DNA of 64,000 bases from Patescibacteria group bacterium (lineage in GTDB: Bacteria; Patescibacteriota; Minisyncoccia; Minisyncoccales; UBA5738), in contig JAKLGH010000005.1 in NCBI GenBank assembly GCA_022710775.1, positions 9,260 through 73,259 of the forward strand, given 5' to 3'. The translations under genes were made by a program, and so were the position numbers. This document shows positions 1 through 64,000 of the stretch, one piece after another. Each line of letters starts with the position of its first letter. Positions within the stretch are counted from its first letter, which is position 1. The notes under the pieces were generated by a model. That model was not told the origin of the DNA and did not search any database. It saw only the letters and a list, made by a program, of their open reading frames with translations.

Positions 1-1347
1 GAAGTTCGTTCGGCAAACCGGGAAATGTCCGAATTGATCGAGGTTAAGGCGGGATACGAAGAAAAAGAAAGTCAGGATAAACTTAACGAAGCTGAGACCG
101 AGGAATATGTCAGATTTTTGGATAAGTTCAAGCTTGCCGGCGGTTTTCGTTATGAAGGAAAAATAGAGAAAATTCTCGAAAGTTTCGGTTTTCGAAAAGA
201 TGCCTGGACGAGACGGGTAGAGTCCTTAAGCGGGGGGGAGCGGACAAAATTAGCTTTAGCTAAGGTGCTGTTATTCAATCCCAATATGATCGTGCTGGAC
301 GAGCCGACCAACCATTTGGATATCGAGACTATCGAGTGGTTCGAACAGTTCCTTTCCCATTGGAGGGGAGCTATCCTTTGCGTTGCCCACGACCGTTATT
401 TTTTGGATAAAATCTGCGATAAAACCTACGAATTGTCCAAAGAAGGCTTCGAAAAATATTATTGTCCTTATTCGCAATATGTTGAAGAGCGGAAGGCAAA
501 AGTTGAAAAAAAGGAACGGGACTACAAACTGCAGCAGAAATATTTAAAGGAGCAAGAAGTGTTCATCAATAAATTCCGCGCGAAAGCCACAAAGGCTGCC
601 AGTGTTCAGAGCCGGATCAAGATGCTGGACAAGGTCGAACGCTTGGAGCCGCCCAAAAAAGATGTTTCCGATATTAAAGTCAATCTTGATGCGGGCCGGA
701 AAGTTTGTTACAAAGTTATGGAACTCAACCGTTTGTCGGTTGGCGCCCAAGGCCGCCCGCTGTTCCATTTAGACGGGAAGATCGAAGTGGATTGGGGAGA
801 TAAAGTTGGGATCATCGGCAACAACGGTACGGGAAAATCCACCCTGCTTAAAACCATTTTGAGCAGGCAAGACCTGATCAAAGGAACCATTAAGATCCAC
901 GAAAAGATCGTTGTTGGCTATTATGCCCAGGCCCACGAGGAACTGGATCCAAAAAAAACCATTTTGGACGAAGTGGCGTCAAAGATCAATGAAGATGAGC
1001 AAAAGATCCGCCAGGTGCTGGGGAGCTTGTTGTTTACCGGAAAAGATGTCGAAAAAACGATTGGCAGTTTGAGCGGAGGGGAGCGGGCGCGCGTAGCGCT
1101 CGCGGAATTGATCCTCCAGAGAAGCAATCTGCTGCTGCTTGACGAGCCAACCAACCATTTGGATTTGCCGAGCAAGGAAGTGGTGACCAATGTTCTTCGT
1201 GATTTTAACGGAACCGTCTTATTGGTATCCCACGACCGCTATACGCTGAATAATGTCTGCAACAACATCTGGGAGGTTAAAAACAGCATGCTTACGGCCT
1301 ACCCGGGCAACTACGACGATTTTCGCTACCATCAATCGCTCCAGTAA
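1..1347 (+). CDS. ABC-F family ATP-binding protein (tandem ABC domains, no membrane domain); 5' end cut by window edge
   Basis: Frame is open from nt 1, so the ORF-track start at 25 is internal. NBD1 signature/Walker B is LSGGERTKLALAKVLL..LDEPTNHLD. NBD2 has Walker A GIIGNNGTGKSTLLK and LSGGERARVALA..LLLLDEPTNHLD. Confidence 0.85.
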   Translation, partial: EVRSANREMSELIEVKAGYEEKESQDKLNEAETEEYVRFLDKFKLAGGFRYEGKIEKILESFGFRKDAWTRRVESLSGGERTKLALAKVLLFNPNMIVLDEPTNHLDIETIEWFEQFLSHWRGAILCVAHDRYFLDKICDKTYELSKEGFEKYYCPYSQYVEERKAKVEKKERDYKLQQKYLKEQEVFINKFRAKATKAASVQSRIKMLDKVERLEPPKKDVSDIKVNLDAGRKVCYKVMELNRLSVGAQGRPLFHLDGKIEVDWGDKVGIIGNNGTGKSTLLKTILSRQDLIKGTIKIHEKIVVGYYAQAHEELDPKKTILDEVASKINEDEQKIRQVLGSLLFTGKDVEKTIGSLSGGERARVALAELILQRSNLLLLDEPTNHLDLPSKEVVTNVLRDFNGTVLLVSHDRYTLNNVCNNIWEVKNSMLTAYPGNYDDFRYHQSLQ

Positions 1348-1356
1348 AAGAGAAGC

Positions 1357-1385
1357 AAAAACCGGCAGATTTAAGGCCGGTTTTT
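1357..1385. terminator. bidirectional hairpin terminator between convergent genes
   Basis: AAAACCGGC (1357-1366) pairs with GCCGGTTTT (1376-1385) around a 9-nt loop. A/T runs flank it on both strands, just after the ABC-F stop. Confidence 0.5.
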
Positions 1386-1417
1386 GGTTGTGTTAAGCAA
1401 TAAAAAAAGGATGGAAG

Positions 1418-1765
1418 TCATCCTTGTTTTTCTAAAAAGTACAATACATTGCTTGCGGCTATAACCAACTGGTTTGTCGTGAATTCAGGAGATAATCCTT
1501 TTACTCCATCTAAGTGTTTTAAATTTTGGCCAAAATGGATAAAAGCGCATTTTAATGAGGGAGTCTCTCTTTTGTAGAACGCGTCGTTGAGTGTTTTTAT
1601 GTCAGCTACCAAAACCTTGAAATTTTTGGTTATTACGCGGCACATTTTTTCTATTTCTTTTGGATCGTGATCATTTAATAGGGCAATGCATAGCTCGGCA
1701 ACGACTTTGTTTGGTTCGGTCTCCATCCAAGCAGTTATATTTTCAAAGTACTCTTGGTTTTTCAA
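1418..1765 (-). CDS. hypothetical protein (115 aa)
   Basis: Intact ORF with a TTG start 5 nt downstream of GGGAGGA (rc of 1771-1777). No family recognised. Confidence 0.5.
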   Translation of the reverse strand: MKNQEYFENITAWMETEPNKVVAELCIALLNDHDPKEIEKMCRVITKNFKVLVADIKTLNDAFYKRETPSLKCAFIHFGQNLKHLDGVKGLSPEFTTNQLVIAASNVLYFLEKQG

Positions 1766-1798
1766 ATTATTCCTCCCGAATCGCGTTTTGCGATTTTG

Positions 1799-1870
1799 TG
1801 GGCGGTAAGGGATTTGAACCCCTGGCCTACTCGGTGTAAACGAGCCGCTCTGCCGCTGAGCTAACCGCCC
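1799..1870 (-). tRNA. tRNA-Val (anticodon TAC)
   Basis: Hand-folded cloverleaf: acceptor GGGCGGT/ACCGCCC, anticodon stem GCTCG/CGAGT, loop TTTACAC, T-arm AGGGG-TTCAAAT-CCCTT. CCA is not encoded. Confidence 0.9.
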
Positions 1871-2021
1871 GAACGAGACGCTTAGCGTCTCGAAAACAAA
1901 AATAAAGTGAGCCGAAAGATTAAGCTTTTTCGCAGCGTTCAGTGCTGCGGGATATTTATGCTAACAGATAGTATAATTCGTGGTGGGACGCTGAGCGTCC
2001 CTTGTACCACGCTAAGCGCGG

Positions 2022-2103
2022 TGCCCGGGGCGAGATTTGAACTCGCACGAGTTTCCCCACTAGCACCTCAAGCTAGCTTGTCTGCCGATTCCAACACCCG
2101 GGC
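2022..2103 (-). tRNA. tRNA-Leu (anticodon GAG), class II with long variable arm
   Basis: Acceptor GCCCGGG/CCCGGGC, anticodon stem CTAGC/GCTAG, loop TTGAGGT, T-arm GCGAG-TTCAAAT-CTCGC, 13-nt variable arm. Confidence 0.9.
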
Positions 2104-2144
2104 AAGGCATGGTTCCGGCGCCGCCGGACCATGCTCAAAGGTTT

Positions 2145-2516
2145 TTACTTAGAAGCTTCAGGTTTCTTTTTTTCGATCAGTTTGAGCTGGGCGCGTTTTC
2201 CTTTTGCCGTTCTGATGTAATAAAGCTTGGCGCGTCTTACTTTTCTTGATTTCACAACCTCGATCTTGGCGATCATGGGGGAGTGGATAGGAAAGATCTT
2301 CTCGACCCCTATTCCGGAAGCGATCTTTCTGACGGTGATGGTGGCGCCCATTTCTTTATTGTGTTTTTTCGCGATCACCATTCCTTCGAAGATCTGGATT
2401 TTTTCCTTATCTTTATCGGTATATTTCTGGGAAACTTTAACCGTATCTCCGGTATTGATTTCAGGCAAGCCTGCTTTCAAAGATTGTTTTACGAATTCAT
2501 CGATTTGTTTTGTCAT
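2145..2516 (-). CDS. rplS: 50S ribosomal protein L19
   Basis: 123 aa. GDTVKVSQKY..IQIFEGMVIAKKH..ITVRKIASGIGVEKIFPIHSPMIAKIEVV is the typical L19 core. Confidence 0.95.
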   Translation of the reverse strand: MTKQIDEFVKQSLKAGLPEINTGDTVKVSQKYTDKDKEKIQIFEGMVIAKKHNKEMGATITVRKIASGIGVEKIFPIHSPMIAKIEVVKSRKVRRAKLYYIRTAKGKRAQLKLIEKKKPEASK

Positions 2517-2574
2517 ACTTTTTGTATTGTATATTGTATTGGATTTTTTGGTATTGGATTTTTGAAAACTCCTG

Positions 2575-2648
2575 TGGGCGTATCCCGATTCGAACGGGAG
2601 ACCTTTTCGATGTCAACGAAACGCTCTAACCAACTGAGCTATACGCCC
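2575..2648 (-). tRNA. tRNA-Val (anticodon GAC)
   Basis: Acceptor GGGCGTA/TACGCCC, D-arm GCTC-AGTTGGTTA-GAGC, anticodon loop TTGACAT, T-arm TCCCG-TTCGAAT-CGGGA. Confidence 0.9.
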
Positions 2649-2699
2649 ATCGTACATTTTTTGCGCTTTTACGGTCTGTAGAGGCAAGGCTACATTGAG

Positions 2700-2728
2700 A
2701 AAATACCTAATTTTAACTCTTTTGTCAA
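2700..2728 (-). promoter_or_regulatory. candidate sigma70 promoter for tRNA-Val(GAC)/rplS
   Basis: On the minus strand: TTGACA (rc of 2723-2728), 17 nt spacer, TATTTT (rc of 2700-2705), about 45 nt upstream of the tRNA 5' end. Confidence 0.4.
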
Positions 2729-2829
2729 ACTAAATTCGGCTTCAAATGGGCGTGGATGGACTCGAACCATCGACCCCGACTTTATGACCCGAGTACGGGT
2801 CGCGTCATTTTACCAACAACTCTTTTAGG

Positions 2830-3049
2830 TGGGCGTGGATGGACTCGAACCATCGACCCCGACTTTATGATTCGCAGCAACGAATCTCGTCATTTTTTCA
2901 ACAACTCCTTAAGGTGGGCGTGGATGGACTCGAACCATCGACCCCGACTTTATAAGAGTCGTGCTCTGACCGACTGAGCTACACGCCCAGAATATAATAT
3001 TGAAAAAATGACATAAGAGTCGTGCTCTAACCGACTGAGCTACACGCCC
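2830..3049 (-). other. middle interrupted tRNA-Ile(UAU) copy B. 5' half is 3013-3049 and 3' half is 2830-2868; the 144-nt insert contains the intact copy C
   Basis: Same half sequences as copy A. Junction helix pairs 2998-3012 with 2889-2903 (15 bp, one G:U), with a hairpin at 2869-2886. Confidence 0.7.
2915..2988 (-). tRNA. tRNA-Ile (anticodon TAT), intact innermost copy C
   Basis: Canonical 74-nt cloverleaf: acceptor GGGCGTG/CACGCCC, D-arm GCTC-AGTCGGTCA-GAGC, anticodon stem CGACT/AGTCG, loop CTTATAA, variable GGGTC, T-arm GATGG-TTCGAGT-CCATC, discriminator A. Confidence 0.85.
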
Positions 3050-3111
3050 AGAATACACTGTTGGTAAAACGACATAAGAGTCGTGCTCTAACCGACTGAG
3101 CTACACGCCCT

Positions 3112-3146
3112 AAGAAAACCTGGCAGCAAAGCGTCTTGCTGCCAGG
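3112..3146 (-). terminator. rho-independent terminator downstream of ftsH
   Basis: 11-bp stem CCTGGCAGCAA (3119-3129) / TTGCTGCCAGG (3136-3146) with a 6-nt loop, followed on the minus strand by TTTTCTT. It abuts the 5' end of the nested tRNA locus. Confidence 0.65.
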
Positions 3147-3190
3147 GGATCAAATAAAAGCCGTAACGTTTTTACCGCTTCGATTTTAAT

Positions 3191-5053
3191 CTATTTTTCC
3201 TTTTTTTTCAATGATTTTTCGCTTTCCGCTCTTGCGTCTCCGATCAGCGCTTCATACTCTTCTTTTTCAATCGTCTCTTTTTCGATTAACCGCGTTGCTA
3301 CTTTATCCAGCAATTTTCGCCGCTGTTGCAATGATTTTATTGCCATTTCCTGGGCTTCATTGATGAATCTGGCAACTTCGTCGTCGATTTTTGAAGCTAT
3401 TTCTTCGGAATAGTTTCTTTCTTCTCCGAACTCGCGGCCCAGGAATGCCAGTTCCTCCCTTTCTCCGAACGCGATCGATCCAAGTTGCGACATTCCGTAA
3501 ACCTTGACCATTTTTCTAGCCAAAGCGGATGCTTGTTTTAAGTCGTTTGACGCGCCAGTGGTAGTTTCCCCGAATTTGATCTTTTCGGCGACAAAGCCTC
3601 CCAGCAAGGTAGCGATTTCGGCGAGGAATTCCGTTTTAGTCCTGATGCGTTTTTCTTCCATCGGGGTTTTTAGCGTATAGCCGGCAGCCATGCCGCGCGA
3701 AATGATGGAGATTTTCCGGATAGGATCGGTTTTCGGCATGAAAGAAGAAACCAAAGCATGGCCCGATTCATGGTAGGCCGCAATCTCTTTTTCATCCTTG
3801 GTTAAAAGATGGCTTTTCTTTTCCGGCCCAAGCAAGACTTTCTCTATCGATTCCAGGAAGTCTTCCTGGAAGATCTGCTGCTTTTCCCGTCTTGCCGCGA
3901 GAAGCGCCGCTTCGTTGACGACGTTGGCAAGGTCGGCTCCGGAAAATCCGGGCGTTCGTTCCGCCACTTCGCGCATATTAATATCTTTGGCTAAGGGAGT
4001 TTTACGGCAATGGATTTTCAGAATCGCTTCGCGGTCGTTGACATCGGGCAAATCCAGGACAATCCGGCGGTCAAAGCGGCCGGGGCGGAGCAGGGCAGGG
4101 TCGAGATATTCGGGACGGTTGGTGGCGCCTAAGACGATTATGCCTTCCTCGCCTTCAATGCCGTCCATTTCAGCCAAGATTTGATTGAGAGTCTGCTCTC
4201 TTTCCTCGTGTCCGCCGGTTAAGCCAACGCCTCTTACTTTTCCAATACTGTCGATTTCGTCGATAAAGATAATGGCGCGTTTGGCCCGGTGGGCTTGTTC
4301 AAACAAGCTCCTTACGCGGCTGGCTCCAACGCCTACAAACAGTTCAATGAATTCTGACCCGGAGATCGAGAAGAAGGGAACGCCGGATTCGTTGGCAATG
4401 GCTTTGGCCAGCAAGGTTTTTCCGGTGCCGGGCAATCCCATCAAAAGCACGCCGCGGGGGATTTTGGCTCCCATTTTCATGTATTTTTCCGGGTTCTTCA
4501 AAAAATCAATGATTTCGTTCAGCTCTTCCTTGGCTTCTTTTAAACCGGCGACATCATCAAAGGTGATTTTCATTTTTTGGGATCCGCCGGCGCCAAGGAT
4601 CCTCGTTTTTGCTTTTGTGAAATCGAAAGCCTGCATTGCGTTTCCTTTCGCCTGCCTGAAAATCATCATAAAAAGGACGATCAGGATAATAAGGGGAATG
4701 ACCGTTCCAAACAGCAGCGGTCCAAGCCATGACCAGGTGCTGCTTTCCGACGTCGCTTCCAGCTCAACCGAAGACAGCTTTGCCTTGTCCACTCCGAGAT
4801 TATCAAAAGATTGGGATAAGGTTGATTCGACTTCCTTTTCCGAAGTGGCCTTGATTCCTTCCTTGTATGTAACTTCCAAGTTGTTGCCGGCTACTTTTAT
4901 CTTGGCAATCTTTTCTTCGTTGATATCCTTGGCAAGTTGCGTGAGGGAAACCTGTTTTTCCGGTTCGGCCGGCTTGGAAAATAGGGCGAAAACCCCGGAG
5001 ATAACGACAAAAATCACTACTACGATAATTAGGTTTTTTGCAAAATCGTTCAT
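3191..5053 (-). CDS. ftsH: ATP-dependent zinc metalloprotease FtsH
   Basis: Walker [14 protein letters not shown], Walker [10 protein letters not shown], Zn motif HESGHAL. The maximal ORF runs to a TTG at 5125, but the ATG at 5053 gives the canonical MNDFAKN plus TM helix N-terminus. Confidence 0.93.
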
Positions 5054-5174
5054 CTTTTCGCCAAAAATCGCAGTCGGTTGATGAATCTTTAGGCGGCCAA
5101 ACTCCTCCCAAAAGATGGTCCGCAACGCGCTGCGAAATATTTGTGACTTGTTAATAGGCTGCGGCTAAAGAGGG

Positions 5175-6026
5175 CTAATCTAGGTCTTTGAGGGACAAAA
5201 ACACTTTATTGTTGGCAATTTCTATTATCCTTGCCTTGATTTTATCATTGATCCGGAAATGTTCAGAGAGGTTTTTGGTCTGATCGGAGCTTATTTGCGA
5301 AACCGGGATAAGGCCTTCGAAGCTTTCTTTGCCGAATTTTACGAATACGCCGAATTCCATGACGCCGGTTATGTCGCAATCAACCTTGTCGCCAATGTTG
5401 AATTTTTTCAACCCTTCTTCGCGCAACTCCATTTCTCCGAGCTTCTCGGATAAAATGATTTCGCCGGTTTTCGGTTTCAAGTTGAGAATCCTGACATTGA
5501 GGTCGGTTCCGATGAATTTTTGGAGCTCTTTAAGTATCTTTTCCGGATCGCCTCCCATAATTTTGGGATAATGCTCGCTGGTAAGCTGGGAAACGGGGAG
5601 GAAAGCCGCCAAACCGGAGATCTTGGTGATCAGTCCGCCTTTGTTGGCGCCAAGCACCTTGATGGTTAGGGATTCTTTGTTGTCCTTTTTGTTCTTTAAA
5701 GAGTCCCAGACGAGCTCGTTGGTTGCTCCCGATACCGATAATTCGATATATCCTTCGTCATTTTCCAGGTTTACGATCTTGACCGAAAGGGGATCTCCGA
5801 CATTCAAATCCTTAAGCCTTTCTTTTATTTCATAAAATTCCCTTCCGTAAACGATGCCGGTGCCGATTGCTCCCAAGTCCAAAAAAAGGGAAGATCTTTC
5901 CTGGACGATTACCGTTCCCTTGACTATCTCTCCCACCTTAGGAGGGTTTAACAAATTGGCGTTTTTTACAGTTTCTTTCATCATATTTGTTTCTGCGGCC
6001 ATGGCCGCATGCCGTCTTGCGCGCAC
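5175..6026 (-). CDS. S1 (OB-fold) repeat RNA-binding protein, short ribosomal protein S1-like
   Basis: Several S1-type repeats (GEIVKGTVIVQERSSLFLDLG.., GDKVDCDITGVMEFGVFVKFG.., INDKIKARIIEI..KVFLSLK). Start is uncertain: GTG at 6026, or ATG at 6002 or 5984. Confidence 0.75.
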   Translation of the reverse strand: MRARRHAAMAAETNMMKETVKNANLLNPPKVGEIVKGTVIVQERSSLFLDLGAIGTGIVYGREFYEIKERLKDLNVGDPLSVKIVNLENDEGYIELSVSGATNELVWDSLKNKKDNKESLTIKVLGANKGGLITKISGLAAFLPVSQLTSEHYPKIMGGDPEKILKELQKFIGTDLNVRILNLKPKTGEIILSEKLGEMELREEGLKKFNIGDKVDCDITGVMEFGVFVKFGKESFEGLIPVSQISSDQTKNLSEHFRINDKIKARIIEIANNKVFLSLKDLD

Positions 6027-6250
6027 CCGTTTCTGCCGTTTGCGCCGCGGCTATAAAAAGAATGTATCTTATTTTGAATTCTTTTTCAAGCCCCGAATAT
6101 GTTTTATATTTTGTCAAATAAATGAAGCGTCTCCGGATAAAAAAATAAGAGCTTGTTTTGTTATTGAGTTTTGGAAATTTCCGTGCTAATCTGAAATATT
6201 GGAAATTGTAATTCCTATTTTTTCTTTTTTAATAAATCCCTAAAACGAAT

Positions 6251-6904
6251 ATGCAAATAATTTGGCACGGTTTATCCTGTTTCCAGATCATTGCCGCCCG
6301 CGGCAAAGGGGAGCATGTTACGATTTTGATCGATCCGCTCAACGAGGACGAAACCGGTTTAAAAACCCCGAAATCCAATGCCGATATTGTTTTGCTTACC
6401 AACAAGCAATACACGGTTACCAATCTTAAAAAAACCGGCGCGCAGGATTCGGCTTTTTTGATCGACGGGCCCGGCGAGTATGAAATTAAGGGTGTTTACG
6501 TGCAAGGAATGGCATCAACCGACAAAGATGGCAAGAAGACGCAGAATACGATATACGCGATTGAAGCTGAAGACATCCAAATCTGCGTTTTGGGCAATTT
6601 AAAACAGGCCGAACTTACCCAGGATCAGATCGAGAAACTCGGACCGATTGATATTTTGACGTGTCCGGTAGGCGGCAAGGAGGCGGCTGGAGCCAAAGAA
6701 GCGATGAAGATCATGACTCAAATCGAGCCCAGCGTCACCATTCCAACCAATTACCAGGTTCCAAAGCTAAAAATGAAGCTCGATCCTCTGCAGGATTTCT
6801 TGAAAGCGGTAGGGGTAGGACCGGTTGAGCCGCTGCCTAAACTGGTTATTAAGAAAAAAGATATTCAGCAAGATAACGCAAAAATCGTTGTTTTGGCGAT
6901 ATAG
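6251..6904 (+). CDS. metallo-beta-lactamase-fold hydrolase (UPF0173-like)
   Basis: 217 aa. The N-terminus MQIIWHGLSCFQI..ILIDPL and overall length resemble UPF0173/UlaG-like MBL proteins. Assigned from memory of the family, not a search. Confidence 0.55.
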   Translation: MQIIWHGLSCFQIIAARGKGEHVTILIDPLNEDETGLKTPKSNADIVLLTNKQYTVTNLKKTGAQDSAFLIDGPGEYEIKGVYVQGMASTDKDGKKTQNTIYAIEAEDIQICVLGNLKQAELTQDQIEKLGPIDILTCPVGGKEAAGAKEAMKIMTQIEPSVTIPTNYQVPKLKMKLDPLQDFLKAVGVGPVEPLPKLVIKKKDIQQDNAKIVVLAI

Positions 6905-6946
6905 CTTCCGATATTCGCCGGATAAATCGGAAAACAAAACAAGACC

Positions 6947-9493
6947 ATGGCAAAATCAAAAGACGATAAAAACAAAAAAAAGGGGCAGCCTGAAGAACCG
7001 TTTGTTGAGACACAAGTGAAAGCTACCGAAATCGTGGAGATCATGAAAGATTCCTACATTGATTACGCGATGTCGGTGATCGTGGCCCGGGCTTTACCCG
7101 ATGTGCGCGACGGTTTAAAGCCCGCCCAGCGCCGGATTTTGTATGTGATGCTTGAGGAAGGGCTGCGCCATAACGCCAAATACCGAAAATCGGCGACGGT
7201 CGTCGGTTCGACTCTTGGCCGCTATCATCCTCACGGAGATATGGCTGTTTATGAAACAATGGTGCGCTTGGCGCAGGATTTTACTTTAAGATATCCGCTG
7301 GTGCAAGGCCAAGGCAACTTTGGTTCGATCGACGGTGATCCGGCCGCGGCCCAGCGCTATACCGAATGCCGCCTGTCGAAAGTAGGCGAGGAAACTTTGC
7401 GCGATATCGAGAAAAATACCGTAAACTTCATCGATAATTACGATGGAACCCGAAAGGAGCCTTCGGTGCTTCCTTCGCCTGTTCCGCAGCTTCTATTGAA
7501 CGGGTCTTTGGGCATTGCGGTGGGAATGGCTACTAATATTCCTCCCCATAACCTGGGAGAAGTGTGTGACGCGCTGACCTACCTGCTTGATAATCCCAAA
7601 GCAACAACCGAAGACCTTTTTGAATTCGTCAAGGGGCCGGATTTTCCGTTAGGCGGAGAGATTTTCGATAAAAAATCGATAATCCAGGTTTATTCCCAAG
7701 GGAAGGGCCCTATTGTGTGCCGGGGAAAAGCGGAAATCGTTAATCTGGAAAAAAATGATCGGTATCAGATACTGATCACGGAAATACCTTACCAAGTCCA
7801 AAAATCAAACTTATTGGAGCAAATAGCCAATCTTGTGGCTGAAAAAAGAATCGAAGGGGTAAAAGACGTGCGCGATGAATCCGACAAGGAAGGAATGAGA
7901 ATTGCGATTGATTTGCATCGAGACGGGCATCCCCAAAAAATCTTAAACCGCCTTTACAAATTTACCGATTTGCAAAGGACTTTCCATTTGAATATGCTGG
8001 CGCTGGTGGATGGCATTCAGCCCGAAGTGATGAATCTGGCGGATGCGTTGAATTATTTCCTGGCTCACCGCAAGGAAGTGGTTATCCGCCGGATCCAATT
8101 CGAGCTGGATAAAGCCAAGGAGCGAGCCCATATTCTGGAAGGCTTGGTTAAATGCCTGGCCGATATCGATGAAGTGATCAGGATTATCAGGAAATCGGAG
8201 AATCGGGACGATGCCAGGGTTAATTTGATGAAGCGTTTTAAGCTTGACGAGGTCCAAGCCAATGCCATTCTTGAAACCAAGCTTGCGGCCCTTGCCAAAC
8301 TAGAAAGGAAAAAGATCGAGGATGAGCTGAAGCAATTGATGGCGATGATCGAAGATTGGTCGGCAACCCTTAAAAGTCCGGCGCGCATCAAGACCGTAAT
8401 GAAAAAGGAGCTTGCTGAAGTAAAGCTTAATTTCGGCGACGATCGCCGCACCAAAGTTCACGCGGGCGGTATCGGAGAGATTTCCGAAGAAGACCTGATA
8501 CCGGAGGAAGAAACCATTATTACCCTTACCAACTCCGGATATATCAAAAGGATCGATCCTAAAACCTATAAGATCCAGAAACGGGGAGGCAAGGGCATCA
8601 TCGGGCTTAAGACCGTGGGCGATGATATCGTTGAGCAGTCTTTGATCGCCAATACTCATGACCGGATCCTGTTCTTTACCGATTCGGGACGCGTATTCCA
8701 GACTTTAGCTTACGAGATTCCAGAAGGTGCCCGCGTCGCCAAAGGGAGGGCGGTGGTCAACTTCCTGGAAATGTCTCCCCAGGAAAAAGTCCTTTACATG
8801 ATGCCGCTCGACAAGAAAGCGGATCCAAAAGCTAAAGCTAAACAAAAAGAAGAAAAGCCGGTTGCTGAAAAATATCTCTTAATTATTACCAAGAACGGTA
8901 TTGCCAAAAAAGCTTCATTGGACGATTTTGACAATATCCGCCGTTCGGGCTTGATTGCCATTACGTTAAAAAAAGACGATTCCTTGAGAAAGGTGTCGAA
9001 AACGACTGGCGACGATGAGGTTTTGATCGTCACCAAGAAAGGACAGTCGGTTAGATTCAAAGAAAGCCAGATACGGCCGATGGGCAGGCAAGCCGCCGGC
9101 ATTAAGGCTATTGGCTTAAAGCGCGGAGATGAGGTTGTCGGAATGGATGTAATACCTTCAAAAGCCAATGAAGCGTCTGGTGAAAAGAAAAAAGACAGGC
9201 TGATTTTAGTCGTGATGGAAAACGGTTACGGCAAAAAGACCAGCTTAAAAGAATATCGCCTGCAAAATCGCGGCGGTTCGGGGATCAAAACGGCGCAAAT
9301 TACCTCAAAGACCGGTGAACTTGTAACATCTTTCGTCCTCTCCGACGAGGAAGAACTGATGATCATATCCAAGAAAGGCCAGGTCATAAGGATTCCGATC
9401 AACGGAATATCAACGCTTTCCAGGCCGACTCAAGGCGTAAGGATTATGAGGCTGGAAACTGGGGATAAAGTGGCTTCGGCCAGTTGTATTTAG
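6947..9493 (+). CDS. gyrA: DNA gyrase subunit A
   Basis: 848 aa. [26 protein letters not shown], active-site region [11 protein letters not shown]-terminal beta-pinwheel repeats. Confidence 0.97.
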
Positions 9494-9537
9494 CCCCTAT
9501 TCGGCTAGAATGTATTAAAGCCTTATAAATATTTGCG

Positions 9538-10062
9538 ATGCCCGAAGATTTCCTTGATCCCGCATCCATCATCAGAAGCCATTTGGAATTGAAGCCCGGT
9601 ATGGTTGCCGCTGATTTCGGGTGCGGTTCCGGCGGATGGACCATCCCCATGGCAAAGACCATGGAAGGAGGGAAGGTTTACGCTATCGATATCCAAGAAG
9701 AGCCTCTTTCCGCGCTTCGCGGGAAATTAAGATCGCAAGGGATATTCAACGTTGAGACTATCCGCATGGATGTTGAAAAGACGATTTTGCGGCTTTTGGA
9801 TAATTCCGTGCATTTTGTCCTGCTTTCCAACGTCCTTTTCCAGACCGACAACAAAAAAGGAACACTCGAAGAAGCGAAAAGGATTTTGCGGCCGGACGGA
9901 AAGATATTGGTAATCGATTGGGAAAAAAACGCAACAGCCGGTCCGGAAACCAGGATAAGCGCCGAGGAGGTGCGATCTTTGGCAGACAGCGTCGGATTGC
10001 TGTTTGTGGAGGCTTTCAAGGCCGGCGGATACCATTACGGCATTATATTTAAAAAACCGTAG
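9538..10062 (+). CDS. class I SAM-dependent methyltransferase
   Basis: Motif I VADFGCGSGGWT, followed by a typical Rossmann-like pattern (ILRPDGKILVIDW). Confidence 0.75.
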   Translation: MPEDFLDPASIIRSHLELKPGMVAADFGCGSGGWTIPMAKTMEGGKVYAIDIQEEPLSALRGKLRSQGIFNVETIRMDVEKTILRLLDNSVHFVLLSNVLFQTDNKKGTLEEAKRILRPDGKILVIDWEKNATAGPETRISAEEVRSLADSVGLLFVEAFKAGGYHYGIIFKKP

Positions 10063-10082
10063 CTTAGTTATAAATATTAAAA

Positions 10083-10490
10083 ATGCTTAAAAAAACAATT
10101 CTACCGGTTCTTTTGCTGGTTTTGGGATTGGGGTTAGGCCTCGTTCCGGCTATCGGGCGAGACGGTTGCGGCGCGTCATCGGCGGTTTTCGCCGCAACCA
10201 ACGATGAAGATGTGTCGGTTGATGTGGAATTCGTTAATCCCATTACCGACGATACCTTGGATAAAGTGATCAACAATTTGATCGATTTTGTTTTTACGAT
10301 AGCGCTGGTTGTTTGCCCGATTGTAATAATTATCGGCGGTTTTATGTTCGTTACGGCTTCAGGGGATCCTAAAAAGCTTGAAACGGGTAAAAAAATCATC
10401 TTTTGGGCGTTGATCGGTTTGGCCATAGCCATTATGGCGAAAGGGATTGTTATTCTGATAAGGGCGCTTCTCGGCGTGAAGAAAACTTAG
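10083..10490 (+). CDS. TrbC/VirB2-like pilin-type small membrane protein (paralog 1 of 6)
   Basis: Signal peptide, variable acidic region, TM helix, SGDPKKLETGKK turn, second TM helix. All six neighbours share this architecture. Confidence 0.7.
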   Translation: MLKKTILPVLLLVLGLGLGLVPAIGRDGCGASSAVFAATNDEDVSVDVEFVNPITDDTLDKVINNLIDFVFTIALVVCPIVIIIGGFMFVTASGDPKKLETGKKIIFWALIGLAIAIMAKGIVILIRALLGVKKT

Positions 10491-10555
10491 GCGGCCCGGG
10501 GTGTTTGATTTTAAAAAACCGTTTGCTAAAATAAAAATAGAAAAATACGGAAAAG

Positions 10556-10972
10556 ATGAAAAAAAGCCGGATCATCCAGGGAATATTGTTAACTTTATGC
10601 GCGGCAGCGTCGGGTGCGGCTTTCTTTATCGGTTTGGCCGATAACGGAAATCCGGGTATAAAAAACGCCATGGCGGCGGTTGCGGAAGAAAAGGATCCGA
10701 TCGAAGTGAAAGTCGATAATCCTATTAAAGCTGAAAGCCTGGAAGATATCATTGAAAATGTCATTAATTTCTTTTTTACGGTTGCTATCATTATTTGCCC
10801 TTTGATCATTATTATCGGCGGTTTCATGATGGTGACTTCGGGCGGAGACCCCGGAAAAGTGGAAACGGGCAAGAAAATGGTTTATTACGCGTTGATCGGA
10901 TTGGGGATAGTGGTTCTCGCGAAAGGGTTTGTATTGGCTTTGAGACAAATACTGAATGTTAAAAAAACATGA
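10556..10972 (+). CDS. TrbC/VirB2-like pilin-type small membrane protein (paralog 2)
   Basis: Same architecture. GGFMMVTSGGDPGKVETGKK is closest to paralog 1. Confidence 0.7.
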   Translation: MKKSRIIQGILLTLCAAASGAAFFIGLADNGNPGIKNAMAAVAEEKDPIEVKVDNPIKAESLEDIIENVINFFFTVAIIICPLIIIIGGFMMVTSGGDPGKVETGKKMVYYALIGLGIVVLAKGFVLALRQILNVKKT

Positions 10973-11021
10973 TTCCGGCGGCCAAAATAAAAAACGATAA
11001 AAAATCCGATTTTTTAAAAAA

Positions 11022-11366
11022 ATGAAAAAATTTATCGCCAGTTTGATTTTATTTGCTCTGTTCCTTGTTCCAGCCGGGGGTTTTGGGGCAACGCCCGACG
11101 ATGACGATGATTTTATCACCGAAGACGCGCCAACGCTAAGCGTGGAAACAGCTATCAATAATATAACCAATTGGGCCTTTGCTTTTGTGCTGACTATCGC
11201 GGTTTTATTTCTGATATTTGCCGGTTTCCAGTTCATCACCGCCGGCGGCGACCCGGAAAAGCTTACCAAAGCAAGAAGCAGTTTATTTTACGGGGCGATT
11301 GGAGTAGGCGTAGCGGTTATGGCGCGAGGGCTTGTGTCTTTTGTGAGAGGGCTGTTGGGAGAATAA
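11022..11366 (+). CDS. TrbC/VirB2-like pilin-type small membrane protein (paralog 3)
   Basis: Signal peptide, D-rich linker, FQFITAGGDPEKLTKARSS, second TM helix. Confidence 0.7.
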   Translation: MKKFIASLILFALFLVPAGGFGATPDDDDDFITEDAPTLSVETAINNITNWAFAFVLTIAVLFLIFAGFQFITAGGDPEKLTKARSSLFYGAIGVGVAVMARGLVSFVRGLLGE

Positions 11367-11438
11367 AAATATTAAAAAAATAAAACAACTAAAACAGAAA
11401 TAAAAAATAAAAAAAAATAAAAAAAAATAAAAAAAATA

Positions 11439-11804
11439 ATGAAAAAAATATTGATCAGCATTATGGTTCTGTTCTCCTTCCTTGGTTTGGCGTTTGTTCC
11501 GGTGGCGGTGAACGCGGCGTTGACTCCTCCGCCGGCCGAAGATGATGTCACAAAAGATACGGCCCCCCCAACCAACTCGGTGGAAGAAGCGATCAATAAT
11601 ATCATGAATTGGTTTTTCGTCATCGTGCTGATTGTCGCGGTTATGTTTCTGCTCTGGGCCGGCTTCCTGTTCATCACCGCCGGCGGCGACCCGGACAAGG
11701 TCAATACTGCCCGCCAGAACGTGATGTACGCGATGGTTGGCGTGGCTGTGGCCGTTCTAGCCAAAGGCATCGTGGCGCTGGTCCAGGGGCTGGTGCAGGA
11801 GTAG
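11439..11804 (+). CDS. TrbC/VirB2-like pilin-type small membrane protein (paralog 4)
   Basis: FLFITAGGDPDKVNTARQN. The C-terminal half is nearly identical at DNA level to paralogs 5 and 6. Confidence 0.7.
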   Translation: MKKILISIMVLFSFLGLAFVPVAVNAALTPPPAEDDVTKDTAPPTNSVEEAINNIMNWFFVIVLIVAVMFLLWAGFLFITAGGDPDKVNTARQNVMYAMVGVAVAVLAKGIVALVQGLVQE

Positions 11805-11846
11805 CCATATTAAGAATTAAAAAGCCGCGTCTAAATTAAAAAAACA

Positions 11847-12212
11847 ATGAAAAAAACATTAATCAGTGGAATAATCCTGCTTTCTCTTTTTGGCTTGATG
11901 ATCTGCCCGGCAACTTCCAGCGCGGCTTTAGATCCGCCTGACCCGGAAACTGATGTTACGAAAGATACAACCCCCCCAACCAACTCGGTTGAAGAAGCGA
12001 TCAATAATGTCATGAATTGGTTTTTCATTATAGTTTTAATTATCGCGGTTATGTTTCTGCTTTATGCCGGCTTCCTGTTCATCACCGCCGGCGGCGACCC
12101 GGACAAGGTCAATTCTGCCCGCCAGAACGTGATGTACGCGATGGTTGGCGTGGCTGTGGCCGTTCTAGCCAAAGGCATCGTGGCGTTGGTCCAGGGGCTG
12201 GTGCAGGAGTAG
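11847..12212 (+). CDS. TrbC/VirB2-like pilin-type small membrane protein (paralog 5)
   Basis: 121 aa, 100% identical to paralog 6. Confidence 0.7.
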   Translation: MKKTLISGIILLSLFGLMICPATSSAALDPPDPETDVTKDTTPPTNSVEEAINNVMNWFFIIVLIIAVMFLLYAGFLFITAGGDPDKVNSARQNVMYAMVGVAVAVLAKGIVALVQGLVQE

Positions 12213-12254
12213 CCATATTAAGAATTAAAAAGCCGCGTCTAAATTAAAAAAACA

Positions 12255-12620
12255 ATGAAAAAAACATTAATCAGTGGAATAATCCTGCTTTCTCTTTTTG
12301 GCTTGATGATCTGCCCGGCAACTTCCAGCGCGGCTTTAGATCCGCCTGACCCGGAAACTGATGTTACGAAAGATACAACCCCCCCAACCAACTCGGTTGA
12401 AGAAGCGATCAATAATGTCATGAATTGGTTTTTCATTATAGTTTTAATTATCGCGGTTATGTTTCTGCTTTATGCCGGCTTCCTGTTCATCACCGCCGGC
12501 GGCGACCCGGACAAGGTCAATTCTGCCCGCCAGAACGTGATGTACGCGATGGTTGGCGTGGCTGTGGCCGTTCTAGCCAAAGGCATCGTGGCGTTGGTCC
12601 AGGGGCTGGTGCAGGAGTAG
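12255..12620 (+). CDS. TrbC/VirB2-like pilin-type small membrane protein (paralog 6)
   Basis: 121 aa, 100% identical to paralog 5. Confidence 0.7.
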   Translation: MKKTLISGIILLSLFGLMICPATSSAALDPPDPETDVTKDTTPPTNSVEEAINNVMNWFFIIVLIIAVMFLLYAGFLFITAGGDPDKVNSARQNVMYAMVGVAVAVLAKGIVALVQGLVQE

Positions 12621-12675
12621 CGGCCGCAACGGTACATAATTAATGTTTGGGCTTGATATTTGTTATTTTAAAAAA

Positions 12676-12699
12676 CCCATCCCTAAGGGATGGGTTTTT
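12676..12699 (+). terminator. rho-independent terminator after the pilin-like array
   Basis: CCCATCCC / GGGATGGG stem with a short loop, followed by TTTTT. Confidence 0.7.
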
Positions 12700-12749
12700 G
12701 ATTCGCGTTCTTGGCAAAAGCCATAAGACGTCGTAAGATATGGTTGTTA

Positions 12750-12785
12750 GTTGCGGTGGCGGAATCGGCAGGCGTGATTCTGCCG
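12750..12785 (+). pseudogene. 5' fragment of a class II (Leu-like) tRNA
   Basis: GGTGGCGGAATCGG (12755-12768) duplicates positions 12805-12818 of the adjacent tRNA-Leu (acceptor/D-arm). No anticodon arm or T-arm follows. Confidence 0.3.
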
Positions 12786-12799
12786 GTTATCAAAAGAAT

Positions 12800-12884
12800 G
12801 TCGAGGTGGCGGAATCGGGAGACGCACTAGCCTTAGGAGCTAGCGGGGCAACCCATGGGAGTTCAAATCTCCCCCTCGACACCA
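12800..12884 (+). tRNA. tRNA-Leu (anticodon TAG), CCA encoded
   Basis: Acceptor GTCGAGG/CCTCGAC, anticodon stem CTAGC/GCTAG, loop CTTAGGA, long variable arm, T-arm GGGAG-TTCAAAT-CTCCC, then ACCA. Confidence 0.9.
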
Positions 12885-12915
12885 ATTTGACGAGTTAGCG
12901 AGTGAAAAGGTAACG

Positions 12916-12940
12916 AAAAAAGCAAAATTTGCATTTTGCT
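12916..12940 (-). terminator. terminator downstream of hsp20
   Basis: AGCAAAAT / ATTTTGCT stem (12921-12940), followed on the minus strand by a T run (rc of 12916-12920). Confidence 0.55.
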
Positions 12941-12971
12941 CGTATTCTCAAGGCTTATATGCCATTTAGGG

Positions 12972-13625
12972 TTAGCCTTTAATGACGATCCGTTTTTTTG
13001 ATTCTTTTTGCAGCTTAGGGATCCTGATCGTTAATATTCCGTCCCTCATTTGGGCATCGGTTTTTGAAGCGTCGACCTCGACCGGGAGTATGATTCTTCT
13101 TGAAAAAGCTCCCCAATAGCATTCTTGAATGAAATAATCGGCCGAATCGATTCGATAAGGGTTGTTTCTCTTGCCTTTGATGGTTAGAACATCGTCTTCT
13201 ATTAAGACATCCAAATCCTCTGTTTTGATGCCGGCAATAGCCGCCTGGACCACCAGATCGTTTTCCGTTTGGTACATATCGATTCCAAGCTGTCCTTCGG
13301 TTTCAAGCCACTCGCTATTCTCGGGTTGATCGTTTTCCGCGGGCTGATCGTCGATGGTTGGGATGCTTTTAACCTCAAGATTTCCCAGTTTTTTGTCCAA
13401 TTTTTTAGTTTTCTTAATTAAATTTTTCTTGGTTTGAGCCAAGCTTTTTGCAACAGGCTTTTCTTCTCTTTCTTCGTCTATGATTGCTTCGTCATTCTCT
13501 TCTTCGTTTTGATCTTCATCTTCATCTTCATTCTCGTCTTCGGAAAGCTGATTATCAACATTTTCGGTTTTTGTTTTACCGCTAGCTTTAGTGCCTTTTT
13601 TTAGTTTTTCCAAAAATGAAGACAT
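12972..13625 (-). CDS. Hsp20/alpha-crystallin family small heat-shock protein with long acidic N-terminal extension
   Basis: C-terminal alpha-crystallin domain (..LTIKGKR.., DGILTIRIPK), preceded by about 100 aa rich in E/D/N. Confidence 0.8.
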   Translation of the reverse strand: MSSFLEKLKKGTKASGKTKTENVDNQLSEDENEDEDEDQNEEENDEAIIDEEREEKPVAKSLAQTKKNLIKKTKKLDKKLGNLEVKSIPTIDDQPAENDQPENSEWLETEGQLGIDMYQTENDLVVQAAIAGIKTEDLDVLIEDDVLTIKGKRNNPYRIDSADYFIQECYWGAFSRRIILPVEVDASKTDAQMRDGILTIRIPKLQKESKKRIVIKG

Positions 13626-13784
13626 AATTTTGATTATTTTTGGCTAAGGGCTTACCCATGGAATATAAATTCGCAAGGATCCCTTATGTATTCCGCCCCG
13701 TATCTTGCGGGGGAGGAAACATTCTCCGGCCGCTCAACCGTGCCGGCCGGAATCACCCGGAAATATGCGATTAATTTGATTTTG

Positions 13785-14519
13785 TTATGTCAAAACTTCT
13801 TTGATCTTGCATACGCTTCCCATTTTTTTCAGCTTTTTGAAGTCTTTGTATAAAGATATGGCTAATCCGGTTAAAATGAGAAGGGGAACATACAAGTAAG
13901 CCACGCTTGTTTCGCTTTCTCCGCTTTTAATTATAAATAAATTATATAATCCATGCAAGGAGCTGGCTATCAAAATTCCTTTAAAAACGAGGCGTTTTCT
14001 CTTAAGCGGATTGCAGAAAGAAAGGGCTAAATAGTAGCCGATTGTTCCCGAACATAGGGTGTGCAGAAGAATTGCGCTTAATGCCCGGAACAAAGAAGTC
14101 ATAATCGCCAGATTCATTTGGATTATCGGCAACAAGAATAAAAGGTTTTCGATAGCGGCAAAACCCAGCGCTGAAACTATCATATAGATCACGGGATCTA
14201 CAGGCTCGTCAAGCTGGGAATTACGGTTTATCTCTTGCTCTTTCAGCCAAAAGGCTCCATATTTTACGAGTTCTTCGATAAAGGCGACTCCAATCACGTT
14301 GACCAGAATAGCGGTGGCCATGATCGGCAATTTTAAGTTATTGAAGAGATCGACTAAAATAACTTCGAAGATGATTGCCGGAACGGTAGCCAAGGCGCCA
14401 AAAAAGAAAACAGCAAGTATTTCTTTTTTTGGTTCCGGATGGACATCGGCTTTCAGATAAAACAAAAGCCAGGCAATGCTGGGAAAAAAACCAAACAAAA
14501 TATATAATAGATATGACAT
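13785..14519 (-). CDS. PrsW-family intramembrane protease
   Basis: Polytopic membrane protein with EELVKYGAF, GFAAIENLLF and HTLCSG..SLHGLYN motifs, characteristic of PrsW. Confidence 0.75.
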   Translation of the reverse strand: MSYLLYILFGFFPSIAWLLFYLKADVHPEPKKEILAVFFFGALATVPAIIFEVILVDLFNNLKLPIMATAILVNVIGVAFIEELVKYGAFWLKEQEINRNSQLDEPVDPVIYMIVSALGFAAIENLLFLLPIIQMNLAIMTSLFRALSAILLHTLCSGTIGYYLALSFCNPLKRKRLVFKGILIASSLHGLYNLFIIKSGESETSVAYLYVPLLILTGLAISLYKDFKKLKKMGSVCKIKEVLT

Positions 14520-14655
14520 AGCGGGAAGATTTTCCGATAAAAAACATTTTATCCGCTTGAACCTTTTTCAGCTTTTACCAGGAGCCATCTTGTCTTTATT
14601 TTAATTTTTTTCCGGTTTTTTTGAAATACCGCTGGATTAACCAAAGTAAAAGCCT

Positions 14656-15687
14656 ATGACAGCCGCAACAATTTGGCAGAGATTAAGGGTTGAAGAAATT
14701 TTTTTGCTGCTTTTTTCCTGTATTTGCCTGTTCCTTTTCCACTTCACGTCGCGCGGGTCAATCGGTATTGTTGATTTTCTTCTCTTAGAGGCGCGGGCTT
14801 TTACCGTAAGTTTTAGTTTTTTTCAGGGCGCGGTAATTTTAGCCGCGGCTTTTTTTATTTATATTTATATCAGGATTTTTCTTGACAATGCTATTTTGGC
14901 CAAAAAAGGGGATCCAATGCCCGGATTAAAGGATCTGGCCCGGAAGGCTAGCGGGTTGGCGCGGCCATCCTTTTTTTTGCTGCTGGGATTTTCCAGTTTG
15001 ATTGTCGTTCTTAACGGAATTACCGCAGATGCGCAAGGAAGGCTCATGAGCGGAATGCTGCTTGCTTGGGACAAAGCGCTTTTTGGAGTTTATCCTTTTA
15101 TTTGGTTTCATACAGCCGACAACCCGTTTAAACTTTTATTCGATTTTTTATCTCCCTTGACGATTTGCTGTTTTCAAGGACTAAGTTTGATGATCGGCGC
15201 AACTATCGCTTTTTTTGTGAAAAACCGAAAAATCTATCCGGCCTTGGTCATTTCTTTTTTTATGACAATGGCCATCGGATTGTTTTTTTGGTTGGTTGTT
15301 CCGGCAAATAGTCCGAATAATTATTATTTATCGGCAGAGCAATCAATATTAAGATATGAGCCAGCCAGCAGTGTTTCTATTTTCGAAGAAAAAGTGAGAA
15401 ACCGCCAGAAAGAACTTCCGCCCGTTTCCACTTTTCCCAGTTCCCACGTTCAGTGGGGCATGCAGATTGTTTATTATTGGGCTGTTTATAGCCGAAAAAC
15501 CCTTATTGTTTCCGTGCCTTGGTTTTTATTGATGTCTTTGGGTACGGTTTATCTGGCTCAGCATTACGCGGTTGATATCTTATTGGGAATTCCTTTGGGA
15601 GCGATATCGATTGCGGCGGCTAATTTCCTGGTTAAGCGGTTTGCGGGCGCTAAGCGGGGGGTGGAGGCGGAACGTTGTCCGGTTTAG
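14656..15687 (+). CDS. PAP2-superfamily membrane phosphatase/phosphotransferase
   Basis: Multi-TM protein with PAP2 C2/C3-like motifs FPSSH and AQHYAVD. Confidence 0.65.
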   Translation: MTAATIWQRLRVEEIFLLLFSCICLFLFHFTSRGSIGIVDFLLLEARAFTVSFSFFQGAVILAAAFFIYIYIRIFLDNAILAKKGDPMPGLKDLARKASGLARPSFFLLLGFSSLIVVLNGITADAQGRLMSGMLLAWDKALFGVYPFIWFHTADNPFKLLFDFLSPLTICCFQGLSLMIGATIAFFVKNRKIYPALVISFFMTMAIGLFFWLVVPANSPNNYYLSAEQSILRYEPASSVSIFEEKVRNRQKELPPVSTFPSSHVQWGMQIVYYWAVYSRKTLIVSVPWFLLMSLGTVYLAQHYAVDILLGIPLGAISIAAANFLVKRFAGAKRGVEAERCPV

Positions 15688-15770
15688 AGCATTTACTTTT
15701 TTATTTTTTTTGTTAGAATAAACTGGTTGCAAAAGGTATTTGCAATCAATATGGTCGAATATGATCAATT

Positions 15771-15842
15771 GGCGCTATCGTCTAACGGCTAGGACGTTGC
15801 CCTTTCAAGGCGAAAATACGGGTTCGACTCCCGTTAGCGCCA
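15771..15842 (+). tRNA. tRNA-Glu (anticodon TTC)
   Basis: Acceptor GGCGCTA/TAGCGCC, anticodon stem TTGCC/GGCGA, loop CTTTCAA, T-arm ACGGG-TTCGACT-CCCGT. Confidence 0.85.
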
Positions 15843-15960
15843 CATGTTGGCGGATTGCGGCGGACTTTTTTAACTCTAAATTTTTTGCCGCGCGCCTTAC
15901 GATCATTTTGGAAGTCGGTATTGCTGGCCAATAAACCGATTCGGGTCGGCTTCTTCGCAT

Positions 15961-17502
15961 ATGGAAATAGACTATATCAACCTTTCTAAAGCAGACGACC
16001 TTCCGGGGTCCCGGGCCAGAAGTCTTTACCGGTTTTTTGAGATTTTGCCGGGATTGCTTGCCTGGTCTACCTTGGTTTTTGCTTTGCTTTTTTCCTGGCT
16101 TATTCCGTTTTGGGTGGCTTTTTTCATTATCGCTTTTGATCTTTATTGGCTTTTGCGGGTACTTTATCTTTCCGTCCATCAGGTCGTTAGCTACCGAAAA
16201 ATGAAAGCTAATTCGTCTGTTAACTGGTTGAAGCGTTTGAAAAAAGAAAAAAGCGAAAAATGGAAAAAAATCCATCATCTGGTTATTTTGCCTGTTGCCA
16301 ACGAGGAAAAAACGATAGTTAGGGACGCGGTATTGTCGCTAGCCGCCAGTTTTTACCCCAAGGAAAAAATAACCGTTTTATTGGCTATTGAGGAAAGGGC
16401 CGGCGAGAAATCCCGAAAAGCGGCAACGGAGCTCAAAACGGAATTTAAGAATGCTTTTTGCGGTTTCTTTATAAGCGTTCATCCTGGCGGAATTTCCGGA
16501 GAATTAGCCGGGAAAGGGGCCAATGTCAATTGGTCTTTAAGAGAGGTTAGGGAGGGGATAATCCCGCATATTAAAGTCCCGCTGGAAAATGTTTTAGTTT
16601 CGATCTTTGATATCGATACCAAGCCGTATCCCCATTATTTTTCCCGATTGACCTGGGTTTTCTTAAACACCGAAGAACCGTTAAAAAAAAGTTACCAGCC
16701 GATTCCGGTTTACAACAACAACATCTGGGACTCTTCCGCCGTTGCGCGGATCATTGCCACTTCTTCGACATTCTGGCAAATGATGCAGCAGGAAAGAACC
16801 GAACAGCTGGTTACCTTTTCTTCCCATTCCATGCCGCTTAAAGCGCTGCTTGAATCGGAGTATCCTTCCAATGTCGTCTCCGACGATTCAAGGATATTCT
16901 GGAGGACTTATTTTAAAACATCGGGCGACTATCGCGTTATTCCGCTTCATTATCCGATCTCGCTGGATGCGGTGATGGCTCCGACGCTGGCCAAAACAAT
17001 GATTAACCAATACAAACAGCAGCGGCGGTGGTCTTGGGGCGTGGAAAACGTGCCCTACGTTTTTTTTAATTTTTTAATGAATCCGGCCAGCAAAAAAATC
17101 GGCTTCGGGGAAAAATTTTTCCATGCCTTTACGATGCTTGAAGGTTTTTGGTCTTGGGCAACCTGTTCAATTTTAACTTTCTGCCTTGGGTGGCTGCCGC
17201 TTCTTCTGGGCGGAGATAAATTCAGCTCTACTTTGATTTCGTATAATTTGCCTCTGGTTACTTCCAAAATAATGACCATGGCCATGATCGGCATGGTTGT
17301 TTCAGCGGCTACCAGCTGGCTGCTTTTGCCGCCCAAACCCGCCAAATACGGAAGGTGGCGGAGCCTGTCCATGATCTTGCAATGGGCGCTGTTGCCCGTA
17401 ACCCTTATAGTGTTTGGTTCTATCCCGGCCATTGAGTCCCAGACCCGCATGATGATCAAAAAACCGCTGGGTTTCTGGGTGACGGAGAAGGTAAGAAAGT
17501 GA
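15961..17502 (+). CDS. membrane-embedded family-2 glycosyltransferase (processive, QxxRW type)
   Basis: N- and C-terminal TM helices flank a GT-A domain (VILPVANEE.., FDIDT, QQRRWSWG). Confidence 0.75.
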   Translation: MEIDYINLSKADDLPGSRARSLYRFFEILPGLLAWSTLVFALLFSWLIPFWVAFFIIAFDLYWLLRVLYLSVHQVVSYRKMKANSSVNWLKRLKKEKSEKWKKIHHLVILPVANEEKTIVRDAVLSLAASFYPKEKITVLLAIEERAGEKSRKAATELKTEFKNAFCGFFISVHPGGISGELAGKGANVNWSLREVREGIIPHIKVPLENVLVSIFDIDTKPYPHYFSRLTWVFLNTEEPLKKSYQPIPVYNNNIWDSSAVARIIATSSTFWQMMQQERTEQLVTFSSHSMPLKALLESEYPSNVVSDDSRIFWRTYFKTSGDYRVIPLHYPISLDAVMAPTLAKTMINQYKQQRRWSWGVENVPYVFFNFLMNPASKKIGFGEKFFHAFTMLEGFWSWATCSILTFCLGWLPLLLGGDKFSSTLISYNLPLVTSKIMTMAMIGMVVSAATSWLLLPPKPAKYGRWRSLSMILQWALLPVTLIVFGSIPAIESQTRMMIKKPLGFWVTEKVRK

Positions 17503-17503
17503 A

Positions 17504-18769
17504 ATGAAGAAAAAGAATATAATAAAAAATCATTATCGGATAATCTGGCCCGATGCTGACTTCTTTGTTTTGATGGACGAGATGGTGCTGGCCAGCAATT
17601 ACGATTTTTTGGTTTTTACCCATCAAAAGAAAGCCGGCGATGTTTGTACTGGCAATGTTTGTACCGGAAGTGTTTATATTTCAACTGACTCCGAAAAGAA
17701 AGTAGGAGAACGAGGAGCGAGGCTTTTTAAAAATGTTAAACAAATAAGAAAAATACTTTTTCAGGGAGACACAATGGCCTCCGGAATATCAAAATTGGCC
17801 TCCGGAATTTCAAAAAGCGCGCTACAAAGAAAAACCGATCAAGAAATCAAAGAAATCCTTAAAGAACACTATTCGCAGGCGATACCGTTTTTTACGATCT
17901 ACGGTTTTATCGACGAGGTTTATGCCGCGAAGGTTGGCCAGGCCATTCGCGCTTTTGTTTTTAAAAAAATTAAAAACGAAGCCGAAGCGGCCCGAATTTT
18001 CAGCTTATTGCTGAATTCCTCAAAAGAGGAGCGGATAATTTCCGAAAGGGAGGATGCGTTAAAAAAGATCGCCGCCTCAAAAACAATCATTGATCTTTGC
18101 TGGTCGGTTCGCGAAACCGGGTCAAAGAAGCTTTCTTTCCGCTCGGAGGTTAATAAAATTTACGAATCGCTGGTCGTTATTTTATGCGAAATCGCCAGGA
18201 GGTTTTATCTTTCCCCGGAGCAGGCGCGATTTTGCAGCTATAAAGAAATCAACGCGCTTTTAAGAGGAAAGAGCATTGATATCAATGAGGTAAACAAGCG
18301 CATAAAGAGCTTTGTCTGTTTAAGGCGCAACGGAAAAACGCTTTTTTATACCGGCTCGAAGGCGGAGAAGATGATTGAAAAACTCCAGCCCGAAGTTGAG
18401 GAGGGCATTGTCGAACTTAGCGGCGACCCGGCCAGCGCCGGTGTCGCGCAAGGAACGGTAAAAATTATTCCGGTGGTTTTTGACCGGGGAGGGGAAGCGG
18501 TTTTGAAGAAAAAGATCAAAGAAATGGAAAAAGGGCAAATAATGGTTTCCCGGACCACTGGTCCGGAAACCATAATGGCCTGCCGCAAAGCCGCCGCCAT
18601 CATTGCCGACGAGGGCGGTATCAATTCCCACGCGGCCATTATTTCCCGGGAGCTGGGCATTCCCGGGATCGTCAACGTGAAGATTGCCACCCGTGTTTTA
18701 AAAGACGGAGATATGGTGGAAGTTGACGGCAACACCGGCATTATAAAAATCATAAAAAAAGCCGGTTAA
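17504..18769 (+). CDS. PEP-utilising-enzyme mobile (phosphohistidine swivel) domain protein with unassigned N-terminal region
   Basis: The C-terminal 90 aa (..IIADEGGINSHAAIISRELGIPGIV..DGDMVEVDGNTG) match the swivel domain of PEP synthase/PPDK. The N-terminal 320 aa are unrecognised. Confidence 0.7.
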   Translation: MKKKNIIKNHYRIIWPDADFFVLMDEMVLASNYDFLVFTHQKKAGDVCTGNVCTGSVYISTDSEKKVGERGARLFKNVKQIRKILFQGDTMASGISKLASGISKSALQRKTDQEIKEILKEHYSQAIPFFTIYGFIDEVYAAKVGQAIRAFVFKKIKNEAEAARIFSLLLNSSKEERIISEREDALKKIAASKTIIDLCWSVRETGSKKLSFRSEVNKIYESLVVILCEIARRFYLSPEQARFCSYKEINALLRGKSIDINEVNKRIKSFVCLRRNGKTLFYTGSKAEKMIEKLQPEVEEGIVELSGDPASAGVAQGTVKIIPVVFDRGGEAVLKKKIKEMEKGQIMVSRTTGPETIMACRKAAAIIADEGGINSHAAIISRELGIPGIVNVKIATRVLKDGDMVEVDGNTGIIKIIKKAG

Positions 18770-18807
18770 ACAAAAAAGAGATTGTTGTTTCAACCTCTTC
18801 AACGGAA

Positions 18808-19314
18808 TCATTTAAAGACGATAACGCAGGCGTTTTCAACGTGGGCGTCAAGCGCAACATTGATCCCGTATCCGGCGGCGATAATTTGATACATCTCCGA
18901 ATGCCCCACGATAACCGTTTGCCTGCGCTTCGCGATTATCGCTTTGATTGCCGGAGCAATCCGGGAAACGTATGCTTCGTAGGTTTCCAATCCTGGCCAG
19001 CCAATCTCTTTCCAGTATATTTGCCAGGGTATTCTACTGGTTTCGATAGCCTTCAGAAAACCGGCTACGTCGGCTTCAGACGTATCGATTGCCGCCAAAG
19101 CCTTATTGATTTTCAGCGGCAGGCCGAGTGCTCCGGCAATGATCAGCGCCGATTCGTAGGCGCGGGGAGTAGGGCTGGAAATGATTTGGTTTGGGCAGAG
19201 GGCTGCAATTTTTTGCAAAGAACTTTTGATCTGGTTTTTCCCGGCTTCAGACAGTCCGGGTCTTTTTTTGTCGGTATAAGATTCAGCTTCACCATGTCGT
19301 ACAAAAACTATCAA
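18808..19314 (-). CDS. histidine phosphatase (phosphoglycerate-mutase-like) family protein
   Basis: RHGE motif at the N-terminus (MIVFVRHGEAE) and GHSEM near the C-terminus. TTG start 7 nt after GGAGG. Confidence 0.75.
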   Translation of the reverse strand: MIVFVRHGEAESYTDKKRPGLSEAGKNQIKSSLQKIAALCPNQIISSPTPRAYESALIIAGALGLPLKINKALAAIDTSEADVAGFLKAIETSRIPWQIYWKEIGWPGLETYEAYVSRIAPAIKAIIAKRRQTVIVGHSEMYQIIAAGYGINVALDAHVENACVIVFK

Positions 19315-19510
19315 CGAAATACCTCCAAAATATAAATAAGATTATAATATAAAAAAATATTAAGTCAAATAATTTTTTTTCCGGGGGTAAGTTCCGGCTT
19401 TAAATTATTAAACTTCCTCAAGACAGAGTTTCTTTGCATTCCGCCAGTTAAATAAATTAAAAATGCGAATTTTTTTTAATCTGTTTTACGGCGTTTTTGG
19501 AAATAAAATA

Positions 19511-21649
19511 TCATTCCAAATGAGTTCTTTGCTTCAGTTGTTTTACTCTTTCCAGGAGCAGGGGATGGTTTTCAAGGGTTGGGTCGCGCGCTAAAATTCC
19601 TTTAGCGGCGTTGCGCGATTTTTCTACCAAAAAGACATCGGCGAGCGAAGCCATTGCCAGGTCGGGCATGCCCCATTGCTGGCTGCCGAACACTTCGCCT
19701 GGCCCTCTGATCTCAAGATCTTTTTCGGCCAGCTCGAAGCCATTGTCATGCCTAAGAAGGGCGCTAAGGCGGCGGGTTGGGTAATCGGAGAACAGCAGGC
19801 AGTACGACTGGTGTTCTCCCCGGCCGACGCGGCCTCGGAATTGGTGCAGTTGCGCCAGTCCGAATTTATGGGAGCCTTCGATTGCCATTATTGTGGCATT
19901 CGGCACATCGATCCCGACCTCGATAACGGAGGTTGAAACCAGGAGGTCTATGATCCCTGCTTTGAACTTTTCCATTATTTCCTGCTTTTCCGCGGCTTTC
20001 ATTTTTCCATGAAGCATGCCGATGCGAAGATCCGGAAAGATTTTTTTGGAGAGTTTGTCATATTCTTCCTTAACGGCCTTTACCGCTTCGGCGCCCGAAT
20101 AGTCGGCTTTCGGATCAAACAAAATAGCGTCGCGTTTTTCTTCCTCGTCAGTGTCTATGCGCGGGCAAACTATGAAAGCTTGCCTGCCGTTTTTTATTTC
20201 GCGGCGGATGAATTCGTAAGCCGCGGCCCGGTCGTCCGGTTTTACGATTTTTGTTTCTATTCTTTTGCGCCCTTTAGGCATTTCGTCCAGCAGCGTAAGG
20301 TCCAGGTCGCCATAAATTGTGAGAGCGAGGCTTCTGGGAATGGGGGTCGCGGTCATTGATAGGAGGTGGGGCGTGAATTTTTCTCTTTTTCTCGTTTGGT
20401 TGTTCTTGGCCAGGGCCGCCCGTTGCTCAACTCCGAAACGATGCTGTTCGTCCAGGATTACGAAAGCCAGTTTTTTAAACGCCACGCCCTTTTGGATCAG
20501 CGCGTTTGTTCCGATCAGAATCCCGATCTTTCCGATTTTGGCAAGCTCCAAAACCGTTGATTTGGAAACCTGGCCAAAAGAAGATACCGCGGTATGCTTG
20601 GAACAAAGGATCCCGATTTCGATGCCGAAAGGTTTTAAGAGCTTAATGAAATTTTCGTAATGCTGGGTAGCGAGAATTTCCGTCGGCGCCATAAAAGCGG
20701 TTTGATATCCCGTTTTAGCGGCGTTGAGGGCAGCCATCATGGCTACAATGGTTTTTCCCGACCCGACGTCTCCCTGGAGCAAACGGTTCATCGGCCGGTT
20801 TTTTTCCATGTCTTTTAAGATACGATAAGACGATATGCGCTGGGCTTCCGTGAGCGAAAAAGGGAGGGTTTTGGTGAAATCCTGGATCAGGGGCAAGTCC
20901 ATTGTGATCGCTTCGGCCTGTTCGTTGTTGAGCCGGATGCGTTCCTGCAGGACCGAAAGCTGGATAAAAAAAAGTTCTTCAAAAGCAAAGCGTTTCCGCG
21001 CCGCCTTAACTGTGTTTAGGCTTTCGGGAAAATGAATCTGCCGGATTGCTTCGCCCCAAGGCATGAATTCATAAGCCGATACGGTGGCATCCGGCAGCGG
21101 GTCGCGAAGGCCGGAGTATCCGGCTAGCAGCGGTTTGATTACGTATCTTAGCCAGCGGCTCGATAAGCCTGCGGTTTGCGGATAGATCGGTACCAGGCGT
21201 CCCGTGTGAGTAAGGTCGATTTCGGAATCCGGCCCGTCGTTAACTTTTTCATACATCGGATTTGAAAGATAGCGGCTGCTTTTTTTCTCCACCAGTTTGC
21301 CGGCCAGGCAGACAGCCAAGCCTTTTTTAAATGTTCCGGCCAGATAAGGTTGGTTGAACCATAAAGCCTTAATTTTTCCGGTCGAATCGCTTATCACGAT
21401 CTCGGTAATGGTGAGATGGCGTTTCCAGACGCGAACCATCTTTACGCTTTCAACAATTCCTTGGACGCAAGCAGTTTCGTCCACCTTGAGGTCGGCAATA
21501 GGTATTTGAACCGAAAAATCCTCATATCGCGCGGGGAAATGATAAAGCAGGTCCTTGACCGTCTCGATGCCGAGGTGTTTCAAGCGCGCTTGATAGGCCG
21601 GTCCGATCTTCGGGATGCTTTTGATTTCTTGTGATAATTTCGACGGCAT
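19511..21649 (-). CDS. recG: ATP-dependent DNA helicase RecG
   Basis: Wedge-domain N-terminus (LYHFPARYEDF), helicase motifs GDVGSGKT and ILDEQHRFG, and QLHQFRGRVGRG. The ATG at 21649 is preferred over the longer ORF reaching 21757. Confidence 0.92.
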   Translation of the reverse strand: MPSKLSQEIKSIPKIGPAYQARLKHLGIETVKDLLYHFPARYEDFSVQIPIADLKVDETACVQGIVESVKMVRVWKRHLTITEIVISDSTGKIKALWFNQPYLAGTFKKGLAVCLAGKLVEKKSSRYLSNPMYEKVNDGPDSEIDLTHTGRLVPIYPQTAGLSSRWLRYVIKPLLAGYSGLRDPLPDATVSAYEFMPWGEAIRQIHFPESLNTVKAARKRFAFEELFFIQLSVLQERIRLNNEQAEAITMDLPLIQDFTKTLPFSLTEAQRISSYRILKDMEKNRPMNRLLQGDVGSGKTIVAMMAALNAAKTGYQTAFMAPTEILATQHYENFIKLLKPFGIEIGILCSKHTAVSSFGQVSKSTVLELAKIGKIGILIGTNALIQKGVAFKKLAFVILDEQHRFGVEQRAALAKNNQTRKREKFTPHLLSMTATPIPRSLALTIYGDLDLTLLDEMPKGRKRIETKIVKPDDRAAAYEFIRREIKNGRQAFIVCPRIDTDEEEKRDAILFDPKADYSGAEAVKAVKEEYDKLSKKIFPDLRIGMLHGKMKAAEKQEIMEKFKAGIIDLLVSTSVIEVGIDVPNATIMAIEGSHKFGLAQLHQFRGRVGRGEHQSYCLLFSDYPTRRLSALLRHDNGFELAEKDLEIRGPGEVFGSQQWGMPDLAMASLADVFLVEKSRNAAKGILARDPTLENHPLLLERVKQLKQRTHLE

Positions 21650-21757
21650 GGCTGGTAAAATACGATTGTATTGATATATGATAATAGTAGGAAAGGTTTT
21701 TGTAAAAAACAATAAAAAAATTTTCAGGTTTGCCAAAACAAACCTTTGATTAATCAT

Positions 21758-22621
21758 ATGCCAACATACACAACACCAGAAGCAAATCCGCTAGCCAGCT
21801 TGATCAGCCTGGTCATCTTTTTTTTGGCAATTCTGGCAGGGTCATTTGTAGGTTTTGGCGTAGCCGGCGTTTTGGCCGCGCTCATTTTTGAAGCGTTTAC
21901 TGTTATTGTTATCGGTTTACGGGTCATAGACCAGTATGAACGGGGCGTTGTTCTTACTTTGGGAAAATACACGGGCACTAAACAGCCCGGTCTGACCTGG
22001 ATCTTGATCGGCATCCAGCGGATGATCAAGGTGGATCTTCGCATTACGACTACCGATATTCCCCAACAGGAGGTGATCACCAAAGATAATGTTCCGGTAG
22101 GCATCAATGCCGTAGTTTATTTCCAAGTGGAGTCGGCGGAGCGGGCAATTCTGAACATCCAGGATTATACGCTGGCGGTATCGCAATACGCCCAGGCGGC
22201 ATTACGGGATGTGATCGGAGGGATTGAGCTCGACCCGCTGCTTTCGGAACGGGAGAAAATTTCCGAGGAGATTAAAAAGATCGTCGATATCGCCACCAAT
22301 AACTGGGGGATTAATGTTACTGATATCAAGATCCAAGATATCGAATTACCCGCCGATATGAAACGCGTGATGGCCAAACAGGCCGAATCCGAAAGGGAAA
22401 GAAGGGCGATTATCATCCGTGCCGAGGGCGAGTCGCAGGCGGCGGAGCGCCTGGCCCAGGCCGCGGGAGTTTTGGCGGCCACACCCGGGGGATTGTCGAT
22501 GCGCACTTTGCAAACGATTGAAAAAATCAATCCCGATCCTTCAAAGACCGTAGTTTTCGCCCTTCCCGTGGAAGTGTTGGAAGGCTTCAAAGAATTAGCA
22601 AGGAAAACGAACGGGAAGTAG
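21758..22621 (+). CDS. SPFH/band-7 (stomatin/QmcA-like) membrane protein
   Basis: N-terminal TM helices, then an SPFH core (VVLTLGKYTG..PGLTWI..ITKDNVPVGINAVVYFQV) and a coiled-coil tail. The ORF could instead start at the TTG at 21746. Confidence 0.85.
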   Translation: MPTYTTPEANPLASLISLVIFFLAILAGSFVGFGVAGVLAALIFEAFTVIVIGLRVIDQYERGVVLTLGKYTGTKQPGLTWILIGIQRMIKVDLRITTTDIPQQEVITKDNVPVGINAVVYFQVESAERAILNIQDYTLAVSQYAQAALRDVIGGIELDPLLSEREKISEEIKKIVDIATNNWGINVTDIKIQDIELPADMKRVMAKQAESERERRAIIIRAEGESQAAERLAQAAGVLAATPGGLSMRTLQTIEKINPDPSKTVVFALPVEVLEGFKELARKTNGK

Positions 22622-22640
22622 TGTTGTAAAATTCCAAGGA

Positions 22641-22670
22641 AAAACCGCGTAGATCACAAGGCGGTTTTTT
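22641..22670 (+). terminator. terminator after SPFH gene
   Basis: AAAACCGC / GCGGTTTT stem with a 12-nt loop, followed by a T run. Confidence 0.55.
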
Positions 22671-22786
22671 CTTTATAAATTGGCCAAAAAAAGCGACAAT
22701 TAGCCGTATTAATATGTTTGTTATTTTTGTGCTCTGAAAAACCGTTTCCGTTGTTTTGTTGATATTTTTTTATAAATTCTCGATAA

Positions 22787-23581
22787 TCATATTTCTTTTA
22801 AAAAATCCTGGGCTAGGCGCGCGGTGTCTTCCGTGGCTTGGTAAAAATTTTTCCAGACGACCACGATATCGGCGTCGTTGAAAAACGCGCGCTGGATTTC
22901 ACGGATAGTATCGCCTCCGGCAACGGCAACCAAGATGTCGTAGTTGCCTTTGATCTGTTTGATCTGGTAATAGGGGATCTGTTTTTCGCGCGAAAATTCG
23001 GTTTCATCCACGCCTCGATGGAGGATCACGGCGTCGGGAGGGCAATCCAGCTTTTTAAGGATTGACAGCGGATTTGGAACATTCATCATGTCGACCATTG
23101 AATCGATCCGTCTTTTTTTACATTCTTCAATAAATAAATTTATCGTTTCAACCGGGGCCACGCCTAAAACCGTGGCGGCATTGGCGTCGCTGGCTATTGC
23201 TGGAAAAGATAGATTGGCCTGGTTGGTTTCCTGTATTGCGTTAATCTGGTCAGCGGTCATTTTTATCAGGTCCAGAAAAGTGATTTTTTGCGTAAGCAAA
23301 GGTTTAGGCAAGACTGGTATGGGCGCAGGCTGGATATCGCAAACCAGCCCGATTTCGCGGTCAGCGAGGTCGGCGCATTTTATGTCGGCCACAATATAGG
23401 CATTTGGATCCAGTTGCCGAATGGCAGCGATTGCCTGGATGCCGTATTCTTTTATCAAAGGCGTTCCGGCTTCGAGCAGAATATTTTTGGAGCGCGGCAA
23501 AGAAGCGGCAACCAGGCGCGCATCTTCAATAGTGCCGTTTAGAGCGATTTGCAAATATCTTTTTCCTTTTTCCAGCATCAT
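22787..23581 (-). CDS. OMP-decarboxylase-superfamily TIM barrel, 3-hexulose-6-phosphate synthase (HPS/KGPDC)-like, paralog A
   Basis: YLQIALN.., LLEAGTPLIK, VADIKCAD, ILVAVAGG pattern typical of HPS/KGPDC. It carries a roughly 35-aa insertion relative to paralog B. Confidence 0.6.
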   Translation of the reverse strand: MMLEKGKRYLQIALNGTIEDARLVAASLPRSKNILLEAGTPLIKEYGIQAIAAIRQLDPNAYIVADIKCADLADREIGLVCDIQPAPIPVLPKPLLTQKITFLDLIKMTADQINAIQETNQANLSFPAIASDANAATVLGVAPVETINLFIEECKKRRIDSMVDMMNVPNPLSILKKLDCPPDAVILHRGVDETEFSREKQIPYYQIKQIKGNYDILVAVAGGDTIREIQRAFFNDADIVVVWKNFYQATEDTARLAQDFLKEI

Positions 23582-23620
23582 AAGCCAGCGGATCGCAGAG
23601 ACCGGGTCTCTGCCGTTTGT

Positions 23621-24295
23621 TTACTTTATTAATTTCAAAAAATCCTGGGCCAGGGTTGACGTATCTTTCGGCTTTTCGTAAAAAGACCGCCAGACGACAG
23701 CAATGTCGGCGCCATTGAAAAAATCGCTTACCACTTCCCGGGTTGTTTCCCCGCCCGCGATCGATATTAAAATTTTTCCATAGGCGCCTTTTATCCGCGT
23801 GATCTGGTTGAGGGGGATTTGTTTTTCCCGGTTTAAAATGTGTTCATCCGCGCCCCGGTGGAGGACGACGATATCGGGCAAATTTTTTAATTTTTGCAAT
23901 ACTTCAAAGGGAAAGGGAACATTCATCATATCGACCATCGAATCAATGCCGTGCGTTTCGCAATTCTTGATGAATTCATCGATTGTTTCAACGGGCGCCA
24001 AGCCAAGGCAAGTGGCGGCGGATGCGCCGGCCCGGGCGGCGCTCTTTACTTCAGCCGATCCCCGGTCCATGGTTTTGAGATCCGCGACAATGTATGCGGG
24101 TTGGCCGATCTTTTCAGCCCACCAATAGTTCAAATCGGAGACCGCCTTTTGGCCATAGCGCTTGATCAAAGAAGTTCCCGCCTCGATGATGATCTTTGGC
24201 GTTGGCGGCAGGAGCGAGACCATTTCCTGGACTTCAGCCAGGGAACGGTTGAACGCGATCTGCAGATATTTAGACCGGGTGTTGAGAAGGCTCAT
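23621..24295 (-). CDS. OMP-decarboxylase-superfamily TIM barrel, HPS/KGPDC-like, paralog B
   Basis: YLQIAFN.., IIEAGTSLIK, VADLKTMD, ILISIAGG. The ATG at 24295 is preferred over the GTG at 24313 by alignment with paralog A. Confidence 0.6.
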   Translation of the reverse strand: MSLLNTRSKYLQIAFNRSLAEVQEMVSLLPPTPKIIIEAGTSLIKRYGQKAVSDLNYWWAEKIGQPAYIVADLKTMDRGSAEVKSAARAGASAATCLGLAPVETIDEFIKNCETHGIDSMVDMMNVPFPFEVLQKLKNLPDIVVLHRGADEHILNREKQIPLNQITRIKGAYGKILISIAGGETTREVVSDFFNGADIAVVWRSFYEKPKDTSTLAQDFLKLIK

Positions 24296-24355
24296 ATTCA
24301 GTAATTTTAGCACACGACGGGTTAATGCAAATAAAAACCTCTCAAAAAAGAGGTT

Positions 24356-24793
24356 TCAAATGCTCCAGTCGGTTAAGTTTTCTTGTTTTTCCGGCTTCTC
24401 CGACGAGAGAATGATCTTTACCGATATTCCCGGAAATTCTTCGGCTAAAATCTTTGCCAGGCCTTTCGCGGTTTCGATATTATTTCTTCCGAAAACCGTG
24501 AAGATCCAATGGGTTGAATCGGCTTCTTTCGTATGTGCGTATATTGGCGATTGGCCTAAGCCGATTGGCTCGGTAAAGATCGTCCCGAAGTAATAACGTT
24601 CAGCTTTCTTAAGAGCAGCTCTAAATACCTTTAAGCCCTGGCCCGCTGCGTAAATAATTCCAACGCTATTTGTGCTGTCGCTGGGTATTATCTCAAAGCC
24701 GGCCGTTAAATTTTCTCTTAATATCGTTGCGATTCTTTGCGCCAAAGTTTGGCTTATTTTATCCTCGATTTCTATCATTATCTTGTTCTCCAA
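24356..24793 (-). CDS. hypothetical protein (145 aa)
   Basis: Intact ORF directly downstream of a near-consensus promoter. No family recognised. Confidence 0.5.
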   Translation of the reverse strand: MENKIMIEIEDKISQTLAQRIATILRENLTAGFEIIPSDSTNSVGIIYAAGQGLKVFRAALKKAERYYFGTIFTEPIGLGQSPIYAHTKEADSTHWIFTVFGRNNIETAKGLAKILAEEFPGISVKIILSSEKPEKQENLTDWSI

Positions 24794-24806
24794 GCGAACT
24801 TTAAAT

Positions 24807-24834
24807 ATTATATATCAATTTTACTGATTGTCAA
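24807..24834 (-). promoter_or_regulatory. near-consensus sigma70 promoter
   Basis: Minus strand: TTGACA (rc of 24829-24834), 16 nt spacer, TATAAT (rc of 24807-24812), just upstream of the 24793 start. Confidence 0.6.
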
Positions 24835-24916
24835 CTAAAATAGTGTAAGCATTATAACTGAACCAAATTTCCATAAAGAAAAAACCCTAGAATAGGGTCA
24901 TCGTAGGGTTATCGTA

Positions 24917-25216
24917 TCACATCAAACCTACCGGAAAGTATTTCCAAACCAACTGTTCACAGCCGGAAAGATAAATCCGTAAGGCCAGAAGAAAAAAAAT
25001 GTTCGCTCCCAGGTAAGAGAAGAGCAGGGTGTCTAAAAAACCAAGCGCGGTTAAACCAAACGGAGCCAATATAACAAAACGCATCAGGTATAGCGGGATA
25101 TTAAATATCACGCTGATAAAAACAGTTATTGCCATAACCAGAGCCGTGGTTTTTACGGCCAAAGAGATCGTATCGCCCATTCCATTCACGACGGTTTGCC
25201 GACATGCCGTTTCCAT
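24917..25216 (-). CDS. small membrane protein (99 aa, about 3 TM helices)
   Basis: Hydrophobic ORF, AGGAGG 9 nt upstream, hairpin plus T-run terminator downstream (24887-24905). Confidence 0.55.
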   Translation of the reverse strand: METACRQTVVNGMGDTISLAVKTTALVMAITVFISVIFNIPLYLMRFVILAPFGLTALGFLDTLLFSYLGANIFFLLALRIYLSGCEQLVWKYFPVGLM

Positions 25217-25359
25217 AAAGCCAATCCTCCTTTTTAAAGTTCTGAATTTGTGATTAATTTCTAACGATAGGTTACAAAAACTTCCAAGTCAAGAATGCCC
25301 GGTTTACAGACAAAGAAATTAATAAAAGCCCTGCGGAGAGCGCAGGACATGCTTATTTC

Positions 25360-26130
25360 TTAAGAATGATGCATTGCGGCCATCAATTTGGCCCATTGCT
25401 CTGTTCGTTTCGGTTTCCACATGATCTTTCCGGCGGCGATCAGGCCGGCGACCTTAAGATCGTCCTGGCGGAATTCCTCAATCTTTTTTCTTACCAGAGA
25501 AATGACTTGCAATTCGCGTTGGCCGTTGTCGAAAACATACAGGCTGTCAACCGTTGGCGAGCGGTTCAGGAAGCAGGCGATGGCAATCACATCGGCGCCG
25601 TAACTTTCGATCAGCTCGATCAGTTGCTGCGTCGTGCTGAAATTATTACAGACGTCTTCGATAATGATTACCAAATCTCCTTGGTGCACTTCGTGCCGGT
25701 CCAAGATTAACTGGGTTTCATCCCGGCCGCCTTTGGTGCCTACGGCCAGAACTTTCTTTTCGGCTTTGATCGTCCGGCAGCCTAGTTTTTGGCCAAGCAT
25801 GGTTGACAGGCAAAAGCCTCCGACCGGTGCTCCGCAAAGTACGACATTCGAAGGGAGCTTTTTTAAAGGCAGGAAAACTTTTTTTATTTTTCTGGCCAGT
25901 TTCCCGGCGATAAAGCCAAGGTCGTCGGACGGCCATTCCTCCAAAATCGCGAAGTTCAGGTAAACTTGTCCGACATATTGGAGGTGTTTTCCTTCTTTAT
26001 CTTTGTACTTTCCGGCGTATCCAACCAGCCATCCGTCTTCCGATGTTTGTTCGTAAAAAGCCTGTCTGGCCCGCGCGATATCTAAGAAATCGCGGCGGCG
26101 CGAATATATTTCTTTCGCCGTTATTCTCAC
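25360..26130 (-). CDS. type I phosphoribosyltransferase (orotate PRTase-like by context)
   Basis: PRPP-binding loop DLVIIIEDVCNNFSTT. The start overlaps the pyrF stop by 4 nt. Confidence 0.6.
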   Translation of the reverse strand: MRITAKEIYSRRRDFLDIARARQAFYEQTSEDGWLVGYAGKYKDKEGKHLQYVGQVYLNFAILEEWPSDDLGFIAGKLARKIKKVFLPLKKLPSNVVLCGAPVGGFCLSTMLGQKLGCRTIKAEKKVLAVGTKGGRDETQLILDRHEVHQGDLVIIIEDVCNNFSTTQQLIELIESYGADVIAIACFLNRSPTVDSLYVFDNGQRELQVISLVRKKIEEFRQDDLKVAGLIAAGKIMWKPKRTEQWAKLMAAMHHS

Positions 26131-26891
26131 AATATCCGCTCCCGCGATTTATCGCACGCTTCCAGCGCTCCGGTAATTTCTTCCAAGATCAGTTTTACCG
26201 CGTCGACCGGCGTTCCGATGTCTATAGGCGGTTTGGATATTGGCCGTCCGATTACCAGTTTAACTTCTGGTCCGCCGGCTTTAATGGCTTCGGTCGGCGT
26301 CATGAAACGGCTTTGGTCGTCGGGGGGAGCCCATTTTGGCCTGATGCCCGGAACTATTCTTCGCAGGCGGATCAACTCTTTGTGCTTGGCCAGCATTGGC
26401 AGTTCTTCGGCTGAGCAGATGATTCCGTCCATTCCGGCCAAAACGGCATTGCGGGCGAACTGCAAAACCTTGGCTTTTACCGGCATGCCGTATGCCAGAT
26501 ATGCTTCTTCTTCGTCCATAGAGGTGAGGACGGTAACAGCGTATGCCAGGGTTGAGCCTTTATTTTCCGCGACCGCCATCATTCCGTCTATTTCCGCCGA
26601 AGCGTGCACGTTTAACATTGCCACACCCAGATCCGCCAATCCTTTTGTTGCATCGGCCAGGGTGTTGGGGATGTCTTTAATCTTTTGATCGACAAACGCT
26701 TTGCCGCCGAACCTATGAACCATATCGACCGCTTGCGGAACGCCCATTTTCGAATTGAGCCCCAAGCCGATTTTAAAATAACCGACATAGTTTTTTAGCA
26801 TTTCAATATGGCGCGTGGCGTTAAATGCGTCCATTCCGTCCAACGGAAAGATCAAGTTCTCCCGTGCGTCAACTTTTCTTCCTTTATACAC
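26127..26891 (-). CDS. pyrF: orotidine 5'-phosphate decarboxylase
   Basis: FVDQKIKDIPNT (DxKxxDIPNT signature), IFPLD near the N-terminus. GTG start preceded by GGAGG. Confidence 0.85.
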   Translation of the reverse strand: MYKGRKVDARENLIFPLDGMDAFNATRHIEMLKNYVGYFKIGLGLNSKMGVPQAVDMVHRFGGKAFVDQKIKDIPNTLADATKGLADLGVAMLNVHASAEIDGMMAVAENKGSTLAYAVTVLTSMDEEEAYLAYGMPVKAKVLQFARNAVLAGMDGIICSAEELPMLAKHKELIRLRRIVPGIRPKWAPPDDQSRFMTPTEAIKAGGPEVKLVIGRPISKPPIDIGTPVDAVKLILEEITGALEACDKSRERIL

Positions 26892-27027
26892 AATTCATAC
26901 CTCCTTTTTTAAAGTGCGTCTTGCGGTTTTTTCGCAAGCTTGGTTTGAAGCTAATCTATTGCCGAAAAATTTGCAAGAAAAAATCCCGCAGGTTGCGCGG
27001 GATCATCAATGATTTGTATGCTTGTCG

Positions 27028-27414
27028 TCAATCAAAGATTTCAGTTATGTAAATCAGGTTGATGTCGAAAAGCTCGCCAAACTCATGGAGTTCCTCTATC
27101 GCTATGGTTTCCAGTTTTTCGCAAAATATACTGCAGAACATTTCGCTTCTGCCGCGGGCTAGTCCGTATATCGACGGGAATATGGCCATCAGAATCCGGT
27201 CATCTTTCCCGAATTCGAACGGACCGATATGTTTCTTTTGCGGAATCACCAGCGAGTAATAAGGCCAGGGAGCCATAGGGCCGCTGATCTCGCCGGAATA
27301 TTTAATTTTTACGGGCTTGGCAAGGCGGGAAGAGAAATTTTCTTTTAAATGGTTTAAAAGATCAAGAATGCCGTTTGTCTTAAGCCTCATTGTTCCGGTT
27401 TTGATTTCAACCAT
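27028..27414 (-). CDS. hypothetical protein (128 aa)
   Basis: Intact ORF with AGGAGG upstream and a hairpin terminator downstream (26985-27010). Confidence 0.5.
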   Translation of the reverse strand: MVEIKTGTMRLKTNGILDLLNHLKENFSSRLAKPVKIKYSGEISGPMAPWPYYSLVIPQKKHIGPFEFGKDDRILMAIFPSIYGLARGRSEMFCSIFCEKLETIAIEELHEFGELFDINLIYITEIFD

Positions 27415-27533
27415 TCTTCATACCTCCTTTTTCAAAGGGCTTTTACTGATCGCTAAATGACACAAAAAAATAATTAAATCAAGCTTTTAAAAAAATTCTT
27501 TCCCGTATTCCTGTTCTTTATTGTTTAGCTTTT

Positions 27534-27908
27534 TTAAATCTTAGGGCAGGCCAAATCAAGCTTCTTGTAGGGAAGAGGAAAGAGTTTAATTGTTTCCCCA
27601 AGCAGTCTTTTCATTGCCGCGAGCCAGTGGCGTTGGAATATCAATGCCATATCCTCTGAGCTTTTCGGCTGGAAAATGCCTTTCATTTCATTTATCTGGA
27701 GCCTGATATCATCTCCGTTTTTTAGGACCGAATATTCGTTGCCGATCCTTGTTTTGCATAACTCGATGGCTTCTGCCAGGCGCGTATAGTGGACTGTTTG
27801 ATTGTGCATGAAGTTCACCAGCGCGATCACGTCTTCCTGCGGGACGAAAGATAAGCCGGTTGCCAAGCTTAAAACCGTTTCCGTTTTGAATGCCGTTGGT
27901 TTCATCAA
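27534..27908 (-). CDS. hypothetical protein (124 aa)
   Basis: Intact ORF with AGGAGG upstream. A TTGACT-17-TATTAT promoter-like sequence lies further upstream on the minus strand (about 27965-27996). Confidence 0.5.
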   Translation of the reverse strand: MMKPTAFKTETVLSLATGLSFVPQEDVIALVNFMHNQTVHYTRLAEAIELCKTRIGNEYSVLKNGDDIRLQINEMKGIFQPKSSEDMALIFQRHWLAAMKRLLGETIKLFPLPYKKLDLACPKI

Positions 27909-28127
27909 ATACCTCCTTGTAAATGATCGTCTGCGGGCGAGTGTGCCAAGGCTCGTCCAATCTTAAAATAATAAAATAATTAGGATACTTAGTCAAGCAT
28001 ATCCGCTAATTTGTCTAAAGCGCCAACACTTTTTAAAAATCAGATTTTGGCTAATTTTAAGCAAAAAAAGCTTACAGAGTCCCGGTCTCTGTTAAATTGG
28101 CATAGGTATGCCAGGCGAATTTGTCTG

Positions 28128-28156
28128 TTGACAAAATATTTTAAGTATTGTATTAT
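28128..28156 (+). promoter_or_regulatory. sigma70-type promoter of the TPM-domain gene
   Basis: TTGACA (28128-28133), 17 nt spacer, TATTAT (28151-28156). Confidence 0.55.
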
Positions 28157-28199
28157 TACGACGAAAACCAGCTCATCTAAAACTTAAAAGGTGAAAGAG

Positions 28200-29960
28200 A
28201 TGAAAAGCAAAATCGGATGGAATCCGGTCTTAAGCGTGCTTGCTGTTTTTTTTATCGTGGCAAGCGCTGTATCGGCTGTCAGTTACCCCCCAGCAATTAG
28301 CGGTCAATTTTTGTACGACAAGGCGGGAAAGCTGTCCGCGCCGGAATTTACGGATTTGAATAACAGGTTGATCGATTATCAACAAAAGACCACCAATGAG
28401 ATTGCGGTTGTTACGACCCAAGATCTTCAGGGACAATCTTTGGGCAATTACGCCAAGGGCTTGTTCAATGAATGGGGAGTGGGGCGGCGCGACGTTAACA
28501 ACGGAGTGCTTATCCTGCTTTCCTTGGATACGGCCGACCGGGGCGTTTGGATCCAGCCGGGTGACGGAGTTGATGGTTATTTTGACGAAGAATCGATCGC
28601 CGGCGAAATGATCCCGTATTTTAAAAGCCAAGAATGGGCGAGCGGGCTTGATGCCGGCGTTGAAGCGGTAATGGATAGCATGCCGACAAACTGGCCCGCA
28701 GCTTCAGCGGCAGCGGTTCCGGCGGCAGACCACAGTTCGCAACCATACCAACCAACGGCCAGCTCGCCGTCAAATGACAGCAGTGGCGGGTCAACGATAG
28801 TCTATGTAGTAGTAGTCGTCGTCGGTGGCATACTTTTACTGTTAATCGGAAAATCGATATTGTCATCAAGGGCTGAGGCAAAAAGAGAGGCCGAAAGAAA
28901 AGCCCAAGCCGCGGCCGATTACCATAGAGAAAGCGTTGAGATGGCAGCGAGATTGAGAGATCTACTGGCAAAGCTGGAAGCGTCGATCGTTCCGGCCCAA
29001 ACAGCCTTGAATAGTTTAAGGAACAACCATCCGCAATCAGTTTGGGGGTCCCTGGTCAAGCCGTTCGAGGAGATCGATGTTCCTTTGCTAAATTCTCTGA
29101 AACTGGAAATCGATGTTGCCGAGGGAGACGCCAAGGAAAACCAAAAACCGGAAGAGGCCAGAAACGCCATTGGCGCCCTGATCCGCCGGTTAACCGGCCA
29201 TATCCAGGCTTGCGATCGTTTGATTGAGCAATCAGAACTGGCTGAACGGTCAAAAGCCGAGGCCAAAAGCGCCTTGGAGCATTTGCCCGAGCGGATCGAG
29301 GCAGCCGAAAAAGAGGCCAACCATCCGGATGTGGGCGATGAGCTAAGAGGCAAATTAGGCCTGGTCAAAGAGGCGTTTTTCAAAAGGCAGGCCGAGGTAT
29401 CCGGCAAGGGCGACAAGAGCATTGACTGGATTCAATTAAACGAATCCTTGAAGGTCATATCCGGAGATGTCGCCCAATCCGTATCTGAAGCCAGGTCTGA
29501 CAAGGAATTGGCTCAACGGGCTCGGATCGAGGGTCCGAAAATGCTGGCCGGTATCGATAAAATTATGGCGGAGCTTGATGAGAAAGAAAGAACATACGGA
29601 GCCTCGCGCAGCGCCCGAGCCGAAATCGAAACGGCACGTTCACAAATCGAACAGGCCCGCCAGTATTCCGGCAGCGATTCGACGGACTGGATGCAAGTGT
29701 ATCTGCTGATGAACTCGATCAACAGCCACAACGATGACGCTGATCGCGCCTACCGCGCGCATGTTCGGCGGATAGAGGAAGAAGCCGCGGAAAAGAAAAG
29801 AAAAGCCGACGAGGAAGCCAGGGCGGAGCGAAGACGCAGAGAATCGTCGTCATCGCCATTTAGCGGCGGCCATAGTGGCGGCAGAGGCGGCGGAGGTAGT
29901 TTTTCTTCCGGATTTAGCGGCGGCCATAGCGGCGGCAGAGGCGGCGGAAAAAATTTTTAA
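28200..29960 (+). CDS. TPM-domain membrane protein with long coiled-coil and Gly-rich tail
   Basis: Signal/TM, then a TPM phosphatase-like domain (YDKAGKLS..IAVVTT..NNGVLILLS..D.GVWIQPG), a central TM, a roughly 300-aa charged helical region, and GGHSGGRGGG x2 at the C-terminus. The ATG at 28200 follows AAGGTG. Confidence 0.75.
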   Translation: MKSKIGWNPVLSVLAVFFIVASAVSAVSYPPAISGQFLYDKAGKLSAPEFTDLNNRLIDYQQKTTNEIAVVTTQDLQGQSLGNYAKGLFNEWGVGRRDVNNGVLILLSLDTADRGVWIQPGDGVDGYFDEESIAGEMIPYFKSQEWASGLDAGVEAVMDSMPTNWPAASAAAVPAADHSSQPYQPTASSPSNDSSGGSTIVYVVVVVVGGILLLLIGKSILSSRAEAKREAERKAQAAADYHRESVEMAARLRDLLAKLEASIVPAQTALNSLRNNHPQSVWGSLVKPFEEIDVPLLNSLKLEIDVAEGDAKENQKPEEARNAIGALIRRLTGHIQACDRLIEQSELAERSKAEAKSALEHLPERIEAAEKEANHPDVGDELRGKLGLVKEAFFKRQAEVSGKGDKSIDWIQLNESLKVISGDVAQSVSEARSDKELAQRARIEGPKMLAGIDKIMAELDEKERTYGASRSARAEIETARSQIEQARQYSGSDSTDWMQVYLLMNSINSHNDDADRAYRAHVRRIEEEAAEKKRKADEEARAERRRRESSSSPFSGGHSGGRGGGGSFSSGFSGGHSGGRGGGKNF

Positions 29961-29984
29961 AAAAGTTAAGTCGATTTATTTATG

Positions 29985-30013
29985 CTCCTGGCTGATGCCG
30001 GGAGTTTTATTTT
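29985..30013 (+). terminator. rho-independent terminator
   Basis: CTCCTGGC-TGAT-GCCGGGAG hairpin followed by TTTTATTTT. Confidence 0.7.
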
Positions 30014-30120
30014 GGGTTTAATATTTAAAGCAATTTTTATAAGCAGTTGCTTTTTATAAGTGGTTGCTTTTTTACCGGGTTTATTGTAGCTTTGGCCTGG
30101 CTATTTAAAAAGGTGGTTTA

Positions 30121-30759
30121 ATGGTTAGAGCGGAAATATTAGAAACGAAAAAAACCTACGATTTGATCGCGCAAGGTTATTCCGCCAGCGTCGACCGGAC
30201 TTTGGCCGGATCGGTCGGCGAATTCGAGCATGGGCTCCTCGATTATTTTATCGGAATGCTGCCCGGTTTGATAGTGCTTGATTTAGGATGCGGAAACGGC
30301 AAAGATGCGGCCTATTTGAGTTCAAAGAAAATAAGCGCAATCGGAGCTGACTATTCGCGCGGAATGCTGGGCGTTGCCAAGGAGAAGCATGAAAATGTTT
30401 CATTCGTCCAAATGGACATGCGGCGGCTAGGCGTAAAAAGCGGAAGAATTTCGGGCGTTTGGGCGAACGGCTGCGTGTATCACGTGCCCAAGACTGATTT
30501 TGCCGAAGTTCTTTTAGAGATTGAAAAGGCCCTTGGTGGCGATGGGATTTTTTCCTTTAATTTTAAGATAGGGGAAGGCGAGGGCTTGGAAGAGCGGCCC
30601 AGGTCTTTTGGCGGCGGTTCGCGTTATTACGCATATTATAAGGTACCTGAGATGATAGGAATGCTGGAAGATTCGGGTTTGGAATTGGTGATTCTGCGGG
30701 CGTATCCGGAAAAAATATTCGGAGAAACGATCGTGCATTTTTACGCGAGAAAACCATAA
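30121..30759 (+). CDS. class I SAM-dependent methyltransferase
   Basis: Motif I VLDLGCGNGKDA and post-I D at GADYS. AAGGTGG Shine-Dalgarno. Confidence 0.75.
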   Translation: MVRAEILETKKTYDLIAQGYSASVDRTLAGSVGEFEHGLLDYFIGMLPGLIVLDLGCGNGKDAAYLSSKKISAIGADYSRGMLGVAKEKHENVSFVQMDMRRLGVKSGRISGVWANGCVYHVPKTDFAEVLLEIEKALGGDGIFSFNFKIGEGEGLEERPRSFGGGSRYYAYYKVPEMIGMLEDSGLELVILRAYPEKIFGETIVHFYARKP

Positions 30760-30783
30760 CGGCGAACAAGCGCCGTTTTTTTT
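30760..30783 (+). terminator. rho-independent terminator
   Basis: CGGCG-AACAAG-CGCCG followed by T8. Confidence 0.6.
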
Positions 30784-30831
30784 ATGCAAAAACCCCGCGC
30801 TTGCGGAGTTTTTGCTGGCAATAAATAATTG

Positions 30832-31560
30832 TTAGTCCTTTGTTCTGGTTGAAAAATGCTTTTTATCGAGAAGCAAAAGAAGGATGACCGCTAGAGAAAA
30901 TCCCAGGCTTAGTAAGTTTATAGCAACCGAGAAAACCATCGATTCTCCGAGAAAGTTATCTATTGTGGCAAGGGGAAGCAAAATAGTATTGCCCATTGTC
31001 AATATGTTGATAGCCATCAATGCAATAGCCGTTTTCCGCCAATTATTGTTAAGCTTTAATATTTTCCGGCCGGCCATTATCAGAATAAAGGCTAAACCGC
31101 CGATAATAATGGCGCCGGTCGTGGAAATAAAAAGGAAGTCTAAATTGAAAGTGATCAGTTCGGCGTTGGCCAGGCAGGTTGGAGCGTTTTGGGCCGCTTC
31201 ATTGTAAAATAAATCAGGACAGCCCAAGTCGTAAAAAAATGATTGGAATAAGGCGACCAAGCCTTTTAATAAAGCAAAAATCGTAGCGTAGGCCGCCAAA
31301 AAAACCAGCAAGGATTGTTTTAAGAGCCGGATCTTTTGCCGGGCAAAAAAAGGCAAGCCGGCCAAAAAGGAAAAGACGGCAATGATTAAGGCGATAGACG
31401 CCAGACCGTAAACCAGAGGCAGGGCTTCGGCTTTCAATTCCTGCCCCGGCGGGATGCTAAAAAGAGAATAAATAAACGCGGCAGTTATACAAACACCCAG
31501 GCCGATCAGCAGCCACGCCGCGATCTTGGTTTTAACGGGAACAGGAGAGTTGTTGTCCAT
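30832..31560 (-). CDS. polytopic membrane protein, unknown function (242 aa)
   Basis: About 7 hydrophobic helices. No family recognised. Confidence 0.55.
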   Translation of the reverse strand: MDNNSPVPVKTKIAAWLLIGLGVCITAAFIYSLFSIPPGQELKAEALPLVYGLASIALIIAVFSFLAGLPFFARQKIRLLKQSLLVFLAAYATIFALLKGLVALFQSFFYDLGCPDLFYNEAAQNAPTCLANAELITFNLDFLFISTTGAIIIGGLAFILIMAGRKILKLNNNWRKTAIALMAINILTMGNTILLPLATIDNFLGESMVFSVAINLLSLGFSLAVILLLLLDKKHFSTRTKD

Positions 31561-31716
31561 ATTGTTTTTTTGTATTCTTTTTATTGCTTATTATATCATT
31601 TTTCTTACGTTAAGATCGGGGTTGCTGACCAATATTTTTCTTTTTCCGCTAAAAAAATGATATAATCAGGTAAGTTTTGCCGTTTTTATCGGCGATTTAT
31701 TGTTTTTAGGCAACAC

Positions 31717-32913
31717 ATGGATACTTATCTGGCATTATCGGGATTAAGTTTGATCGTGCTCGTTTCTTATGTTTTTAATTGGATATCGGGAAAGACCAAA
31801 ATTCCCTCGGTTTTGCTGTTAATGGCGATGGGCGCGGGATTGAAGCCGTTTATGGAGAACTTGTTTCCCGGCGGCAAGGAGAGTATTGGTTGGATGTTGG
31901 GGTTTACGGGTACCTTGGGATTGGTTTTCATCGTTTTGGAAGCGTCGCTTGATTTGGGCTTGGCCAAGAAAAAAATCGGCACGATTCGAAAAGCGTTTAA
32001 CGTTTCCTTCGCCGCGCTTGTGGTTACGGCCGCGGCAATCTCGGCAATTTTTGTTTTCGGTTACGGCATAAACATCGCGTCGGCGATCGCTTACGCGATA
32101 CCTTTGTCGGTGATCAGCAGTGCCATTGCCATTCCCGCTTCGATCAATCTTCCTGTTTCAAAAAGGGAATTCGTCGTTTATGAATCGACTTTTTCCGATA
32201 TTCTTGGAATCCTGGCTTTTAATTATTTCGTGCTGGCGGGCCTAGATTTACCCGGTACGATTTTTAGGCTGGTAGAAGATTTTTCTGCAATACTACTGCT
32301 CGTTTTTTTATTTATCTTGGTTATGTTGCTGGCGATGCATTATGTAAATTCAAACTTGAAACTGATACCGATTTTGGCGGCATTGCTGGCGGCTTATTCG
32401 GCGGCAAAAATCGTCCATTTGCCGGCGTTGCTGTTGGTGCTGGTTTTCGGGTTGGTGCTAAGAAACATCGGCGCTTTAAAACACCTGAAATGGTTTCTCA
32501 ATATGCCAAAACTTGACCAAACAACCGACCAGCTGAAAACAATAGTTGTCGAACTTTCTTTTTTAATCAGGACTTTTTTCTTCACTTTGTTTGGCTACAC
32601 ATTGAGCCTGTCGGGCATTGAAGGGCGCGCTTTTTGGCTGGGAGCGCTGGTTTTTGCCGTGATTATGGTTGCCAGGCAATTCGCCCTCTATTATCTGCTA
32701 AAGAATAATTTTGTCCATGAGTTGATGATGGGCCCGAGGGGGCTTGTTACCGTTATATTATTCTTTTCCATTCCCGAAAACCTAAAAATAGCGGCCGCCG
32801 GTGAATCGGTGGTTTATCTAGTGGTTATTCTGAGTAATTTTGCAATGATGGTTCTGTTTCTGTTTTACAAAGAGCCGTATCGGGAAACGCCATCCATGCT
32901 TGCCGGCAATTAA
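31717..32913 (+). CDS. cation:proton antiporter (CPA / Na+-H+ exchanger family)
   Basis: 398 aa with about 11 TM helices. General resemblance to the Na_H_Exchanger family. An extended -10 TGATATAAT lies upstream (about 31660). Confidence 0.6.
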   Translation: MDTYLALSGLSLIVLVSYVFNWISGKTKIPSVLLLMAMGAGLKPFMENLFPGGKESIGWMLGFTGTLGLVFIVLEASLDLGLAKKKIGTIRKAFNVSFAALVVTAAAISAIFVFGYGINIASAIAYAIPLSVISSAIAIPASINLPVSKREFVVYESTFSDILGILAFNYFVLAGLDLPGTIFRLVEDFSAILLLVFLFILVMLLAMHYVNSNLKLIPILAALLAAYSAAKIVHLPALLLVLVFGLVLRNIGALKHLKWFLNMPKLDQTTDQLKTIVVELSFLIRTFFFTLFGYTLSLSGIEGRAFWLGALVFAVIMVARQFALYYLLKNNFVHELMMGPRGLVTVILFFSIPENLKIAAAGESVVYLVVILSNFAMMVLFLFYKEPYRETPSMLAGN

Positions 32914-32998
32914 ACAAACAAAAACGCGTTTCAATAAAAAACGTAACTCTGTCGCGGTTGCTTTGGGTAATGTTTCGTGGTATCGTGTAAACGTTTTG

Positions 32999-33074
32999 GC
33001 CCTCGTAGTTTAATGGATAAAATGCGAGGTTGCGGACCTTGCGACTACAGGTTCGATTCCTGTCGAGGGCACCA
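32999..33074 (+). tRNA. tRNA-Arg (anticodon GCG), CCA encoded
   Basis: Acceptor GCCCTCG/CGAGGGC, anticodon stem CGAGG/CCTTG, loop TTGCGGA, T-arm ACAGG-TTCGATT-CCTGT, then ACCA. Confidence 0.85.
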
Positions 33075-33138
33075 TAAATTACCAATGGTTTGGTGCGGCC
33101 AATAACAAGCGAAAACCATAATGCCAAAGAAATGGTGA

Positions 33139-33176
33139 GTCAGGGAACCATTCGATTCCTGTTGAGGGCATTCATT
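33139..33176 (+). pseudogene. degenerate duplicate of the tRNA-Arg 3' end (T-arm plus acceptor)
   Basis: TTCGATTCCTGTTGAGGGCA (33151-33170) matches the tRNA at 33052-33071 in 19 of 20 positions. Flanking similarity extends to about 35 nt. Confidence 0.5.
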
Positions 33177-33369
33177 CGTCACGTACGCTTCTTAGGCGGC
33201 AGAAGCAGGGTAAATCGATTAGTTATACGCAAATCAGGCTCCGGCAGCGGAGTCCTTTGGTTGTCTTGTAAGAAATTTTTTGATATGGTAAAACCGTAAA
33301 TTAAGCGGTATTTCGGCGTTTTGCCGGTACGCGGAGGATAAAGAAAATATACCAACGATAAGTTTAATT

Positions 33370-34500
33370 ATGGCCATCAAAGAAAAACCGGTAGTAACAT
33401 TTGCGCGATGGGGGAATTATACGATTGCTTTTAAGGGGCTGTTCGAACAGCTTGGCATGAAAGTCATCCTGCCGCCAAAAACCAATCCGTCAATCGTTTC
33501 GGAAGGGGCTAAAATAGCGCCGGAGCTTTTTTGTTTTCCAATGAAGGTTACGCTTGGCGGCTATCTTGCCGTCATCAAGCAAGGAGTCAATACCATTTTA
33601 AGCATGCAGAACGTCGGCGGTTCCTGCCGCCAGAAATATTACGGATTGATCCAGGAAAAAGTTCTGAAAGACGGCGGATATGAAGTGAAATTTGTCGATT
33701 TTCGCGCGACGCCCCGCGATATCTATAGAATGATCAAAGAAAACAGCGATGCTAGCGATAAGCAGATTGCCGCGGCCTTTTATGTTTTCTTCGAAAAACT
33801 TTTCCTCATTGAAAAGATAGAAAAGATCGCCCAAAAACTGCGGCCGCGGGAGATAAAAAAAGGAGGTACGGAAAAAATCGTGCGCGAGGGCCTGGCAGCG
33901 ATAGAAAAAACAGCAAACCTTAAAGATCTTCTCAAAGCGAAAAAAGAGATTTTATCACTACTTAACAAGGTGGAAATAGATAAAAATAAAGAAGTGTTCA
34001 AAGTCGGGATGATGGGAGAGATCTACACGGTGACCGATCCGTCCATCAATTTCGATTTGGAAGCAAAGCTCGGGCTGGACGGTATTGAGATCCACCGGCA
34101 GATGAATGTAAGCTATCATATGAAAAAATTGCTGTTTCCCTGGATAGACTGGGCGATCCAGCGGCGGATCAATCATTATCTCAAATCTACGGTAGGCGGA
34201 CACGGCCGCGACGCAATCAGCGAAATGCTAGATTTCGTCAAAGAGGATTTTGACGGCGTGATCCAGATCTTGCCTTTCGGTTGCATGCCCGAGGTTACCG
34301 TGCGTCCGATCTTGGAAAAGATCAGGCAGGAGAATAACATTCCCTTTCTTTCTTTGTCGCTTGACGAGCAAGTAGCCGAGGCCGGAATCAATACGCGCCT
34401 GGAGGCTTTTGCCGACGTGGTTAAGAATTACCATTTTAAAAAACAAAAAAATCTTAAGCGGCAAGAAAACCTTAAACCCCTTAACGAAAAAATCATATGA
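33370..34500 (+). CDS. acyl-CoA dehydratase activase-associated (DUF2229-like) protein
   Basis: 376 aa. The N-terminus (..FARWGNYTIAFKGLFEQLGMKVILPP..ELFCFPMK) is as I remember for the partner domain of BcrAD/BadFG activases. 4-nt ATGA overlap with the next gene. Confidence 0.5.
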   Translation: MAIKEKPVVTFARWGNYTIAFKGLFEQLGMKVILPPKTNPSIVSEGAKIAPELFCFPMKVTLGGYLAVIKQGVNTILSMQNVGGSCRQKYYGLIQEKVLKDGGYEVKFVDFRATPRDIYRMIKENSDASDKQIAAAFYVFFEKLFLIEKIEKIAQKLRPREIKKGGTEKIVREGLAAIEKTANLKDLLKAKKEILSLLNKVEIDKNKEVFKVGMMGEIYTVTDPSINFDLEAKLGLDGIEIHRQMNVSYHMKKLLFPWIDWAIQRRINHYLKSTVGGHGRDAISEMLDFVKEDFDGVIQILPFGCMPEVTVRPILEKIRQENNIPFLSLSLDEQVAEAGINTRLEAFADVVKNYHFKKQKNLKRQENLKPLNEKII

Positions 34501-35465
34501 AATGCTATTTAGGAATCGATGTCGGGTCAATTTCCACTAACTTCGTATTGATAAACGAAGCCGGCGAAGTGGTTTACTCTCTTTATATCCGGACGGAAGG
34601 AAATCCGATCAAGGCCGTCCAGGCCGGGCTTACGATGCTTAAGCAAAGCCTTAAGGAAAAAAAGATAGAGGTTGAGGTTGCCGGAGTTGGAGCAACCGGT
34701 TCGGCGCGCTACTTGGTTGGCGCGATTACCGGCGCGGATCTTATGAAAAACGAGATTACGGCGCACGCCCGGGGAGCTTCCCATTTTGTGCCCGGGTTGC
34801 GCACGATCTTAGAGATCGGCGGCCAGGATTCCAAGATCATTATCCTGGAAGACGGGGCCAGCGTGGATTTCGCCATGAACCTTATCTGTTCGGCCGGAAC
34901 CGGCGCGTTTTTGGACGCCCAGGCCAACCGTTTAAAAATTCCCATCGAACAATTCGGTCCGCTTGCTTTAAAATCAAAAAAACCAACCCAGCTTGGAGCC
35001 CGGTGCACGGTATTTTGCGAATCAGACATGATCCATAAGCAGCAGATCGGCCATAAGACCGAGGATATCATCGCCGGTCTCTGCCACGGGTTGGTCCGCA
35101 ATTTCCTTTCCAGCGTGGCTAAAGGTAAAAATATCAAATCAAAGATCGTTTTCCAAGGCGGAGTTTCCGAAAATCCCGGCATTAAAAAAGCGTTCGAGGA
35201 CGCGCTGCAGGAAGAGGTGATCATTCCGCCCTACAATACCGTAATGGGAGCCGTGGGGTCGGCATTGCTGGTGCGCGATAATCCGCCCGAACATACCAGG
35301 TTTTTGGGCTTTGACATTACCGAACGCGATATCCGGTGCACGGCTTTCAATTGCGGCGGCTGCCCGAACAACTGCGAAGTGATCGAAGCGCGGATCGACA
35401 ATAAGATCGCGGCCCGGTGGGGCGACCGCTGCGGAAAGTGGTCCAGCCAAAAGCCCGAAATTTAA
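34497..35465 (+). CDS. BadF/BadG/BcrA/BcrD-type ATPase (CoA-substrate-specific enzyme activase, HgdC-like)
   Basis: Actin-fold phosphate motifs LGIDVGSISTN and EIGGQDSKII. Cys-rich C-terminus (CTAFNCGGCPNNC). Confidence 0.75.
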   Translation: MKCYLGIDVGSISTNFVLINEAGEVVYSLYIRTEGNPIKAVQAGLTMLKQSLKEKKIEVEVAGVGATGSARYLVGAITGADLMKNEITAHARGASHFVPGLRTILEIGGQDSKIIILEDGASVDFAMNLICSAGTGAFLDAQANRLKIPIEQFGPLALKSKKPTQLGARCTVFCESDMIHKQQIGHKTEDIIAGLCHGLVRNFLSSVAKGKNIKSKIVFQGGVSENPGIKKAFEDALQEEVIIPPYNTVMGAVGSALLVRDNPPEHTRFLGFDITERDIRCTAFNCGGCPNNCEVIEARIDNKIAARWGDRCGKWSSQKPEI

Positions 35466-35595
35466 TTAATTTGTAGACCCCGGGACAAGCCCTTGGAACA
35501 AATTAATGAAGAGTCCAGAGGAAACATCCTCTGGTCGCCGCCCGGGGGTTCGTACCCCGGGAGGCGAAATACCGATAGAAAAATATAAATTCGAT
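35465..35595 (+). repeat. structured intergenic element, copy 1 (131 nt)
   Basis: Nearly identical to 37225-37354 (one substitution, one 1-nt indel). Three predicted stem-loops. Confidence 0.85.
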
Positions 35596-35622
35596 TTAAC
35601 AACCGTTAAGAAAAAACAAAAC

Positions 35623-35964
35623 ATGGTCAATCGTTACGAATTCGGCCTTATGGCCATTAACGGCAAGGAGTATTCGCAGGATATCGCGGTTTTTTGGGAC
35701 GGGGAAGTGGAAAATTGGCTTAGGGCTGAATCCCATAGCGTGGGTGTCGGCGATGTCGAGCTGGCGATCAGCAAGAATCCGGAGATCATCGTTGTCGGTA
35801 CGGGCGCCGATGGCGTCGTTAATGTCTCCAGGGAAGCGACCAAAGCGATCATCGATAAAGGGTTGAACTTGGTTATCGATAAAACCGGGAAAGCCGCTTC
35901 GGTCTTTAACGAGAACGCGGCGGAAGGAAAGCGGGTAGTCGGCTTGTTCCACCTTACTTGCTAG
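35623..35964 (+). CDS. MTH938/NDUFAF3-like (DUF498) domain protein
   Basis: INGKEYSQDIAVFWDG..PEIIVVGTGADGV..GLNLVIDKT pattern. The ATG at 35623 is preferred because 35506-35622 lies in the non-coding repeat. Confidence 0.65.
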   Translation: MVNRYEFGLMAINGKEYSQDIAVFWDGEVENWLRAESHSVGVGDVELAISKNPEIIVVGTGADGVVNVSREATKAIIDKGLNLVIDKTGKAASVFNENAAEGKRVVGLFHLTC

Positions 35965-36005
35965 GAATTTTAAGGAAAACCAGGCTGTTTTAACGGATAA
36001 TTACA

Positions 36006-36028
36006 AAGAGGCGGCAGGCCTCTTTTTG
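36006..36028 (+). terminator. rho-independent terminator
   Basis: AAGAGGC-GGCAG-GCCTCTT followed by TTTT. Confidence 0.65.
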
Positions 36029-36029
36029 C

Positions 36030-36058
36030 TTGACAAAAGAGGTTAAATAGTGTATAAT
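36030..36058 (+). promoter_or_regulatory. consensus sigma70 promoter
   Basis: TTGACA (36030-36035), 17 nt spacer, TATAAT (36053-36058). Confidence 0.7.
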
Positions 36059-36129
36059 TATAAAAGATTACAGAAGCAATTCCGCTTTCTGGGCATTAAA
36101 AATTATAAATAAAAAATAGGTGGATTGTT

Positions 36130-36786
36130 ATGTTGGAAGGATTAAGCATCGAGCAGAAAAGAGTCGCGAAGATTATAGCAGGCGTAATCGTCCTGCTGAT
36201 CCTCGCGGCCGTGGTGCTGCCACGAATGCAGCAGCCGGTAGAAGACACGGCGAGTAAAATCGCCGAGAAAGTAATTCCTCCGAATGAAACCAAGGAGGAA
36301 AAGGTAAGGGTAGTTGAGAGGGAAGTGGTTGTTCCCGGGCCAATCAATGTCTCGGACGACGTGAAATCGTACTCCGAGATCCAGGTCTTAAAGCTTTTGA
36401 ACAATCGAGACCCGGATGATGATGCCCATCGGTACACCAAAGGGGATATGCGGGCGGCAACCGGAACGGAGTTTAGCGAATTTCTGGCCGCTTTGGATAG
36501 CAGCCAGGCCGGTACCGGGGTGGCAAAAGCGATGGACGCGATTCAGTCCGCTTTCTGGAACAACCCAGAGAAATCGCGCCATAAGATTGGCGCCGGGTAT
36601 ATGGTTACCCGGGACGACTACGGTGACCGTTGCTACGCGCTGGTCCTGGTAATGACCGGGAGCAAACCGGCGATCGCGGCGGTCAGCGCCACATCAACAG
36701 ACCCGGAGACCGACTGGTTCATCTGGACCGGCGAGAACACTCCGGGGAGCAGGGGAGCGTATATTATCACTCTTACCAGCGGATAG
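36130..36786 (+). CDS. membrane-anchored hypothetical protein (218 aa)
   Basis: N-terminal TM helix followed by a soluble domain. The 3' half looks GC-richer than its surroundings by eye. No family recognised. Confidence 0.55.
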   Translation: MLEGLSIEQKRVAKIIAGVIVLLILAAVVLPRMQQPVEDTASKIAEKVIPPNETKEEKVRVVEREVVVPGPINVSDDVKSYSEIQVLKLLNNRDPDDDAHRYTKGDMRAATGTEFSEFLAALDSSQAGTGVAKAMDAIQSAFWNNPEKSRHKIGAGYMVTRDDYGDRCYALVLVMTGSKPAIAAVSATSTDPETDWFIWTGENTPGSRGAYIITLTSG

Positions 36787-36834
36787 TCCGCGGCGAGAGG
36801 GATAAACGCTTCTTTTTTGTTACTCAAAATTTGA

Positions 36835-36863
36835 TTGACAAATTATTAAATTTATGCTATAAT
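36835..36863 (+). promoter_or_regulatory. consensus sigma70 promoter
   Basis: TTGACA (36835-36840), 17 nt spacer, TATAAT (36858-36863). Confidence 0.7.
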
Positions 36864-36974
36864 TAAGCTAGAAAATTAACAATTATGCCCGGTTACAGCG
36901 GTCTGCGCTTTGCCCGAAAAAAAGCGGTTAAAGCGCAAATCGTTGTAAGAGCGGTTTATTATAGGAGAAGAGCA

Positions 36975-37091
36975 ATGACTAAGGAAGAGTTTTGGATTGA
37001 CATAAGAGGAATATTGACAGAGATCGTTCTGTTAATATTCCTCCTCCTCCTGTTCGAGTATTGGACGGATTGGAGCATAAAATTGTTCTAA
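36975..37091 (+). CDS. 38-aa hydrophobic peptide
   Basis: MTKEEFWIDIRGILTEIVLLIFLLLLFEYWTDWSIKLF. AGGAG lies 7 nt upstream of the ATG. The ORF-track start at 36885 lacks an RBS. Confidence 0.45.
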   Translation: MTKEEFWIDIRGILTEIVLLIFLLLLFEYWTDWSIKLF

Positions 37092-37093
37092 AC

Positions 37094-37121
37094 CAGGAAG
37101 GAACCAGCCTTCCTGCTTTTT
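37094..37121 (+). terminator. rho-independent terminator
   Basis: CAGGAAGG-AACCAG-CCTTCCTG followed by CTTTTT. Confidence 0.7.
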
Positions 37122-37147
37122 GTTACAAAAGCGGTTTTATTCCCAAG

Positions 37148-37176
37148 TTGACAAAAAAAACAAAAAGAGGTAAATT
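37148..37176 (+). promoter_or_regulatory. candidate sigma70 promoter of the ATP synthase operon
   Basis: TTGACA (37148-37153), 17 nt spacer, TAAATT (37171-37176). This predicts a roughly 170-nt leader containing repeat copy 2. Confidence 0.5.
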
Positions 37177-37224
37177 TTTCTTGAACCCGTATTGGGTGTT
37201 GCTTTTTTTGAATGGATGATTTTT

Positions 37225-37354
37225 ATTAATTTGTAGACCCCGGGACAAGCCCTTGGAACAAATTAATGAGGAGTCCAGAGGAAACATCCTCTGGTCGCCG
37301 CCCGGGGGTCGTACCCCGGGAGGCGAAATACCGATAGAAAAATATAAATTCGAT
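37225..37354 (+). repeat. structured intergenic element, copy 2 (130 nt), forming the atpB leader
   Basis: Nearly identical to 35465-35595. It ends at the A of the atpB start codon region (ATG at 37353). Confidence 0.85.
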
Positions 37355-38060
37355 GGAAGAAATAGCCGTTGCCGCTATGAAGATTTCTCAAATCGGAGGG
37401 TTGGTCATTACCAATACCTTCTTTTGGACTCTGACCATCACCGCCATGCTTATTGCCAGTATGGTTTTTATTTTCCGGGAGCCCCGGCTGGTTCCGACCA
37501 GAACCCAGAACTTTTTTGAGTTCATTATCGAGAGTTTGATGGGTTTTACTGATTCCATTACCGGTTCGCGTGAAAAAACCCAAGAGATATTTCCGCTGGC
37601 CGCGACGCTTTTTTTGCTGATCTGGTCGGTAAATCTGATAGAACTGGTACCCGGAGTGGGGGTTTTTCCGATGTTGCGGTCTCCGAGTTCGGATTTGAAC
37701 TTTACGATCGCTTTGGCGGTCATTTCGATCGTTTCGGTCAATTACTATTCGATAAAACATCTTGGGATAGGCAAATATTTGGGGAAATTCTTCAATTTTA
37801 AGAATCCGATCCAGTTTTTCGTTGGGATATTGGAGTTTGTCGGAGAATTCAGTAAAGTTATTTCCCTGTCGATGCGGTTGTTCGGAAATTTGTTCGCCGG
37901 CGAGGTTTTGCTGATTATTATCTCCAGTTTATGCGCTTATCTGCTCCCTTTGCCGTTTCTGGCGCTGGAAGTGCTGGTTACTTTCATCCAGGCGCTGGTT
38001 TTTGCCACTCTCACCGTGGTGTTTTATTCGATAGCGACCATTGAGATGGAACATGGATGA
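37353..38060 (+). CDS. atpB: F0F1 ATP synthase subunit a
   Basis: 235 aa, 5-6 TM helices, conserved LSMRLFGNLFAGE (essential Arg). Confidence 0.92.
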   Translation: MEEIAVAAMKISQIGGLVITNTFFWTLTITAMLIASMVFIFREPRLVPTRTQNFFEFIIESLMGFTDSITGSREKTQEIFPLAATLFLLIWSVNLIELVPGVGVFPMLRSPSSDLNFTIALAVISIVSVNYYSIKHLGIGKYLGKFFNFKNPIQFFVGILEFVGEFSKVISLSMRLFGNLFAGEVLLIIISSLCAYLLPLPFLALEVLVTFIQALVFATLTVVFYSIATIEMEHG

Positions 38061-38331
38061 GGATCGGCAAAAACTGGCTTATATCCTGGGAATGGGAATG
38101 CAATTGGGGTTAATGATCGCTCTGACGATGGCGGGTTTGCTGGTTTTAGGGGTGTATCTGGACAAGCTGTTGGCTACTAAGCCGTTATTGACGATATTGG
38201 GGGTGGTTATGGGTTTTTTGGGAGCGGGATTGGAAATGCGGTACGTTGTCCTGCCGGTGCTGGAAAAGAAAAATAAAGCGGACGATAAAACAATCGCCGG
38301 CCCAAATAAGGAAAAACGGCCAGAAACATAA
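38053..38331 (+). CDS. AtpZ/AtpI-like small membrane protein
   Basis: Two TM helices. LGMGMQLGLMIALTMAGLLVLGVYLDKLL..LLTILGVVMGFLGAG resembles the ATPase_gene1 family. Start is the ATG at 38053 or the TTG at 38041, overlapping the atpB stop. Confidence 0.55.
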   Translation: MDEDRQKLAYILGMGMQLGLMIALTMAGLLVLGVYLDKLLATKPLLTILGVVMGFLGAGLEMRYVVLPVLEKKNKADDKTIAGPNKEKRPET

Positions 38332-38365
38332 ATAAAAAACATAAAAAAATAAATAAAAAAAATAA

Positions 38366-38659
<294 letters not shown>

Positions 38660-38705
38660 CAGCGGCGTGTTTGCGGCAAAATAGCGGATACTTATAAAAA
38701 AAGCT

Positions 38706-39191
38706 ATGGAAGGATTAGGCATCAATTGGAATTTATTAGTGGCGGAGATCGTGAATTTTTTCATTCTTCTCCTGGTTTTAAAAAAGTTTTTATATAAGCC
38801 GGTTTTAGGCATGCTTGAAGAAAGGAGGGCCAAGATCGAAGAAGGGATAAAGAAGTCCGAAGAAGCGGAAACGTCCCTGCAAAAGATCAGGGCGCTTGGC
38901 GAAGAAATCAAGGAAAAAGGCGAGCAAAAAGCCAGAGATGTGATGGTAATCGCCGAAAAAAGATCCCAGGAAAAGGCGAAAACAATATTAGCCGGAGCCG
39001 ATGAGGAAAAAACAAGAATAATCGCGGCCGCTAAAGCCGCGGCAGAACAGGAAAAAATAGCGGCCAAAGAACAGCAAGGAAGGGAGGCGATAAATCTCGC
39101 TTTTATTCTGGCCGAAAAAGTGCTGAAAGAAGAGATGAACAGGGAAAAAGACAAAAAAATCATTGAAAAGCTGGCTAAAGATCTGGGATAG
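38706..39191 (+). CDS. atpF: F0F1 ATP synthase subunit b
   Basis: N-terminal TM helix (NLLVAEIVNFFILLLVL), then a long charged helix. Position in the operon supports the call. Confidence 0.85.
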   Translation: MEGLGINWNLLVAEIVNFFILLLVLKKFLYKPVLGMLEERRAKIEEGIKKSEEAETSLQKIRALGEEIKEKGEQKARDVMVIAEKRSQEKAKTILAGADEEKTRIIAAAKAAAEQEKIAAKEQQGREAINLAFILAEKVLKEEMNREKDKKIIEKLAKDLG

Positions 39192-39204
39192 CAGGCGTAA
39201 AAAA

Positions 39205-39606
39205 ATGAAAACAAAAACCGCCATCACAACTTGGGCCCGCGTTCTGGCTATGATGACCAAAGGCCAGCCGGAGCCCGTAAAAAAGAAAATTATCCTTCGC
39301 TTAAGGGAGCAGTTAAAGCGCAAAAAAAAGGAATATCTGCTGCCGAAAATTCTGGAGTCAGCGGACAAATACGCGGCCCGGAAAGAGAAGATAACGCTTG
39401 TTCTGGCGCGTGAAACCGATAGCCGGACCAAAGAGCTTCTGGAGCAGCGATTGAAAGCGTTTTTGGGCCAGGAGAAGAGGATCGAACTCAAGATCGACGG
39501 TTCCATTATTGGAGGATTTGTCGCCCAAACCGAGGATTGTTTGATCGATGCTTCGGTGAAAAAATATTTAAATCAATTAAAAATGGTTTCGCTAGGGGAA
39601 ATCTAA
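39205..39606 (+). CDS. atpH: F0F1 ATP synthase subunit delta (short form)
   Basis: Sits between atpF and atpA. C-terminal ..IDGSIIGGFVAQTEDCLIDASVKKYL is OSCP-like. The ATG at 39205 is preferred over 39163. Confidence 0.7.
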   Translation: MKTKTAITTWARVLAMMTKGQPEPVKKKIILRLREQLKRKKKEYLLPKILESADKYAARKEKITLVLARETDSRTKELLEQRLKAFLGQEKRIELKIDGSIIGGFVAQTEDCLIDASVKKYLNQLKMVSLGEI

Positions 39607-39657
39607 TTTCATCGGCGATCAAGGAAGAATTCTTCCTTTCAAGCCCAAAGCAGTACT

Positions 39658-41160
39658 ATGGATAAAATCGAACAATTTAAAAGACAATTAGAAGAAAAGG
39701 AATTCGAGCCTAAGATGGACGAGATCGGAACCGTGATCGAATCCGGGGATAACGTGGTGAAGGCGAACGGCCTCAGGGATGTCGAAAATTTTGAATTGGT
39801 GGAATTTGAAGGGCGCCAGGTTTTCGGATTGGCTTTGAATTTGGAAGAATACGAAACCGGTATCATAGTTTTGGGCAAAGGGAGCGCGATCAAAGAAGGC
39901 GACGTGGTTAAACGAACCAAAAAAACGCTGTCCGTTCCGGTTGGCGAGGGCCTGATCGGCCGGGTGGTCGATCCGCTTGGGAGGCCTTTGGACGGCAAGG
40001 GAAAAATTGAATCAAAGATCAATAATCCGGTCGAACGGCTTGCTCCGTCGGTTATCGAAAGACAACCAGTGGATAAACCGCTCCATACCGGCATTCTGGC
40101 TATTGACGGGTTGATTCCGATCGGCAGAGGCCAGCGGGAATTGATTCTTGGCGACCGCGGTATCGGAAAAACCGCCATTGCCTTGGATATGATCATAAAC
40201 CAGAAAGAAGAGAAGAACCGCCCGGTCTGCGTTTATGTTGCCTGCGGCCAGAAGAAATCGAAATTAAAAAGGCTGATTAAAACTTTGGAAGACAAAGGGG
40301 CGATGGAGTACACGATCGTCGTGGCGGCGTTCGCCGACGATCCGGCCAGCTTTCTTTATCTGGCTCCTTACGCTGGTTGCGCTATCGGCGAGTATTTCCG
40401 CGATAATAAAAAAGACGCCGTTATCGTATACGATGATCTTACCAAGCAATCCTGGGCGTGGCGGGAAATATCATTGGTTTTGCGCCGCCCGCCGGGCCGC
40501 GAAGCCTATCCTGGAGATATTTTCTATTTGCATTCGAGGCTGCTGGAAAGGGCGGCAAAATTATCCAAGGCCCAGGGAGGCGGTTCTTTGACCGCGCTAC
40601 CGATCGTTGAAACCCAGGCCGGAGATATTTCCGGCTACATTCCGACCAATGTTATTTCGATTACCGATGGCCAGATTTTCCTGGATTCCGCTTTGTTCTA
40701 CAAAGGCCAGAGGCCTTCGCTGGATATCGGACGGTCGGTATCGCGCGTAGGTTCCAAAGCGCAGGTACCCGGGATGAAAAAGATCGCCGGAACCCTCAAA
40801 CTGGATTTGGCGCAATTCCAGGATTTGGAAAGATTTTCTGAATTTACCGAAGAACTGGATCCGCAAACCCGGCAGATGCTGGAGCGCGGAAAACGCATGA
40901 GAGAGCTTTTAAAACAGGAAGATCTAACCCCGCTGTCTTTTGAAAAAGAGATCGCGGTGATTTTCGCGGGAACCAAGGGGTATCTGGATGATTTGCCGCT
41001 GGAAAAGATTCAGCAGTTCAAGAAAGATCTTATTGAAGAGCTGGTTGCGCCATCATTGGACATTCTGGATGTCATCCGCGAGAAGGAGCAATTGGATTCC
41101 AAGACCGAAGGCGAGCTTGAAGAGGTGATCAAACGGGTTAAAAAATCCTATGGAGCTTAA
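39658..41160 (+). CDS. atpA: F0F1 ATP synthase subunit alpha
   Basis: 500 aa. P-loop GDRGIGKTAIA, and a DDLTKQS..YRE-like segment. Confidence 0.96.
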   Translation: MDKIEQFKRQLEEKEFEPKMDEIGTVIESGDNVVKANGLRDVENFELVEFEGRQVFGLALNLEEYETGIIVLGKGSAIKEGDVVKRTKKTLSVPVGEGLIGRVVDPLGRPLDGKGKIESKINNPVERLAPSVIERQPVDKPLHTGILAIDGLIPIGRGQRELILGDRGIGKTAIALDMIINQKEEKNRPVCVYVACGQKKSKLKRLIKTLEDKGAMEYTIVVAAFADDPASFLYLAPYAGCAIGEYFRDNKKDAVIVYDDLTKQSWAWREISLVLRRPPGREAYPGDIFYLHSRLLERAAKLSKAQGGGSLTALPIVETQAGDISGYIPTNVISITDGQIFLDSALFYKGQRPSLDIGRSVSRVGSKAQVPGMKKIAGTLKLDLAQFQDLERFSEFTEELDPQTRQMLERGKRMRELLKQEDLTPLSFEKEIAVIFAGTKGYLDDLPLEKIQQFKKDLIEELVAPSLDILDVIREKEQLDSKTEGELEEVIKRVKKSYGA

Positions 41161-42034
41161 GGAGATCAGGCGTAAAATCGAATCGGTATCCAACATCAGG
41201 AAACTTACGGGCGCGTTAGAAACCTTGTCGGCTTTAAAAATGAAAAAATCGCAGAAATTCGCTTTGGATTCGCGGCCGTTCGCCCAGAAAGTAAACCAAT
41301 TGCTTTCACATATTGAACCTGTTTTAAAAGCCCGGAAAGATATTTTTTTGCGCCAGGACGAGGTGAAAAAGATTCTCGCGGTGGTGATTGCTTCCGACCG
41401 GGGATTCTGCGGATCATTCAATCAGAATGTGGCGCGTCTGGCGGAAAAAGAAATCAGAAAAATGAAGGAAACGGGGGAAGTGGAAGTTTTTTCCGTGGGA
41501 AAAAAAGCCACGGCTAATTTTAAGAAAAAGAAAGAAAAGATCAACAATAGTTTTTTCGGCATAGGCGACTACGGAGAATTGGAAGAGGTTAAACCGATTT
41601 CCGACTATATAATCCGGGCTTTTATCGAAAGAAAATTCCAAAAAGTTTATATTGTTTGGACCGATTTCCAGTCAACCTTTTTCCAAAAGCCCCGGATTAT
41701 GCAATTATTGCCCCTGGATCGCGAATCGTTGCGGGAAATTTTTAAAGAAATTTCCGGGGAAAAACATGAGCATGAAACTGATCCGATCATCGAGCCTTCT
41801 TTGGGTATGGTTGGGCGCGAAATTATTCCCCAGCTGATCGAATATTTGATCTACCAATGCATTCTTGAAAGCAACGCGTCCGAACATTCCGCGAGGATGG
41901 TAGCTATGAGAAACGCTTCCGATAACGCCAAAAAACGCGTTGGCGAACTGATGCTGGATTACAATAAAGCAAGGCAGGAGATGATAACGCGCGAGGTTAC
42001 CGAGATATCGTCGGCTAAAGAAGTGCTGGAATAA
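41150..42034 (+). CDS. atpG: F0F1 ATP synthase subunit gamma
   Basis: N-terminal KEIRRKIESVSNIRKLTGALE and C-terminal NKARQEMITREVTEISSA helices. 11-nt overlap with atpA. Confidence 0.9.
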   Translation: MELKEIRRKIESVSNIRKLTGALETLSALKMKKSQKFALDSRPFAQKVNQLLSHIEPVLKARKDIFLRQDEVKKILAVVIASDRGFCGSFNQNVARLAEKEIRKMKETGEVEVFSVGKKATANFKKKKEKINNSFFGIGDYGELEEVKPISDYIIRAFIERKFQKVYIVWTDFQSTFFQKPRIMQLLPLDRESLREIFKEISGEKHEHETDPIIEPSLGMVGREIIPQLIEYLIYQCILESNASEHSARMVAMRNASDNAKKRVGELMLDYNKARQEMITREVTEISSAKEVLE

Positions 42035-42147
42035 ATTGTTTGAAATCCGAATATCCAAATATTCTAAACAAATTTAAATTAATAAATTGCCGAATTTTCA
42101 AAAATGTTAAGTTTCGAATATTCGGACATTCGCGCTTCGAACACTAA

Positions 42148-43518
<1,371 letters not shown>

Positions 43519-43536
43519 GCCCATAAGAATATTACC

Positions 43537-43776
43537 ATGAAGGTAGAAATTTTAACCCCGAAAGGTTTGGAATTGGCGGTAGAGGCGAAAACAGTGATCG
43601 CTCCGACTTTGATCGGAGAGATTGCGGTTTTGGAGAACCATATACCGATAATTTCGGTTCTTAAAGCGGGAAAATTGACTATTAAATCCGGAGAAAAAGA
43701 TATTACACGGGAAATTGAAGGCGGGATACTGGAATTCGCCAAGGATAAAATGGTAATTTTATTGAAAAGATTCTAG
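43537..43776 (+). CDS. atpC: F0F1 ATP synthase subunit epsilon (beta-sandwich domain only)
   Basis: 79 aa. MKVEILTP...AVLENHIP..L..G matches the epsilon N-terminal domain. The C-terminal helical hairpin is absent. Confidence 0.8.
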   Translation: MKVEILTPKGLELAVEAKTVIAPTLIGEIAVLENHIPIISVLKAGKLTIKSGEKDITREIEGGILEFAKDKMVILLKRF

Positions 43777-43862
43777 AAAAGTAGATACACTATGAAGCTA
43801 AGCAATAAATCGTTTAATATAGTGATTAAAAACCTGACAGGTTGAATAGTTGAGGTTTTGGA

Positions 43863-43886
43863 AAAATGGCGCGAGCCATTTTTTTT
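43863..43886 (+). terminator. rho-independent terminator of the atp operon
   Basis: AAAATGGC-GCGA-GCCATTTT followed by a T run. Confidence 0.7.
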
Positions 43887-43934
43887 GTGCCGTCAGGCGT
43901 CAAAATCAAAAATTTTAATCAATAAAGAAAAAAT

Positions 43935-44576
43935 ATGTTCAGTTTATTTCCCAAAGACGGAGTTTTCTACCAGTTGTTCGAAAAGCAATCGGAAAAGTTG
44001 AATGAAGCCGGAATGCTTTTGAAGCAGATACTTGATGATCCGCAGAAACTGGAGGAGGCTTCCATCAGGTTTAAGGAATTAGAAATTGAAGCCGACGATC
44101 TTGGCCACGAAGTGATGGACAATTTACGGCGTAATTTCATTACCCCCTTGGAAGGAGAGGACATTGATCTTTTAAGGCAGAACATGGACGACATCATCGA
44201 CCATTTGGAAAAGGCGGTGAATCGCATGGTAATCTATAAGATTCCTCAACCGTTCGTCCAGGCGATCAATGATTATTCGGGCGTGATCCAGGCGGCCATC
44301 CAGGAAATATATCTGGGCATCAAGGAGATCAAGAATGTAAGGAAATACCACGAACAGCTGCATGACCGCTGCAAAAAGCTCAATGATCTGGAAAATGCCG
44401 GCGATGAAATAAACCGGACTGCCCTCAATACCTTAATGAACGTGCCCCAAGTGAGTTGCGAAAAAGTAATCGAGATAATCAAACTAAAAGAGATATTTGA
44501 AACTCTTGAAAACGCGATTGATTGTTGCGAGGACGTAGGCAATATGTTTGAAACTATTCTGATCAAGAATCAATAG
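43935..44576 (+). CDS. DUF47/PhoU-like phosphate-transport regulator (YkaA type)
   Basis: 213 aa helical protein immediately upstream of a PiT transporter. E/D-x-x-x-D repeats as in the PhoU-related TIGR00153 family. Confidence 0.7.
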   Translation: MFSLFPKDGVFYQLFEKQSEKLNEAGMLLKQILDDPQKLEEASIRFKELEIEADDLGHEVMDNLRRNFITPLEGEDIDLLRQNMDDIIDHLEKAVNRMVIYKIPQPFVQAINDYSGVIQAAIQEIYLGIKEIKNVRKYHEQLHDRCKKLNDLENAGDEINRTALNTLMNVPQVSCEKVIEIIKLKEIFETLENAIDCCEDVGNMFETILIKNQ

Positions 44577-44654
44577 CGTGTAGGCGGAACCGGCGGTCGT
44601 TAAAAACCAGTGTTTCTATAATGGCAGCGTTTCCAATAAGATAGAATTGCAACC

Positions 44655-45668
44655 ATGGATCCGGTAATTTTATTTACTATTCTCGTAATCATTATTGCTT
44701 TGATATTCGATTTTACGAACGGAATGCATGATGCCGCCAATTCCGTTTCGACGATCGTTTCTACCCGGGTTTTATCTCCCAAGCAGGCCGTGATCTGGGC
44801 CGCATTTTTTAATTTTATCGCGTTTTTGGTGTTTGGAACGGCGGTGGCCAAGACTATCGGGTCGGGGATGATTGACGTGAGACACGTTACAATCTTTACA
44901 ATCTTCTGCGGCTTGCTTGGCGCGATCTGTTGGAATCTTTTCACCTGGCATCGCGGATTGCCGACCAGTTCGTCTCACGCTTTAATCGGCGGATATGCCG
45001 GAGCGGCCGTAGCCGGAGCGGGATTCGGCGTTATTATTCCCGGAGGGTGGACCAAAACCCTTTTTTTTATTGTTGCGGCTCCGGCTATCGGCTTGGTTCT
45101 TGGCTATATGTTGAAAGTAGTTTCAGCTTGGGTTACCTTTAAACGCAGTCCTGAAAACGTGAACAAATGGTCCAGGATCCTGCAGCTTTTTTCCGCCGCG
45201 CTTTACAGTTTGGGGCATGGCGGAAACGATGCCCAGAAAACCATGGGTATTATTGCCGGATTGCTTTTAGCCTCCGGCTTAACCAGAGAATTTACCATTC
45301 CTTTATGGGTGGTTCTTTGCGCCCATGCATCCATAGCTATGGGCACTTTAAGCGGCGGGTGGCGGATAGTTAGGACGATGGGAACTAAAATCACAAAATT
45401 AAAACCAATTGACGGAGTTTGCGCAGAAACTGCCAGCGCTTTAAGCATATTTCTGGCGACGCACTTGGGAATACCCGTAAGTACTACTCACGTAATTACG
45501 GGAGCTATTTCCGGGGTTGGAGCATCCGAACGGATTACGGCTGTCCGCTGGAATGTTACTTTCAGTATTGCCTGGGCCTGGTTATTTACCATTCCCGGAT
45601 CAGCCTTGATCGGTTCGCTGATTTTTATTTTTCTGAGCCAGATCGTCAAATTGACTGCGGCAGCTTAA
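44655..45668 (+). CDS. pit: inorganic phosphate transporter, PiT family
   Basis: Duplicated signature GMHDAANSVSTIV / GGNDAQKTMGII, about 10 TM helices. Confidence 0.88.
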   Translation: MDPVILFTILVIIIALIFDFTNGMHDAANSVSTIVSTRVLSPKQAVIWAAFFNFIAFLVFGTAVAKTIGSGMIDVRHVTIFTIFCGLLGAICWNLFTWHRGLPTSSSHALIGGYAGAAVAGAGFGVIIPGGWTKTLFFIVAAPAIGLVLGYMLKVVSAWVTFKRSPENVNKWSRILQLFSAALYSLGHGGNDAQKTMGIIAGLLLASGLTREFTIPLWVVLCAHASIAMGTLSGGWRIVRTMGTKITKLKPIDGVCAETASALSIFLATHLGIPVSTTHVITGAISGVGASERITAVRWNVTFSIAWAWLFTIPGSALIGSLIFIFLSQIVKLTAAA

Positions 45669-45704
45669 AATCCTAGTATTGATTGGGAGCCTAATCCTTA
45701 TAAA

Positions 45705-47105
45705 ATGGACGAACAAAAAAAACAATGGGATGTTGTTATCGTGGGAGCCGGGCCGGCCGGTTTGTTTTCCGCTTATGAACTTTTAAACCATTCAGAGCGT
45801 TTGAAAGTTCTTATTGTCGACAAGGGGCCGGAAGCGGAGAAAAGGATGTGTCCGGTTACCAACAATAATAAATGTTTTTCCTGCAATCCATGCCACATTA
45901 TGTGCGGCGTGGGCGGGGCGGGAATATTTTCCGACGGAATTTTGAACCTTCGCCCCGACGTGGTCGGAGGAGACCTTTCCGATTACGTTGATAACGAAAC
46001 CGAAGCCTGGAAGATTGTTGATGAGATCGATAAGGTTTTTTTAAGGTTTGGAGCGCCGGAATATGTTCATGGCACCGACAACGAAAAGATCTCTGAATTG
46101 TCCTTAAAAGCCATGTCGGCAGGGATAAAATTCGTAAAGATCCGGCAGCGGCATCTTGGCAGTGAGAATACGCCGCGCTTGATTAAAAGATTCAGCGATT
46201 ACCTTGAGCAGAAAGGCGCGGTTTTTATGACAGGTAAAACCGTTCAAGATCTTATTATTGAAAACGATAAATGCCTGGGTATTTTATTGATGGATAACGA
46301 AACGATTTTAGCCAAGCGGGTTATTCTTGCTCCGGGCAGGGTAGGATCGATTTGGGTTGACGAGATAGTTTCCAGACACAAGATAAAAGCGAACCATGCT
46401 CCGATCGACATCGGCGTCCGCGTGGAAGTTCCCGCGATCGTAATGAAATCGGTGATTGACGTGAACCGCGATCCAAAGTTCCACATTTGGAGCTCGAAAT
46501 ACGAAGATTTTGTGAGGACTTTTTGTACGAACCACGAAGGTTTTGTGGTTAAGGAAAGCTACGGTAAATTCATCGGAGTTAACGGCCATTCGTTCCAGAA
46601 TAAAAAATCCGAAAACACAAACTTTGCTTTTTTAGTACGGACGATCTTGACGCAGCCGCTGGAGAATACCACATTGTACGGAGAATCTATTGCCAAGATC
46701 GCTACGATTCTCGGCCAGGGAAAACCGATTATTCAGCGCTTAGGAGATCTTAGGCGCGGAAAAAGATCAAATGACTGGCGGCTCAAAAAGAGCACTTTCT
46801 CTCCGACTCTTCAAGATGTTACTCCGGGCAATATCGCGATGGTTTTATCGCATCGGATACTTACCGACATTATGGAAGGCCTGGATAAGCTGAACGAAGT
46901 AATTCCTGGCGTTGCGACTGATTCGACTTTTTTATACGCGCCTGAAATTAAATTTTATTCCATGAAAGTGGCTGTTGATGAAAAAATGGAGACAAGCGTA
47001 AAAAACTTATTTGCGGCCGGCGATGGCACGGGCTTGAGCCGGGATATTGTCAAAGCTGCGGCAACCGGTCTGCTGGCCGCCAGAGGCCTCTTTAAAACAC
47101 TGTAG
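45705..47105 (+). CDS. FAD-dependent oxidoreductase (COG2509-like NAD(FAD)-utilising dehydrogenase)
   Basis: Dinucleotide fold VVIVGAGPAGLFSAYEL and C-terminal LFAAGDGTGLS. Confidence 0.7.
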   Translation: MDEQKKQWDVVIVGAGPAGLFSAYELLNHSERLKVLIVDKGPEAEKRMCPVTNNNKCFSCNPCHIMCGVGGAGIFSDGILNLRPDVVGGDLSDYVDNETEAWKIVDEIDKVFLRFGAPEYVHGTDNEKISELSLKAMSAGIKFVKIRQRHLGSENTPRLIKRFSDYLEQKGAVFMTGKTVQDLIIENDKCLGILLMDNETILAKRVILAPGRVGSIWVDEIVSRHKIKANHAPIDIGVRVEVPAIVMKSVIDVNRDPKFHIWSSKYEDFVRTFCTNHEGFVVKESYGKFIGVNGHSFQNKKSENTNFAFLVRTILTQPLENTTLYGESIAKIATILGQGKPIIQRLGDLRRGKRSNDWRLKKSTFSPTLQDVTPGNIAMVLSHRILTDIMEGLDKLNEVIPGVATDSTFLYAPEIKFYSMKVAVDEKMETSVKNLFAAGDGTGLSRDIVKAAATGLLAARGLFKTL

Positions 47106-47179
47106 AGCTGTTGGCGCTGCTTGTGCCGGATACTGGGATTTGTTATCTTGAGCTAAAGAAGCATCTTTAAAAATCAGCA

Positions 47180-47803
47180 ATGTATAAATTAATAATATTT
47201 GATTTTTCCAAGACTTTGGCTTATTCGGGCAAAGCCGATTTTAAGGGGATTTTTGACCGGTTAAAAGAATATGGCATCCTGATCAATGACGAAAATCAAG
47301 CCCGGCAGTTTTTTGACCGAGTTTTCTCGCTTTTTTCCGAGGTTGATAATTGGACAGAATTTACCGACAGAGTGATTGAATTTTCGGCGGTTGACATATC
47401 GAAAGAAAAAAAAGGAGATCTCGCCAAATACCTGCAAAAAAAATTAAGTTTCAAACTTTACGATGATGCCAAAGAGATCTTTAATCTTCCCCAGAGAAAG
47501 GCGATTCTGACTTTGGCCAGCCGTTTTCTTGTTGAAGGCATAAAAGAGCTGTCGCATTTCGATATTTTTACCGAGAGGGAAATTCAATTCAAGAAACCGG
47601 ATAAACGGGCTTTTCTGGAAGTATTAAGGAAAATGAAGACAATACCCGAAGAAGCGGTGATGGTGGGAGACAGTTTGGAGAAAGATATAATGCCGGCGAT
47701 CAATCTTGGCATCACCGGAATCCTGATTGACAGGGAAGGGAAAGTAAGCGATAATTCCATTGTTAAAATAAGCAGCTTAAAAGAGCTGAAGCGTTATTTG
47801 TAG
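47180..47803 (+). CDS. HAD-superfamily hydrolase
   Basis: Motif I-like IIFDFSKTL (DxS variant), motif IV VGDSLEKDI. Confidence 0.65.
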   Translation: MYKLIIFDFSKTLAYSGKADFKGIFDRLKEYGILINDENQARQFFDRVFSLFSEVDNWTEFTDRVIEFSAVDISKEKKGDLAKYLQKKLSFKLYDDAKEIFNLPQRKAILTLASRFLVEGIKELSHFDIFTEREIQFKKPDKRAFLEVLRKMKTIPEEAVMVGDSLEKDIMPAINLGITGILIDREGKVSDNSIVKISSLKELKRYL

Positions 47804-47875
47804 CATATTGATGATTTGCATTTGTTTCAGACATTCGGATTTAAATATTCGGATATTACCGCCATGGCGGGGTCT

Positions 47876-47946
47876 GGGCCCGTAGTCAAGTGGTACGACG
47901 CGGCATTCGCATTGCTGAAGCGCGAGTTCGATTCTCGCCGGGTCCA
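47876..47946 (+). tRNA. tRNA-Ala (anticodon CGC)
   Basis: Acceptor GGGCCCG/CGGGTCC with the G3:U70 Ala identity pair, anticodon loop TTCGCAT, T-arm GCGAG-TTCGATT-CTCGC. Confidence 0.85.
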
Positions 47947-47984
47947 CTTTTTTTCGCTGTGCTAAGCTTTTAAGCCTTTAAATC

Positions 47985-48782
47985 ATGAAAATATTCGCCT
48001 TATTGCGGGATCAATTCCAAAAGGACGGGGGGTCATATTTGGCTTATTTGAACCGTATCGGGGATTTTCCCAACTTTGAGCTTTTGACGCCCGAATGCCT
48101 GTTAAGTAAAAAGAAAAAGGCACCATTAAAGATTTTAGACCTGGCTTGCGGCCCCGGAAACGCGGGCGATTATCTGGCTCGGAAGTTGAGCGGGCGGTTT
48201 AGCATTGAAAAAGTAATTTACGTCGACATTAACGCCGACCGCTTAAAAACCATACCAAACTCGCTGATACCCCGCGAGATCGTTAAAAGCGATTTGTTTG
48301 ATTTTTTAGATAAGACCGGAGAAAGGTACGAAGTTGTCGTTTTGCGTTACGCCATATATTATTTTCCTTTGGCGGAGCAGAGCCGGCTTTTGGAAGCTGT
48401 CGCGAGCGCGATGCCAAAAGGCGGCTGCTGCGTTGTCTCAAGCTTTGGCCTTAATGACGGAGAAACGGGTTTTTTGACCGAATTAAGCGCCAAAGCGATG
48501 GGGTTAAAAAGCATTCATTACGATGGATGTTACGTTCCGCCAAAAGACCTTAAAGGCCGGATGAAAGCCCGTGGTTTTTTGAAGTTTGAGCTTTCTAAAG
48601 GGGTAACGGTTTGGGATATCGAAAGCTTTTCAAAGAAATTTGATCTTAACAAAAACCAATACGGCGAGCTGAAAAGCTGGGCCGCGTCCAGATGCGAAGA
48701 GATGGGATTTTCTTTTAAAGAAGAAAACAACAATTTATATTTTGAAGTACCCGTATATGTTTTAAAGGGAATAAAGGCTTGA
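47985..48782 (+). CDS. class I SAM-dependent methyltransferase
   Basis: Motif I ILDLACGPGNAG, then a Rossmann-type pattern. Confidence 0.7.
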   Translation: MKIFALLRDQFQKDGGSYLAYLNRIGDFPNFELLTPECLLSKKKKAPLKILDLACGPGNAGDYLARKLSGRFSIEKVIYVDINADRLKTIPNSLIPREIVKSDLFDFLDKTGERYEVVVLRYAIYYFPLAEQSRLLEAVASAMPKGGCCVVSSFGLNDGETGFLTELSAKAMGLKSIHYDGCYVPPKDLKGRMKARGFLKFELSKGVTVWDIESFSKKFDLNKNQYGELKSWAASRCEEMGFSFKEENNNLYFEVPVYVLKGIKA

Positions 48783-48854
48783 TCGTTTTGCCTTGACTGG
48801 AATAAACGGGTGCTTCCATGGCAAACGGAGCCAAAAGCCCGTTTTTGTTTTAAT

Positions 48855-48882
48855 TTGACTTTTATAGAAAAAATGATATGAT
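48855..48882 (+). promoter_or_regulatory. sigma70 promoter with extended -10
   Basis: TTGACT (48855-48860), 16 nt spacer, TGaTATGAT (-10 at 48877-48882). Confidence 0.55.
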
Positions 48883-48912
48883 AAAGCGTCTTTATACCAA
48901 GAGGTATGCTTG

Positions 48913-49413
48913 ATGAGAGGAATCGTTAAGTACTTTAACCCGGCCAAGAAATTTGGATTTATCAAGGGCAGCGACGGAAAGGAATTCTTTTTCCATACCA
49001 CAGCCTACCGGATTTTTGACGTGAAAAAAGGTCAAGTAGCATTCATTGAAGCTGTGCCCAAGAAAGCACCCAAAGAAGGCGACGAGATTATTTTTATCGA
49101 GGGTCAGGGTCCTAAGGGGGCTAAGGCAGAATATTGGACTTTTGTCGCCGATTTGGAGCAAAGAGCGCAAGTCGACCCTTCGTTTATTGGAGCAAAGCTC
49201 CGGGTGGTGAAAATCTGGGTCAAGGACGGGCATGAGGAAAAAAGAACGTTGTGGAAAGGCAGTCGGCCCGGCGCTTTAGGTGTTAAAATGCGCAGAACCG
49301 GCGATCCGCGAACCGATCCGCTGCTTCCGGGACCTTCGGAAACCATCCTTTTCCAGATTAATGCCGGAAACGGCTGGCAAGAGTGCGAAGACTTTCGGCC
49401 TATGGCGCTTTGA
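48913..49413 (+). CDS. cold-shock-domain protein with C-terminal extension
   Basis: N-terminal CSD: GIVKYFNPAKKFGFIKGSDGKEFFFH (RNP1-like KFGFI). GAGG lies 8 nt upstream of the ATG at 48913. Confidence 0.7.
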   Translation: MRGIVKYFNPAKKFGFIKGSDGKEFFFHTTAYRIFDVKKGQVAFIEAVPKKAPKEGDEIIFIEGQGPKGAKAEYWTFVADLEQRAQVDPSFIGAKLRVVKIWVKDGHEEKRTLWKGSRPGALGVKMRRTGDPRTDPLLPGPSETILFQINAGNGWQECEDFRPMAL

Positions 49414-49431
49414 CCGGTTAACAACGGTTTA

Positions 49432-49713
49432 ATGGCTTGCTTTTCGCAGGCCTTTCTTTTTCAAACATCAACTAGAAATAACCAAATAACAACATGCCTG
49501 CTGATGACAATGTTCTGGTCCAATTTTTACTTCCACAATCAGCGGCCAATGCCCGATTATGACCAGCGGCTGGAATATTTCAAATGGTGGAAGGATACTT
49601 TAAAAAAGAAAGGCCGGCCGTACGTCGTGATCAGCGGCAATTGGGAGCAGTGGTTCGCGAAAGCCAGGAACGCCGTCGACCGTTTAATGAATGGTTTGCC
49701 GCTTAAGGAGTAG
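49432..49713 (+). pseudogene. possible C-terminal remnant of a P-loop ATPase/kinase (NadR/AAA_28-like)
   Basis: ..RLEYFKWWKDTLKKKGRPYVVISGNWEQWFAKARNAVDRL resembles the C-terminus of that family as I recall it. No P-loop or N-terminal domain is present. Confidence 0.3.
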
Positions 49714-49718
49714 ATTCG

Positions 49719-49742
49719 CCCGGGATGGATGCCCGGGTTTTT
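49719..49742 (+). terminator. rho-independent terminator
   Basis: CCCGGG-ATGGATG-CCCGGG followed by TTTTT. Confidence 0.7.
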
Positions 49743-49778
49743 GTTTACGATATCGATGTCTTTAGCTAAGATATTGAA

Positions 49779-51548
49779 ATGGACTGGATAAAAAAAAGAT
49801 CGATCGCCGTTTTACTATTAGCTTTGTCGGTCTTTTTTGTTTACGCCAACGTTTTGTTAAACGGTTTTGTTTGGGATGACGAGGAGCAAATCGTTAATAA
49901 CACGGTGATCCGCAGCTGGAGCAATCTGGGCTATGTGCTTGCTTCCAGCACGTTTTATGCGGGCGGAGCCGGTCTCATGGGCGGTTTTTACCGGCCGGTT
50001 TTGTCGTTCTGCAACATGCTCAACTACTCGGTTTGGGGTCTTGATCCGCTGGGTTACCACCTTTTCCAGATTTTTTTCCATTTTATCAACGCCGTACTGG
50101 TTTACGTTTTGCTTAAAATGATCTTTTACGATCAAAAGGTTTCCAATAGCGGCGTTATTGCGTTCCTGGCGGCTTTGATGTTTGCGGTCCATCCGGCAAA
50201 CGTAGAATCGGTGGCCTATATCGGAAGCATCGGAGAAATACTTTATGTTTTTTTCTTTTTATCCGGAATGATCGTTTTGCTGAAGGGAATCGTTCCAAAG
50301 ACCGGAGAAATAAGTATCAGGAATATTGTTTTATTCTCCTTTTTCTTTTTCTTGGGGCTTCTTTCCAAAGAAACGGCAGTTGTCGGATTGCCCATAATGC
50401 TTATTTATTTCTTTCTGTTTGTGAAGCCCGGTTTGAGCACATATGTCAAAATCTGCTTAGGGCCGTTGATCGCTTTTTTTATTTATTTTTTCTTAAGATT
50501 TTTTATCGCCAAAATCGAAATTGTTTCCACCCATATGGCGCCTATCTCAAGCGCGGCTTTTCTGGAAAGGATAATTACTATTCCATATACCGTTCTTTCT
50601 TATCTTGGAATAATTTTTTTCCCGTACCATCTTTCGATATCGCGCCATTTTGTCGTTTCTTCGGTTTTTGATGCCAGGTTTTGGGGTTCTTTGATCGTCC
50701 TTGGCGCGCTCTTTTTCTTTCTTTTTGGTTTTATTCGAACAAAAAGATCGAGTATCGGAGTTTTTTTCTTGCTTTGGTTTCTCATTGCCATTGCGCCGGT
50801 TTTAAACATTATTCCTTTGGATATGACTATGGCTGAAAGGTGGCTTTATTTGCCGATCATCGGCGTAGCGGCGGGCATGAGCTATATTCTGGTAAGAATT
50901 GCGGAAAATAAGCGGCCGGAACGCCGCCGCGCAGTGTACGGCGCATGCGCGGTGGTTATTGTTCTTTTCATGATCAGGACAATCGCCAGAAACGCAGACT
51001 GGAAGAGCGGTTATTCCCTTTATTCCCATGACGAAAAAATAGAGAATAAGGTTTCTTCTAACGGTAGTTATGACCTGGAAAACAATCTGGGGGTTGAGTT
51101 GTTCCGGGCGGGTAAAATAGAGGAGGCGGGTATTCATTTTGAAAGATCGATTGCGCTTCAGCCGCAATGGACCTATCCCCATAATAATTTAGGAGCTATT
51201 TTAGAACGCCGGGGCGACATTGAGGGAGCGTTGAACCAATACGAGAAAGCGATAGAATTAAGCGATTATTATTTGGCTTATGAAAACAAAGCCAATATCT
51301 TAATTAAAACGGGGAGATACGGCGAGGCAAAAAATTTCCTAACGGAGGCGCTTCTAAAGTTTCCTCAAAACAATAAAATGAAATTGATTCTTGCTTGGCT
51401 TTATGCCGCCCAAAATGTTTCGCCGGATGCGGGCGATAGGCAAATTGCTTTAAATTTGCTTAGCCAGATTTTATCCGAAGATCCCGGTAATGCGGCGGCG
51501 CGACAGCTTTTTGACGCGGTTAGCGCCGGTCAAAAAATCGAAATATAA
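49779..51548 (+). CDS. GT-C-type membrane protein with C-terminal TPR repeats (PMT/TMTC-like, DUF1736 region)
   Basis: About 11 TM helices, including FAVHPANVESVAYI, then TPR repeats (..AGIHFERSIALQP.., GALNQYEKAIEL..). Confidence 0.7.
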   Translation: MDWIKKRSIAVLLLALSVFFVYANVLLNGFVWDDEEQIVNNTVIRSWSNLGYVLASSTFYAGGAGLMGGFYRPVLSFCNMLNYSVWGLDPLGYHLFQIFFHFINAVLVYVLLKMIFYDQKVSNSGVIAFLAALMFAVHPANVESVAYIGSIGEILYVFFFLSGMIVLLKGIVPKTGEISIRNIVLFSFFFFLGLLSKETAVVGLPIMLIYFFLFVKPGLSTYVKICLGPLIAFFIYFFLRFFIAKIEIVSTHMAPISSAAFLERIITIPYTVLSYLGIIFFPYHLSISRHFVVSSVFDARFWGSLIVLGALFFFLFGFIRTKRSSIGVFFLLWFLIAIAPVLNIIPLDMTMAERWLYLPIIGVAAGMSYILVRIAENKRPERRRAVYGACAVVIVLFMIRTIARNADWKSGYSLYSHDEKIENKVSSNGSYDLENNLGVELFRAGKIEEAGIHFERSIALQPQWTYPHNNLGAILERRGDIEGALNQYEKAIELSDYYLAYENKANILIKTGRYGEAKNFLTEALLKFPQNNKMKLILAWLYAAQNVSPDAGDRQIALNLLSQILSEDPGNAAARQLFDAVSAGQKIEI

Positions 51549-51656
51549 CCAAAGCCAGGTTTTAAAATAGAAGCGCCGCTAGGGCGTTTTTTGTTTGACA
51601 AATCAATTTTTATGTTTAAGATTAAGCCAGTTATTTAACAAGAGGTGAGGTGGAAC

Positions 51657-52445
51657 ATGGGCGAAGAAATACCGGAAGAATCCAAAACATCCGGAGACAC
51701 TGTCCTCTATACAAGATACGCCGATGGCAGGATTTCATTAAATCCAATGATGGTTGAACGTGATGCCAAAAGCTCGGCTGAATTTTTGGCGCAATGGCTT
51801 GAAAGAGCCGGCACATTCAAAGAAAAGGCCGCCGCGTCAAGCCTGGCTTCAAAAGAATTCATTGACGAATTGCGCTTTGAGGCGGCTATGACAGCGGCAT
51901 TTCTTGGGACTTCCTGGGCCGAGCGTTTGCCGGAAAACCTTATGCTTGCCGTTATGTTCGTTAAAAGCTTGCTGGCTTATTTAAGGAAAGTTCGACTGGA
52001 AAAAAAACTGGTCAAAGAAGCGGCCGCGGGCAAAGAAATGATTCTGTTCGCGCGTTTCCGGGAAATGCCGGACTGGTCTTGGAAAGAACAGACAATGGTT
52101 GTATCGGTTGGAGTAACCGCTTATCCTCTGGCGGCAGGTTATTCGTTTAAAGGGAAAGATAAAACCGGCCGGTTCAAAACAAGCGAGGATATCGAAAGAA
52201 AGGTTGCCGAATGGGTCTGCCCAATGGTAATTTATTGGCCGTGGGAACAGCAGAAATTGCTTGACGGCGTAGCCGAAGATGATTTGACGGAAATCATTTT
52301 TCCCTTGGTCGTAATGAGGGAAATGGCGGCGGAATTGAAAAGAAACAACGCCGGCTTCAAAGCGATGCTTATTTACGAAAGCCAGACAGGCCGCCAAACG
52401 CTGGATCTGGAAAGGGGGACTTTAAGCCAGTTGGGCATTGAATGA
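51657..52445 (+). CDS. hypothetical protein (262 aa)
   Basis: Intact ORF. The ATG at 51657 is preceded by GAGGTGAGGTGG. No family recognised. Confidence 0.5.
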   Translation: MGEEIPEESKTSGDTVLYTRYADGRISLNPMMVERDAKSSAEFLAQWLERAGTFKEKAAASSLASKEFIDELRFEAAMTAAFLGTSWAERLPENLMLAVMFVKSLLAYLRKVRLEKKLVKEAAAGKEMILFARFREMPDWSWKEQTMVVSVGVTAYPLAAGYSFKGKDKTGRFKTSEDIERKVAEWVCPMVIYWPWEQQKLLDGVAEDDLTEIIFPLVVMREMAAELKRNNAGFKAMLIYESQTGRQTLDLERGTLSQLGIE

Positions 52446-52499
52446 TTAAAAAAGCTTTTAAAAAAGCTTTTTTTGTTTGCTTATTTCGCGTTGATTCCA

Positions 52500-52528
52500 T
52501 TGACTGTGGAATAAGATGTGGATAAAAT
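52500..52528 (+). promoter_or_regulatory. candidate sigma70 promoter
   Basis: TTGACT (52500-52505), 17 nt spacer, TAAAAT (52523-52528). Confidence 0.4.
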
Positions 52529-52625
52529 AAAACAAAGCAAGTAATTTACAAAAAAACTTATGTGGAAAAACAGCCAGTTTTGGGGATAAGATTTCATTGA
52601 ATTGTAAGTTAAACTTATATAAGTT

Positions 52626-53006
52626 ATGAAATACGAAAAACTTACCATAGAATCGTTGTTCTCGGATAGCGGGCCTTTTGACGAGGACGCGGTGGTGCAT
52701 GCTCTTCTGCCCCACATCGTGATCCAGAAGCCGGATTACGAGATCTTTTTTAAAGAAACGAAGCTTTCCGCCAAGCGGAAAATGCTGGCTTATGGCCTGG
52801 CCAAAAAATTACTGAAAAGGAACAATCTGATAGCGAAAGAGAGTATAAGCGCGCTCGAATTGCATCAGAAGACCGGTATTAAAAAAGGAACGGTAGATCC
52901 GATGCTAAAAGCCCTTCGGGAAGAGGGGCTATTCGCCGGTAAAAAAGATTACGAGATCCCGGCTTATAAGGTCCAAGAGGCGGTATCAATGATCAATGAA
53001 GAATAG
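52626..53006 (+). CDS. hypothetical protein (126 aa), possibly winged-helix
   Basis: Intact ORF. The C-terminal half (..LELHQKTGIKKGTVDPMLKALREEGL..) looks HTH-like. Weak call. Confidence 0.45.
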   Translation: MKYEKLTIESLFSDSGPFDEDAVVHALLPHIVIQKPDYEIFFKETKLSAKRKMLAYGLAKKLLKRNNLIAKESISALELHQKTGIKKGTVDPMLKALREEGLFAGKKDYEIPAYKVQEAVSMINEE

Positions 53007-53157
53007 CGGTTAATAATTGATATTGACTTACCCGGGCCGCAAGCCCCGGCCTTCAGGCCGGGGTTGTTGGCAAATACTAGAAAGCTGGCTCTATACGTAG
53101 CCAAAATTTTTCCATGGGTAGTGATCAGCGTAATACTGGTTTTAGATTGCGTGGAAA

Positions 53158-53185
53158 CAAAAACAGCTTCCCTTCTTGGGAAGCT
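53158..53185 (-). terminator. terminator downstream of copA (bidirectional hairpin)
   Basis: AGCTTCCC-TTCTT-GGGAAGCT (53165-53185) with T runs on both strands. Confidence 0.65.
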
Positions 53186-53229
53186 TTCTTTTTGCTAAAT
53201 CGGGCAGAGGAGAAGGTATTTTTAGTTGG

Positions 53230-55443
53230 TTATCCGATTTTGTACCTTTTTATCGAGAGTGAGTTGAGAATCACGCTGACGGAGGATAAAGACATTGCGG
53301 CCGCCGCCCACATCGGATTCAAGAGCCAGCCGGTAAACGGATAAAGAACCCCCGCGGCGATCAGCACTCCCAAAATATTATAAAAGAAAGCCCAAAATAG
53401 GTTCTGCTTTATTTTATTTAAAGTAAAGGCGCTTAGCCTTATTGCTTCAACGACATCGTTTAGGTTGTCTTTTATCAAAACCATATCTCCGGTCTCGATC
53501 GCGATATCAGTGCCCGAGCCCAAGGCAATTCCAAGATCCGATTGAGCCAGGGCCGGCGCGTCGTTTATTCCGTCGCCGACCATGGCGACGACATGGCCTT
53601 GTTTCTGGAGTTTTTTTATTTTTTCGGATTTTTCCCGCGGCAAAACTTCGGCGAAAACATTTTCGATTCCGGCTTCTTTGGCTATGGCGATCGCCGCGCT
53701 CTTGTTGCCTCCCGAGACCATAATGACGGTTTTTCCCATTTTTTTAAGAGCCAAAACTGCGTCTTTGGAATTTTTTTTAAGAACGTCGGAAACGGCGATT
53801 AATCCGGCCGCTTTGCCGTTGTAGGCCAGGATCATTACGGTTTTCCCCTGGTTTTCCAAGGCCGAAATTTTTTGCTCAAGCGCTTTGATTTCGATCCGGC
53901 GCTCGGCCATTAATTTTTTTGATCCGAACAATAACGGTTTGCCGCGGAAAGCGGCTGATATTCCTTTGCCGGGAGCTGCTTGGAACTCCCGGACTTTAGG
54001 GATTTCCAAATTTCTGCGTTTCGCTTCGGATACAATGGCGGCTGCCAGGGGATGTTCGTAATTCATTTCAAGAGCGGCCGCCAGCTTCAATATTTTATCG
54101 GAAGATTTTTCGTCAAAAATGTCGGTAACTTCCGGTTCTCCGACAGTAAGCGTCCCGGCCTTATCGAAAATAACGGTATCGATTTTACTCGCTATTTCAA
54201 GCGCTTTGCCGTTTTTGACCAGAATGCCTATCTTGGCGGCCAGGCCGGAGCCGACTATAACGGCGGTTGGAGCGGCTAGTCCAAGGACGCAAGGGCAGGC
54301 GATGACCAAAACCGAGATGAAAGCGGTAAGCGCGAAAGCAAAAGATTTTCCAAGAGCCAGCCAAACCACTAAAGCCAGGATGGCAATAACTAAAATTCCA
54401 GGTACGAAATAATAAGCCGCTCTATCGGCGATAAGCTGGATCGGCGCTTTTGATTCCATTGCCTCCCGGACAGTAGCAATGATCTGTGAGAGGACGGTGT
54501 TTTTGCCAACTTTCGTTGCCCTGACGGTCAAGGCTCCGACTTGGTTGGTTGTTGCTCCAATAACTATGTCGCCGGGTTTCTTAATCAACGGCATGTTTTC
54601 TCCGGTTATCGCTCTCTCATCAACTGAAGATAATCCTTCACTCACAATTCCGTCCACTGGGAATTTCTGGCCCGGCCGGACAAAAATCAGGTCTCCGGTT
54701 TTGACTTCAGAGACAGGCATTGTTTTTTGAAAGCCGCCTACGATTACGGTTGCGCTCTTAGGCTGCAATCCAATAAGTTCTTTTATCGCATCGCTGGTTT
54801 TTGCTTTGGCGGCCGCTTCAAGATATTTACCCAAGGAAATAAAAATCAGGATCATTGTGACGCTTTCAAAGTAGAGATGTCCGGCCGAATGGCCAGGAGA
54901 GAACCAAGCCAAAAGCAATATGCTCGCGCTGTATAGATATGCCGCGACAGTGCCGATTTCGATCAATGAATCCATATTCGGTTTTCTGCTTATCAGGCCG
55001 CGAAAGCCTGAAGCATAGAGCGGCGCGTTTAATGACATTATTGCGGTTGAGATGAAAAACTGGGCCAGTGCCAGCACTTTCATTTCAAACGCCGGCACCG
55101 GAAGTCCGATAAGGGGAGAAGCGGACATATAGATTGCCGGCAGGCCGAGCATAAATGAAAGGACAAATCGCCTTTTTAGCGTTTCATTTTCGAATTGTTT
55201 TTTATTTTCAATTGAATTTTCCTTTCTGTCTGCAATCATCTTGGCATTGAAGCCGATTTCTTTTATCGTTTTGATTATTTTTTCAGCAGTTGCCGATTTT
55301 TCATCAAATTCGGCATAAAGTTTTCCGTTGGAAAAATCGACACTAGCGGATGCCACTCCCGGTATTTTTTTTATGGCTCGTTCGATGCTGGCAGCATAGG
55401 AAGCGCAATTCATGCCTGAGACTTTGAAAGTATTTTTGACCAT
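53230..55443 (-). CDS. copA: copper-translocating P1B-type ATPase
   Basis: N-terminal HMA domain, TM CPC motif (IACPCVLGLAAP), phosphorylation site FDKAGTLT, SEHPL-like EHPLAAA, and GDGINDAP. The ATG at 55443 is preferred over the ORF reaching 55647. Confidence 0.9.
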   Translation of the reverse strand: MVKNTFKVSGMNCASYAASIERAIKKIPGVASASVDFSNGKLYAEFDEKSATAEKIIKTIKEIGFNAKMIADRKENSIENKKQFENETLKRRFVLSFMLGLPAIYMSASPLIGLPVPAFEMKVLALAQFFISTAIMSLNAPLYASGFRGLISRKPNMDSLIEIGTVAAYLYSASILLLAWFSPGHSAGHLYFESVTMILIFISLGKYLEAAAKAKTSDAIKELIGLQPKSATVIVGGFQKTMPVSEVKTGDLIFVRPGQKFPVDGIVSEGLSSVDERAITGENMPLIKKPGDIVIGATTNQVGALTVRATKVGKNTVLSQIIATVREAMESKAPIQLIADRAAYYFVPGILVIAILALVVWLALGKSFAFALTAFISVLVIACPCVLGLAAPTAVIVGSGLAAKIGILVKNGKALEIASKIDTVIFDKAGTLTVGEPEVTDIFDEKSSDKILKLAAALEMNYEHPLAAAIVSEAKRRNLEIPKVREFQAAPGKGISAAFRGKPLLFGSKKLMAERRIEIKALEQKISALENQGKTVMILAYNGKAAGLIAVSDVLKKNSKDAVLALKKMGKTVIMVSGGNKSAAIAIAKEAGIENVFAEVLPREKSEKIKKLQKQGHVVAMVGDGINDAPALAQSDLGIALGSGTDIAIETGDMVLIKDNLNDVVEAIRLSAFTLNKIKQNLFWAFFYNILGVLIAAGVLYPFTGWLLNPMWAAAAMSLSSVSVILNSLSIKRYKIG

Positions 55444-55671
55444 GTTTTGTGCCAAATAATTTTTGCCGGTAAAGATTTGATCAGCGGTAAAATTTATTAT
55501 TGTGTAGATTAAGGGTAAGCCCGGGTAATAAAATATCGAGGATTCCAAAGAAGGATCTCCTTTGGCAGTCAGGCGTGGTTTAATGCCACGCCGGACGAAA
55601 AACCTCGGGAAAATAAATATTTTACATAATTGATTATACCACTTCAAATCCGATTTTTTGTTTTGTCTTAA

Positions 55672-55699
55672 TTGAAAAAACCGGGACGTGATTCCGGTT
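55672..55699 (-). terminator. hairpin terminator
   Basis: ACCGGGA-CGTGA-TTCCGGT stem (one G:U) flanked by A6/T4 runs. Confidence 0.55.
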
Positions 55700-55726
55700 T
55701 TCCAAAGAGTTGTTGTTATTGGGTAT

Positions 55727-56287
55727 TTACTCGATGCAGCAGTTCAGGGCTTTTTTTACCACTGCGCCAAGCTTGCCCAGCAATCCTTTCGGTTCGGGAT
55801 CCGAGTCGTGCTTATTGACGGCATCTTCCCCGATCTTTTTGATGTCATCGGTTTTGACCAGTTTCATATTCAACCCCCAAAAGAGGGAATAGAGGTTGTA
55901 GGCTTTGTTAAAAAGATCGTAGGCTACTTCCTTATTTCCGATATTGAGCTGTTTGGTGCCGACTTCCATTATGCGCATCGAGGCGGCCAGCAGGTGCTTT
56001 GAAATGCACCATACTTCTCCTTCGTATTCAACAATGATCTTTTTGAGGAGCTCTTTGCGCATTTCGCGGACTTCCTGGATAAAATCGTAATATTCATTTT
56101 TTCCGGTTTTGGCGCCGGTAAAGAAAAAATGTTCTTCGATCGAAACCAAGTTCATTATGGCTAGCGACAGGTCTTGGTCGCTGGACAAGTCCATTTTGTC
56201 TTTTTTCTTCATTTCATCCACCTTGGCTACGAATTCTTCAAGATTCTTTATCGGATTGTTTTCCTTTTTTGGGTTATTTTTTTCCAT
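55727..56287 (-). CDS. hypothetical protein (186 aa)
   Basis: Intact, mostly helical ORF ending ..ALNCCIE. No family recognised. Confidence 0.5.
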   Translation of the reverse strand: MEKNNPKKENNPIKNLEEFVAKVDEMKKKDKMDLSSDQDLSLAIMNLVSIEEHFFFTGAKTGKNEYYDFIQEVREMRKELLKKIIVEYEGEVWCISKHLLAASMRIMEVGTKQLNIGNKEVAYDLFNKAYNLYSLFWGLNMKLVKTDDIKKIGEDAVNKHDSDPEPKGLLGKLGAVVKKALNCCIE

Positions 56288-56308
56288 AATTTAGGGATTT
56301 CAGGCGAT

Positions 56309-56842
56309 TTACCTGGTTAATAAATAAAAAACGACGGTTAAAGACAGCAAGGGAAGGATCGGCATGACAACTTTCTGGAAAGGGAAATAGGCATGGCCGC
56401 CGTTCCTTGTTTTAAGATGTTCATACAGAAGGGCTCCGAAATAAAAACCGCTTCCGCCAGTAGCGATTCCCAAGACCAGCAAGTCGCGCGCGCAGGAACA
56501 GAGAAAAGCGTAAGGGGACGCTATAATCTTGGCATAGTAAAGGGGAACGATCATCATAAGAAGATAGCCAAAAGCAACGGTTGTGTTCCGGAAGGGAAAA
56601 TGCTTATTTTTTTTATTAAGCCAGCTTATTGTCCAAACGATCAGGGAAACGGTTAAACCCCCGATCCAGAGTCCGGCGATAGAATCGTCAATCCCGAGCC
56701 AACGCGACAATCCGACTCCCGCGCCGACCGCGACAGTGCAGACCGGGCAGACGGCCGAAGCCGGAACAGCGGGGAACAATAAGGCGGCCAAAGCGGCGCT
56801 AAACTTTAAAATGCTTTTTTTCATAAGCCGATTTCTTAACAA
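56309..56842 (-). CDS. membrane protein with extracytoplasmic CxxC (CPVC) motif
   Basis: Signal-like N-terminus, CPVC right after it, 4-5 TM helices, and a second CSC pair. Confidence 0.5.
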   Translation of the reverse strand: MLRNRLMKKSILKFSAALAALLFPAVPASAVCPVCTVAVGAGVGLSRWLGIDDSIAGLWIGGLTVSLIVWTISWLNKKNKHFPFRNTTVAFGYLLMMIVPLYYAKIIASPYAFLCSCARDLLVLGIATGGSGFYFGALLYEHLKTRNGGHAYFPFQKVVMPILPLLSLTVVFYLLTR

Positions 56843-56863
56843 CGGTTTTTTTGAATGATGAGC

Positions 56864-57295
56864 TTATTCGTTTTCAGCGGAGTTAATTTCTTTCTGGAAA
56901 AATCCCATAACCTGGTCTGTTCCGATAAGGCATTTTCCGTTTTTTCCATCCCAAAGGAAAGGTACGCCGATGCTATCCTGATTCATTTGGCAGGCAGCGA
57001 CTTTTTCCATCATTATCCTGCGGTTATCGGCATCGTTCCAAACTTCCTTGGTTTCGTAGTTGACCTTTTGGGCTGCTTCTTTTTCTTCCAAGAAAGCTTC
57101 AATCTCAAGGCAATGAGGGCATCCGTCTCCGTAAAAAAGAATTGTTTTTCCGTCAATGACGGATAAGTTTTTCGGAATTGCCGTTTCGTTTCGGGGAGGA
57201 ATTTCTTCTTTATTGCTGTCGGATATTAGAACGGCAATAGTTGCGGTTGAGATAGCCAGGAATAGGAATGTAGCTAGAATTAATTCTTTGTTCAT
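56864..57295 (-). CDS. membrane-anchored thioredoxin/glutaredoxin-fold protein (CPHC active site)
   Basis: N-terminal anchor, FYGDGCPHCLEIEAFL, and cis-Pro region GVPFLW. Confidence 0.7.
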   Translation of the reverse strand: MNKELILATFLFLAISTATIAVLISDSNKEEIPPRNETAIPKNLSVIDGKTILFYGDGCPHCLEIEAFLEEKEAAQKVNYETKEVWNDADNRRIMMEKVAACQMNQDSIGVPFLWDGKNGKCLIGTDQVMGFFQKEINSAENE

Positions 57296-57398
57296 TTTTT
57301 TAAGCTTACCTCTTTTTTACCCAAAAAATGGCTTAAAAGCAAATCTTTTTAAATTGCCAGTTGGCTGATTTTCGGTTATCTTATAATAATCGAAGAAA

Positions 57399-58148
57399 AT
57401 GTCCAGATTCACTAAAAAAACCCGGTTTTCGAACAAGAATTTTAACGGTTTTTTTTTGCTTTTTTCCCTTGTTTTATTCTTTTTCTTTTGTTTTGCGAAA
57501 AATGAAGTTTATGCCCATCAGCCAGTGATAGTGGGTCCAAAAACGGCGGTTACTGTCAAAAACCCCGATGTTTCAAAAGTATATTACGGAGAACTCGCAG
57601 GCAAGCCGGTTGTTTATACCGTTTATTCAGCCAAACCGTTCGTTCTTTACGCAAATATACTGGTGCCCGATACCAGCGGCGCTAAAACCGATTTTTCCCT
57701 CGATATTCTAAAAGATGGAGAGCTGATCCAGAAAATATATGGTCCGGAATGTTTTTGGTTGGATTTTTACGAGCCGTTCGGCGACGATTATTATTTGGAA
57801 GGTCCGGAGTTTGAAAAAAAAGTCGAGCCGGGATCATATACCATCAAGGTATACAGCCAAAGCAATTCCGGAAAATACGCTTTAGCGGTAGGGAAAAACG
57901 ACAAGTTCGGTTTATTGGAAACCGTTTCCGCGTTGCGCGTGATGCCGGCGGTGAAAAAAGATTTTTTCGAAAAATCGCCGTGGACCGCTTATAACAATTA
58001 TACGGGGCTGGGCGGATTGATTTTTCTGGCACTGGGCCTTGTAATTATTTATTTTTTGGCCGCTTTCTTAAAAAGAAGGCAAGTTAAGATAAAACTGGAC
58101 AAAAAATATCAGAAAGCGGATGAAGACAGCAAAAATAATGTTATTTAG
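57399..58148 (+). CDS. exported hypothetical protein with C-terminal TM anchor (249 aa)
   Basis: N-terminal hydrophobic segment, soluble beta-rich-looking domain, and C-terminal TM (GLGGLIFLALGLVIIYFLAAF). Confidence 0.5.
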   Translation: MSRFTKKTRFSNKNFNGFFLLFSLVLFFFFCFAKNEVYAHQPVIVGPKTAVTVKNPDVSKVYYGELAGKPVVYTVYSAKPFVLYANILVPDTSGAKTDFSLDILKDGELIQKIYGPECFWLDFYEPFGDDYYLEGPEFEKKVEPGSYTIKVYSQSNSGKYALAVGKNDKFGLLETVSALRVMPAVKKDFFEKSPWTAYNNYTGLGGLIFLALGLVIIYFLAAFLKRRQVKIKLDKKYQKADEDSKNNVI

Positions 58149-58169
58149 AAGTAAGGAGTATGCGGTTTT

Positions 58170-58586
58170 ATGAGCACTAAATTGACCGGAAGAAGGGGAG
58201 AAGAAGCCGCCGCCGGGTATTTGGAAAGACATCAATATAAAATCCTTGACCGGAATTTTTCATTTAGGGCGGTCAACGGTCCGCGGATTGCGGAAGTTGA
58301 TATTGTTGCCAAGAAAAAAGATTGTTATGTGTTTGTCGAGGTAAAAACAATAAAAGGCGGGAAAGCGGGTTTTTTGGCCCAAGATAAAGTGAATGTTGAA
58401 AAACAGAGAAAAATCGCTTATGCTGCCGAGGTTTGGCTTATAAATCACAGGATTCCATTGGATGTTAAGTGGCAGGTTGACGTTGTCGCGGTTCAAATCT
58501 TAGATGACGAACGGCCGAAAATCGTCCGCTGGCTGTTTGGACAAAAAATCGATATCTCTCATTTCAAGAACGTCGCTCATCGATAA
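58170..58586 (+). CDS. yraN: YraN-family (UPF0102) endonuclease-like protein
   Basis: GEEAAAGYLERHQYKILDRNF..EVDIVAKK..VFVEVKT motif order is typical of UPF0102. Confidence 0.8.
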   Translation: MSTKLTGRRGEEAAAGYLERHQYKILDRNFSFRAVNGPRIAEVDIVAKKKDCYVFVEVKTIKGGKAGFLAQDKVNVEKQRKIAYAAEVWLINHRIPLDVKWQVDVVAVQILDDERPKIVRWLFGQKIDISHFKNVAHR

Positions 58587-58866
58587 TGCTTCATTAAACA
58601 TTGTGAAGCCCGGACTATTTTGAAGATTGCGGATTAAATTCGGCGCTGGCCAAAGGAGTATTTCTTGTATCGAAAAATGACCCATGGGAGAGTCCGGTTT
58701 TTTTCAATAATAATTTATTGTCTAAAGCCGGGGAGCCGTATCTTAACGGAAAGAGGCATGAACTTTTCTTGGCTATTTTGCCAAAAAATCCATAGAATAG
58801 CCTATGGATTTACTTTTTTGTGAAACCGTGATTGAATATGGAAAGTTCATTGTTGGAGGCTAATAG

Positions 58867-59208
58867 ATGGTTATAAAGGTTGGAGATGTATTTTATTTGG
58901 AAAAAAGCATTGACCGGGTATTCGGTTATGGGCCAGACAAGGCCGCTTATTCCGATTATCATCCGATCCCGAAGGGAGCAAAAATAACCGTACTAAGCAT
59001 TGCAGGAAACAAAGCTAGAGTCCGTTTTGAAAATTACGTAGCGGCAGGTCCGGCGTTTTATCATGAAAAAGGAATCCAGGAAGCGGAGATCGACGCGTTT
59101 TATAACGCTACCGATGTCTACAATAAAGATAACGACGGATTAGTTTCCTTCTTGCATTGGGCAGGCTTAACCTATCAGGCGGCGAGAAAGCTGCTGAAAA
59201 AGGGTTGA
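58867..59208 (+). CDS. hypothetical protein (113 aa)
   Basis: Intact ORF with GGAGG upstream. No family recognised. Confidence 0.5.
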   Translation: MVIKVGDVFYLEKSIDRVFGYGPDKAAYSDYHPIPKGAKITVLSIAGNKARVRFENYVAAGPAFYHEKGIQEAEIDAFYNATDVYNKDNDGLVSFLHWAGLTYQAARKLLKKG

Positions 59209-59261
59209 GTCTTTTTTTTGTTTCCGTTGGAACTTTTAATCGGCCCAAGGCGCGGGTGGGG

Positions 59262-59936
59262 TTAAGCGCGCGGTTTAAGCAGTCCGATCTTGCACAAATT
59301 ACGCTTGGGATGGTCGATTGCTTTTTCGGCGAACGATCCTACTTTTCCGCCGATCATGCCGATCTTTGATTTTACCGATTCCATTACGAATTCCGGCGTA
59401 AGGGTTTTTTTGTATTCGACCGGCAGTTCCAGCCATACCTTTCCGATGAAATTGGTGAAATGGGCGTCGGAACCCACGGTAAAGGCGCAGTCGTTCTTTT
59501 TCATGAATTCCAGCGCCAATTTATTACCCCAGAAAACCGAAGCGTTCAAAACTTCCATCGCTTCAGCTCTTTGCATGACCTCTTTCATGTCGCCGTCGAA
59601 GCCGCACATGGAACCGAAAGGGTGGGCGATCACGGCAGTTCCGCTTTGGCTGTGGATGCGCGTGATGGTTTCTTCGGCGCTTAGTTTATTGGGAATGGGT
59701 TCTTTGATGTTGAGCGCCAGAATGTCTCCCTGTTTTGATTTTACCTCTTCGCTGACGATGACCAAAATCGGCAAGCCTTGCGCGTACTCGCGGGCTTCCA
59801 GAGAGCCTCTGATATTCCCATGGTCGGCAATGGCGACGCACTGGATGCCGCGTTTGATCGCGGTATCAATGATATCCTTGGGTCGGGATGCGCTGTCGTA
59901 AGAATAGCAGCTGTGGATATGGAAATCGCATTTCAT
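59262..59936 (-). CDS. PHP-domain metal-dependent phosphoesterase
   Basis: N-terminal CDFHIHSCYSYDS, later ADHGN and GSDAH histidine motifs. Confidence 0.8.
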   Translation of the reverse strand: MKCDFHIHSCYSYDSASRPKDIIDTAIKRGIQCVAIADHGNIRGSLEAREYAQGLPILVIVSEEVKSKQGDILALNIKEPIPNKLSAEETITRIHSQSGTAVIAHPFGSMCGFDGDMKEVMQRAEAMEVLNASVFWGNKLALEFMKKNDCAFTVGSDAHFTNFIGKVWLELPVEYKKTLTPEFVMESVKSKIGMIGGKVGSFAEKAIDHPKRNLCKIGLLKPRA

Positions 59937-60079
59937 AAATAATTAATCGGTTCCTCTTAGTAAACCTAAAACCAGAATAGCATAAAGCATAAAGCTCCTC
60001 AAACAGGTTTTTTATTTTAGCCGTGCCAAAAAACCGGTTTTAGGATAGAATATCAAAAAGCTTAAAAAGCAATTTCAAT

Positions 60080-60640
60080 ATGGCTGAATCAATAATATTT
60101 GTTCTATCCTGTTTTTATTTTTTTCTGCCGGCCTATTTTGCCAATATGGCGGCTCCGATGGTTGCGAGAACCGGATATTTTAAATCATTGGCGGTTCCGA
60201 TCGACGGGGGAAAAAAATACAGAGGGGAACCGATCCTGGGAGATCATAAAACCTGGCGGGGAGCGGTATTCGCGATGCTGGCCGGCATTATCGTTTTTTA
60301 TATTCAGCAGCAGCTTTTTACGACTCCTATTTTTAATGTCATTTCACTGATCGATTACGGCGAAGCCCAAATCGGCCTAGTTGGGGTTTTTATGCCGCTG
60401 GCCGCGGTGCTAGGCGACTTGTCCGCGGCTTTTGCCAAGCGCCGTCTAAAACTTAAACCGGGCGCCAAGTTCATGCCCTGGGACCAAGTTAATTACGTTT
60501 TGGGCAATTTTGTGGTTTTGGGCCCGATCCTTCGCCTGGAGCTTATGGTCTGGGCCGTGCTTTTATTCTTTACTTTCTTTCTGCATATCATTGTTAACCG
60601 TATCGGTTTTGAATTGGGTTTGCACAAGGCCAAGTGGTGA
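60080..60640 (+). CDS. CDP-archaeol synthase (CarS, DUF46)-like membrane protein
   Basis: FLPAYFANMAAP, PIDGGK..GEPILGDHKTWRG, GDLSAAFAKRRLKLKPGAKFMPWDQVNY. This motif order is what I remember for the archaeal CarS family. About 5 TM helices. Confidence 0.65.
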   Translation: MAESIIFVLSCFYFFLPAYFANMAAPMVARTGYFKSLAVPIDGGKKYRGEPILGDHKTWRGAVFAMLAGIIVFYIQQQLFTTPIFNVISLIDYGEAQIGLVGVFMPLAAVLGDLSAAFAKRRLKLKPGAKFMPWDQVNYVLGNFVVLGPILRLELMVWAVLLFFTFFLHIIVNRIGFELGLHKAKW

Positions 60641-60732
60641 TAATCAGCCTGGCAATAACTGTTAGACTGTTGACAAAATAGCTGCCCTAAGATAAAGAAA
60701 GTTCAAACAGCATCTTAAAAAGGAGCGGAAAC

Positions 60733-61152
60733 ATGGACCTAGCGCAAGAGAGTAAGTTGTTGGAACAGGCGTTTAAAGCTTTTAAAGCCGGAAATGATAA
60801 GAAAATGCGGGACAAGGCAAAAGCCTTGGCATATATTCCGGAAGCGCCAAACTATAATCTGGCGATAATGTTTTATAGCCACCTGAACAGTCCCGGCAAC
60901 GAATTTTCCCCGAAAGAGCAATTTTGGGGCGAATGCGTGCTGGGGCAGTTATATTTTATTGCCAAAGACGAAACCATTGATCGCGATTTGATTGTAAAGG
61001 CCTCAAGCGAAGCCCAGGACCATTTTGACCGAGCTTATGTCATATCGAAAAGTATGCCTAAAAGCGATACCAAGGCCGTGGAAATGCTAAAAGCAAGGTA
61101 TCTAGAAGCAGATAAAAAAATTAGAGGCGTGAATATGCTTTTCCGCCTTTAG
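60733..61152 (+). CDS. hypothetical protein (139 aa)
   Basis: Intact ORF with AGGAG upstream. No family recognised. Confidence 0.5.
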   Translation: MDLAQESKLLEQAFKAFKAGNDKKMRDKAKALAYIPEAPNYNLAIMFYSHLNSPGNEFSPKEQFWGECVLGQLYFIAKDETIDRDLIVKASSEAQDHFDRAYVISKSMPKSDTKAVEMLKARYLEADKKIRGVNMLFRL

Positions 61153-61166
61153 GCAGGCAAACAGGG

Positions 61167-61191
61167 CGTTTCCGGAAGGAAACGTTTTTTT
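61167..61191 (+). terminator. hairpin terminator between convergent genes
   Basis: CGTTTCC-GGAA-GGAAACG followed by T7. It overlaps the stop of the minus-strand gene. Confidence 0.65.
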
Positions 61192-63859
61192 ATTGCAAAA
61201 CCAATTCGGCGAAACAGCTTTCCTCGCGTTCTTCAATGACAAAGCCGTGTTTTTTTATCAGACTGCGGATGGCGATATTGTCGGCCAAAAAAGCCAGGTA
61301 AACCGTTTTTATTTTCTCCTTGCGGGCGATGGAAACCATATGTTCAAGCAGTTTTGACCCCAGTCCTTTGTTTTGCCAGCAGTCGGAAACCACTATCGCG
61401 AATTCCGCCGTATTATCTAGCGGATCTCCGATCAGGCGCGCCACTCCGATGGTTTTTTTTATGCCTTCGTCTTCAATTTCGGCGATAATGCCGATTTCGC
61501 GGGCATAGTCGATTTGCGTATAGCGTTTCACGAAATCGCTCCGGGTTTTATCGATCACTTTAAAGAAGCGGTAGCGTTTGGTGTTTTCCGAGAGATCGTC
61601 GATGAATTTTTTGTGGCGGGGTTCGTCTTCGGCCATTATCGGCCGCAAAAAAATCTTCCGGTTATGGATCTTGATCGTTTTTTCGTAATCCTTGATGTAG
61701 GGAACGATGGCCAAGTGAGAGTAGGGTTTGGCTCCAATATCAGCCGCTTTTTGGTCAAGAATGATTTTGGCATCCAATACGCAACCGCCATCCTCGTCGG
61801 CGGCGAAAGGATTGATATCAACTTCTTTGATTTCCGGGAAGTCCATTACCAAGTAAGAAAATTTGTAAAGTAAAAATTGGATTGCCTTGATATCGATCCC
61901 GGCCATGCCGCGGAAGCCCTTCAACAGGCGGTAGATCTTGGTTTCTTCGATCATCCTTTTTGCCAACGCCATGTTTAAAGGAGGAAGTTCCGCGGAGATG
62001 TCTTTGAACACTTCAACCGCTACGCCGCCCAAGCCGAAAACAATCACCGGTCCGAATAGCTGGTCTTTCTTGCTCCCGATTAGCAGTTCGAATTTCTTTT
62101 GAATCATTTTTTCCAGGGAGACTCCGTCGATCTTTGCATTCGGGTAAGCTTTTTTGGCGGATTTGATGATCTTTGTGAAAGCATCAGCCGCTTCCTTTTT
62201 CGATGAAATGCCTAAGGCGACCCCGCCGCAGTCGGTTTTATGGATAATGTCGGGCGATTCGATCTTTAAAGCCAGAGGGAAGCCAAGCTTGTCAGCCGCT
62301 TTTTCCGCCTGGCTGGCGTTTTTTGCCAGGATCGACGGATTGACCGGTATGCCGTAATACTTCAAGATTTTTTTTGATTCGGTTCCGCCCAGCGAGAATT
62401 TTTTCTCATCCAGGGCTTTGTTGATCAGTTTTTTACAGGATTCGTAATCAGGGGAAAAAGAGGTTGGTATCGCTTCCGGGGTTTTTTGGATCAGTTTTAG
62501 GTTTTCCAGGTGTTCATGCAAGCCTAAAAAGCAATTAATAGCTTTCTCCGGCGTGCGATAAGCCGGTATTCCGGAACGCCGGAAAATATCGGCGCCTTTT
62601 TTTACCTCATCTTCTCCGAGCAGGGAAGCAAAAACCGGTTTTTCTTCCAGGCCGGGTATGGCAACGATCTGTTTTGCGATTTCTTCGGTTTGAGTGATTG
62701 CCTGGGGCGTTATGATCGTTAAAATACCGTCAACGTTTTTTTCTTTCAGGCAGGCTTCGATCGCCAATTTATAATGTTGGGGCAAGGCGTCGCCCAAAAG
62801 GTCGATCGGATTGCTTCTACTCCAGGCCGGCGGTAAAGATTTGTTCAAGTTTTCAATGAGATCCGGGGTGAGGCTGGCCAGTTCTCCCTTATGTTCGGTT
62901 AAAAAATCTGTCGAAATGACGGCCGGTCCTCCGGCGTTGGTGATGATTGCCAGCCGGTTTCCTTCCGGTATTTTTTGCTTAGCTAAAGTTTTAGTGTAGT
63001 TAAAAAGTTCCGAGATCGTTCTGGCGCGGATTACGCCGGATCGCCGGAACGCCGTTTCAAAAACATAATCGCTGCCGGCGATTGTGCCGGTATGGGACAT
63101 TACGGCTTTCGTGCCTGCGGCACCCACGCCGCCTTTTAGGACAACGATCGGTTTGTGTTTGGAGAAAGCCGTGGCCGAGCTCATGAATTTGCGCGCGTCG
63201 TTGAGCGATTCCATATATATCAAAATACTTGAAACATGCTGGTCGCGCGAGCAATAATCGATCATTTCCGGAAAGCTGATGTCGGCCATCGAACCGACGG
63301 AAACGAAATAGCTGAACCCGATACGTTCATAAACGGCCCAGTCAAGAAAAGTATCGCAAAGCGCTCCGCTTTGTGAGATGAAAGCGATGGATCCGGCAAC
63401 GGGCATTTTTGGGGCGAAGCTGGCATTGAGCGCGAGGCGCGGATTAATAAAACCAAGGCAATTGGGCCCCAGGATCTTTAGGTCTTTTTCCTCGGATATT
63501 TCTTTAAGCTGGTCGAATCGTTCGCGCCCTTCCGGCCCGGCTTCTTTAAAACCCGAAGAAAGGATGGCGACGCCGTTGGCTTTTTTTTGGGCGCATTCCA
63601 GCACGATCGGAATGACGGTGGGGGCGGGGGTGGCAATAACAACCAGATCCAAATTTTCCTTGATGTCTAAGACCGAAGCGTATGTTTTGGCTCCTTGGAC
63701 TTCCGGAGTTTTGTTGTTTACGGCGAATATTTTTCCCTGATATCCTCCATCCTTGATGTTTTTAAACACGGAGTAGCCGACGCTGGTGGTTCGGTTATTG
63801 GCGCCGACGATGGCGATGCTTTCAGGGTTGAAAAAAGTGTTGATCTGTTTCCAGGACAT
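61190..63859 (-). CDS. ADP-forming acetyl-CoA synthetase (CoA-binding, ligase-CoA and ATP-grasp domains) fused to a C-terminal GNAT acetyltransferase (Pat/YfiQ architecture)
   Basis: 889 aa. N-terminal PESIAIVGANN CoA-binding domain, central ATP-grasp, and C-terminal GNAT with QNKGLGSKLLEHM. Confidence 0.85.
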   Translation of the reverse strand: MSWKQINTFFNPESIAIVGANNRTTSVGYSVFKNIKDGGYQGKIFAVNNKTPEVQGAKTYASVLDIKENLDLVVIATPAPTVIPIVLECAQKKANGVAILSSGFKEAGPEGRERFDQLKEISEEKDLKILGPNCLGFINPRLALNASFAPKMPVAGSIAFISQSGALCDTFLDWAVYERIGFSYFVSVGSMADISFPEMIDYCSRDQHVSSILIYMESLNDARKFMSSATAFSKHKPIVVLKGGVGAAGTKAVMSHTGTIAGSDYVFETAFRRSGVIRARTISELFNYTKTLAKQKIPEGNRLAIITNAGGPAVISTDFLTEHKGELASLTPDLIENLNKSLPPAWSRSNPIDLLGDALPQHYKLAIEACLKEKNVDGILTIITPQAITQTEEIAKQIVAIPGLEEKPVFASLLGEDEVKKGADIFRRSGIPAYRTPEKAINCFLGLHEHLENLKLIQKTPEAIPTSFSPDYESCKKLINKALDEKKFSLGGTESKKILKYYGIPVNPSILAKNASQAEKAADKLGFPLALKIESPDIIHKTDCGGVALGISSKKEAADAFTKIIKSAKKAYPNAKIDGVSLEKMIQKKFELLIGSKKDQLFGPVIVFGLGGVAVEVFKDISAELPPLNMALAKRMIEETKIYRLLKGFRGMAGIDIKAIQFLLYKFSYLVMDFPEIKEVDINPFAADEDGGCVLDAKIILDQKAADIGAKPYSHLAIVPYIKDYEKTIKIHNRKIFLRPIMAEDEPRHKKFIDDLSENTKRYRFFKVIDKTRSDFVKRYTQIDYAREIGIIAEIEDEGIKKTIGVARLIGDPLDNTAEFAIVVSDCWQNKGLGSKLLEHMVSIARKEKIKTVYLAFLADNIAIRSLIKKHGFVIEEREESCFAELVLQ

Positions 63860-64000
63860 AAATTACGTATCAGCTTTAAGGATTCTTAATAATCCATTCT
63901 AATCCCGATGGGGAAAATTTAAAACTATGATTGATATTTTATGATAATAGTTATATAAAATAATATTCAAAACTGGCAGGAGGAAGGATATGGATACCAT

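Follow-up and report, generated by a model that had tools for sequence, protein, structure and literature searches.

The tRNA-Ile(UAU) locus on the minus strand of DNA from an uncultured CPR bacterium (Patescibacteria), a 64-kb stretch that we call the window, probably records two successive insertions of a small, gene-less mobile DNA unit that carries a spare copy of its own essential target. On the same reading, which rests on sequence comparison, the unit is probably a recurrently invading, non-autonomous element defined by its structure. The comparison covers about ten diverged lineages, represented mostly by short MAG or metagenome contigs, among which the L021 and L014 loci came from an FtsH scan of a genome collection that yielded no other informative loci and did not return the genome of the window. 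Comparatively, it documents the architecture, the fixed insertion point, presence and absence, covariation, the decay of outer halves and one replacement by a foreign tRNA; the mobility of the unit we infer from these lineages and not from observed movement.

Along the minus strand, on which all features below lie, the locus is built concentrically: an intact tRNA-Ile(UAU) lies in the middle, preceded by a pair of 5' halves and followed by a pair of 3' halves, and both nest levels are bracketed by complementary 15-nt arms and a hairpin. A terminator-like hairpin after ftsH (3119..3146) lies 8 nt ahead of the first 5' half. It shows where the tRNA-Ile gene was originally bordered on its upstream side, and the same hairpin is also found ahead of tRNA-Ile in L008, L010 and L021. 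The outermost 5' half (half A, 3074..3110) is a relic of nucleotides 1-36 of the original resident tRNA-Ile(UAU), ends in CTTAT, and is 37/37 identical to half B and to the tRNA of L008 and L021. Unit E1, the older insertion, follows (2786..3073; 288 nt including E2, 144 nt of its own), with a left arm, a 9-nt leader, a tRNA split by E2, a trailer, a right arm, a GC linker and a hairpin. Its left arm L1, GTCGTTTTACCAACA (3059..3073), is complementary to its right arm R1, TGTTGGTAAAATGAC (2804..2818), and its hairpin, GACCCG-TACT-CGGGTC (2786..2801), directly adjoins the AT of 3' half A; an identical 16-nt hairpin is present in L008, but with different arms. The 3' part of the original resident, the relic 3' half A (2747..2785), completes the nest.

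The tRNA borne by E1 is itself divided into two relics, 5' half B (3013..3049) and 3' half B (2830..2868; ATAAAG...CCCA, then CC), by the younger insertion, unit E2 (2869..3012, 144 nt), which comprises a left arm, a leader, the intact tRNA, a trailer, a right arm, a GA linker and a hairpin. The left arm L2, GTCATTTTTTCAATA (2998..3012), pairs with the complementary right arm R2, TGTTGAAAAAATGAC (2889..2903), and the hairpin, GATTCG-TTGCTG-CGAATC (2869..2886), directly adjoins the AT of 3' half B. The intact tRNA-Ile(UAU), copy C (2913..2988), is the sole copy recognised by ARAGORN and by Rfam (tRNA, 74 bits), the inner gene alone being reported by ARAGORN in intron mode as well, and is presumably the only functional copy of the nest. 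The 5' halves differ from it at one position (36/37 identical, T versus C in the D loop) and both 3' halves at none (39/39, E-values 1e-14 to 1e-20; 41/41 for half B including its CC), and 3' half A continues with TTT, not CC. Both 5' halves end in CTTAT and both 3' halves start with ATAAAG, leaving AT on both sides of each insertion. All coordinates and sequences of halves, arms and hairpins agree with a preliminary description of this DNA, as do the 144-nt unit at each level and the single split point with a 2-nt AT on both sides.

Across lineages, the units measure 138-151 nt, have no ORF and contain a whole tRNA-Ile(UAU) gene. The split point is invariant in every case (…TTAT / unit / ATAA…, with A35-T36 on both sides), though the tRNA sequences differ, and the unit ends are conserved as RTC…GAY-G(C/A)-hairpin-AT. 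The right inverted repeat stops 18-21 nt short of the unit end; there is one local hairpin only, at the right end, and the left end pairs with the right arm. When the right end is joined to the left end, the two form a single uninterrupted hairpin of 23-30 bp, as observed in 5/5 units tested (DNA z -5.1 to -8.3), and the unit can therefore be described as a tRNA plus a hairpin, opened at a fixed point. In this hairpin, the duplicated AT is a conserved mismatch on the 3' strand, 6-7 bp below the apical loop and opposite the conserved G-C/A linker.

The paired arms show covariation. Within each level of the window, 14 Watson-Crick pairs and one G-T pair are formed over 15 positions, compared to 12/15 across levels, and the two fully compensatory changes noted in the preliminary description are indeed found, at positions 9 and 10. 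Arm and hairpin sequences are wholly different between lineages, with complementarity kept: 13.3/15 Watson-Crick within units versus 6-7/15 between unrelated units, only the terminal RTC/GAY being conserved. In the permuted hairpin alignment, 91.8% of the cells pair, versus 68.6 ± 2.5% after shuffling and 30-46% in slid registers; both partners have changed in 16/21 pairs, and not one of 500 shuffles matched the observed data on any measure. The covariation first described for the window alone is thus much stronger with relatives (92% paired, 16/21 double-changed), with the refinement that arms and hairpin are parts of a single long hairpin. The G-T and A-C mismatches show no strand bias (3 versus 3), so they do not tell which strand folds.

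Related genomes contain empty, filled and partly deleted sites. A plain ftsH–intact tRNA-Ile–tRNA-Val order with no halves is found in L014, L027, L030-L032 and L033-L035 (FtsH 55-75% identical), which represent four lineages outside a narrow Patescibacteria clade; units or their remains are present in 7/7 sampled lineages of the clade (FtsH at least 81% identical). L021 and L022 have a single complete unit, the window has a double nest, and L029 has a young unit within the right end of an older one, with a right end only in L010 and left ends only in L001 and L009. Homologous integration would be expected to leave a tRNA–hairpin–tRNA tandem, and none of the sampled lineages has one. These states are the ones expected of a unit that would insert and then be subject to deletion.

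The innermost unit of L029 has 23/23 perfect arms, unrelated in sequence to the outer unit and adjoining the tRNA with spacers of 0-2 nt. Older units have an arm pairing of 11/15 (L022, L023) or a decayed hairpin (L021), and arm integrity thus follows unit age. The 5' relic of L009 matches the L022-type tRNA at 31/35 positions and its own inner tRNA at 24/35, the resident having been replaced by a foreign, different tRNA-Ile sequence. Between species, two hairpins (16/16 and 17/18) and one right arm (15/16) are closer than the genome DNA (~85%), and the conserved parts of the unit occur in different combinations. No copies of the unit were found in the window or the 35 loci except at tRNA-Ile(UAU), one locus per genome. 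One reading offered in the preliminary description, a 144-nt tRNA-carrying inverted-repeat element inserted twice into its own target, is supported by the empty outgroup sites, by the single, double and partly deleted states, and by the unrelated arms within the same architecture together with the foreign inner tRNA of one lineage.

We propose that a closed unit would be opened at the AT of its hairpin and joined into A35-T36 of the tRNA-Ile(UAU) anticodon loop, a point in the middle of the palindromic TTATAA. In the inserted state, the left arm would derive from the basal 3' strand of the hairpin, and the right arm plus hairpin from its basal 5' strand together with the apical hairpin. The insertion would destroy the resident gene, which is essential and single-copy, yet it would do no harm, since the copy that comes with the unit would be functional, in the same orientation and under the same upstream promoter. 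As the carried copy restores the target site, a later unit could insert into it in turn, giving concentric nests, and the displaced outer halves would be dead and would decay or be removed by recombination between the repeated halves. The catalyst would probably be supplied in trans: a recombinase or transposase that recognises structure and works on folded single strands, like IS200/IS605 TnpA or the integron integrase, or alternatively a serine recombinase with a 2-bp stagger; DNA uptake may carry variants of the unit from genome to genome. The AT at the centre of TTATAA, the position at which resolvase cuts this motif, fits the 2-nt stagger of a serine recombinase; the donor site has no dyad symmetry, and no such enzyme was found in the window.

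Pfam searches of the ~60 ORFs of the window, which amounts to <10% of a genome, gave no recombinase, transposase, HUH nuclease, homing endonuclease, RtcB or EndA, and no integrase family was found in these 64 kb. The right junction and the circle (attP-like) junction had 0 matches in viral contigs, BLAST of the nest against phages and plasmids returned generic tRNA similarity only, and no circular or free form of the unit was found in phage, plasmid or viral collections. A metagenome scan with the 3'-half start and the hairpin skeleton gave 3 matches, all due to chance and inside protein-coding genes without a tRNA. The literature yielded no description of a tRNA gene within a tRNA gene, nor of a mobile element that kills the resident copy and supplies its replacement; the preliminary description likewise knew of no concentric tRNA genes in bacteria. 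To our knowledge, no family fits the tRNA plus hairpin unit.

Separately, the ORF after ftsH in L025, which contains an HTH and ends in '…GLGLYWGEG' at the contig end, was weighed as a possible homing endonuclease and matches HTH families only. Several other candidates were rejected: a small ORF that follows the tRNA and has a Shine-Dalgarno-like AAGGAG, because neither its frame nor its start is conserved between units; a retro-copy of a terminated tRNA transcript, with which the boundaries of the unit disagree; an origin of the hairpin from P-nucleotides or hairpin opening, since its sequence does not mirror the flank as a palindrome; and a large element integrated and later deleted, because the arms of L029 abut the tRNA with hardly any spacer (0-2 nt).

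It is possible, though unlikely, that a single ancient founder event produced the 5' half–unit–3' half order, which then spread and nested by RecA-type double crossover of imported DNA with the 37- and 39-nt halves as homology arms, arms and hairpin being kept by a function in cis, e.g. ensuring that the inner tRNA is correctly folded locally or correctly processed in a transcript with competing relic halves. Recombination confined to the halves would give exactly the nested order, and between species the tRNA halves alone are identical, with flanks ~85% identical. Deletions between repeated halves clearly occur (L001, L010, L029), an invariant junction is expected if it was inherited from a single founder, and the 64-kb window contains no candidate enzyme. 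However, crossovers on two arms of <40 nt should be far rarer than deletions collapsing the nest, yet units are found in every lineage of the clade, often at several levels. A function in cis also leaves unexplained the presumably working tRNA of L010, which has no left arm, and the lost pairing of older units compared to the perfect arms of the youngest. Finally, this reading does not do away with a recombination of the anticodon AT with the hairpin AT, which is still required for the founder event.

The RNA encoded by the nest (2745-3112, minus strand) folds at minimum free energy into three cloverleaves nested concentrically (-147.9 kcal/mol; z = -6.8; equalled by 0/100 shuffles). Their junction is a tight three-way junction where three helices meet, namely that of the exon (…UUAU/AUAA…), that of the 15-bp arms and the hairpin; 0, 2 and 0 unpaired nucleotides separate them. 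A hammerhead-like three-way junction was considered and rejected, as its core motifs are absent. This perfect three-level fold, the covarying helices and the undamaged halves of the window, which when joined would give a perfect tRNA, are what would be expected of a functional RNA device, in which one precursor yields copy C through RNase P/Z and the tethered outer halves are trimmed and ligated into extra tRNA-Ile, a bacterial analogue of archaeal split and intron-containing tRNAs. We consider this reading, also put forward in the preliminary description, to be very improbable. The three-way junction is not the bulge-helix-bulge required (two 3-nt bulges with a 4-bp helix between them), a motif which is not present at the nest junctions of the RNA fold, no ribozyme or intron family (including RF00028) matches the nest in Rfam at E <=10, neither RtcB nor EndA families occur in the 64-kb window, and the product would be redundant with copy C.

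The state of the outer halves in relatives also argues against ligation. In L008, the outer 5' half is truncated, the outer 3' half is mutated in the acceptor stem, and the outer left arm is unpaired with its outer right arm, indicating that outer arms need not match. The 5' half of L022 has lost 2 nt of the anticodon stem, the halves of L023 are interrupted by 100-nt and 32-nt insertions, the outer 3' half of L029 is truncated, and some relatives have kept outer halves on one side only. Purifying selection on the halves as sole functional tRNA is not seen, an intact copy being present and outer halves being damaged in L008, L022, L023 and L029. The outer halves, decayed, truncated, interrupted or deleted as they are in relatives, are therefore relics and not split genes awaiting ligation, as the preliminary description had allowed in a third reading; decaying halves without maintained outer pairing were the very outcome it had named as speaking against ligation. 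The halves of the window are themselves relics in pristine condition: constraint could be the cause, and a recent insertion or gene conversion explains this equally well.

A third alternative, hardly credible and largely refuted, is that there is no mobile unit: one tRNA gene would have been duplicated locally in tandem, together with its flanks, and rearranged by unequal crossing-over, or the nest would be an assembly artefact. In its favor, tandem arrays are formed by the 5' halves (61 nt) and by the 3' halves (83/85 nt), unequal crossing-over does act here (L010, and L001, whose assembly lacks precisely the 168 nt that separate the first 3' half from the last), and several short-read contigs end at the nest repeats (L005-L007, L028). 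However, duplication would give identical arms at each level and cannot give unrelated, perfectly paired arms nested in another type (L029), it leaves the matched compensatory changes on both arms unexplained, the same architecture recurs with different sequences in seven lineages, and the nest is no assembly artefact because it is 100% identical in four independent assemblies (JGI, ENA and two NCBI MAGs).

The insertion of a mobile unit, which we favor, has partial parallels in several known systems. IS200/IS605 elements (such as IS608 and ISDra2) and their gene-less derivatives, the palindrome-associated transposable elements, have no classical terminal inverted repeats, make no true target duplication, and depend on hairpins. 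They insert 3' of a fixed tetranucleotide in a fixed orientation, have their right end in a related tetranucleotide, and pass through a single-stranded circle with joined ends. By analogy, the would-be tetranucleotides here are TTAT on the left and (T/A)CAT on the right; the observed junctions, after TTAT on the left and after TCAT or ACAT on the right, fit this mode and fit equally a 2-bp AT duplication or a crossover. However, in IS200/IS605 elements each end has a subterminal hairpin of its own, the left and right ends do not pair with each other, and copies and sites are numerous, whereas the unit has one local hairpin, paired ends and a single locus, and no TnpA is found in the window.

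Integron cassettes, which consist of a cargo and an attC hairpin, resemble the unit in their single imperfect hairpin, with conserved structure and variable sequence as found here, in a closed form opened at a fixed point of one strand, with a short hairpin piece at one end and the bulk at the other, and in unpaired bases marking the site. They differ in that the crossover here lacks the R/L box consensus (GTTRRRY; R''/R' core RYYYAAC / GTTRRRY), there is no attI platform, and the window holds no IntI; moreover, the unit enters a tRNA anticodon loop and has as its cargo the very gene that it targets, and the crossover lies mid-stem, not at the base.

Prophages, ICEs and genomic islands that use a tyrosine integrase likewise take a tRNA gene, often its anticodon loop region, as a conserved safe site, avoid harm through a tRNA sequence that restores function, leave the displaced tRNA fragment as a direct repeat, and are known to accrete in tandem at one tRNA. 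Nevertheless, they are kilobases long and encode their integrase, whereas the unit is ~140 nt with no ORF, and the window has no integrase family. The tRNA portion that they carry is limited to the 3' (rarely the 5') part, so that fragments accumulate on one side, and their overlap is at least 7 nt; the unit carries the whole tRNA gene, leaves both a 5' and a 3' half around an insert of 138-151 nt, nests concentrically, and has an overlap of 2 nt. MITEs and small palindromic repeats (Correia, RPE, REP, mitochondrial GC clusters) are similar in size (~100-150 nt), in having inverted repeats, a 2-bp duplication and no ORF, and in their presumed mobilisation in trans, but the unit has one target per genome, a right repeat that is subterminal by 18-21 nt, and a functional gene identical to its target.

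In the split and intron-containing tRNAs of archaea (Nanoarchaeum equitans, Caldivirga, Caldiarchaeum), half genes are flanked by mutually complementary sequences, and mobile-element integration has been proposed as the source of the disruption in or next to the anticodon loop (PMC3293823, PMC3218864). The archaeal halves are functional and joined by EndA and RtcB at a bulge-helix-bulge, whereas the halves described here decay, lack this motif, enclose an intact copy and belong to a bacterium. Group I introns in the tRNA anticodon loops of Patescibacteria are mobile and inserted at or next to position 35/36 (PMC13011429), and thus share with the unit the phylum, the insertion in the anticodon loop and toleration through restored function (PMC13011429). 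In contrast, they are self-splicing, at least 200 nt long and restore function at the RNA level, whereas the unit would do so via a second gene; with 144 nt, 76 of which are tRNA, it has neither a group I core (P3-P8) nor a terminal G, ending instead in C (or CAT).

It is quite possible, if somewhat short of probable, that the unit represents a new class of mobile element, a ~140-nt 'self-replacing cassette' whose folded hairpin is recombined with the anticodon loop of an essential tRNA by a structure-specific enzyme acting in trans. The cargo tRNA would be the antidote and possibly also the guide, via its self-complementary UUAUAA loop, and the concentric relics would be both a record of invasions and a DNA-level route to tRNA half-genes with complementary helices.

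Known ways to inhabit an essential gene are self-splicing, as in introns and inteins, and restoration by a partial copy, as in integrase elements; the unit would represent a third way, a complete spare gene. As the spare restores the target, nesting follows automatically. The locus may provide a bacterial example of the DNA-level origin of tRNA half-genes bracketed by complementary helices, which bears on the long debate on whether archaeal split and intron-bearing tRNAs are ancestral or derived from mobile-element insertion. There are also practical consequences, as annotation tools detect the inner gene only and the repeats may yield collapsed contigs seemingly without a functional tRNA-Ile (L024). 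AUA decoding in these CPR genomes depends on tRNA-Ile(UAU), and the nests suggest that, in such reduced genomes, this tRNA gene may be replaced by horizontally moving copies.

Reading of the minus strand over 2600-3300 of the window bore out every element and coordinate of the preliminary description. A single tRNA-Ile(UAU) is called at 2913/2915-2988 (ARAGORN, Rfam), and BLAST of this intact gene (copy C) against the window gives two extra copies of its first 37 nt (5' half A, 3110-3074, and 5' half B, 3049-3013, minus strand, 36/37 identical) and two of its last 39-41 nt (3' half B, 2868-2828, and 3' half A, 2785-2747, minus strand, 100% identical). The 5' halves recur with a period of 61 nt and the 3' halves with one of 83/85 nt, and the repeat finder that gave these periods also detects nested inverted repeats at 3073-3059/2818-2804 and 3012-3000/2901-2889 (minus strand). 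At each level the 5' half ends in CTTAT and the 3' half starts with ATAAAG, so that A35-T36 stands on both sides of the insert, which is 144 nt long at both levels. The predicted RNA fold of the whole region consists of three concentric cloverleaves (-147.9 kcal/mol, z -6.8). The nest is identical across the JGI, ENA and two NCBI MAG assemblies, and the sequence is therefore real. Copies B and C are preceded by TATTCT and followed by CC; copy A, the outermost, has the ftsH terminator hairpin before it and TTT after it. These flanks point to a unit that was inserted together with a tRNA of its own.

On one side the nest is bordered by ftsH (3191-5125, minus strand), on the other by tRNA-Val(GAC)–rplS–tRNA-Leu–tRNA-Val. 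Given that the nearest named FtsH relatives belong to Candidatus Nealsonbacteria, Minisyncoccales, Paceibacterota, the host is a CPR/Patescibacteria bacterium, and the remainder of the window holds ordinary CPR housekeeping genes; no recombinase, transposase, HUH nuclease, homing endonuclease, RtcB or EndA family was detected in the 64-kb window. Elsewhere in the window, a 21-nt stretch lying 77 nt downstream of tRNA-Arg(GCG) (32999-33074) repeats the 3' end of that gene from T loop to acceptor (33150-33170, 19/20 identical), and looks like an att-type scar of a different kind of integrative element. Two tandem T4SS-pilin-like genes (PF18895, 11847-12620) are identical over 366/366 nt, an identity that comes either from very recent duplication or from the assembly, with a third, diverged paralogue upstream (10083-10490). 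Three paralogous OMP decarboxylase/HUMPS ORFs (PF00215) cluster at 22787-26891, and an ORF at 60080-60640 matches the CarS-like CDP-archaeol synthase family (PF01864, E 5e-27), lipid enzymes of archaeal type, here in a bacterial genome.

Each unit comprises a left arm, the tRNA, a right arm, a linker and a hairpin. When its right end is joined to its left end (right arm–linker–hairpin–AT–left arm), one nearly continuous hairpin of 22-30 bp results, with DNA folding z of -5.1 to -8.3 (n=5 units). The AT present on both sides sits at an internal mismatch of this joined hairpin, 6-7 bp below the apical loop, and the conserved G(C/A/T) linker lies opposite. Since the joined ends pair and the AT occupies a fixed mismatch, the unit is best described as a tRNA gene plus a single long hairpin whose 3' strand is opened at a constant position; the ends are joined into the anticodon loop at A35-T36, midway in the palindrome TTATAA. 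The tandem tRNA–hairpin–tRNA expected from homologous integration of such a unit was never seen among the compared loci. On the plus strand, in antisense, each hairpin with the T-rich right-arm complement after it (window 2786-2818 and 2869-2903) scores as intrinsic-terminator-like, and in some units, though not all, the A-tract, stem-loop and T-tract of the joined ends recall a bidirectional terminator.

Within units, the arms form a mean of 13.3 Watson-Crick pairs, against 6-7 across units of unrelated arm type (both ungapped, first 15 arm positions); there are at least four unrelated arm types, and only the terminal RTC/GAY is conserved in sequence. An alignment of seven permuted hairpins over a 21-pair structure had 91.8% of cells paired, compared with 68.6 ± 2.5% for column shuffles and 30-46% for slid registers. 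Both sides had changed in 16 of these pairs, the covariation score was 0.678 against 0.221, and 0/500 shuffles reached any observed measure. G-T and A-C mismatches are equally frequent, and hence tell neither the folded strand from its complement nor folded DNA from folded RNA.

We compared the ftsH-downstream intervals of relatives and other assemblies (loci L001-L035) along a divergence gradient, percentages being FtsH identity to the window; the base is about ten lineages, mostly on short contigs, and all evidence is comparative. Empty sites, in which ftsH is followed by an intact tRNA-Ile(UAU) and then tRNA-Val, with no halves, occur in L014 (55%), L027 (Ca. Nealsonbacteria DGGOD1a, 74%), L033-L035 (74%) and L030-L032 (75%). 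At 81% and above, every sampled lineage has a filled site. The simplest state is that of L021 (86%), with a 5' half, left arm, tRNA, right arm, partly decayed hairpin and 3' half (unit of 140 nt), while L010 (86%) has only the tRNA, right arm, hairpin and 3' half. In L008 (91%), the outermost 5' half is both mutated and truncated and is accompanied by a second 5' half, the tRNA and two right ends; three insertions at the least, together with deletions, are needed to account for this arrangement. The tRNA-Ile sequence differs in L022 (84%) and L023 (81%), where the arms are 21-23 nt long and the hairpin is of another type (TCC[C/G]GC…), with the same architecture and split point as the other units. 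The arms in L029 (82%) are of a further sequence type and pair perfectly (23/23); their unit sits within what is left of an L023-type unit, namely its right end and a truncated 3' half. In L009 (85%), decayed 5' halves are all that remains, and the tRNA-Ile downstream of them has a quite different sequence. Among all tRNAs of the compared loci, orphan halves split at the anticodon belong to tRNA-Ile(UAU) only.

Several of these loci show further peculiarities. L001, from the same strain as the window but another assembly, is short of exactly the 168 nt that separate the first 3' half from the last, leaving three 5' halves and one 3' half at about 3574-3770 (window 2785-2953), due either to recombinational deletion in the population or to repeat collapse by the assembler. 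The short-read contigs L005-L007 (ending at window 2776) and L028 (at its contig end) stop within the nest; assemblies of the tRNA-Ile locus are fragmented by the repeated halves in these genomes. L024 (3840-4160), with the same FtsH protein as L023 in another sample, is 61 nt shorter, and its sole tRNA-Ile copy is interrupted by the 100-nt D-loop insertion; ARAGORN found no tRNA-Ile in this contig, which either was collapsed by the assembler or represents a real variant without an intact tRNA-Ile gene. In L025 (79%), an ORF cut by the contig end (3692-4006) directly follows ftsH at the usual tRNA-Ile position; its N terminus matches an HTH (Pfam HTH_3, E 3e-5), a '…GLGLYWGEG' motif stands where the contig ends, and the product may be a free-standing homing endonuclease. 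The T-loop GGTCCGAC, with C in place of the near-universal T55, occurs in both a unit-borne (L022, 4474-4546) and an empty-site (L033, 4413-4486) tRNA-Ile(UAU). L009 also repeats nt 1-25 of tRNA-Val(GAC) at 6503-6527, the intact gene lying about 110 nt further downstream; because the breakpoint follows the D arm and is not in the anticodon loop, this was another kind of event.

The relatives support the earlier proposal of an element that carries tRNA-Ile and inserts into its own target. They show a fixed target (TTATAA of tRNA-Ile(UAU), split after TTAT), a fixed opening point in a structurally conserved hairpin, an orientation always the same as that of the target, recurrent insertion into the unit's own tRNA, and loss via recombination between repeated halves. 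Relics and inner tRNA are alike within most lineages. The L009 5' relic, however, matches the L022-type tRNA at 31/35 positions vs 24/35 for its inner tRNA, indicating that the resident gene was replaced by a foreign one. The young L029 unit is no local duplicate, as its arm sequence is unrelated to that of the enclosing older unit. The window and L008 share an identical 16-nt hairpin with linker, another hairpin at 17/18 and a right arm at 15/16, despite a genome-wide DNA identity of about 83-86%, and these parts occur in different arm/hairpin combinations, which suggests exchange or conversion among unit variants. The state of the arms follows the order of nesting: they are perfect in the innermost L029 unit and 14/15 in the window, and older single units have 11/15 arms or a decayed hairpin; this is the pattern of ends needed at insertion, not afterwards. 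No free hairpin copy was found in the window or the compared loci, large pattern scans gave no further unit copies, and neither a free form of the unit nor an enzyme for it was seen.

A trans-acting enzyme would recognise the folded hairpins. By analogy with known systems there are three putative candidates: a Y1 HUH transposase of the IS200/IS605 kind, which would cleave after TTAT (left) and after (T/A)CAT (right), in which case there would be no true duplication; a tyrosine recombinase that, like those of integrons, would act on a folded strand; and a serine recombinase that would make a 2-nt stagger at AT. Co-orientation may be mechanistic or selected, selection being possible because no convincing promoter is shown inside the unit, with transcription coming from upstream.

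The main rival, which we rate lower, invokes one founder event and no enzyme thereafter: the two tRNA halves, which alone are identical between species, would serve as the sites at which imported DNA recombines. Two homology arms of less than 40 nt should nevertheless be much less efficient than deletions erasing the nest, the maintained hairpin structure is left unexplained, and the founder event still needs recombination of the anticodon AT with the hairpin AT.

The preliminary description had also considered that halves A and B are ligated into tRNAs or are dead relics, and had named decay in relatives as telling against function. Such decay is found: the relatives' outer halves are decayed, truncated, hit by insertions or present on one side only. 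In L008 the outermost 3' half has an acceptor-stem mutation and the outer left arm does not match the outer right arm, so that outer complementarity is not kept; the L022 5' relic has lost 2 nt of the anticodon stem; and in the L023 relics the D loop is interrupted by a 100-nt inverted-repeat insertion and the T loop by a 32-nt hairpin insertion. The former (4465-4564) has 14-nt terminal inverted repeats, CCCCGTTAGAAATT / AATTTCTAACGGGG, and the latter (about 4753-4784) is GC-rich; small palindromic insertions seem common in this lineage. The junction in the predicted RNA fold is a tight three-way junction with no bulge-helix-bulge, and ribozyme or intron models gave no match on the nest even at E <=10. 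Judged from sequence, these results leave ligation unsupported and favour A and B as relics; that both are still pristine is accounted for by insertion in recent times, or by gene conversion between repeats spaced 61-85 nt. An archaeal-type intron or split tRNA (PMC3218864, PMC3293823) is ruled out by the same missing motif and decaying halves, and a group I intron, of the kind recently surveyed in Patescibacteria tRNA genes (PMC13011429), by the lack of an intron-model match.

Among known systems, tRNA-targeting integrative elements are closest in working, as both use a safe site, restore its function and leave a displaced fragment, but the unit has no integrase or other ORF and carries the whole tRNA, not only its 3' part. 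Its dependence on a hairpin resembles that of integron cassettes or IS200/IS605; unlike these, the unit has no attC core sites and no paired end-hairpins, respectively, and it occupies one site per genome. Conservatively, the finding is a site-specific, non-autonomous insertion into a tRNA gene. We found no description in the literature of a tRNA gene nested within a tRNA gene, and carrying a complete spare copy of an essential target, with nesting built in, appears to be an undescribed strategy. It is quite possible, if somewhat short of probable, that the unit will represent a new class once its enzyme is found. The unit bears directly on how split tRNA genes can originate.

Follow-up and report, generated by a model that had tools for sequence, protein, structure and literature searches.

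A structured, non-coding element of about 130 nt sits immediately in front of atpB, the first gene of the ATP synthase operon, in a Patescibacteria genome. Does it control that operon, or does it belong to something more widespread? The question goes back to an earlier note, drawn up from the letters of this DNA alone, in which the element was described as present twice in the window (the whole 64,000-nucleotide stretch analyzed here) and interpreted as a switch or attenuator, one copy being the leader of the operon. We consider it most probably (probability about 0.8) to be one copy of a new non-autonomous, structured, hairpin-rich mobile repeat family of the ERIC/BOX/REP-BIME/MITE kind, multiplied in this Paceibacterota genome and its relatives.

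Two near-identical copies and their predicted fold

The two copies described earlier, and the gene that the second one adjoins, are located as follows.

35465–35595, plus strand: repeat copy 1, short form, 131 nt, with AT at its start and end, flanked by the activase stop codon and the DUF498 gene; covariance-model score 163 bits.
37225–37354, plus strand: repeat copy 2, located in the atpB leader and 130 nt long, with the AT of the atpB start codon as its final two bases; 165 bits.
37353–38060, plus strand: atpB, encoding F0 subunit a, first gene of the atp operon; homologues of 235 aa at 100% coverage. An identical AtpB carries the NCBI name Candidatus Paceibacterota bacterium.

Copies 1 and 2 lie 1,760 bp apart and are 98.5% identical; when aligned, they are separated by a single A/G substitution (35510 versus 37270) and a one-base T indel in the loop of the third hairpin, exactly as first described. 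Shared identity begins at ~35461/37221 and is lost at 35596/37355, and the flanks of one copy bear no relation to those of the other. A 33-mer from the element core occurs twice in the window, compared with no occurrence in 100 shuffles. The placements given in the earlier note also proved accurate. Copy 1, which is preceded by a DUF2229/HGD-D gene and then by a BcrAD/BadFG-type activase gene (34497–35465), begins at the TAA of the latter and ends 27 nt before the DUF498 gene (ATG at 35623). Between the two copies lie the DUF498 gene, a 218-aa ORF and a 68-aa ORF, two of the three with perfect TTGACA-N17-TATAAT promoters. The end of copy 2 falls on the AT of the atpB ATG (37353), with atpB and the remainder of the F-type ATPase operon following downstream.

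The element is non-coding, in agreement with the earlier view: the indel between copies 1 and 2 changes the reading frame, and the six-frame translation matches no called protein. A search of the concatenated six-frame translation against 5.8 billion proteins returned nothing at E ≤ 10, and no consistent ORF runs across the element copies.

The three hairpins proposed from inspection (35465–35507, 35515–35534 and 35535–35567) were reproduced precisely by RNAfold. The sense strand is predicted to fold at −53.7 kcal/mol (z = −5.4, with no shuffle equally stable), and the reverse complement adopts a comparable fold at −55.2 kcal/mol. In the coordinates of copy 1, the unit is organized as listed below, with a purine-rich junction (GAGGAG) between P1 and P2.

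35465–35507, plus strand: hairpin P1, whose basal stem (ATTAATTTGT/ACAAATTAAT) is AT-rich and whose distal stem is GC-rich, with the conserved G(T/C)AGA in an internal loop; compensatory changes are present.
35515–35534, plus strand: hairpin P2, CCAGAGGA-AACA-TCCTCTGG, covarying in the 55.5-kb copy and in contig L034.
35535–35567, plus strand: hairpin P3, a GC-rich stem of 12 bp interrupted by a G/A mismatch.
35568–35595, plus strand: A-rich tail of ~28 nt, largely unpaired, ending in ...TATAAATTCGAT; kept in all copies, including the partial one of contig L011.

Base pairing was assessed in an alignment of 10 distinct sequences that was itself fitted to the model, so that its pairing figures lean towards structure: 87.4% of cells were paired versus 79.7% in shuffles, and 17 of 37 pairs had changed on both sides, versus 6.4 in shuffles (none of 500 reaching 17) and 3–8 in slid controls. 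Further homologues and base-pair covariation, on which the earlier note had made its reading depend, are thus both present. G-U cells (19) and A-C cells (15) are about equally frequent in the alignment; the data therefore single out neither sense RNA, antisense RNA nor DNA as the folded form. A case for sense-strand RNA built on a few G-U pairs was dropped after this full count. An outer helix (P0) pairing the 5′ flank with the tail was likewise discarded, since in both copy 1 and L010 its 5′ strand belongs to the native flank and hence lies outside the element.

Assignment to a known RNA class was examined with Rfam 15. No family reached its gathering threshold on the element, none matched at permissive thresholds, and within the window only tRNAs passed, in line with the earlier statement that the element matches no known riboswitch class. 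The best sub-threshold matches, Clostridiales-2 (19.9 bits, 58.6 needed) and FMN (18.6 bits, 66.2 needed), cover generic hairpins only and were set aside. A hammerhead or other ribozyme, suggested by UGAGGA...GAAA motifs, was rejected with no Rfam match at E ≤ 10, and a tRNA- or tmRNA-like gene, suggested by the resemblance of the P3 loop to a T-loop, was rejected when ARAGORN found nothing.

Dispersed copies, empty sites and unit ends

A covariance model built from six copies was run on the window and gave four matches, all on the plus strand: 37216–37359 (165 bits), 35456–35600 (163 bits), 55487–55630 (108 bits) and 13623–13780 (23 bits, E 0.005). The count of two given by the earlier note is accordingly raised to four within the window, with the following additions.

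55496–55627, plus strand: repeat copy 3, an old, diverged copy of 132 nt that runs antisense to the genes beside it and lies upstream of a minus-strand P-type (HMA) ATPase gene; 108 bits.
13623–13780, plus strand: probable copy 4, strongly diverged, with an extra hairpin module, occupying the whole gap from a prsW-like gene to an hsp20 gene, two minus-strand genes; 22.9 bits, E 0.005.

Copy 3 is ~60% identical, retains all three hairpins through compensatory changes, and is flanked by minus-strand genes on both sides. For the probable copy 4, BLAST aligned 51 nt at 86% to a module of the long variant.

This long variant emerged from scans of metagenome contigs. A 20-mer scan recovered diverged relatives, comprising one short copy (L010) and three long copies (L006, L008 and L009). 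In the long copies, additional modules, each a simple hairpin, occur at three fixed places within the unit: behind P1, ahead of P2, and in P3 at the G/A mismatch of the short form. The element accordingly measures ~130 nt, or 160–226 nt in copies with extra hairpin modules. The first contig scan, with a 23-mer spanning hairpins 2 and 3, had given no matches because this stretch varies between subfamilies. With a conserved 19-mer, one true partial copy was recovered from contigs (L011, a Saccharibacteria MAG), together with two chance matches. No match was found in viral contigs, and ~70 kb from more distant relatives held no copies.

Outside the window, the same organism carries at least five more copies, adjoining murC, ligT, gyrB, a histidine kinase gene and a deoC-like gene. 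They are positioned upstream of ligT, between murC and the histidine kinase gene, upstream of gyrB, and just after the deoC-like gene; on same-organism contigs the covariance model identified a pair of copies in each of L028 and L031, one of the L031 pair being truncated by the contig end. These contigs were assigned to the same organism because MAG GCA_035914655.1 and assembly ERZ27257455 each contain the window locus together with that of murC. In ~92 kb of this organism there are therefore no fewer than nine distinct copies, and the element adjoins at least nine unrelated genes. A genome-wide density of ~1 per 10 kb would be an extrapolation from ~100 kb of genome.

The repeat also coincides with breaks and alternative joins in the assemblies. 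Contig ends fall inside the element in L002, L004, L006, L008, L032 and L033, and in L003 a foreign left flank is joined to atpB. L031 reads murC–element–gyrB, versus murC–element–kinase in L028–L030. The gyrB–deoC stretch of L031 is the same as that of L008, and L003 represents a separate left flank.

Comparison with related contigs disclosed sites at which the element is absent. In L035, whose AtpB is 89% identical, the promoter and leader hairpin are shared and the sequence is the same up to ...TTGCTTTTTTTGAATGGATGATTTT, followed directly by ATGGAGGAA; this empty site reads ...GATGATTTT|ATGGAGG, and the window has 129 additional bases there (37224–37352). L014 (AtpB 95% identical, fully syntenic) has a 73-nt activase–DUF498 spacer and lacks the element at both window sites, and L015 (AtpB 83%) lacks it upstream of atpB. 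In L034, from the same sample as L014, the murC–kinase copy is absent and the contig has its own copy between ligT and murC. This copy is fused to the murC start codon (...AAATTCG|ATGAAG), where an 18-nt spacer is found in the window organism (L028). The L010 copy lies within a SAM-methyltransferase ORF homologous to a gene of the window and interrupts that ORF; deleting the element with one AT kept brings ...SDKIDLFLRLVEKGGSVLDAGCGPG back in frame, and deleting both ATs does not. The element is thus present or absent at orthologous sites with precise boundaries, as an interspersed non-autonomous repeat should be, and its many dispersed, non-coding copies in unrelated contexts agree with interspersed repeats in general.

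AT forms both ends of every complete unit. Of nine distinct left flanks, eight finish in TTT(A/T), 7 of 9 left junctions read TTTAT, and the right end is ...AAWTCGAT in most copies. The AT at both junctions fits either a 2-bp AT target duplication or an AT owned by the element; judged from the junction sequences, an insertion may consist of a ~127-nt core accompanied by a 2-bp duplication of AT, or be a single 129-nt unit set 3′ of TTTAT. Terminal inverted repeats match at 7 of 9 bases in the ATTAATTTG subfamily and are lacking in the ATCCAGA subfamily (L010 and L028a); being weak and unconserved between subfamilies, they differ from those of a classical MITE. The unit has landed twice exactly on a start codon (atpB in the window, murC in the relative) because many start codons here lie in a TTTATG context.

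The relatives also reveal which parts of the atpB upstream region are native.

37148–37176, plus strand: native atp promoter-like site, TTGACA-N17-TAAATT, outside the repeat and conserved in L014, L015 and L035.
37185–37223, plus strand: native atp leader, with an AACCC..GGGT hairpin, a T-run and then GAATGGATGATTTT; common to relatives up to the insertion point.

Copy 2 lies within the atpB 5′ UTR, downstream of this promoter, and the insertion in the atpB leader is best described as having happened in this lineage. The native leader comprises ~20 nt from the hairpin and T-run to the ATG, and the leader of the uninserted L035 is likewise free of a Shine–Dalgarno sequence. The absence of such a sequence before atpB, pointed out in the earlier note, therefore holds as an observation and is not attributable to the element; it is a native feature, shared with the uninserted relative. 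With the insertion, the atpB 5′ UTR measures ~170 nt and an unpaired A-rich stretch precedes the AUG. The copy is most probably an insertion into a pre-existing short leader of ~45 nt, and transcription from the native promoter would now pass three stable hairpins and then ~30 nt of unpaired A-rich tail on its way to the AUG. An effect on atp expression, if any, would probably be a by-product, exerted for example through transcript stability, processing or start-codon context. An outward promoter in the tail (TATAAAT) yielding a leaderless atpB mRNA was also considered; no sense-strand promoter is called there, and too few bases separate it from the ATG, which leaves this a remote prospect.

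A probable mobile repeat and its competitors

The behavior of the element as a repeat is directly visible. It is multi-copy, present or absent at orthologous sites, and a discrete AT...AT unit, almost always located after a T-run (TTTAT); it can land inside an ORF, and it breaks assemblies. Its hairpins may have been kept since the mobilizing machinery, or a host protein or RNase, needs them. The mobilizing activity itself is hypothetical, because no transposase, reverse transcriptase or recombinase gene appears in Pfam lists covering most of the window and the other loci of this organism.

Copy orientation goes with the G-rich strand. Of the 16 4-kb bins into which the window was divided, 15 have a positive GC skew, among them those of the 13.7-kb and 55.5-kb copies, where genes are on the minus strand, and all four window copies lie on the G-rich strand. 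The sense strand of the element is the G-rich (leading) strand in 6 of 6 independent contigs, a small sample. Relative to transcription, eight copies are sense and two antisense. On these six contigs, the orientation bias corresponds to that of IS200/IS605-derived (PATE) or REP/RAYT-type elements. Leading-strand copies, hairpins, a preferred 4–5-nt target and the lack of conserved terminal inverted repeats make single-strand, hairpin-recognizing transposition (HUH/Y1 type, as for IS200/IS605-derived or REP/RAYT elements) a tentative candidate, which we hold to be possible though doubtful; no Y1/HUH transposase was found in Pfam lists for the ~100 kb of this MAG examined. Less likely still is a CPR/Patescibacteria-specific, hairpin-guided, single-strand HUH/RAYT-like element that targets TTTAT on the lagging-strand template and, since start codons in these AT-rich leaders frequently read TTTATG, repeatedly replaces the final bases before the AUG of essential genes (atpB and murC) with a structured, A-rich cassette. 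If true, it would constitute a portable 5′-UTR module rewiring expression in ultra-small genomes.

One competitor of the mobile repeat is the interpretation that prompted this analysis, namely a riboswitch or attenuator leader in which two mutually exclusive CCCGGGG pairings would control the ATP synthase operon. Copy 2 does separate the atp promoter from the atpB ATG, its fold is highly stable and covarying, and both complementary heptamers exist. However, the forced alternative pairing of 35478–35484 with 35541–35547 folds at −35.2 versus −53.7 kcal/mol, a cost of 18.5 kcal/mol that leaves it an ensemble probability of ~0, and the heptamers are absent, by reading of the sequence, from the diverged copy at 55496–55627. 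The atp leaders of relatives with AtpB 95%, 89% and 83% identical (L014, L035 and L015) lack the element, one of them presenting a clean empty site. Copies flank unrelated genes in both orientations: the element adjoins DUF498, murC, ligT, gyrB, histidine kinase, P-type ATPase and hsp20 genes, lies inside a methyltransferase ORF, and is antisense to its neighbours in two copies. Neither a sense-strand terminator nor a platform sequestering a Shine–Dalgarno sequence follows it. The riboswitch or attenuator reading is thus largely refuted, and we reject it as very improbable. Even less credit can be given to a purely local, recent segmental duplication without a wider family. It would account for the 98.5% identity of two copies only 1,760 bp apart, but it is already refuted by the further, diverged copies in the window, in other contigs and in other organisms, and the flanks of copies 1 and 2 are unrelated.

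Two further explanations concern what the hairpins do. However it spread, the element might now be a host-domesticated RNA module acting in cis in transcripts, for example as a 5′ stabilizer, an RNase III/E/J processing site or operon punctuation, with the A-rich tail as a ribosome landing site. Eight of 10 copies are sense to flanking genes, in UTRs or intra-operon spacers; two are fused to the start codons of essential genes, which must still be expressed; hairpins are retained in old copies; and ERIC, Correia, BIME and BOX elements offer precedents (PMC3049150). The sense strand nevertheless shows no excess of G-U over A-C, two copies are antisense, and relatives do well without the element at the same sites, so that we regard this role as rather unlikely. 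It is still better placed than a DNA-level binding array for a host protein (a nucleoid-associated protein, gyrase or a replication-linked factor, as proposed for BIMEs) without transposition. Such an array would account for hairpins or cruciforms and for the strand bias: both strands fold equally well, wobble pairs carry no strand signal, orientation is uniform with respect to GC skew, and the conserved G(T/C)AGA beside a GC hairpin recalls the GTAG and palindrome of REPs. Unless a spreading mechanism is added, it leaves the presence/absence polymorphism, the ORF insertion and the near-identical young copies unexplained, and we judge it improbable. For the mobile repeat itself, the compensatory changes that preserve hairpins in two old copies could reflect a host-level function instead of mere parasitism.

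Two other candidates were rejected. An integron attC site or gene cassette, which would call for single promoterless ORFs between sites, was dismissed: no GTTRRRY ends were seen, the Pfam list shows no integrase, and the 1.6 kb between copies 1 and 2 contains three genes, two of them with promoters of their own. A template/variable repeat pair of a DGR was dismissed as well: both copies are intergenic and differ by one A/G and one indel, and the Pfam lists contain no RT.

Relation to known repeats and consequences

The family is new, with no sequence or Rfam match, but familiar in kind. Like ERIC, it is about the same size, intergenic, and has longer forms that arise by internal insertion. Longer ERIC variants have their internal insertions at fixed sites. 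ERIC (or IRU) sequences of enterobacteria, imperfect palindromes of ~127 nt, are found in both orientations within intergenic DNA that is transcribed, and can alter mRNA stability (PMC3049150; PMC3184786). There is, however, no sequence similarity, and the present element is a three-hairpin unit in Patescibacteria, whereas ERIC is one long hairpin. A modular and strongly folded build is shared with the BOX elements of Streptococcus pneumoniae, which consist of boxA, a variable number of boxB and boxC, span 67–637 bp, are strongly folded and intergenic, and are co-transcribed with their neighbours; their extra modules fold independently of the remainder (PMC3049150). In contrast to the tandem array of BOX, the modules described here are single hairpins at three internal positions.

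Hairpins, a short preferred target and a replication-linked orientation recall REP and PATE elements, and the conserved G(T/C)AG beside a GC hairpin has its counterpart in REPs. REP/BIME-REPIN elements, which are mobilized by RAYT, and IS200/IS605-derived PATEs lack long terminal inverted repeats, have hairpins that are recognized, use a short specific target without classical duplication, and show an orientation tied to the lagging-strand template (PMC5027513; PMC3201880). Unlike in IS608, the hairpin-to-end distances are different here. Two further points separate the element from the IS200/IS605 or REP type: the AT at both of its ends could be a 2-bp duplication, which that family does not make, and the DNA examined here contains no Y1/HUH transposase. 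Size, multi-copy occurrence, non-coding nature and insertion beside or into genes resemble the Correia elements of Neisseria, which are 100–160 bp, multi-copy and non-coding, duplicate a TA dinucleotide target, insert near or into genes, are co-transcribed and can change expression (PMC3184786, PMC10969869). Correia elements have 26-bp terminal inverted repeats, whereas those of the present element are weak (7/9) in one subfamily and absent in the other. No similarity of its terminal repeats to known IS was found.

These results remove a false lead, as there is no new ATP synthase riboswitch here, and disclose dense structured mobile repeats, ~1 per 10 kb of the DNA examined, in a Patescibacteria genome. 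Patescibacteria have very small genomes that are regarded as poor in mobile DNA; a large survey of MITEs from 2024 makes no mention of the phylum. The exact start-codon fusions offer a natural experiment on translation start in organisms that here largely lack Shine–Dalgarno sequences. Repeats that break metagenome assemblies and yield alternative joins matter for binning and for synteny claims in CPR MAGs, and they mislead gene callers. The P-type ATPase gene is such a case: its call is 68 codons too long and runs straight through a repeat copy.

The atp leader and the genes between two repeat copies

The native atp leader opens, directly after the predicted transcription start, with a short hairpin that is followed by a T-run, an arrangement that is terminator- or attenuator-like. 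Both the hairpin and the T-run motif are conserved in the repeat-free atp loci of three relatives (L014, L015 and L035; AtpB identity 83–95%). Two hypothetical genes, each behind a perfect promoter, lie between the repeat copies at 35465–35595 and 37225–37354, and the smaller of them is missing from L035.

Window 36030–36058: TTGACA-N17-TATAAT promoter, before a 218-aa hypothetical gene
Window 36835–36863: TTGACA-N17-TATAAT promoter, before a 68-aa hypothetical gene
Window 37185–37210: native atp leader, AACCC(N5)GGGT then GTTG(A/C)TTTTTTT

Joins and gene calls at other repeat copies

Between assemblies of the same organism, one and the same repeat copy is joined to differing neighbours. The start of L003 (1–150) links a flank of unknown origin to atpB, and the order is murC–element–gyrB in L031 (10371–10670) but murC–element–histidine kinase in L028 (11445–11785). 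Either the assemblies are chimeric across the repeat, or copies have really recombined with one another in the population. At its 3′ end, murC overlaps with a 37-aa hydrophobic ORF (MSKFLDTVTVIFYIVVLFILLMANLPAVKSVISFILD). Its conservation in a relative whose MurC is 78% identical suggests that it probably encodes a real small membrane protein.

L028 11328–11441: 37-aa ORF at the murC 3′ end, same organism as the window
L034 7091–7204: the same ORF in a contig of a relative

Two gene models are affected by repeat copies. The publicly called P-type (HMA) ATPase ORF passes through the copy at 55496–55627; since the HMA domain starts from the ATG at 55443 (MVKNTFKVSGMNC...), this call is probably overlong by 68 codons. 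In L010 (11044–11810), where a short copy is inserted in a SAM-methyltransferase gene, the ORF carries at least two more frameshifts (after ...GCGPG and after ...QTPF), indicative of either a decaying pseudogene or homopolymer assembly errors.

Window 53230–55647, minus strand: P-type (HMA) ATPase as called, TTG start at 55647, 805 aa

Tandem arrays of tRNA halves and pilin genes

The tRNA-Ile(UAU) gene is embedded in a nested array, in which three tandem copies of its 5′ half, all breaking off within the anticodon loop, precede three copies of its 3′ half. Spacers of the outer halves are complementary to each other (GTCGTTTTACCAACA / TGTTGGTAAAATGAC and GTCATTTTTTCAA / TTGAAAAAATGAC), giving a Russian-doll layout. 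The array may be what remains of successive insertions and excisions within the anticodon loop; alternatively, it may be a split or intron arrangement of an unusual kind.

2913–2988, minus strand: tRNA-Ile(UAU) gene, within the nested array 2712–3134
Window ~9.3–11.7 kb: five tandem paralogous T4SS_pilin-domain genes, repeat period 408 nt

The T4SS_pilin array differs by ~100 nt in one public MAG version.
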